This document shows, piece by piece, positions 1 to 64,000 of a stretch of DNA of 64,000 bases (position 1 is the first letter of the stretch; each line of letters opens with the position of its first letter). Where the stretch lies: positions 23,765 to 87,764 of the forward strand of contig JAHLWZ010000838.1 of the NCBI GenBank assembly GCA_020536535.1, in the 5' to 3' direction. Under the pieces are notes generated by a model. That model searched no databases. It was given only the letters and a program-made list of their open reading frames with translations, and was not told where the DNA came from. The DNA is from Pelomyxa schiedti (lineage: Eukaryota > Protista > Evosea). The position numbers and the translations under genes were made by a program.

Positions 1-209
1 TTGTGGCCTGTTGATCTCGTTTGGTTGCCCGCTTTGCGTGAGCGTTGATGCGAGGTAGAGCAGTCAAAAATAAATCCAGGCTGGAGGATGCCTCGGAATG
101 CTGCGGGCTGGCATGCAGAATGTGGGATGGTGATGATGCACTATGCAAATGAGAACGGTGCGTTTCAGCATAGCTACCTGCAAACAAAGGCACTTTCGAA
201 GAGAGGTGC

Positions 210-607
210 TTGTGCAAGAATGACAACAACACGGTTTGGCTATCCACGAAGTGCACCAGTTCAGCAACCCTTTCCGGCTGGCACAAACACGATCTATCCC
301 GCATGGCAACAGAACTGCCGCCACCGCCACCTACTGAGGAAGTCGTACTGCTTACCGCTGCCGATGCCGGCTGCGTCGCACAACACATCCCCAGCTCATG
401 CGCGATTGCGTTCTCGACAAGCAATTTCTTCAAGTATGTCTCTTGCTCGTAACTCAGACTCGCACCACCGCCACACGTATCGGCCATCTCCACACAGAAC
501 GCACACAACCACGACTGTTAACTACTTCATTATGCTCCACACACGGCGTCGTTACTCAGCACGCCACCTCAAACATGTTTTTCGAAACCCAAAAGGAATG
601 GACTTGA
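210..607 (+). CDS. Possible 3' part of a hypothetical gene entering from the left edge
   Basis: Open frame ...MATELPPPPPTEEVVLL...NFFK, then a GTATG...CAG intron and a second open exon ending at TGA 607. No recognisable domain. Confidence 0.25.
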
Positions 608-1880
608 GCACGACGATAATCGGGACTGTTAGTGGGGTCGTGGCCGGTGTGATGGCTACTATGGCTACTGTTGTCATTGAAAAATGCGGAGGTGCCGTTG
701 GGGGCATAGTTGCAACCGGTAACTGGTCAGCTGAGTTCCTTTTTGTTTTTTTAAATATGTGCAAGTGCCTAGCACTATTGTGCCAGCTTCTATTGGTATA
801 AGCCTCACTGCAAAGAATCGTGGTACAGTTTTTTTTTTTTTTTTTTTTTTTTTGCCTTTATTTTTCCCCTTTTTCTTAACAAGGGTTGTTGCGCACAGAG
901 GAAGTTTTGGATGCACTGTGGTCTGCTCCTTTTGGTATGCTTCTCAGTGCATGCTTTTTACTCCTATGGCGAGTGTTACCTCCTCTTATGATGAAGGGTG
1001 CTTTGCGGTTCAAAGTATTGTCGCCTCTTATTCACTCAGTGCCCGTACCTGTTAAACTGGAAGAGTTCTCGGAAAGTGAGCTTCCTGTTGAGAGTGAGAG
1101 TACCCCTGATCAGGAACCAAAGCTGCCCCAATTTGAGTTTAACAAGCTCCCATCCTTGACATTATTGATGGTGGTTTCTTTGTCCTTATGGTTTATTGGA
1201 GCTGTCTGCTTTATATTTCTTGAGGACGTATTGAGTAGATTAGGAGTACCTACAAGGGCCTCCGGGGGGACCTGCTTGGCAATTCAAAGTATACCTTCTA
1301 CTTGTAAGGAAAGATCACTATACGAACTAAACGGAAGCTCAAAGCTACTCTTGGACTGATTGGCACTATTAAAGCCCTACCAGCACCCAAAGGAACCAAC
1401 AAAGTCTCCTCATGGATCATCTTCTTCCGCGGGCTCTTTGCTGGAGTAGCCGTGTGCGTAGCTATATACCTATCTGCCGTAAGCCCTGTGGTAGCGGGAA
1501 TTGCCAGCACATTTCCGGCAATATTTCTCACCACAATGGTTGCATTATGGGCAAGCCATGGCAGTGGTGTCTCACGCGGTGCTATTGGTGTGTCAAATTC
1601 ACCCATTCATTGAACTTTAATGTTACTCACGCTGCAACTCCCTTCCCTGTTCATTTCCCAAATCACAGGTCCCATGGTGCTGGGAGCCATCAGTGTTGGG
1701 GCATTTGCAATTATTTTTGCGGAAAGCTACACAGGGGTATACTACCTCCTCCAGTGGAACCAATACCTCTCTTTGGTTTGCACAGCCCTATGGTCCTGGT
1801 TTGGTGCCATTATTTTCACAACCTTACCAGCATTTGGCCTCATAACACTCCTCAAGAGAAGAAGAAATTCCGCTACTTGA
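598..1880 (+). CDS. Multi-pass membrane protein, DUF3147/GlpM-like with internal duplication
   Basis: Spliced MDLSTTIIGTVSGVVAGVMATMATVVIEKCGGAVGGIVAT-VPSTIVPASIG ... VAGIASTFPAIFLTTMVALW ... KRRRNSAT*. Many hydrophobic helices; a G-x-x-x-T-x-P motif occurs twice. Family assignment is from memory. Confidence 0.6.
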
Positions 1881-1902
1881 GAAAAAGAACTTTCCGAAAA
1901 AA

Positions 1903-3976
1903 ATGGCTAGCCGGGAATGTGTTTTTGATCGGCTTGATGACGGTACCCTTGGGGTGGTGTTCGGGATTGTGGGATGTGACCCTACGTGGGGTAGCCTGTG
2001 GCTGGTGAAATCTGTTACATGTGTTTGTCGACGTTGGCGCCAAGTTGGTTGGTCTCGATGTGACGCCCTTTGGTTGTCATTTAATCGCGTTCATGTTGTC
2101 ATAACCGACCGCGTATGTACAGTTTCGTTTCTTTTGATTTTTCGTTTTGGTCTTTTGGTATATGATTGGTGCTGTGGAATGACACGAGCGTGGTGTTGAG
2201 ATTGGTGAGTTCAGGTTCTTGAGGGGATATTGAACAAGTGCAATCGAGATATGTTGAAGAAACTGGATTTGCATGGGCAGTCCATGTTAACTGACGTCTC
2301 CTTCACTGCAATATCTCGTCTTTCCAATTTGCGTTGTTTGGGTTTGTTATGACATTTTATGCTACTATCTCATTGGCTTCCAGACCTTCGAAATTGCAAA
2401 AGTATTCGTGGAGAAAATGAATACCGAAATATCAAGCTCCTTTCTAGCTTGGAAGTTCTTAGGGCTCGCGCTGTCATCCTACAGTGAGGTGTTATCTTAT
2501 TGCTCTTTTTCAAACCAACAAACAAATTTACTTTCATATTCCAACTATTCACCAATCTATCCTCAGAAAAGATTGTCTTGCACCTGTATGCTCCCTCTTG
2601 TCCCTTCGTCAGCTTGACATAAGAGGGAGCAAGGCTTCAGAAGAAGAGCTCGGAAGCCTCAAGTATCTAACGAATCTCACATCTCTATCTCTTTATGGGA
2701 AACGGTATTTTTTTTCCATTTTATACTAACACCTTTTTAATCTCACACTCCCTTTTCCAGTGTGACTGACAACGTCATCCATAATATATCTCTGCTACCA
2801 AAGCTGATATCTCTAAATCTCGTTGCCTGTAGAAGCCTCACAAAACAATCTCTAGCTGCAATTGGGCAGAATTTACGGGGACTTCAACGATTAGAAATCC
2901 TGGGTATAAGCAACATTCCGGAAAAGGCATTGCATCTTTTACGAAATCTGTTGTTTCTTACACGGTATAACATTGAACTCAATCTCCCACTTACCTTCTG
3001 CAACTAGCCTCAATGTGAGTGGTTTAGACATTACCGATTTTGGGTTAAAGTTCTTGCACCAAATCCCTAATATTACATCTCTCAACCTTGGCTCACCTGG
3101 CATATCGCATGTTGGCTTGTCAAATATACAATCAAACTCCCTCTTGTACCTTGCTATTCGCGGACTGGATGTTGACAATCAGATGCTACTCCAAGTAAAT
3201 ATATCCGAGGAGGAGTTGCCAATAATCCATATCTAGATTTCCCATTTCCGAAGTCTTCAGGTGTTAGATATGTATGGAGCATCCATTCAACCCAACTCAC
3301 CTGACCTTGTTGTACTGTCGTGCCTCACACATTTAAAAAAGTACGATGCCCAATCTCTAAGGTATGTACTCAAAGAACTAGACTCTGCCTTTGGACCAGA
3401 ATGCTAGATTTCCAAGTGTCGGAATCTTTCCGCAGCTCTTTACAGAATCTTATTGAACTCAGTATTCCTATTTGTGCTGTAACCGAACATGTGCTTTATG
3501 TTCTATCCAAAATTCGAAGTCTACAATCAGTGACCATTGATTGTTCCGGTTGTGTCATTCACTTTCCTTGTTTGCTTTGTAACATTATGCAAGAGTTGCC
3601 ACGGGGAGCCTACAGTCTGTTTTGTAATACGCACCTTATCTCTTTGACCTGCAGGAATTGCCAATCTATGTCAATTAGAGATGCCGCTTCACTCTGCTCA
3701 ATCTCGACCTTAAAGGCACTATCTATATCTGGATCAGATGCCCTTACAATATCATGGTTCAGTCCCCTGTATGCTCGGGCTGGCACTTTGGGTCCTACTG
3801 TGGATACGAGCGACTCTGACTTGCCAATTTGGAGTCTACCTTCCATCCCAAGGTTCAACTTTTTGGAGCTGATTGGTTGTGAGCAAATCACCAAGAAAGA
3901 CCTACCAAACCTCAACACATTATCCACAGAGCTCATTGTCAAAAATTCTCACACCCACTTCACCATAGGCATCTAG
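1903..3976 (+). CDS. F-box / leucine-rich-repeat protein
   Basis: N-terminal F-box-like segment (FDRLDDGTL...VCRRWRQV), then LRRs (LTNLTSLSL, LPKLISLNLVAC, LRGLQRLEI, IPNITSLNL). Confidence 0.75.
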
Positions 3977-4012
3977 GATCAAAAAACAAATTCGTATCAC
4001 TTTTTTACTGGA

Positions 4013-4718
4013 ATGGATGCAATAACCGCGATCAAGACACGCCGGTCGATACGGGGTTTTCAGCCTCAGCCCGTAGACAAGGTATAACCAATTACATAGT
4101 CAGTGCGAAATTGTAATTGGAGTGTGCAGGGTTTGGTTGAAGAAGTCCTTAATTGTGGCATCATGGCACCCTCTGCAATGGGAAGAAAGTAACTGCCACT
4201 TTCCACAATGACGTTGGCAACACTGCAATAATTAATTAGTCCTTGGAAGTTCTACATTGTGAGCAATTCTGATGTCAGGAACACCATACTCCAAAGGACT
4301 GGCAAGAACCAATGGGGTGCTCCTGTACTGGTGTTTACTACTTTGGGTAACTTTCAAGCACTCCTTCTACCTTCCACTGTTGTTAATTTCACATTGAAGA
4401 AAGTGATTAAATATTTACAGTGAATCCATTCCCTGGTTACAATGAGTATGACTGTGCTGTCTGTCACCAAAATATGATGGTTGCAGCTCAATCTCTGGGT
4501 CTGGGCAGTTTGATTCTATCTTACAACTATCCAACAAGTATCTTTCCCCTTTCTCTTTTCAACAACCAAGCACAATCCCAGATCAACTACCAGCAGTCAA
4601 AGACATTCTCCAGATACCAGATGGGGAGGCCCTCATGACTGAGTGCATCGCACTCGGCTATGCAGCAAAAACACCCCCTCAACCATCTCGTTCCCTTAAT
4701 GCCCAATGGATGGAATGA
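4013..4718 (+). CDS. Nitroreductase family protein
   Basis: Spliced MDAITAIKTRRSIRGF...APSAMGRNPWKFYIV...DCAVCHQNMMVAAQSLGLGS...IALGY...WME*. The RRSIR, APS and AxxLGLGS motifs are present. Confidence 0.87.
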
Positions 4719-4837
4719 CGTCACTTGGTGTCCAACAGTTTCACTACTGATGCCGACTAGCACCTCACATTCCCAAATAGCGCAACAAAACCCCCCACAG
4801 CTCCTCGCTGCTCAGGATAAAAAAAATCCCAAACACA

Positions 4838-6358
4838 ATGAATCACTCGACACCCCCTTTGGTCATTGTGTTTCTTGCAGTTGGTGTGTTATTCACTGCA
4901 AGTTGTGGTGGTTATTCCTGCTACGAGCCCATTGACACGTTCCTCAGCCTGTTCTGGAGCACGTCCGACGCGTACATCAACAAATACAGCCCAAACACTG
5001 GCCAGTTGTCAGAGTACTGGAACTACGCTGAATGCCTAGACACTGTCATTGATGGAGTGGTGTTGGCAAGGGCTGGGTTGTGGTGGGTATTATCCTATGT
5101 AATATGTGTCAAAATGCTTTAGTTTACATCGCAGTTAATGCCAACATTGTGAAAAATAGATATTAATAACTAACTGACACTGAACTAGTGATGGAACGGG
5201 TCCGGAATTGCCGTTTGATTATGAGGAGTATGTGGATATTATGTACACTACACAGGCAGCTAAAGGCTGGTTCAGGGATTACTATGACGGTAATGAGAAT
5301 GATATGCTCAACTTGACTTAGTTATGTGGCTAGACATGAATTGGATGGGGATGGCCCTGATGCGGGCCTATATTCTTCTGGGAGATAATAAATATCTCAC
5401 CACTGCACAATCACTCTATTCCAAAATAGAGGCACAGTGGGACACAACGTGCTGTGGTTCCCATAAGGGTGGTGTATCAATTTTCCTGAATTAGTGCATT
5501 ATTGTGACATGTTTCCTTTATCCTTTTAAGATATGGTGGGATTCAGCCCACTCTCAGAAAGCTTCTGCCTCCAATGCTGGTCCTGTGGTTCGTTTACCGT
5601 CCGTGATGATGGCCTTATTATTTTTCAGATATTTGCCATGATGTTATACAATATTTCTGGGGACTCTAACACTCTCAATTTTGCCAAACAGGTCTACCAA
5701 TTTTGGTATTCCTCACTCCCAAGGGGGCATTCTCTCATTGCTTTATAAACCAGGTGGGACAACATGGTCAATCAGGAAACCGGTCAAGTGGCTGATCACT
5801 TTGACAAGTCGGGGTCAATAACATGGTGGAAGTTCACGTACAATGAAGTGGGTACTCATCACTTTTTTGCCCATTCAATATTCGAAATAGGGGCTGATGA
5901 TTGGAGCTTCTGTTTCTCTATATAATGCAACTGGGGATTCAACCTACCTGAGCAACGCCCATAAAATTGCCACTTTCATGGTAACACAAAATAGTCAATT
6001 CGCGATACTACACTAATCTACGGACTTCTAGATCAGCAATGAAGTTATTTCCTCCTCCTGCGGCAATGTTCTCTATGACGGATCTTCATGCAGTGACACG
6101 GACTGTGCACAATTCAAGGGGCCGGGGTACCGGCACCTCTCCAGGCTGAATGAATTCCCACCCACAAATAGCTATTCTGACATTCTTGACGCTTGCAGCT
6201 GCTCCCTTACAGTTAATGCAAGGCAATCATCAACGGGAGCCTATGGGCATTCGTGGGAAGGACCAGCACCATCTGATGGGGACACCATCAACAACGCTGA
6301 GGAATCAGCTGCAGTCATGGCTTTAGCAATAAATGCAAGGAACAAAAATCGTTTGTGA
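4838..6358 (+). CDS. Secreted glycoside hydrolase family 76 (alpha-1,6-mannanase-like)
   Basis: Signal peptide; YWNYAECLDTV; YYDDMNWMGMALMRAY (catalytic DD split by an intron); IWWDSAHSQKASASNAGP; FTYNEG; DCAQFKG. Confidence 0.85.
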
Positions 6359-6395
6359 AATTGCTCTCGTTGGTTTTTAAAAAAGTTTTTGGGAC

Positions 6396-7264
6396 TCAAA
6401 GCCCACTCTGAGTGAGAAGGGTTATCAGTCTCTCAGTCAGGGCTTCCAGTCGTGGAACTGTGTCTGGGGGTGCATACCCTATAAGAGTACACGACAGCTT
6501 TCCTGCAGCTGTGGCGCTGTAAAGCAGAGGATCCTCTGGAGTAACACTATTTCCCCCTGAGGCCATAAAGTCTGACAGAAAGTAGGAAGCAGTGGGTGAT
6601 TCGCCAATTGCGTCAATACCAAAAGTCCTACCAATATCCCCAAGATTTGACACCTTAAAATGTCATGGAGGGAGAAAAGAAGGAAGCCCGCATACCAGAA
6701 GGAAAGTCTCATCAGGAAATCCTGGCCGTAGTGGTCTGTCTCGAAGCATCTCTGTTGTAAATTCAATCTGCGGGCGAAGTAACTGCCCACCAGGCCGTCG
6801 CTCTCTTGGAAGAGATTCCACAAGCAGGTTGTGCCAATCACGTGCCATCTCCCAAAGAAGGTTGATATCCTCAGATTGACCACTTGAAGAACCTGTGCAT
6901 AATCGGCGCGAATATGGACCTAACGGAAGGCCAGCTGTGTTTACAGAAAATAATTCATTTCCTGGCTGTCTCAAATTCACTGGCACATAGGCTGTAATTT
7001 TCTTACACGATTCCCCTAGCATCATAGCAGCAAGTAAAAGAGAAGTAACGGTTACTCCATGACGCCTGCACGCCTGTCGATATTTAACAAATAATATGCA
7101 TAACTATTTCCCGGCACCTGGGCAAGGGCACTTGTTTCTTCTTTACTCAAGCTGAAAGTGTGTATGGAAGGGTGTGCAGTTCCGACCATTGATTCAAGAA
7201 TTGGACGTATTTCTAAATAGTACTTTTCCCACGACTGTGGTTCTACGAATTCAGAACCTGCCAT
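6396..7264 (-). CDS. Hypothetical protein
   Basis: Three consecutive minus-strand exon ORFs (7264-7052, 7025-6663, 6653-6396) joinable by short GT-AG introns. No domain recognised. Confidence 0.55.
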
Positions 7265-7377
7265 TTTTCAGTTAGCAACGTAAGTATGTACAGTTGAAAG
7301 TGATACCCGGAACACGTTCTCCATGTGGAGGGGGGATTGGTTGCGGGGGATCAAGCGGCACGCAGTTCAAAGCTTTA

Positions 7378-8059
7378 AGGATATCCCGTGCGAAGATTGC
7401 CATTGAAAGTCCATCCTAACCAGACTGAGAAATAGTGACCAGCCAAGGTGAGCACACCATGACACAATGCGCAAATTGTGCAACAACGAAAAACTTAGGT
7501 ATCGCGTCGACTACAACGAGAGTGCATTTCCAAGTATTGGTGCTCTGCCAAAACCCACTGGAAAAGCTTAATGCAATGTCTCAGCAAGTGGAAGTTATAC
7601 AGTACAGTTTCTTTCCAAAATTCCCATGCCGCTTCCACGGTGTTCACATGAATTACAGTCATTGGTAACCTCGCAATAAGCTGAGACGGGGATTCAGGCT
7701 CAGCAGGTACATGAACGTACCTGGGAAAATTGCAATAAGGATCTATACTCAATACAATCTTGTATTACTACAACAAGAGCAAAACGAACCTATCACTTGG
7801 AGGGCCCAACTTTGCTCTCAGAAAGGGGTACCGTAAAGCTGCCATAGCAACAGCGTTCGAGATAAAGTCGTCTTCCAGTCTTATTGGCTCATGTTTCTTC
7901 TCAAACCCCATCATAATAACTGGGTTCCATATGCCCAAGCAATGTGTGAAATACTTTGCAAAAAAAGATGAGAAATGATCTCACACGGCAACTAATTATG
8001 TTCAACAATTACACCACTAAATGGTGTACCTCCATTGGTGACATCCAGTAGTCGCCCAT
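7378..8059 (-). CDS. Hypothetical protein, possibly F-box-like N-terminus
   Basis: MGDYWMSPME-LPCEIISHLFLQ after splicing. Downstream exons and the stop are uncertain. Confidence 0.3.
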
Positions 8060-8160
8060 TTTCGTGATGTAGTTTTTATGAGGTATTAATTATCAGATCT
8101 TTATCGTCCCGATCTCGAAAAAGAAAAGAAAAGGCGTTCTCTTCTTGGAATGTGATGGTG

Positions 8161-9699
8161 TCATGGCGAAACAAGGTCGCAGGTAGAAGCAGTGTTGAGT
8201 TCACTGAATTGTACTCCCCAGTTGGTGACTGTGGTGCCATTGAGTTGCAGGAGTTGGCCTCTGAGTAGTGGTGCTATGGTGGTTCCTTGTTTGTAGGCTT
8301 CGAGTGCAAGCCTCGATTTGACATAATAAGCAGCTGCCCGGTTATTTGTCAGATATTCAACGGCATCTTGGCCTGAAGAAATGGCAGTGTGAGTTTTTGA
8401 CTCGTTATATTAGATGGGAAAAAACCTACCTTGAACTGGGGGAAGTGCCGCTCTCGAGTCTCTCCACGACTTGTAACCATCAATAACAGACTGCGGAATA
8501 GTGGAATGTAGGCGTGACACAAGTTCCCAAAACCAAAGAATAATTTCATAAACAAACCCTGGGGGGAATGTGCTCTCGATCGCGTGCATGAATTCCAGCT
8601 GAGAAGAACAGGCCCCGAATCTTTTTTTTTTTTTTTGTTTGTGAGTCAGAGGAAATTGCAGTTGGGTGGCAATATACTCCTTTATCCACATATTCTCTGC
8701 CGATGTAGGTCCAATTGTGGAATATTGCATGCAATGAACCATTTCATGGAGTGGAGAGTAGCTGCAAGAAAATAGAAAATCTCGCAAGATTCTTCCTTGA
8801 GGTCTGTTGAGGAAAAAGGATAGAAAAATGTGAACTACTGCTTGTATACCCGGTCTTGGTGCAGTTATTTCCCAGATCTGTTTATGATCCTCATTGAACA
8901 AATTGGCGTCGGGGAACAATAAAATTCTGGTCCCAGCAGCTTGAAATGTTATTTCATCTGCCGGCATCCCAATTGGAAAGATTGGTGAAGCTTCAAGCTT
9001 GTTTTGTTTTGTTTTGATTGGTTCGTTTTTATTCCTAGTTGCCAGCAGTATTTCATTTCATTCAAAATAGACATAGTGATAATTGGCAATAGCTGTATCG
9101 ATTTCATTTCGTACCCTGGGATCTAGAATTCCCCTTGCCACAATCTCAGGAAGCTCCCTTTTTATGAATTCTGTTCCGGCAGCCAAAACCCTCCCCACCC
9201 ACTCCACATAGTTCATGCTACCCACGACTGAGATTCTTCCCTCCAGCCACCTCCTCAAGCACCCCACTCTCCTCCCGCACAACCACGCCGCGCCCCTCCC
9301 CGTGCCCATGGCCATCCCCGCGCATCCCCGGCAGCAGCGGCAGCCCCCCCCGGCCTCGCTCTCCCCCCACCCACACGCCCCCTCGCCCTCGCCCTCGCCC
9401 TGGCCCAAACACCCACCTTTCAGTCCAAACACCCCTGGGGCGACTCCTTCTAGGGTCAGGCCCAGGTGCTCGAGGAGGGCGTCCACTCGGCCCCTGGCCA
9501 CTTCCATGAACCTACGCTCGAGGGCACAGGCACCCCCGTCGCCGTTCAGGTCCCACAAGCACGGAGTGCCGCATATTCCTACGACTATAGCAGCCTGCGT
9601 CGACGAGGGGTTAACCTCGTGGAACCTGTCCACCAACGTCAACAACGTAGAGGCATCCACGAATGTCAAATTGCTCTGCGTGGCCGCCGACATTGTCAT
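8161..9699 (-). CDS. Hypothetical protein with HExxH zincin-like motif
   Basis: Long minus-strand exons (9699-9060, 8967-8410, last exon ending CDLVSP* at 8161) containing LHEMVHCMQY. Confidence 0.5.
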
Positions 9700-9871
9700 C
9701 AACACCCAACCGCCTCGGCACACGGAATTCGACACAAGAAACCAAAATGCCAATTGGCTTTACCGTTTGAGAAAAACCATCAACAACCACCGTTCCGAAC
9801 ACCAAAAACTGAACAAACAAAAAAGAAAAGCACACGAAGGCAAGGAGTCAGAAGAGAAGGAAAAAAAAAGC

Positions 9872-12800
9872 ATGGCGACCTCCGAGTAGTACGTGCCTCC
9901 ATCCCATAATTCCCGATGTATAAATACGAGGCACTCATGCACTCAAACTGACCCACTCAATATACTTCAACACAACAAACAACAGTATCACTGTGTTGAT
10001 ATCACGAGAGGGGGAGAGACACACCACGCCGGTTGGAATCGGCACGCACGACACCCTCTCGTCACTGGCCCTTTTGGTCCAGGACCGTTTCAATGTGCCC
10101 ATGGCCTCGCAGCGCCTCGTGTTCCACGGCAAAGTACTCCGCAGCGACGACGACGTGACCAACATGTCCGACGTCGGCATCGCAAACGAATCTGTAGTAT
10201 ATCTCATGAAGCCCAGGACGCCCCCTCCTCCTTCTAGTGCCACTACAAGCACTACTACAACCACTTCGAGCAGCCATGATGAATCGTCACATGCCGCCAG
10301 TCGTAATTCTGCGAGGGAAAAGGAGGGCGATGATGATGATGACGACGACGACGGAGCTGATGACGCCGATGGGGAAGGGGAAGAGGTGCAAAGCGGGTTG
10401 AGATCGAGGAAGGGAAAATCAATGTTTGACGATTCGGGTGATAATGATAACGATGTTGGCCAAGGACTACTGGAATACGAGAGGGAGGAAGAGTTTGATG
10501 ATGTACAGAGAGACCGGGTTCCACATGGTGATGATGTGGAATTTGAAATTTACATCAAATGTTCTGGGTGAGTTAGAGAGTGCTCCCCGCTTACCACCAC
10601 CTTTTTTTTCCCTTTCTTTTGAGCAGTGGGGTGATACGTACTCTCTGACTAACATTTTTTGTTTCCTTAAGGTGTGCCACTTTCCCACTTCAAGTTTCCT
10701 CTTCAACAACAGTAGCATCACTTAAGCGGGAAATTCAAGATAACGTGAAGGCTCATCCATCAGAGATGACTATGGTTTTATTATTTATATGTTGTCTTCC
10801 TAACAGGAAAAAAGATGTATGCCGGTAAACCACTTTCTGACCTATCAAGCCTATCCCAGTACAATGTACCCATTTTCTATGTCGCCATCCTCTAAAAACT
10901 TTTCTTCTCCACAAGGTCTCGAAGGAAAGTGTTATTTCTGTTGTAGTTAAACAAGCGACTTCGATAACCTTGATTGTTAAATTTTCAACTGGAAAGGTAC
11001 CTTATACACTAAAACAATCCGTTTTGAATGTGAATTTTCAGGTTGTGTCAATAGCTATGGAGAGTACAGATACAGTGGAAGACTTGAAACTAAGACTGTC
11101 GGACACACCTGGAGTTGAAATGCCTTCACAAGGGATTCGGCTATTTTTCAAGCAAACGGAACTTGTAGAGGATACTAACACCCTTAGTCAGTATGGGTTG
11201 TCTAATGAGTGTGTTATTAATGTAGTCTTCCGCAAAACTCCAAGTATTTTTCTGGCTTCAAATGGTAAAAACAGCTCTTAGTATTACGTTTTCTGAGATA
11301 TATTTTTAAGATACTTGGTGGAGCTTACTGCTTCAATCTGCTTGGGGTGCCCTTCGCGCGTTGATCACTCCTGTACTGGTAAATGTTATGTAACATGTCT
11401 ACATCTATTTAACACTCCGTTGTAGAATACGTTGTATCAAATAGTTAGATTTTTTGGACGATTCCTGCACCCTCTGGTTCAAATTAAGCGCTTGTTCATT
11501 AGTTTTGTTTGGCGTCTCGGGTCTCATCTAAAACTTTGTGTGTAACGTATTCGAGAATCTTGCAGGCATCTTCTAATGCAATTTCAGGTTTTTCGTGGCT
11601 TCAGAACACTGTCAGGCCCATTATTCACTTGTATGAGTCCACTTTTTCCTCTCATGAAGTTAACCCTACCTAGGCTGGCAACTATCTACCATACAACATG
11701 GGACAGGATTGTATCTGTTGCTAGACTTGTGCAAGGTTAATCCTCCCTATCCTTAAACCTTCTAATCTAGTTCAGTTGTTCTACGGTCAGTATTCAATAA
11801 AGTATCAACACCGTGTCGCTTCCTATACAGGATAGTCTCTTCAGTTGTCAGGTGGATATGGAATAACCCTGTGTCCTTTGTAAAAACAAGTGTGGACCCT
11901 TAATAACCTTGACTTTTTCCCTAACAAAATATACAAATCACCAGAACTCGGACAGGTAATGACCCTGTGCACTACGGTAATGAAACGTGGTTGGAATCTC
12001 CTAACGGCAATTCTTTCATCACTTCAACGTGTGACTTCGTCAATTTTTGCCATAGTACGACGAAAGGTATCTGATGTAGCCCATACACTGTGGGGATATA
12101 CTACATCCCTGGCTTCAAATGTTTGGCGGTTCACCACATCTGTTGCATCGAATGCTTGGCGACTTACAACTTCAGTTTCTTCTGCTGTCTGGAGGCACAC
12201 TTCAGCTGTTGCCTCTACTCTGTGGCGTTATACCAGTTCTACGGCATCCACCTTGTGGCGATATTCATCGACCGTAGCGTCAGCGCTATGGAACAAAGTA
12301 ACCACTGTCTCTTCTGCGGTCTGGCGTTGCACTTCTTCGACATTGCGACACGTATCCTCAGCTGCCAAATGGATGTGGGACCGTAGTGTTGGTGTCTGCT
12401 CTGTGTTGAGACGTTACTCGTCCCGCTGTGTTTCTGCTCTATGGCATCAAACCTGCCTAGGGGCTTCTAGACTAAAACGACTTGTTCACAATACAACGCA
12501 CGCGGTTATCAATTTCATCTCACCGATATTCTCTTCTATTTGGACTTTCTCCAAGTCTGTCGTGCATACAATCTGGGATCACACTTGTTCCATCTTAACC
12601 AGAGTCTGGCGAAGTTTCTCTTCCGTATGCTGCACAGTAGGTAGGGCAGCGGAATCTCTTTGGAAAAGAGTCTTGTACCCCATTATATCTTCAGTCTGCC
12701 GAAATTCCTATAATCTTTTGTACCGACTTTTATCCTTTGTATTTACTAGTGTGTACCACAGTAGTTAACGTTAAGTGACACTTGACAGAAACTAAAAATA

Positions 12801-14267
12801 TTATTCACGCAGTATTTTCACATATAAGTCGCGTCGCTTCCAAACTCTGGACCTGGGTGACCACATTCATTCGCTACTGCCACTCTCGAATTTCTGCATT
12901 TTCACGCTTTGTTTGGAACTTTACTTGGCCCCGTTTCTGTACCGTACTCTCTCGGTCCTATGCTCTTGTCAAACGTATCGTTCTTGGAATCCGTGATGCC
13001 CTTCGATACTTATTCCGAAGTTGCTTCTCTAACCCCTTCTAATTTTACTCACAATCTCAGAAACTGGTGATGCGATGTATTATATTTATCAGATGCTCCG
13101 TCCCCATGTTGCCTCTTTGATGAATGGCTGTGGCAGGGTGTTGAGATGGGTAGGAACAAAACTGAGAGCGGGTTTAAGAGCTGTAGATAGAGTGGTTGAT
13201 GCAATTTGCAGAGCAGGTTGCTAATTGCTTTTCTCAAAGGGGTTAATGTCTTGTAGGATTTGACTTTTTCCTGGCACACCTGTGGCCTTATATCAGGCCA
13301 ATACTGCTTGGGGTTCGCAGTGGTTTAAGATTTTTCTTCAGAACAATTTTCCGAGTCCTGACTTTTGTCTTCCGCGTCATTCTGTACCTTTCTATGACAA
13401 ATGTCCTTCTCTAAGACAGGCAAAAACAGGTTCCCATACAGGTTTTTCTGCGAGAGAATCTCACCATACCGTGGGTACCACAGACAAGGGTACACATTGG
13501 ATATTCGGCCAAGCGTAAGGCGAAATTACACTCCCCACGGAGTTTTGTATGTTTTGTGACTGCAAATGGCAGCTCACGAACCCTTTCCCAGATATGAGAT
13601 GCAGGATCAAACAGAATATGGCATCTTCATTAGGAACTCCAGTAATCCCCCTTCAGTCTGCCATCTGAAAGTTGATGGCTCTCGCGTTGGATCCTTCTTA
13701 TTGCCTCCAAATGCCGGTGCTTATTCTACCACTCCCTCTCAATTAGTCTAATTTCCTCCTTTTAGCTTGTATCATCACACATCCTTCAGAGGATATGAGG
13801 CGGTTTAAATTTGTTGCCCCAGAAGAGCACGCTCCCACAGGCCCAGTACTTGCAGCAGATGGCGGTGTAATTGCTGCCACGGATCCCAATATCGGCTGTA
13901 TAGAAGGTACCCGAACTCTTACACTGAGGTTGCCCTCACATAAACAAAAAACCTAGCCACCTTTGAACCCACTGGTGACACACACCGCCCATCCCGAAGA
14001 GCCCAGCGTAGAGCAAGGAAGGCTCTCTCCTCATTCAGCTCACCTTTTGCCGCATCCTCAGCAGCCTCAGTAGCGGATGATGAATGGGAATACAACCAAC
14101 CGGCACAGGAACAACAGCAACAGCAAGCTGCACCCGCGGCCGCGTTCTTGGCTGGAGAAACTGTACTTGGATCGTTAAGTGACCAGCGGTTCACTGGTAT
14201 TCCGGCACCTGCAACTGATACCACCAGACAGGTCGTTCTTTCTGTCAGGCTTGTGACACGTGTTTAG
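9872..14267 (+). CDS. Protein with three ubiquitin-like domains, Trp-periodic amphipathic repeats and a C-terminal beta-rich domain
   Basis: Ubl1 (QRLVFHGKVL), Ubl2 (MMYAGKPLSDLSSLSQYNV) and Ubl3 (IRLFFKQTEL...LSQYGL) splice in frame, followed by WRxTSxVAS repeats and a terminal domain EYGIFIRN...LKVDG...RRFKFV...IEATFEP...VRLVTRV*. Joins between 11400 and 11890 were not fully resolved. Confidence 0.7.
12100..12330 (+). repeat. Coding 33-nt (11-aa) imperfect tandem repeat
   Basis: WRFTTSVASNA/WRLTTSVSSAV/WRHTSAVASTL/WRYTSSTASTL/WRYSSTVASAL/WNKVTTVSSAV/WRCT. Confidence 0.85.
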
Positions 14268-14332
14268 TGTGGCACGCCTGGTTATGTGTGTTTTTTCTAA
14301 AAAGAAGTGGAAGATAAGTATTTGGGTTTTTT

Positions 14333-17300
14333 TTAGTTTGCTAGACGCGCACGGAATGTACGGAGTTGCATAGGGTTGAGAGTAATAATGCGGTCTTGAA
14401 GGAGGATTGAGCGGGAGGATGTGGGGGATGGTGATTGTGTTGATTTGGTGGTGGTTGCTGCTGTATTCCAAGATAACCGCTTCACACTGGATAGGGCTTG
14501 ATTCCCAGTGATTTGTGTTTCAGTGAGCTGGACTAGGGAAGGGTTAGAAAGCCAATGATTTCGTTGTTTGGGTACCAAAAACAAGGTCGGTGAAAAGGGT
14601 ATCCAAGTTGATGGAGACAGTCTTGGATAATTCACTATCTTCATTCAAGCCGAAAGTGTTTTGCAGTCTAAAAACCACTTCACCAGAATCTGGAATAAGG
14701 TAAGCAAATTGAACAGCAGCACAAATTCTTTACCAAGGGGAAGAATTCCTTCAATGAGTGCATTGTCTGGGAGGGAGTACCTCAATGGTGTGAAGGAAGT
14801 TTTGTACTTGGACACAAACTGGTGAATAGTTAATTGGGGATAGAAAACCGGAAGGGGATTACCGTTGATGGATTGGCTTCCAGACCAAACATGGCAGTGA
14901 ATGGATTGTTAATTATATGTTGAAGTCTACGCATTTGTCTTGCAGAAACAGAAGTATCATTTATAACAAGATAGTGAGTTGCCCTAATAACTGTATTTTC
15001 GTTCAGTGCTTCATCAACACCGCGCGAGTCGTCCTTGAGTAATCGTCTATGTAACATTATTTCAAGCTCTCCACTGCTAAGGCTGCTTGTTCCTTCGGCC
15101 CGATCAACGATAACACTGAGAGTTGTTGGACGTGGGAAGTGGCAAGAGCTACAGACGTTAATTGGGTCGTAGCGTCCTTGATTGCTGCAGCAGATACGAT
15201 CGGGTAATAATTACCTGCCACAGGCTAGGAGACTTAGTGGGGTTCGAAATTGGGGACACAATTGGTACCTCTTCTAAAGTTAAGTCCCATGTTGGCCTAT
15301 AGTCCAAAATCCTTTCCTAGGAAACTAGAAGAATTGTTGATAATAAAGACTTGGGAGCTACCTGCATTTCCATTCCGTTAGAGTCGGTATAGAATTTATT
15401 GCTTGTATCAAGATTCGTAGTATACTTTGTAATGACTTCTTTACCATCCAAGTCAGCAATTTCAATTGGGCCCACAGTAGAAAACACTATACAATGAGTC
15501 GTCAATTGTTTTAAAAGGTTGAGTTTCATAGAACCTTCTACATGAGGTTGACCAGTATAAATGCGGTAGGTTTGCTGGATAAAGGTATTGAAAGTCTAAA
15601 AAGAATCTTCTGTCATTTCTTTGAAAAATGAACAAAGGGATTCGACCTGTCTCACTTCCGTAACCAGAGAACCGGATACTATTGAAACAGTTGCAGTCGA
15701 TGTAAAAATATTGGGAGTCTGCGCTGTTGGGCGGAAAATGTATGCTCCAGAGGCCTGAGAGGATTCCAGGTTCCCGATACTGCCCTTGTACCACATGAAA
15801 TTTTGTGCCACCTTAAAAGAGGAAGTAAAAGTAATATAATTGAACCACGTTAGAAACCTGTGTGATGACCTGTGTCTTCATATTACGAACTTGTTTCAGC
15901 ATACCAGAAGTGCCATCAAAAGTGAGTTCTATGTATTCATTTTTCACAACATAATCAGCCTGTTTTTCCTTAGTTGGCTACGTGGTAGGTGGCGTTTTTT
16001 CTCAAACCTCTGGAGATAGAGTGCGAATTGGTGTATATTCAGCAGTTGAAACAGAGCTACTCAAGAAGTAGGTAGCATAACCCATTGGAGGTACTGTGAC
16101 CTTGAACACCACTGTGTACTTGTTTGAATCATCCGTGAGAACATCTTTACGTGGTCACCAAAAAGGGAACAGGATATTAGGATTACCGCTTGGCTCTGTT
16201 AGGAATACTTGTGCTGAGACACTCTGAAGGGAGGAATCCAGAACTAGTACCCTTAAGACATTGAACAACATAGACTAAATCCTACCTTGGACAACTGAAG
16301 ATGGGACAGGGAATCTAACATATTCTGTGCGTGACCAAGACAGGGTATTATAAAGTACAACTGGTATGAAGTTTCCGGCTGAAGTGGTTTTTGATGTTGC
16401 AGGACAGACACTGACATTTAGCAACGGGCAGAAACTCAGATACGTTGTTTGCCCTGTGGCATTTGCCACCATAATGCCAGCAATGTTTGAAATGGCGTCA
16501 TATGCAGCATTCGTCCCTATATCAAGACGGAGACAATAGTCATCGCAAACGTGCTAGGGAGCGAATGAGCCCATTAAAGCAAAGAACCAAGTAACCAACC
16601 TGCTTTTCAGTTCCCGTAATGCCATCACTAAATTATTCGTTTAAAGAAGGAACAAAGGGAAAGAAAAAAATACTGGTGTAAGCCAACTCCAAGGGCCTAG
16701 ACATATTGAAAAGTAACTAAGTCAGAAATAAACAAGTTTTGCCAGAATTATACCGCTTCCAGGGTTTTTATATTCTTCATAGCAGTAGTAACCTGTGAGG
16801 AAGCCCAAGGTGCCAAGGTATATAAATTGTGGGCTGTGTGCAGAATTGATGTTCTTGATTGCGTGAAACCCTGTTTATGTTAAAAGTTACGCAGTTAGGA
16901 AAAATGAAGCTACCTTTTGTGCTGGTCGACTTGTAAAGTACCCAGTCCAGAAAGAGTGCGCACTATCTAAATGAAAAGAGAAGTAAACTAGTAATATAAA
17001 AACAAGAGACAAACCAGCGTAGGGGAAGAAGTCGTCAGTCTTGACTGACCAAGTAGTTCCATAAGTATTCTGATAAGCATTGACAGCCTTGGGAAATGAG
17101 GGGTGTTGACAAGCTTAATTACAGTACCTCAACATAACGGGAGGGAGTGGAATAAAAGATATTGATATTAGGGTACCGACTAGGAAAGCCCTTCGTTACT
17201 AGACAAGGAATGACAGGATAATAGGAAAAAATACCTCGGATTGGCTTGGATATAAGTCATCAGTTTTTCCATGTTCTGAAAGTTTTAATAGGCGAAAAGG

Positions 17301-18657
17301 CAATTTAGCTTGAATACCTTGTACTCCATGTCAGCATTTTGGAAAAGGAAGTCAGAGCCGAATGGTACAAGAACTGACAGTAGTTAAAAAATACAATACG
17401 GTGCAGATGAATTACGATTGTTAGTTTTGTATGATGTAGACCAACTCATCATCTCATTGTAGAAATTGTCTGCGAGTATGTCAACATTATAGCTGAGCAT
17501 CTTGGGGTCATCAGCAACAGGGTCGTCGCCGCTCTCATACCACATGCCTGAGGGAGAGCCATAGCCACCTGGGAGCAATGAAAAGGAGCTCATGAAATGG
17601 GGTATCTCGTTACTGTGGAATATGGAAGTAAAAAGATCAGTTGTTGGAGCTGTATAAGCATTAGTCCCGCGCCAAATGAATTCCAAGTTTTGTTCGTCAT
17701 GTCGCTTTGCATAGTCTTGATAATCAAGCCTTAAAATCCTCACTCTAGGGAAAAAAGTAGGTAAAAAAATACCTAGCAAAGAATAGGGCATCAAAGCCCA
17801 TCAAAGCAAAAAGGCCGGCAAGGTTTACACTGTGCCCAAATGGGTCTGGGAACTTAATAAATTGAAGTGAATGGAGGAGGAATTTACCAATTTGCCAAGC
17901 AATCCTTGGCGTTACACCGAAAGTTTCTAACAACCATCTATGGCCTAAAAACTGTTAGTTCCACCAAGCAGAGAACTCAATAAAACGACCAAGAGTCATT
18001 TGATCTAGAATCGCGATATAATGGGCAGTGGCCTTGGCAATTTCATTACTGGAATAGTGAAGAGAATTGCCTACCTCATCGTTCATACACCAACCACCAC
18101 TAATAAATTCAAGCTGCCCGCTTGTTACAAGCTCCTGGACCAATTCTTGGGTCGAGGCTGTTTGTTCAGACCACCACCTGGAAAAATTATTAGAAATGTT
18201 TGATGCATAACAAAAGAACCTGGCAAAGAACGCCGTCTCAACATAGATAAACGTTCTGTCGGGATTTTGAGCCAATGCAGAAACAACCTTTCTCATTATA
18301 TAAGCTAGGTGATAAAACAAGACCAATGAAAAATCTCACATTGTCAATGATGTACTGCATTGAAGAAAAGATATTAGAAAGCAATCAAACAGGGGGTAAA
18401 AAACCTGTACACCAGCATATTGAATGGAATTGTTGAGCCCATAATAATACTAACCACTGGGTTAGTCACCAAAAACAGCACCTTCCTATCGTACCTGATC
18501 AACGGTCTTGAGCCACCCCACGTCGTCCTACGTAACGTCAGAGAAGACTCACGTCACGGTAAAAGTAACATACGTGGGTGTGAGGCACGATGTGAACATT
18601 GAGAACAGCACCCGATACTCCCACTGCAAGAGCAACCAATAACCACCACCGTGTCAT
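14333..18657 (-). CDS. Lysosomal-type alpha-mannosidase, GH38
   Basis: Signal peptide; [22 protein letters not shown]; [15 protein letters not shown]; WQI-DPFGHS; SGAYIFRP; FYTDSNG; C-terminal [11 protein letters not shown]. Many introns. Confidence 0.93.
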
Positions 18658-18734
18658 TTTGAACCGTTATTCACCTAAAAAAAAAAGATGGCCAAACCCA
18701 CGTTGTTGAAGAGCTGAAGACGAAGGGGATAACC

Positions 18735-19310
18735 CTACATCTTCCTATCCTCGACAAGCAGGATGTGCCATCCGTGTGTTGTTTTAAAAGGCTCTGTGTA
18801 TTTGCCAATGGGTTGTGCGAAGGCTCTGTCTTGAAATGGTCCTACCATGGATCCTGTGGTTTGTTGTGTTGTATAAGTTTGTTGATAATTTTTCATTCAC
18901 AAAAAAGGTGGTTAGTCCGTACCTCGTGCTAGCCATCCGAGATTGCCACCATCTCTGGCCTTGTCCTCAGAATATGTAGAAGCTACGGTTGCGAAAGCCA
19001 TGCCCTCCTTGAGATACAGTTAGTTCTTCAGGTTAATGTCATACATAAATAACCTGCAACTTAGCATACGCCTCCATGATTTTTCCTTGCTTCTCGCACA
19101 AAACGTGTCTGCATTTGCAGTGGTTCGCTGGTTTCACCTTACGATTGGTTACACAGTTTGTTTTTGGTGCATCACAAATCAGCGGCGTACTTTATCAGCA
19201 CTCGACGAAGCAGTCGTAGTCGCGGCAGCAGATTTCCCTTTACCCGATGTAGACTTGCTCGCCGCCGACTTTGGCTTTGGTGCTGCTGCATATGCCTTTG
19301 CCTTGGGCAT
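18735..19310 (-). CDS. PIN4: Parvulin-type peptidyl-prolyl isomerase (Par14/Pin4)
   Basis: Basic N-tail MPKAKAY..., [41 protein letters not shown]...[16 protein letters not shown]. Confidence 0.9.
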
Positions 19311-19475
19311 TTTATTGAATTGTGATCAGTTTGATGAGAAAGAGATTTCCTCAGCACTGCAGGGGAATTACTGTGAAACCATTGCACGGCGTTGTTGAAT
19401 CTCGGTTGTTTGCCAGTTTGGCATTCTCAAGGAGAGACTCCCCTCAACAGATCTTCCAGTAAATTATAAAAACAA

Positions 19476-21773
19476 ATGTCGAACGAGAAGGCAGGGGGGC
19501 CGGAGACGGCGAAGGACGAAGATCTACCAGATATAAGTGGTGTTGACTGCAGTGACAGTGACGCCACCGACGATGACGACGGCTACGTTGTAGCCGACGA
19601 CAGCAGCGAAAACAGCGAGGAGCCCCTCACGCAAGCCCCAGTTCGTCACACAACCCCGCAACTTGCTCGCAGCACGCAACTGGCTCGTATCCTCAAAAAC
19701 GCTCAAATCGCCAAATCCAAGGCACCCAAAGACGAAGACGGCGATGGCGTCGTTGTTGTTGGCAGCGGCGGCGGCGGCGGCGACGGCTCGGCGGCGGCTA
19801 GTGCCGCAAAAACTTCATCGATGCCAGCAGACCCCTCGCTGCAGACATCTGCAGAAAGTGCAAAGGCGTCATCTGTGACCGATGACGGTGATGGAGTCGG
19901 AAGCGGCGGAGATGGAGATGGAAGTGGAGGTGGAGACGCAGGAGGCAGCAGTGGGAGCGAAACGGCTTCTAGTGAGAATGGTGATGGCGAAGAGAATACC
20001 GACGGCGCCAACAGCGACGGGGACGACGGCGGGAGTGGGACTGAGAGTGGGAAGAGCACGGGTGATGGTCACGAGTTCGATAGTGACCAAGAATTTGTGC
20101 CACCGTCATCGAATGTAGGCAAACAGACAGTACCGATCGCTGTTGAGCTGCACCATCCCCGCGTCCTTAAAAAAGTTCGAAGCAACTACACTGCAGAAGA
20201 GGATGTGGCAATTTTACAGTTCGTCCACGACAATCCAAGTTATGGTGTTCAAGGCAATGCAATTTGGCGATTGCTGGCAGGAAGGGTACCATTCACCTTT
20301 TAGACATCCTCTCTCCCCTTAGTTGATTTTTTTTTTAGTCTGCACAAGGTACCAAACCACACCTGGCAAAGTTTGAGGACTCACTACCGTTACATTAGCA
20401 AGAAGTCTATTCCGCAATTGCAAAATGCGGTGCAGAAGGCGAAGGGAAAGACCAAGCCTACACTTGTCTTGGATAAATCCCCTGTTGCCCAACAGTCCCC
20501 AGCTGTTACCAAAAGTGACACTGGTTCATTAACTACAACAAGTACTACCACTACAGTAGGCAAGAAAATCAGTAATGCTGTTCCCGACATCACTGACGAC
20601 TTGGATATGTTTGATTTTGGGAATGACGCACCACCAGCCAAAAACAGTTCCTTGCCCCGTCCTTCTGGTGGCCACCGTACAGCACCTGTGACTTTTCAAA
20701 GCACTGACCAACCAGCTCCAACATCCCCTCAACCAATTCAGTGGGTACAAAGAAAACGCTCATTAGGTCTAAAACTCAGCACACCCCAGTCTTTAAATCA
20801 AAGCTCACTGGATCAAAGTGCAAACCTGCAGCAAACCAATCCCATCGATGTTGCCCAGATTGTTCAGGCTACAACAGGTCAAAGTGAGCTTTCAGACTCC
20901 ATGCGAAAATCACAAGAAAATGCAATGGAACTTCCACCAACACACACAAAATCAAAAGTGCAACCGTCCACAGTTGAAGGTGGGAAGCAAGCAACCAAAT
21001 CCACAGCGGTTTGTTCGAATCAAAAGAAACAGCCTGCAGCCGCCATTCCACAATCAGAAAGCTCTGGAACAATCCTTGTGGGACAAGATATTCCTATGCA
21101 ACAAGTTCATCACATTCAAAGAACTGAGGTGCCGAAAGCACCGCAATCACTACCACAAGCTCAGCACACACATAAACAAGTACACAGACCACAAGAAAGT
21201 CTTCCACAAATACAACAGCCACTTCACCAGTCACCAGAACTAACAGATGTCAGCAAAACATCTGAATTTGACATAATCAAACCGGAACCAAGTGATGACC
21301 CTACCGACACATGTGCGTTGCATGAAGCAGCACATAGAAATGCCGGCCACATACAGCAGGCAATAAAGAGATCACGTACTTCAATCGATGAGGGTGCTAT
21401 TGAGCAAGTCGTTGTTGCTGCGCAGACATCTGCTGATCGCGCAGCTAGTGGTCTAGTTATAACCGGGTCTATTGAGGCTGCCATAAAACTACTTTCTGGG
21501 CAAGGTGTGTTTCTTTCAAAAGATTCCAATTATTTACTGATACCTAAAAGACCCTGAAGTGAAGCTCTGGACCCAAGCAGAAAATGTACAAAATTTTTTG
21601 ATCATAAAATCGGTGGCAAGTGTCAAATCTAATCTACAATACAGAAGGCACTTATTCACCAAGACTATACTCTATGTAAGACTATTATGTCTGAGTGTGG
21701 ATTCCAGGCTTTCTGCAGTCGATTAGAATTCCTTGGACTCAAAGCAGATGACTACCCTTTCCTACAGAGCTAG
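19476..21773 (+). CDS. RAP1: Rap1/TERF2IP-like telomere protein (Rap1-type Myb domain plus RCT-like C-terminus)
   Basis: YTAEEDVAILQFVHDNPSYGVQGNAIWRLLAGR-VPNHTWQSLRTHY matches the Rap1 Myb pattern (DDVAIL...GNALWK...HSWQSL). The spliced C-terminus LW-TQAEN...RLEFL resembles the RCT domain. Confidence 0.72.
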
Positions 21774-22044
21774 TGAACATGCAATTCACCTACCACCTGT
21801 ACTCCATTCAACAAGCAAACAAAAATGTTGAGGCTATAAAGAGGTGACACAACCTGCCAACCAGTTGTCCACAGGCAAAAGCCAACCAAAATTTCACAAG
21901 CATTGGAAATGGGACAACACAAAGGATGTCCCACTTTTTTCTCACCTGTGAAATGCTGGCCCGGGAAAAAAAAGAACTCGGGAGGCAAGGGAAGAAAAAA
22001 GATATTATGGGTTTGTTATTTTTGATTTTGTTTGTCCCAAAAAG

Positions 22045-23442
22045 TTAAAGAACGGATGGTAAGACTGTTACAAGAATGAGTACTATGATAGCTCCACATA
22101 CGGCTGCTGTGATTGCCAGGATTATCCACAGTTTATTACGGGACTTCTTCTGTAGTGTAACTGCTTTTTCAAGTTGCTCAACACCTTGCTCAACTTGTGT
22201 GTCGGCGGATTCTATGTTGGCTTCGATGTTATCTGTGGAAGTGAGACAATGAAGGCTCTTGGCAATGGAAATACCGATCATGTGCCCTTGTTCTTTTACA
22301 ATGGAAGCTAGGTCTCGGAACATTTCGTTCACTTGAACGACCTTAGTTTCAAGCTCCTGGATGCCAGCTTCTCGATCGCGGATCAGTTGTTCATTCCACT
22401 CTCTTTCCTGCTCCGTTTGTTGGAACTCTGCCCTGAGTTTAGTTTTAGATTGATTTGTGAATTTGGAACTACCACAATTCCTTATTTAAAAGAACAGAAA
22501 GGGAAAAACCTTTCCGCTTCAATCAATCGTAGGTCCTCAGCAGCTTTAGTGGCAGTTCTAAAAAGAAGTTAGAAAAAGTGACAAATTCGCAATTCAGACG
22601 TACTCCTCTCTGAATACTGTACTCTGAGGAGTAGCAGTTTGAAATTGCTTCTGTGGTATTGGTAGGTGTTCCTTCTCTGACGCTATGGTAGAGAGATATT
22701 TGAATTTTTCGGCATAATCCACAAAACTCTTTATGGTTCTTCCTTGCTCTCGTTTTTGAGGAGTCTGTTGAGCAGAAGGTGACTGAATGGGAGAAAAAAA
22801 AAGTGCGTGGAGTGAAGTCACACATCAACACTCTTATCCGTGTTCCCAAGCTGCTTGATAACAGCAGTTATGCTACGCATCTGCTCACTCGTTGAAGCAA
22901 CGCAAGCATTTCTATCAAGGGAGCATTCAACAAATTGGTATTGAAATGCAGGATAGCAAACAATTTTGTTCTGTGAGCTTGGGAGTCTTTTGGTGTGCCA
23001 ACGATTTGTATCATCTCTTGCACTCGAGTGACATTCTGTACAAAGTCTGTTTCAACAATGAGCCACAATTAAAGGCCAGACGTTACAATAACAGCAATAG
23101 TAACAATATCAATAAAAAAAGGCCAACCAAGCACAAAAACCACAACTCGGGAGTAGCGGTGGTGCATTGATTATATGACTTTTAATTATGGGATTTAGAA
23201 GGAATATGGCGCGCACCAGTGACCATATTTGGCAACTGAGCAGGGTTTACGCCCCCGGGGGCACCAGCACCCCCGCCACGTGACCCACCACCACCCCCCC
23301 CGTATGTGGACGACGCCGTCACTACCACAACAGGGGGCGACGAGTACACGGGCGTCATGGGGGTGCTCAACGACGTGGCCCCTCCTGATGGCCTCAGCCC
23401 GAACCCCACGCCCCCAGACACCGCCACTTCATCAAAACTCAT
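22045..23442 (-). CDS. Syntaxin (Qa-SNARE, syntaxin-7/12-like)
   Basis: IVGTPKDSQAHRTKL; SNARE motif VNEMFRDLASIVKEQGHMI-DNIEANIESADTQVEQGVEQLEKA; C-terminal TM helix. Confidence 0.87.
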
Positions 23443-23764
23443 TTTTTGTTTGGAGTTTTGATAACTGAAATAAAATTGGTGCAAGAATGCAGCTGCCTCT
23501 CGGACTGTCTTCATCTGAAGTGTCACAACAAGGAGGTCATTGCTGCTGGGTGAGCAGGAATGATTCTTGTTCAGTCCTTGGACAAACCTCGGAGGTAAAA
23601 ATACCCAACTGTTAGAAATTCTAACCCCAGCAATTGCGGTCTGACGTGCTGTTTAGATTCGGCAGCCCCGACGACAAATTACAATAAAAAGAAAACAAAA
23701 GGCCAAACCCGCCAGAGGGGATTCACATCGCGTCCTTCGCGCTTTCAGAGTGGTAGAGAGGAAA

Positions 23765-24175
23765 ATGGTGCGTCCATTGGGACTCGTTTTCGTTTCATTT
23801 TTGTTTTTCGTCTCGTGGGGTTTTTTTCCTCCTCCAGAACGGTGCCGTGGTTTTTGACTTTGTTGCAGCCGTCCCACAAGACCTTCAAAATCAAGCGCAT
23901 TTTGGGAAAGAAACAACGCCAAAACCGACCCATCCCTCAGTGGATCCGCCTTCGCACTGGCAACAAAATCAGGTTTGTGTTTCACCCTTAATACCAACGA
24001 TACATTAAATATTGCTCTAACAAACCAAACACGAAAACGAGTATTAATTAAAGGTTCATTTCCGTGAACCTCGCATACACATGTCTCACAATACTACTGC
24101 TTGCACACGCTTAATTTTCTTTGCAGATACAACAACAAGAGAAGGCACTGGAGACGCACTAAGCTCAATCTGTGA
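23765..24175 (+). CDS. RPL39: 60S ribosomal protein L39
   Basis: ATG, intron, [35 protein letters not shown], intron, [15 protein letters not shown]. Confidence 0.97.
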
Positions 24176-24407
24176 TCACACTCACTGTTTTCACTTGAAT
24201 AAAGAAATGTGCCTTTAAGACTGTTGCTTATTGGCCCTTTGTTTCAATTCAACACTATACAAACAAGAAACGACCGCAATTTGTCCCACGGCTCTCCTCC
24301 TGTTTTCATTGGTTTCCATTGGCACCCCTTTTGGCAGCCCCTCGATGATTGTCACCCTCTGCCAAGTATCCATGGTTAGAACCAAAAGGGTTTTCTAGGC
24401 ACTTTGC

Positions 24408-24497
24408 CTCGGTCAGACTGTCCCTTTCCGGGTGTTCTTTAGCTCGGTTACCACACATTGAGGGCTTCCCAGCAGCCTGTACTGTGATCATCAAACA
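24408..24497 (-). ncRNA. Candidate C/D-box snoRNA
   Basis: Minus strand: TGATGA (24493-24488) and CTGA (24416-24413), an 81-nt core. The 9 nt before the D box (AGGGACAGT) are antisense to the conserved LSU rRNA sequence ACUGUCCCU. No terminal stem or clear C'/D' boxes. Confidence 0.35.
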
Positions 24498-24529
24498 AAC
24501 GAAAAAAAAAACAAATCACCGGTTCAGTC

Positions 24530-40308: not shown

Positions 40309-42268
40309 TTAATCGGCGGAGCCAGTCCCAACGGTGACAACGTGGGAGTCGCTGTCAAAAGCAATTGTGGGAGGGTCCTTGTTGTTGACCCAGAACTTGT
40401 GGCCCCACGCCAATTTGATGACCGAGCACAGCACGATGTGCCACGCCACCCACACCGAGCCCAGGATACTGAACCAGATCTTGTCGTACAACTTCAGGTT
40501 GTCCGGGTCGATCAGGGAACACGTGGCATTCTCCACCACGATGAGGCCCAGAGTCGTGAACGCCACGATGATGTAGAACTGTATTGGTTTTGGGGAGGGT
40601 GAATTGTGGGATATACACGCATTGGGCACGTACATCGATAACAGTCAAATAGGATATTCGGGGTAAATACGCTGACGTGGCACCTTTGAATGCCACGGCC
40701 GTGAGCAAAAGTGTCAATGATATTGACAGCCGTGTCTGTTGTAATTGTTGACATTGTGGGTAGGATACATCAAGGATATGGGATTGGGATTGGTACTTGG
40801 ACGTCAGTTGGATCAATACACGCAGAAAGAAACCCAAGGGATATAATGAAGAACAAGGGTGACATTAGATTCCCAGCGTAAAATCCAGATCGCCTCTCCG
40901 CTTCTGTTTGAATACAAAACCCTTCTGCGTTGGTTGTGGGGTCAGGCCTGATTATTATAGTCAGCCAATTAATAGACGTTGAGAGATTGTCACTTGAGCT
41001 TTTTGATTCTGGGATTTGACGGAAACCCCGTGACCCACTCCACTTCGTCACAGTCACAATCGGCGGCACCAAATCCCATGTTATATTCAAATGTCACCTT
41101 CTGGGACTGGTTTGGAGTTAGTACTTTCCAATGCTGTGGAGTTCACACCTTTTGCTTTGTTGTGTCATGGCGTACAAGGACCCTAAACACATGCCTATCA
41201 AAAGGAAAGTGGCGCATCAGAAAGTAGTCCTCAAATGTTCCAGTGAGGATGATGGTATAAAATATCTTATCCCCTTCTCCCACGGTGATGAATTCGCTTT
41301 TTATTTCTGTACAGGAATGTAAGTGCAGCAAGCCAATCATAGTGCACTCTTTTACCTGTTAGAGTTGCATTTTCAAAGAATAAGACGGGTTTCCAGACTT
41401 TTTCGACATCCAGTTTGGCACCAGTGAGGCCACTCTCCGCGTGAGATTTTAAGGCATTAGCAATACCAAGGGACCCTATCATTGTGGACTGAATTGCCTC
41501 ATGGAATGATCCTTGAGTGCCTTCTTTTATATGGGATTTCTCCTTGCAAGAGCCGAACAAAATCCTGTCAACATCCCCCATGTTCCAGCTCATGACTATT
41601 ACCAAATGCAGTCCAAAGCAATGGTTGATCAAATCCACATCCAGTTTGGAAACCTTCACTTTGTTTATGCACACAGTGACATTTGCCTGTGTCTGTGGAA
41701 GCGGTGCTCCGTTGAGCTGATCTTTGATGATGTGTCTCTCGAGAGGGTCTGCAACTCCTACTTGTTCCAGAATCGCGTCATTTGTACCCCTGGAAATAAG
41801 GAAGAAGTTTCAGTCCCCAGGTAACAAAGGGAATATTAAACAGAATGAATATAACAGGGAGTCATACACATCGATGAGCTTCTTGAGGTCATATTTCGCG
41901 TTTACCAGACCAGTGGCGTGCCTCTCAAGGCCAAAATCCCAACCATCATCAACGTGTTTGAGCCATTCTCTCAGTTGTGCACCTGGCCAAACGATTATTC
42001 ACCACAATGAAGCTATTTGGTTTTCTTTTACTTTGCAGTTCTTTTTCCTTTTCATCGGCGGTATCGTCCTTGTCCACTAGTCAAATTCCTCGTCAGTAGA
42101 TACACAAAACCAAATGTGGTCCAACTTACCAGGAGTTTTTACATGGTGGCGATGACGAGACGACAGCTTCTTGTGGTGATGGTGATGATTGTGCCTGCGC
42201 CTCGTGGTGCTCGTGTCTCTTTCGCTTACTGCATCGTAGGTAGTGCTTGCGGTGTCTTGGGAAGACAT
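40309..42268 (-). CDS. Cys-less pentameric ligand-gated ion channel with N-terminal SAM-like domain
   Basis: beta1-2 VTVCINKVKVSKLDVDLINHCFGLHLVIVMSW; VWKPVLFFEN; GTFEDYFLMRHFPFD; ERRSGFYAGNLMSPLFFIISLGFL (M1); TRLSISLTLLLTAVAF (M2); LPRISYLTVID; M3 and M4 joined by a short loop. Confidence 0.88.
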
Positions 42269-42302
42269 GACTTGTTTTTGACTCCTTATTCTTATTTTTT
42301 TG

Positions 42303-42747
42303 GTTTTCGTTCTTGCGTTGCTTGAGATGACTTGGTGATTGTGTTTTCTTTGTTATTATTTAATATGTAACTTGGGTTTCGGTTTCCGGTTAAGAAGGCC
42401 CTCTGATCAAACGCAGGGAAAGCATGTGGCGAATATTCTTCACGTGGAGAGAACATCCCTTATCTGTACCTTTCTTCAGAGGTGGAATTTTCGGGAGAGG
42501 ATTGAGGAGATTTTTGAATCGGAACACACTTCGACAATCTGTCGTGGAAGGTTTCACTAAAATTCCACCTCTGAAGAAAGGTACAGATAAGGGATGTTCT
42601 CTCCACGTGAAGAATATTCGCCACATGCTTTCCCTGCGTTTGATCAGAGGGCCTTCTTAACCGGAAACCGAAACCCAAGTTACATATTAAATAATAACAA
42701 AGAAAACACAATCACCAAGTCATCTCAAGCAACGCAAGAACGAAAAC
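42303..42747. repeat. Perfect inverted repeat: 189-bp arms, 67-bp spacer
   Basis: 42303-42491 is the exact reverse complement of 42559-42747 by inspection. No target-site duplication outside the arms. Confidence 0.95.
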
Positions 42748-42754
42748 TGACAGA

Positions 42755-43317
42755 ATGCAAGTCAGAATGAACATCCACCTTCAGTTGAGGGTCTGCAATG
42801 GGTTTGGGGATGCAGTGAGGAATGGCATGAAGAGGTCACTCATCGAGTCCCTTGTCAAGCAGTCAAATGGTGCCATTAGGTCGGAGCTGGGCCCTCCTGG
42901 CTTCAGAGAGAGCTTCCCGAACAACGGATGGACTGGCTTCGACTACGTCATCGACGCTCCAATCATTGTCAACGTCGAGTATGTTGTTTTAGTCCTCAAA
43001 AAATGTTTCTGTTTTCTGACATAACTGTCCCTCCAGTGCGCTTCTGAAAGCAAATGTTGGGAGATTTGCAGGGCTTGGAAAGAAGCTCCTTGGCATCACT
43101 GGCAACGGTCCCATTGCGTCAAAAATACGAGACCAGCTTGATGCGGCAATCAGGCAGAATCTGGCTGAGGCTGACTGGACTGGCCTGAGTGCCTCCCTTG
43201 AAGGCTGTAATGTTACCCTTAGGTGAAGTTGTAGAATTTGCACACTCATAGAGTGCTTTGTAAGAAAGAAACTTTATTCCACATAAACTTGTTGTTGTTG
43301 GATTTTTCAGGCGTTAA
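42755..43317 (+). CDS. Hypothetical protein (~138 aa, 3 exons)
   Basis: MQVRMNIHLQLRVCNGFG...IVNV-DALLKANVGRF...GCNVTLR-R*, joined by two GT-AG introns. Confidence 0.6.
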
Positions 43318-43781
43318 AAACAGTCTCTCAGAATATGGTTCTGAGTCAAAGAATCACCAGGGAAATCGGTGCCGAGGTGAGGAGTGAGGAAGCTAGGTGT
43401 GATTGGGCGCCACGTTGGCCAACTCATTATGGCCATTCACAGGTGAGTCGAGGTTGTGAAATAATCAAACACATAACACATGATAACAACGACACTGTTC
43501 ATCCACGTATCTCACAGAGAACGTGAAGGGCAGGAATGAACGAACTGGGATGTTACTTTCCTTCCACTCCAGTGTTCAAACAGTGCACCAATGCGGTGTC
43601 GGTCATCGTTCCGTAAACGAAACAATAATCGACGTGGCAGAATTTCGGTAACGATAATGGGCATACCGAATGGTACGAAGAAACCAGTTCCATCTGTTAT
43701 TTTCCTTTCAAATAAGAAGAATGGAATTTGGTTTTTTCTCGATTTCAACCTGTTTGCCCACACAGCTCACAATAAATTGAA

Positions 43782-45077
43782 ATGACGACGGGCGCCGATA
43801 GCATCCCACACACGGAGCTGATTTCTTCAGCACAACAAACACTCACAACATCCACGGCAATTCAACAATGTCCTCACTTTAGCGTTGAGGAGGCTCCACC
43901 ACACACAGTCACCTCAACATCTGCTTCTGCTGTTATTAATACTAGTGCATCGAGCACTACAACCTGTGGGGCAGATATGGCACCTATTGAGATCTTGGAA
44001 GCTAGGGCAGTGCATGGGACTGTTGCTACTGAAAACTCTGTGTGTTCGAACTTATTTTCTATATTATTTGTCTTGGTAATTAACAGCAGTGCACAATTCA
44101 TTACTGGTTGTACGGCAATGGTCCCAAGCACATTATTTTCCTGGAAGGTCTGGATTGCCCACACTACGGATGGGAGGAGGTCAGGATTCCATCTTATAAC
44201 GTAATACTGTACTAATAGTATCCTGGTGTTCTGAGAGTAGTAGTAACAACAAATGTTATTTTTAGGGAATCATTTACTTCTCCAACTTGAGGGACCTTGA
44301 AAATGCAGATATGTTCACTGTACTGGGAATGGATAACAGAGGCGTAGGAAAGTCAACTTCGACACCCCGGCCCTACACAACGGCATTAATGGCCAGAGAT
44401 TGCGTCGCTGTTCTCACCGCCGTTGGGTGGTGGACACCCTCCCCTCCATCAAATAAAATCAACCTTGTTGGGTTCTCCCTGGGAGGAATGATTGCACAGG
44501 AACTGTTCTCAGTCAATCCAGACAAGTTTGAGACCCTCTCATTGATATCCACATCCCCCGGGGGGCCCCATGTATGGTCAGCACTCCCGTCTGCTTCCGG
44601 AGTTTACAATATGTTCATAATGACAATAGCTTCCGATCCAGAGAGCAAAAGAAAGCACCTGATCTCCATCATGTTCAGTGATGACTTTGTCGAAAAGAAC
44701 AAGGTTGCCTCACTTTTCCCTGCGTATCACTAAATAATTCACACAAGGCTTTCGTCTGGAAGAAAGTAACGAAACGAGAGCAATTGTGTGGAGAGAGCAA
44801 TCCTGTTGGATTCAAAGGGCAAGTGGATGCGGTGATGAGCCACAATTCTCTTGATTCACTTGTAAATGCTGTCAGGTCAGCACCCTCGGTCAGAGTTCTT
44901 GTATTATGTGGCACTGGGGATGTTGTGATCAATCCAAAGAACTCAAAGAAAATGGCTGCAGCAATTGGGGCTGAAAGATGCAAATATGTTGTTGTGCCTG
45001 GTGCCGGACATCACATTAAGGATGAATGTTCTGATACAGTCAACACTGAAATAAGAAAACTCATTCTTGGGGTGTAA
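43782..45077 (+). CDS. Alpha/beta hydrolase
   Basis: DNRGVGKS, YTTALMARD, nucleophile elbow GFSLGG, GTGDVVI, GAGHHI. Confidence 0.87.
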
Positions 45078-45122
45078 TGAACGAAAAAATTTTGTTTAAT
45101 AGTGTTTTTGTTATTTAATTTT

Positions 45123-47863
45123 TTACATGTGTAAAATCTGTGAAGCTTGGTGTGCCGTTGATCTTTGTCCAAAGTTGCCAGTGGTAAGTTTAGACACAAT
45201 TTCTTGTATCTGTGCTTTTGTTGTGGGAGGGCTTGTGTGGTTATCTGGTGTGATTACTGTTGGTATAGAGTGTAGGAGGATATCTAGAAGTGTTCCCACG
45301 GCAAAGGAATCAGCTTTTGCCCAGCATACTATGTCACCACATAATGCCTCGTCCACTTCAGGGGGCATAGGCAATTTTCCCCATCGGGGCTTTCCAGTGG
45401 GAATCGGTGCCAACATTTCCGATGTTGGACATATGATTGCCAACCCGTAGTCACTGAGGTGAATGTCACCATTGGAATCAACTACGATAGTCTCTGGATT
45501 CAAGTCTCTGTAGAATGGTGGGAGGTGGGAAAGAGATGATGGGGAATTTTTACCTGTGAACAACTCTGCACTCGAGAAAAATTCCAACTACGGAAAGCAT
45601 CTGTTCAGTGATTTTCAGCAGTAAAGTGTCAGAGCATCCACGGGAACAGGTTGTGGCTAGTGTGATTCCAGCATGTGGTAACACAACACAAAGATTCAAG
45701 TTATGAATTTGTTCGCGGTAAGCTGGTCTATCATCCGGAATTTGTTGGATCCAATTTTCGGAAGGTTTGTGAACAAATGCTTGTATCGGGTAGTTGACGA
45801 GTGGAATTGGAGGAAGTGTGTGGATGACATCTAACTGTTCCCGGAATGATGATACTTCAAAGAAGAATTTTATACACACACCTGCTCCACTGTTAGTGGA
45901 TGCAGTGAAGGTGACCTCGCACGGGTCCCCTCCTAGAACTTGATTAGAGATTGGAATAAGGGAGGACTATTACCCAGAAAACATATTTTGCTAAGGTTCG
46001 ACATATTATCGTGTATTGGAATATAAAAAGCCTTTAGGTACTTAATTCCCAAGTATTCAACAAATGTTTAGAGAATACCGAAATTTTATTCGAAAATGTC
46101 CAGCATCTTATTCTAGCCAGTAGATAAAGCGTTACAAAGGGTGGTAGTTCTGTAGAGGATTGAATGATGGCAGATCCCTCGAGAAAGAAGTCCAGCCCCT
46201 TGCGGAGGAAAGACTTCGCAGAACTTTCGTCGGACGATCTTGCAGCCAAAGTCAATAGCACATCTGTACACTTTACAAGACACAGGCAATATATAAAGTC
46301 TTGAGAAGTAGTACAACTTTCAAGCATAGAGTCTAAAATTTGAGATATCCTCTCGAAATCAAACAGAGCACCTGAGAGAAGTCCTACCGAGAGTTGCAAT
46401 AAAAATTGCACTTCTGGGTCATCTGTTACAGCTCGTGCTCTGAAGAAAAAATCTCTTGCCGATTGTAGATGAGTCGGATTATCCTCAATAGTCCATAATT
46501 TCAGAAAGTACTCACCCAGATATTGCAAGTATGGAAAAGGAAAATCAGATGGGCAAACAGCCATCACTTCCATGGCTTCAGCAATTGCCTGCTTGATTTC
46601 ATCCACGGTGTTGGAAAAGGAATGGATTTGAGAGAGCATCCACTTGATATAGACAAACATATCAATAAATTTTCTGGAGCAAAATTTTGTGCCTTCCATT
46701 AGTGTGTCCACTGCCAGGGTGTAGTATGTGATTTCTCCTTGATCTAAGTACTGAAAGCAATACGTTTCCCCAATCTCATAAAGTAAGGAAGACTTTTCCT
46801 TATTCGGACTTGTGGCTAACAGACACTGGAAGAGTTCCACAGCCTGTTGGTAGAAAGACTTCGATTCACTTCCCAGAGACAAAGTACTGTATAATCTTCC
46901 TATTTCTTTGAGGCACTTGGCACGTAGAAACGGGTCCAGCTCCATGAAAGACAAGCACTCTTTTAGGTTGCTGACTGCGGCCATTATGGTGTCAAAAGAA
47001 AAAACGAAGCGTGGATGTAAAGAAGCCAAAAGCATGTGTGCCTTGTATTTTACCATGGGAGTCCCTTGATCACTGAGAGAAAGCTGACAGTTTGAAATTG
47101 CCATTCCATGTTTTTCAAGTTGCAACTTCTTGCCTTCCGCCCTCTTGGACCATTTTGCAAAAACATACGCAACCTTGTAATGCAAATGTGCCCGCCTGTC
47201 ACTTTGCTTCTCAAACTTTAAAGCCTCACCAAAAGCCGCGGCTGCCCTCTCCAGCAAGTAAATCCCATAATCGCCACTCCGCGTCCCTTCGCCGTTCTTT
47301 ATCTCCACCGCATCACCCGGGCTCCCATAATCGCCAGCAGCCCTGTGGCTCCGCCACACCTTGAGGATATTTTTCCCCAGAGACTCCTGAAGCCCGGCGA
47401 AGTACGCCGGCACACACGCCGGCGTCGCCAGGAGCCCAATGGCATCCCCTAAGTGCGAACACGCCACCGCCAAGTCGCCCCTCTCCCGATGCAATTTAAA
47501 AAGCGCCACGTAGCACCTGTGCATCTGCTCCTCAATGCACGTGCCAAACGCCGTCCTCGACGACGCCGACGCCGAAGCCGACGCCGAGGACGGCGGCGTC
47601 GGGGCGAAGATCTGGAGGAGCAGTGGCTTTGTCGACGACGAGTCCTTTAGGACCGAGAGGATCGCCAGGGACTCGTGCAGCGCCTGCATCACGTCGACGT
47701 ACCCCAAGTTGGGTGGCGACGGGGCCGGCGCCAGCAGGTCGGCGCCAGGCGTCGACGTCGACGTCGAGGGCAGCGCCGAGTCGAGCAGCGAAGTGGCCTT
47801 CTGGAACAGATCGATGTGCTGCTGCACCTCCTCCTCGTCCAAATACGTGTCTTCGTCGTCCAT
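45123..47863 (-). CDS. TPR-like helical protein with C-terminal protein-kinase-like (probable pseudokinase) domain
   Basis: 610-aa helical-repeat exon, then LCVVLPHAGITL (hinge), YRDLNPETIVV (catalytic loop), LSDYGLA, MPPEV, KADSFAVG. Confidence 0.75.
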
Positions 47864-48017
47864 CACGTTTGGTTTTTTTTTTTTTTTTGTTGTTGTGCTT
47901 TTTGGAAGATGGACCGTTTTGGAAGAATCTTGGGATCTCGTGGGAAGATGATGGGTTGGTTTTTCTTTTGCAATTTTAAGCAGCCTGGGCTAGCTACCCA
48001 ATAGCATCACTTCTCAA

Positions 48018-50121
48018 CTAAAATTGCCACATGTCTGTAGTTCCAAAGAATGTGATACTGTCTTGGATTGTGTCTGCATTGGTGCCTTCCCAGTCAATGG
48101 GTGCGAGGTGGGAAAGGCAAGTGGTATCAACAGTGTTGGTTTCATAGCCTCCTAGAAGCCAGCTGGCTAAAACCTGAATGCCACATGGTGTGTCACTGTT
48201 AGTGACCGGAGAGTAAACAAGAGAGCCGTGTGTTGAGGTGTCCAGCATCACAAACTGTGCATTTTTGAGTATGGATTTGGGTGTGTATTAGAAGCTTTTA
48301 ATAAATGTACTTTGGCTAACGGGGAAGAGGAGAAATAGTGCATCCACAGATCAGAAGGCCAATATACGGGGGTTGCTGGGTCCAGATTGCCGTTTAGCAT
48401 GAGTAAAGGAAGGCCATCCACCTTTTAAGGTCTTGTTAACAAACAAACAGAAAAAAACCCAGATGCACAAAAAGTGTAAAAAGGTAACTTACATTGGGCA
48501 CTTTTTGTGTGTAGCCATCAAGTGGGTATCGATTCCAGAAGTCATACCAAACTCGTACCTGCACAAAATGAGACTAGAGTATGCAACAAAAAAACCTTGT
48601 AGTTCTTACCTCCACCTCAGCAAAAGTAGCAAAGTATAAACTCATACTTTGTTCCGCGAGTGTTTTTGCATCAGGAGGTGTATCAAACGACAGTAGTTCA
48701 CTTGTCTCGATGTTGATGAGTAGCAACACATTGTCTGCCGGAATTAAGGGTTCGTCACCAATGTTCAACCCCCCGCCACCAACTGGATTGGAGCATTAGG
48801 ATAAAAAATAGACGAAGGGAACAACTAAGTTTCATCAGGTGGTTCAATGCAGCAATGTCATCGGAATTGCAGCGATTTATTCTAAATACGGTAGGTGGAA
48901 TTAAAACACGAGCAACTTCATCCTCGAGAATAGTTGCAAAGAGCATTTCCAAACCCTAGAGGCTAGTGAGCAACCCAAAGTACAGAAACAAACTTTTACC
49001 ATATGCTTATTTTCCGCAAAAGGTGGAGGAAGTGGTTGGGTGAGTTTATCAAAACAAGTTGGTTCCCCCTGTGATAGAGCGTCGAATAGCTCTTGCATTT
49101 TCTGATAGGCGCAAGTGCCATCAAAAGCTGCGGAACAGAAAGTATCTGAGTCGCATCTGGCCATAAATACTCGCCCAATGTTGTTGAAATGCACATCATA
49201 ATCTATCCCTTCCATGTGCGTAGGTGAAACTACACCATCAAGGGTAACACTGAGGGGCCGGTCTTCAGTGCTATTGAATATAAGAAGGAAACGCTGAATT
49301 AGAAGAGTTCCTTCAAAAAGTGAATTCAAATTTTGTAAGGAATGAAACATGCATTTACCATAAGAAATTCCATAGAGATGCTGCTTTATACCGGGGCCAG
49401 AATTCATTTTGAGTAAGAAATTAATGTCTCGTGCGGCATTGCTAATGGTGAATTGATGCAAATTGTCTCCCATGACTTCATCCAGGTATGTGGTGCACTC
49501 CACCACGTGTGCCATATCGGGATTAGGGCAGTAGAGAGGAGTGGAATACCTGTATACAACAAGAGATAAGAAGGGAAAAACGGACAAAGTTTTGTTGAAG
49601 CATACCCAGTGCCCCTGTGATCAGGGAAAATGAGCTCAAACGTTTCATCAAGTGCGTCCATCAAATCCCAGTTGATCATTGAATTGAGCAGTGGCTCTCC
49701 AGCCTCACCAGGACCTCCTGCAATCATCCACAGCTGAGAAGTGAGCTTTGGGCTGCTACTGAGGTTTGTGAGTTTGGTGACAAACAGAGAAATATCTCCA
49801 GCGCTTGGATTAGAGTAATCCAAAGGTGCCGTAACATTTAGGCACATAATATCCCACTTTTTGCAAGATTAAAATAGAAGCCCGAAAGAATATGACTTTA
49901 CTAGTACACTATTTCATTCTTCTCTTAAACTAGGTGTTGGATACTTGAGAGGCTTTTGGTGAACTGAGTATCAGTTTCAACAGAGGGTTTTTCAGTTCAA
50001 CTCCAGGGCACCTTACCAACAAAATAGTCAACATAGTGAAGGACTTGTTGGAACAGTACAAGAACCAATCTGAGGCCCAACAGCAACTAATAACAACAAG
50101 CAACAGCCCTAAGATCCTCAT
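48018..50121 (-). CDS. Secreted S33/TAP-like serine peptidase (alpha/beta hydrolase)
   Basis: Signal peptide MRILGLLLVVISCCWA; CLNVTAPLDYSNP; AGGPG; DHRGTG; AARDI; GISYG; LDGV. Confidence 0.82.
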
Positions 50122-50389
50122 CACAGATGGCACTTTTTGAAAAAAATAGGCAAAAAGGCAAATTTGAACGAGCTTCGGGGTCAAACTGCCCCAACACCCC
50201 TTTTTGATGATTTGATGTGCTGCCTGTAGTGTCAAGTCTCATGTGGAGGACCGAGACTCAGCACACGAGATGTCCCTCCGTGTAATGATTCCCCATCGGT
50301 TTTACGTCTTTGGCACTCGTTGCCTGCAGGGTTGTCTGAATCTCACAGCTTTGTCAGAAATCATTTCCGGTTAAAAACCAAGGGGTAGG

Positions 50390-52589
50390 ATGCAGGAAGT
50401 TGTGTCGCAGGTGCTATGGAACGGACGCGTGGCTGACGTGGGTCTGTCATCCATTATGCAGGAAGTCACCATTTTGCACACGAATGACTTGTATGTTGTT
50501 TTGTCCCCCGGAATGAAATACAGCGTGCAATGATTGATACGCTCCGCAGGCACGGTGACTTTGTGCACCCTGGGGGAGGTGTTGCGTATTTGTCAGGTTA
50601 TATACAAAAAGTAGGTTTTTTTTCCTTTTTTGCCTTGTTTTTTGCTTGACTTAACACAGCTTCGATCCACTTTGGATCACGATGTAATGTATGTGATGGC
50701 TGGTGATATGCTTCAAGGAAGTCCTATAGATAGGGAGTTCAGAGGGGTGTGTACAGTAGATCCGTTACTGTGTAATACAAACCATGATCCTTTTTAGATT
50801 TCAACAACGGAAATTGTAAATTTTCTTAATCCGGTATCCTGCTCCATTGCAGCCAGAAAAAACTCAAATTGACAAAAAAAGGTTGTTGGATGCATTGGTA
50901 ACCATGAAATAGATTATGGATTACCAAATCTTCTTTGGATAGAAAAAGTATCTTACAACAGATAAAGGAAAACAACAAACATACACAAACAGCTGGCCAA
51001 CTTCCCTTTGATATGTGCAAATATGTATATTAAAGGCACCACTCGCAGACTCATGCGCTCTCACTATTTTCAGCCATTTGTTTCTGGCTTTGAGGTAAGG
51101 CAGAACACGCAACCCAATTAATTTCACTGCCCCTTTGCAGATATTATTTGTGGGACTTGTAACAAAAGATCTTCTACAAAGTCTCAAAGTCGATAGAAGT
51201 ATATACGACAAAATTGAAATCAAAGATCCTCTACCTGAGGTACTAAAAGCTATTAATTCCTTCCGAAGACGACGGTGTGTATTTGAGTGTACCAAATTAT
51301 TGTCTAACCGAAGAAGTTCTCCAATTGTCATTATTCTCTCCCACCTTGGGCTGGAAGAAGATATCACTCTTGCTAAGGCACTCCCTCCAGGGACAGCACA
51401 GTTTATTATTGGCGCACATACTCATACAAAACTTACTGTACCAGAGGTTGTAAATGGTGTTTGTATCGTGCAAGCCGGCTGTGGGTCAGGTACCGACTGA
51501 ATTTTTTTGGTGATGGCAACCTTACACCCCTATCCTTTGCAGCTCAAGTCGGAAAACTCCATGTGAGATTTGGAATCGATCCAACAAACTATCATTACGA
51601 CTGGGAATGCGTTCCAATTGATGATACTTCGGCCCCTATTGACAATCACTTGCATCAGATCCTTCAAGGTGGTTTACTTATCTTCTTCAAAAGGATTCAC
51701 ACAAATCAGATTTTGAAACAGATATTTCTGAAAAACTCAACACTGTATGTCTTATGAAGAAGTGTATTTTTTTTTTTTTTAAACAAAATCAACTCAAGGT
51801 TCTGTGTACACTCAAGACTCCATTGACCTGCCCCATGCGACAGCTTCCAGCTGACAGCATGGATGTGGAGTGCTCGATGGGAAACTTCTTTTGTGGTACA
51901 ACTTCTCCTCCCAGCGTTGCTTAGATCCACCTGATCTTGGTTAGATTTAGTTAAAGTAAGAGCAGAAGTCGATTTAGTTTTGATTAACTCTGGCTCATTT
52001 CGAGTACCATCAATTGGTCCCACCATTACCCCAGCTGCCCTTGTCACTGCTTGTCCGTATGTTTAAATCTTGAATTTATCAACTAACCAATTCGCTCATT
52101 TAGGTTTTTGGACCAACTTCCAACACACATTTTTACTGGGGCACAACTCTGGACGGCGTTTGAATACTTCATGGGAGGATACCTTGATAAAGCACATAAA
52201 ACTTTCCAGGTGACATTGCAAATGCAATTTTCACAAAGAGCTCATTTTCACAATTCAGGTGAGCCAAGGATTCAAAGCTGTCTACAATGCAACTACCAGA
52301 AAACTGGTCTCTTTGACCTTCAATGGTAACCCTGTAGCAGAAAACCTGACATTCCAAGTATTTCCAAGCCGGATAGATGAAAACGAATGACCTCATCAAA
52401 AAGGTGTTGACCACTCTGTATACATATGACAACCGAGACCAAGCTCTCGGCCTAGACCAGGCTTTTCCACTCCCTCATTGTCACACCTGCGTTGAAAAGA
52501 CTTCTATAACTGACACTGTTATTGAAGTTCTACGAGGAACCCACCCGACCGTACCAGCCGTTGAAGGCCGTCTCACCTACATCACCTAA
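50390..52589 (+). CDS. 5'-nucleotidase / UDP-sugar hydrolase family
   Basis: TILHTNDLHG (spliced), AGDMLQGS, GNHEID, LSHLG, IIGAHTH, IVQAG, FGGDG, C-terminal GRL. No signal peptide is evident. Confidence 0.88.
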
Positions 52590-52654
52590 CACCTCCTCAT
52601 TCACTTCTCTCTGGAACAAATCAAATTCATTCCAAAAAGAAAACCAATAAACAA

Positions 52655-64000: not shown

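What the first reader, a model, noticed from the sequence alone, without database searches (positions are those of the whole stretch)
40309..42268. Signal-peptide-less, SAM-domain-fused pentameric ligand-gated ion channel: possible inverted-topology channel
Seen: a complete Cys-less pLGIC (WxP..F.N, FPFD loop without cysteines, four TM helices, short M3-M4 loop, M2 preceded by DPTDVQTR). The N-terminus is polar and His/Arg-rich (RRRHNHHHHHKK...RHRHH) with no hydrophobic signal peptide. It is followed by LREWLKHVDDGWDFGLERHATGLVNAKYDLKKLIDVGTNDAILEQVGVADPLERHIIKDQL, which fits the SAM pattern (WL...gl..y...l.....d...l....t...L.q.Gv....r..i...l). Established: animal and bacterial pLGICs export the N-terminal ligand-binding domain with a signal peptide, while SAM domains are cytosolic oligomerisation or RNA-binding modules. 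Inference: the ligand-binding domain may face the cytosol, giving a channel gated by intracellular ligand, metal or pH and clustered by SAM polymerisation. That would be a new signalling system in an amoeba.
Basis: partly seen in the sequence, partly recalled or inferred. Interest (0 to 1): 0.82.

Follow-up and report, generated by a model that had tools for sequence, protein, structure and literature searches.

The report
Signal-less SAM-like pentameric channel, probably inverted
An anaerobic amoeba (Pelomyxa schiedti) expresses a real but very divergent relative of neurotransmitter-receptor channels that has no secretion signal and carries a SAM-like module in front, and several sequence features it shares with relatives suggest that its "ligand-binding" half sits inside the cell rather than outside, which would be new for this channel superfamily.

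Summary
Window 42268-40309 (minus strand) is a nine-exon gene. Its translation is identical to NCBI's "hypothetical protein Pelo_12267" of Pelomyxa schiedti (508 aa, P0005).

- **Expression:** it is transcribed, and three introns are confirmed by RNA contigs.
- **Fold:** it folds as a pentameric ligand-gated ion channel (Foldseek E about 1e-20 to sTeLIC, GABA-A, GlyR and ELIC).
- **Gating residues:** FPFD Pro-loop, pre-M1 Arg, 0'Arg/6'Thr/9'Leu in M2 and the M2-M3 Pro are all kept.
- **Signal peptide:** none, and no hydrophobic stretch before M1.
- **SAM-like segment:** sequence support is weak but consistent (Pfam SAM_1 is the only hit, E 0.036; SHIP2-SAM E 0.017). Structure evidence is inconclusive.

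The inverted-topology idea cannot be proven here, but it gained indirect support that reaches beyond this gene:

- About 29 relatives (Cnidaria, echinoderms, annelids, diatom, oomycetes, metagenomes) also lack signal peptides.
- Those relatives have short M3-M4 loops and long K/R-rich tails after M4.
- Two of them start with WW or EF-hand domains.
- The three signal-peptide-bearing relatives have 1-4-residue tails.

I found no paper on this. The scan's first readers noted similar signal-less, SAM-like pLGIC genes on other pieces of this genome; those notes are unchecked.

The parts
40309..42268 (-). Whole gene: nine exons, 508-aa product identical to P0005 (Pelo_12267, Pelomyxa schiedti)
   Evidence: The spliced translation equals P0005. 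RNA contigs cover the 3' exons and exon 3/4.
42130..42268 (-). Exon 1: start codon and polar N-terminus, with a His/Arg-rich tract (aa 23-42, about 42202-42143). No signal peptide.
   Evidence: The paralog P0001 has an equivalent His/Arg-rich start. There is no RNA coverage of this exon.
42032..42076 (-). 45-nt mini-exon encoding an acidic linker (VDKDDTADEKEKELQ)
   Evidence: It is needed to reproduce P0005. It turns one 147-nt intron into two of 53 and 49 nt, in line with the others. The paralog has an acidic linker at the same place. It is not RNA-verified.
41705..41980 (-). SAM-like domain (aa 63-128), split by the 78-nt intron 41790-41867
   Evidence: Pfam SAM_1 is the only hit, at E 0.036 and below its cut-off. 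SHIP2 SAM is the best PDB sequence hit, E 0.017-0.04. About 60 of 100 language-model neighbours are SAM families. AF2 gives five helices at low confidence. The intron is confirmed by an RNA contig.
40887..41683 (-). Beta-sandwich ligand-binding domain (aa 136-355). It contains WKP..F.N (aa 231-241), a roughly 45-residue helical insertion (aa 172-218) and the pre-M1 Arg353.
   Evidence: AF2 secondary structure. Foldseek match to pLGIC structures. Invariant columns in the family alignment.
41197..41208 (-). Pro-loop motif FPFD (aa 278-281), with no flanking cysteines
   Evidence: P279 and D281 are invariant in 32 aligned relatives.
40408..40880 (-). Transmembrane domain M1-M4 (aa 358-476). M2 carries R387 (0'), T393 (6') and L396 (9'). 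The M2-M3 loop carries P410, Y414 and T416. The M3-M4 loop is 18 aa.
   Evidence: pLDDT is above 90. Conservation is, loop lengths and charges. Introns 40736-40796 and 40579-40633 are confirmed by RNA.
40309..40407 (-). Post-M4 hydrophilic tail (about 32-35 aa, with three Lys near the membrane) and the stop codon
42294..42756 (.). Intergenic palindrome (203-nt arms, 97% complementary, 57-nt spacer). It fills the space between this gene's ATG and the divergent neighbour's ATG, and is presumably a shared promoter region.
   Evidence: DNA contigs break inside it. It has no copy elsewhere in the window and is absent from the paralog locus.

Best explanation
**What it is.** An expressed Pelomyxa schiedti gene for a highly divergent, Cys-less (Pro-loop) pentameric ligand-gated ion channel subunit. 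Its order is: His/Arg-rich tract, acidic linker, SAM-like helical domain, beta-sandwich ligand-binding domain, M1-M4, short basic tail.

**Most likely topology.** The 355 residues before M1 hold no signal peptide or hydrophobic segment. M1 most likely inserts as a type-II signal anchor, with the N-terminus in the cytosol. The whole channel would then sit upside-down relative to classical pLGICs. The SAM-like domain, the ligand-binding domain, the M2-M3 loop and the C-tail would face the cytosol. The acidic M1-M2 loop and the short M3-M4 loop would face outside or a lumen.

**How it would work.** Five subunits would form a pore gated at the 9' Leu by a cytosolic ligand, ion or proton that binds the beta-sandwich domain. 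Gating would use the conserved coupling elements (Pro-loop, pre-M1 Arg, M2-M3 Pro). The SAM-like and His-rich front end would serve for clustering, scaffolding or metal/pH sensing.

**Shown versus inferred.**
- Shown: the gene, its splicing (in part), the pLGIC fold, conserved gating residues, absence of a signal peptide, and the charge and tail pattern across relatives.
- Inferred: SAM identity, topology, pentamer formation, ligand and membrane location.
For: **Gene and expression.**
- The nine-exon model equals P0005.
- RNA contigs confirm three introns and expression.

**pLGIC identity.**
- Full-length phmmer with the paralog reaches Pfam-positive pLGICs at 1e-19.
- The AF2 model has a TMD pLDDT above 90.
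- Foldseek against the PDB gives E 7.8e-20 and TM 0.71-0.77 to sTeLIC, GABA-A, GlyR, ELIC and DeCLIC.
- Invariant residues are P279, D281, R353, L396, P410, Y414 and T416.

**No signal peptide.**
- Hydropathy scans find none.
- In-frame stops lie upstream of the ATG.
- The upstream hydrophobic mini-ORF is explained as the antisense of the neighbour's coding start.
- The paralog has the same architecture.

**Topology.**
- K/R count is 7 on the LBD side against 2 on the other side. The range is 6-12 against 0-3 in nearly all signal-less relatives. In signal-peptide-bearing relatives it is 3 against 4, 3 against 8 and 5 against 2.
- Post-M4 tails are 21-210 residues and K/R-rich in all signal-less relatives, against 1-4 residues in the three with signal peptides.
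- A WW domain at residues 3-30 of P0031 and an EF-hand pair at residues 5-73 of P0036 directly precede the LBD.
- Capitella P0040 and diatom P0033 have long Lys/Ser-rich tails.
- The signal-peptide-bearing trio forms a separate clade, support 99/96.

**SAM.**
Against: - There is no experimental topology and no topology predictor was available.
- No RNA covers exon 1, so the 5' end rests on annotation, the paralog and upstream stops.
- From my own knowledge: some proteins (e.g. neuregulin-1, some GPCRs) translocate sizeable N-terminal domains without a signal peptide, so absence of one is not proof.
- The pre-M1 Arg and the M2-M3 K/R are conserved in all pLGICs. Part of the charge bias is therefore family-wide. 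For this gene the non-family-wide excess is small (3 K in the tail against 2 in M3-M4).
- The contrast between signal-peptide-bearing and signal-less relatives rests on one small clade of three sequences, so it is effectively one evolutionary event.
- SAM hits are below the curated thresholds.
- The isolated domain model is low-confidence (pLDDT 59). It matches SAM structures only at Z 2.2-2.4, below unrelated helical proteins.
- Pfam LBD and TMD scores are below gathering thresholds.
Confidence: 0.55

Rival explanations
1. Canonical topology. The ligand-binding domain, together with the SAM-like domain, is exported to the cell surface or an organelle lumen without a cleavable signal peptide, through N-tail translocation driven by M1 or an unconventional route. 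The channel would then sense an external or luminal ligand like other pLGICs.
For: - All characterised pLGICs have an exoplasmic LBD (established knowledge).
- The fold and the gating residues are canonical.
- Precedents exist for signal-less N-out proteins (my own knowledge).
- The charge bias of this particular protein is modest once family-wide basic residues are set aside.
Against: - About 355 hydrophilic residues, including folded domains, would have to cross the membrane post-insertion.
- The N-flank of M1 (RR) is more positive than its C-flank (DPTD), which favours N-in.
- Relatives carry cytosolic-type modules (WW, EF-hand) at the very N-terminus.
- Relatives carry long K/R-rich tails after M4.
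- SAM domains are known only from intracellular proteins (established knowledge).
Confidence: 0.25
2. Gene-model artefact. The true transcript has a further 5' exon that encodes a signal peptide or an extra TM helix, and this exon was missed by annotation in this gene and its paralog.
For: - No RNA coverage of exon 1 or of the intergenic region in the only RNA run available.
- A hydrophobic 20-codon ORF (ATG at 42774, minus strand) could in principle splice in frame to a site just upstream of the ATG.
Against: - That ORF is the antisense of the neighbour gene's conserved start codon region. It diverges completely after 7 codons between the two paralog loci.
- It overlaps an exon of the plus-strand neighbour seen in RNA.
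- In-frame TAA TAA stops lie upstream of the ATG.
- The His/Arg-rich N-terminus is conserved in the paralog.
- About 29 relatives from independent annotations and transcript assemblies also start without a signal peptide, several of them with conserved N-terminal coiled-coil-like segments.
Confidence: 0.07
3. The N-terminal helical segment is not a SAM domain but an unrelated small helical bundle or an extension of the LBD. The rest of the reading is independent of this point.
For: - Pfam SAM_1 scores 14.9 bits against a cut-off of 23, and nothing is found for the paralog segment.
- The isolated AF2 model has pLDDT 59.
- Foldseek finds nothing at E below 1.
- VIA Z for SAM structures is 2.2-2.4, lower than for unrelated helical proteins, which reach up to 4.8.
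Against: - SAM is the only family hit in Pfam, and the alignment covers profile positions 7-60 of 64.
- The top three PDB sequence hits are the SHIP2 SAM domain, at 33-39% identity over 42-70 aligned residues.
- Most language-model neighbours are SAM families.
- The helix count and the length fit SAM.
Confidence: 0.3
4. Decaying or non-channel relic: a pLGIC-derived protein that no longer conducts ions.
For: - It sits on a very long branch (2.26 substitutions per site).
- Pfam scores are below threshold.
- There is an unusual helical insertion in the LBD.
- It has no acidic residue at -1'.
Against: - The reading frame is intact across nine exons.
- It is expressed and spliced.
- The two paralogs are 71% identical, with near-identical TMDs.
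- All invariant gating and pore residues are retained.
Confidence: 0.05

Closest known systems
Eukaryotic Cys-less Pro-loop receptors (clade described by Jaiteh, Taly and Henin 2016, PMC4795631)
   Same: - Cys-less Pro-loop and a four-TM pLGIC fold.
- The nearest sequence relatives are cnidarian, echinoderm, annelid, oomycete and diatom proteins of this kind.
- The biology of the clade is undocumented.
   Different: - That paper lists no amoebozoan member and says nothing on signal peptides, N-terminal domains or topology.
- The Pelomyxa proteins sit on a long branch of their own.
- They add a His-rich tract and a SAM-like domain found nowhere else.
Prokaryotic pLGICs: sTeLIC, ELIC, GLIC
   Same: - Best structural matches: sTeLIC 9ex6_A at E 7.8e-20 and ELIC at TM 0.71-0.74.
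- No Cys-loop disulfide, and a short M3-M4 loop.
   Different: - The bacterial channels are exported with signal peptides and end within a few residues of M4. The three signal-peptide-bearing relatives in my set have tails of 1-4 residues.
- This protein has no signal peptide, a tail of about 32-35 residues and 135 extra N-terminal residues.
DeCLIC (bacterial pLGIC with an extra N-terminal domain)
   Same: A pLGIC with an added N-terminal module in front of the LBD. It is a structural match (9ftg_A, E 2e-18).
   Different: From my own knowledge, DeCLIC's extra domains are periplasmic beta-rich lobes behind a signal peptide. Here the module is helical, SAM-like and preceded by a polar His-rich tract.
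SHIP2 / Eph-receptor SAM domains
   Same: The best sequence matches of residues 63-128 (E 0.017-0.04), sharing the pattern WL..GLE.Y...L......L..L..GV.....R..I...L.
   Different: - Scores are below family thresholds.
- The Pelomyxa domain has a DDGWDF insertion after the first helix.
- Oligomerisation surfaces were not examined.
- I found no SAM-pLGIC fusion in the literature.
Channels gated from the cytosolic side (IP3R/RyR, CNG/HCN, TPC): functional analogy only
   Same: If the topology inference holds, the ligand-sensing domain faces the cytosol and controls an ion pore.
   Different: These families are unrelated in fold and stoichiometry. No homology is claimed.

Membership tests
pLGIC / Pro-loop receptor superfamily | N-terminal beta-sandwich domain followed by a four-helix transmembrane domain | tested here: met
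   The AF2 model shows the beta strands and four helices. Foldseek gives E about 1e-19 to 1e-20 and TM 0.71-0.77 to solved pLGICs.
pLGIC / Pro-loop receptor superfamily | Pro-loop with conserved Pro and Asp (F-P-F-D) | tested here: met
   FPFD lies at residues 278-281. P279 and D281 are invariant in 32 aligned relatives.
pLGIC / Pro-loop receptor superfamily | Pore and coupling residues: pre-M1 Arg, M2 0' basic, 6' Ser/Thr, 9' Leu, M2-M3 loop Pro | tested here: met
   R353, L396 and P410 are invariant. R387 and T393 are nearly invariant.
pLGIC / Pro-loop receptor superfamily | Pfam Neur_chan_LBD and Neur_chan_memb at gathering score | tested here: not met
   Scores are 13.8 bits against a cut-off of 26, and 16.9 against 28.1. 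Both partial hits are collinear. Full-length phmmer with the paralog reaches Pfam-positive pLGICs at 3.6e-19.
pLGIC / Pro-loop receptor superfamily | Signal peptide and exoplasmic ligand-binding domain | tested here: not met
   There is no hydrophobic N-terminal segment, and stops lie upstream of the ATG. The side the LBD faces is not testable with these tools.
pLGIC / Pro-loop receptor superfamily | Pentameric assembly and ligand-gated conductance | not testable with these tools
   Both structure-prediction jobs were monomer runs.
Cys-loop receptors (metazoan-type subfamily) | Disulfide-bonded 13-residue Cys-loop | tested here: not met
   No Cys flanks FPFD. The cysteines are at 140, 157, 181, 314, 316, 346, 378, 439 and 470.
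Eukaryotic Cys-less clade (Jaiteh et al. 2016) | Groups with Cys-less protist and invertebrate channels rather than with prokaryotic channels | tested here: inconclusive
   The nearest sequence hits are cnidarian and echinoderm Cys-less proteins. In the tree the signal-peptide-bearing trio is a separate clade (99/96). The backbone is unresolved and Pelomyxa sits on a 2.26-long branch.
SAM domain | Match to a SAM profile at the family threshold | tested here: not met
   SAM_1 scores E 0.036 and 14.9 bits against 23. It is the only family hit and covers profile positions 7-60 of 64. There is no hit for the paralog segment or for the longer segment.
SAM domain | Compact five-helix bundle of about 65-70 residues | tested here: inconclusive
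   Five helices are predicted in both models, but pLDDT is 40-66. Foldseek gives E above 1, with about 12 SAM entries in the top 50. VIA Z for SAM is 2.2-2.4.
SAM domain | Similarity to solved SAM domains | tested here: inconclusive
   SHIP2 SAM is the top hit at E 0.017-0.04.
SAM domain | Head-to-tail oligomerisation or partner binding | not testable with these tools
   This needs biochemistry.

The most novel reading that the evidence does not exclude
The whole signal-peptide-less branch of eukaryotic Cys-less pLGICs is inserted N-in/C-in. The branch comprises Pelomyxa, cnidarians, echinoderms, annelids, molluscs, diatoms and oomycetes. These would be the first pentameric ligand-gated channels whose ligand-binding domain faces the cytosol. 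They would be gated by an intracellular messenger and tuned by lineage-specific cytosolic modules: SAM-like plus His-rich in Pelomyxa, WW, EF-hand or coiled coil elsewhere, and long basic tails after M4 in place of the classical M3-M4 intracellular domain.
Probability: 0.5. Interest if true: 0.88.

Novelty: new variant of a known kind. Interest (0 to 1): 0.76.

Why it matters
pLGICs are among the best-studied receptor families, and every characterised member senses a ligand outside the cell or in the periplasm.

A branch that is built the same way but mounted upside-down would add a new class of intracellularly gated channels. It would also give a reason for the undocumented biology of the "Cys-less" eukaryotic clade. 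That clade has no disulfide, no signal peptide, no M3-M4 intracellular domain, and a long tail after M4 instead.

The idea is cheap to test. Topology mapping and inside-out patches on any member would do, including members from tractable animals such as Nematostella.

For Pelomyxa, it points to an expanded, lineage-specific channel family with SAM-like scaffolding modules in an anaerobic amoeba full of endosymbionts. What these channels sense is unknown.

Tried and rejected
1. **Pfam on single exons** gave nothing useful except a faint Neur_chan_memb hit for the M2 exon.
2. **My first seven-exon model** broke frame in "exon 5". Adding a 46-nt intron fixed it. The annotated protein then showed two further differences: a 45-nt mini-exon and an acceptor 6 nt upstream.
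3. **A hydrophobic mini-ORF as a hidden signal-peptide exon.** The ORF starts at the ATG at 42774 on the minus strand, and its start recurs upstream of the paralog. I rejected it because it is the antisense of the neighbour's conserved coding start.
4. **The exhaustive representative search with exon 4** found only the paralog's cluster plus three spurious repeat proteins.
5. **The word-indexed search of the N-terminal region** found only the two Pelomyxa proteins.
6. **The profile search with alignment A1** returned only six proteins. I therefore could not enlarge the control set or reach the other Pelomyxa paralogs noted by the scan.
7. **RNA.** The only RNA run is tiny and does not cover exon 1, the mini-exon, or the introns 41307-41355, 41107-41148 and 40948-40993.
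8. **Structure of the isolated N-terminal domain** was low-confidence and the structural searches were inconclusive.
9. **Literature searches** for inverted, signal-less or SAM/EF-hand-fused pLGICs found nothing.
10. **The conserved neighbour gene** has no Pfam family, and only weak leads to GHKL-like features and to flagellin.
Full report
**1. What is at the coordinates**

The region carries a minus-strand, intron-rich eukaryotic gene. My first hand-built model broke frame. Adding a 46-nt intron gave an open 491-codon model with four C-terminal hydrophobic helices and none before residue 340.

An exhaustive search with the largest exon found one true relative, P0001 (68% identical over the exon). 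A search seeded with P0001 returned P0005. The two are named "hypothetical protein Pelo_4295" and "Pelo_12267" of Pelomyxa schiedti.

P0005 is this gene's product. Nine exons translate to it exactly: 42268-42130, 42076-42032, 41982-41868, 41789-41356, 41306-41149, 41106-40994, 40947-40797, 40735-40634 and 40578-40309. It differs from my model by a 45-nt acidic mini-exon and an acceptor 6 nt further upstream. All introns are 42-78 nt and GT..AG.

**2. Expression**

Logan contigs of a single-cell RNA run hold the 3' exons at depth about 18. They skip 40579-40633, 40736-40796 and the 78-nt intron between exons 3 and 4, exactly as modelled. Three other runs hold the unspliced locus and are evidently DNA.

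Exon 1, the mini-exon and three introns have no RNA coverage. One RNA contig ends at 40945 in 24 letters that match neither the window nor the paralog locus. This is unexplained; it may be a chimeric contig.

**3. Is it a pLGIC?**

Pfam alone does not say so:
- Neur_chan_memb scores 16.9 bits (cut-off 28.1).
- Neur_chan_LBD scores 13.8 bits (cut-off 26).
- Both hits are collinear and in the right places.

Three other lines do say so:
- Full-length phmmer with the paralog reaches Pfam-positive pLGICs from corals, sea anemone, echinoderms and others at 1e-19 to 1e-10.
- An AF2 model built on a 32-sequence alignment has mean pLDDT 70, with the TMD above 90. It matches sTeLIC, GABA-A, glycine receptors, ELIC and DeCLIC at Foldseek E 1e-18 to 8e-20 and TM 0.71-0.77 (DeCLIC 0.43).
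- The alignment's invariant columns are the family's functional core: P279 and D281 of the FPFD Pro-loop, pre-M1 R353, L396 (9' of M2 if R387 is 0'), and P410, Y414 and T416 of the M2-M3 loop.

No cysteines flank the Pro-loop. The protein is therefore a genuine, very divergent Cys-less pLGIC subunit. The LBD carries a poorly modelled helical insertion of about 45 residues (aa 172-218).

**4. The N-terminus**

There is no signal peptide. The best 10-residue hydrophobicity near the N-terminus is -0.07, and TAA TAA stops lie in frame 90 nt upstream of the ATG.

The only upstream candidate was a hydrophobic 20-codon ORF starting at 42774. Its first seven codons, MFILTCI, recur upstream of the paralog. 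The alignment of the two upstream regions explains this. The conserved stretch is the antisense of the start of a divergently transcribed neighbour gene, MQVRMNI..., and the two ORFs diverge completely after it. RNA supports that neighbour on the plus strand (contig 42749-43256, GT..AG intron 42979-43036). A hidden signal-peptide exon is therefore unlikely, though not excluded without 5' RNA data.

The paralog has the same His/Arg-rich start and acidic linker.

**5. SAM or not**

| Test | Result |
|---|---|
| Pfam, residues 45-140 | no hit |
| Pfam, residues 63-128 | SAM_1 is the single hit: E 0.036, 14.9 bits against 23, profile positions 7-60 of 64 |
| Pfam, paralog segment | no hit |
| Profiles of the two Pelomyxa segments against PDB sequences | SHIP2 SAM domain is the top three hits, E 0.017-0.09 |
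| Language-model feature search | about 60 of the 100 nearest clusters are SAM families, but at a score of only 0.68 |
| AF2, both models | five helices, pLDDT 40-66 |
| Foldseek, isolated domain | nothing below E 1 |
| VIA re-alignment, isolated domain | SAM structures at Z 2.2-2.4, below unrelated helical proteins |

My reading is that the segment is probably SAM-like (about 70%), but this is not demonstrated.

**6. Topology**

This cannot be measured here, but sequence features bear on it. I aligned 38 relatives and counted Lys and Arg in the loops.

For this protein, the LBD side (pre-M1, M2-M3 loop, first 15 residues after M4) has 7 K/R. The opposite side (M1-M2 and M3-M4 loops) has 2. 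The M1-M2 loop is acidic (DPTDVQT) and the pre-M1 flank is RR. By the positive-inside rule this favours an N-in orientation of M1.

The wider pattern is more telling:

| Feature | About 29 relatives without a signal peptide | 3 relatives with a clear signal peptide (P0007, P0013, P0039) |
|---|---|---|
| M3-M4 loop | 14-36 residues, 0-3 K/R | 21-22 residues, 2-8 K/R |
| Tail after M4 | 21-210 hydrophilic residues, usually rich in K/R (5-35 K/R in most; 2-3 in the two Pelomyxa proteins) | 1-4 residues |

The signal-less relatives come from corals, Nematostella, sea stars, Capitella, Owenia, a diatom, oomycetes, MMETSP and metagenomic sequences. The signal-peptide-bearing trio forms its own clade (99/96).

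Two signal-less relatives begin directly with cytosolic-type modules: a WW domain at residues 3-30 (P0031) and an EF-hand pair at residues 5-73 (P0036). Capitella P0040 and the diatom P0033 end in Lys- and Ser-rich tails over 100 residues long. One AlphaFold-DB cluster representative has the pLGIC at residues 3-302 of a 686-residue protein named for an arrestin C-terminal-like domain; this is a lead only.

With four TM helices, the N-terminus, LBD and C-tail lie on one side of the membrane. All these features say that side is the cytosol.

Caveats:
- The pre-M1 Arg and the M2-M3 basic residue are family-wide.
- The contrast with signal-peptide-bearing relatives is effectively one evolutionary event.
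- From my own knowledge, exceptions to "no signal peptide means N-in" exist.

**7. Mechanism proposed**

M1 acts as a type-II signal anchor, and the pentamer sits with its beta-sandwich domains in the cytosol. A cytosolic ligand, ion or proton binds there and opens the 9'-Leu gate through the conserved Pro-loop, pre-M1 and M2-M3 coupling.

The SAM-like domain and the His/Arg-rich tract would add clustering, scaffolding or metal/pH sensitivity. Ion selectivity is open: -1' is Thr here, whereas most relatives have Asp. The membrane in which the channel sits is unknown.

**8. Comparison with what is known**

Jaiteh et al. 2016 (PMC4795631) described Cys-less pLGICs in protists and invertebrates and called their biology undocumented. 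The paper does not mention amoebozoans, signal peptides, N-terminal domains or topology. Later papers that mention Cys-less pLGICs do not either. Targeted searches for inverted, signal-less or domain-fused pLGICs found nothing.

The gene is thus a member of a known superfamily, with a new front end and a probably new orientation.

**9. Earlier notes of this scan**

First readers flagged several other pLGIC genes on other pieces of this genome with similar traits: no signal peptide, SAM-like domains, and one with a CaaX tail. All are unchecked. One of them has the same length (1953 letters) as the paralog gene I examined in L001, so it may be that gene. The palindrome upstream was also noted, and I confirmed it.

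**10. Verdict**

- SAM identity and topology remain inferences that ordinary experiments can settle.

Noticed in passing
window 42294-42496 and 42554-42756: A palindrome with 203-nt arms (97% complementary) and a 57-nt spacer fills nearly the whole 486-bp gap between the channel's ATG (42268, minus strand) and the divergent neighbour's ATG (42755, plus strand). Each gene therefore sees the same sequence upstream. The DNA assemblies of three runs break inside it. It has no other copy in the window and is absent from the paralog locus.
   Followed up: partly
window 42755-42978 + 43037-43223 (+); L001 3697-3237 (-): A 136-aa orphan protein (MQVRMNIHLQLRV...) is transcribed divergently from the channel, and its intron is confirmed by RNA. 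A 59-69% identical copy sits head-to-head with the paralog channel in L001, where no gene was called. The channel and this small gene were therefore duplicated as a pair. It has no Pfam family, and only weak leads (GHKL-like features, flagellin D0-like segment).
   Followed up: partly
window 40945 (RNA contig of run X1): The RNA contig covering exons 7-9 runs on beyond 40945 into 24 letters (reverse complement CCCTGGTGGAGGTCCGCCGCGATA). These match neither the expected exon 6, nor the window, nor the paralog locus. As a result the 46-nt intron 40948-40993 rests on the paralog's protein and the annotation only.
   Followed up: partly
P0005 residues 172-218 (window about 41575-41435, minus strand): A helical insertion of about 45 residues sits between beta2 and the WKP (loop A) region of the ligand-binding domain. 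It is modelled at low confidence and is shared with the paralog.
   Followed up: no
P0031, P0036 (ENA assemblies); AFDB A0A817CVD4: Other signal-less pLGICs carry a WW domain (residues 3-30) or an EF-hand pair (residues 5-73) at the extreme N-terminus. One AlphaFold-DB representative has the pLGIC at residues 3-302 of a 686-aa protein named for an arrestin C-terminal-like domain.
   Followed up: partly
P0006, P0008, P0015, P0018-P0020, P0023, P0022, P0027, P0035: Cnidarian, echinoderm and annelid members of the signal-less group share a conserved N-terminal segment of about 50-75 residues that looks like a coiled coil (e.g. ...EDRFSILLSRLDRIEASLAGLEDVKKLL...) in place of a signal peptide.
   Followed up: no
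P0002-P0004: The three other 'hits' of the exhaustive search are long repeat proteins (CPSF_A/beta-propeller, PKD repeats, TPR/NB-ARC). They match short stretches many times over, so they are spurious rather than relatives.
   Followed up: yes
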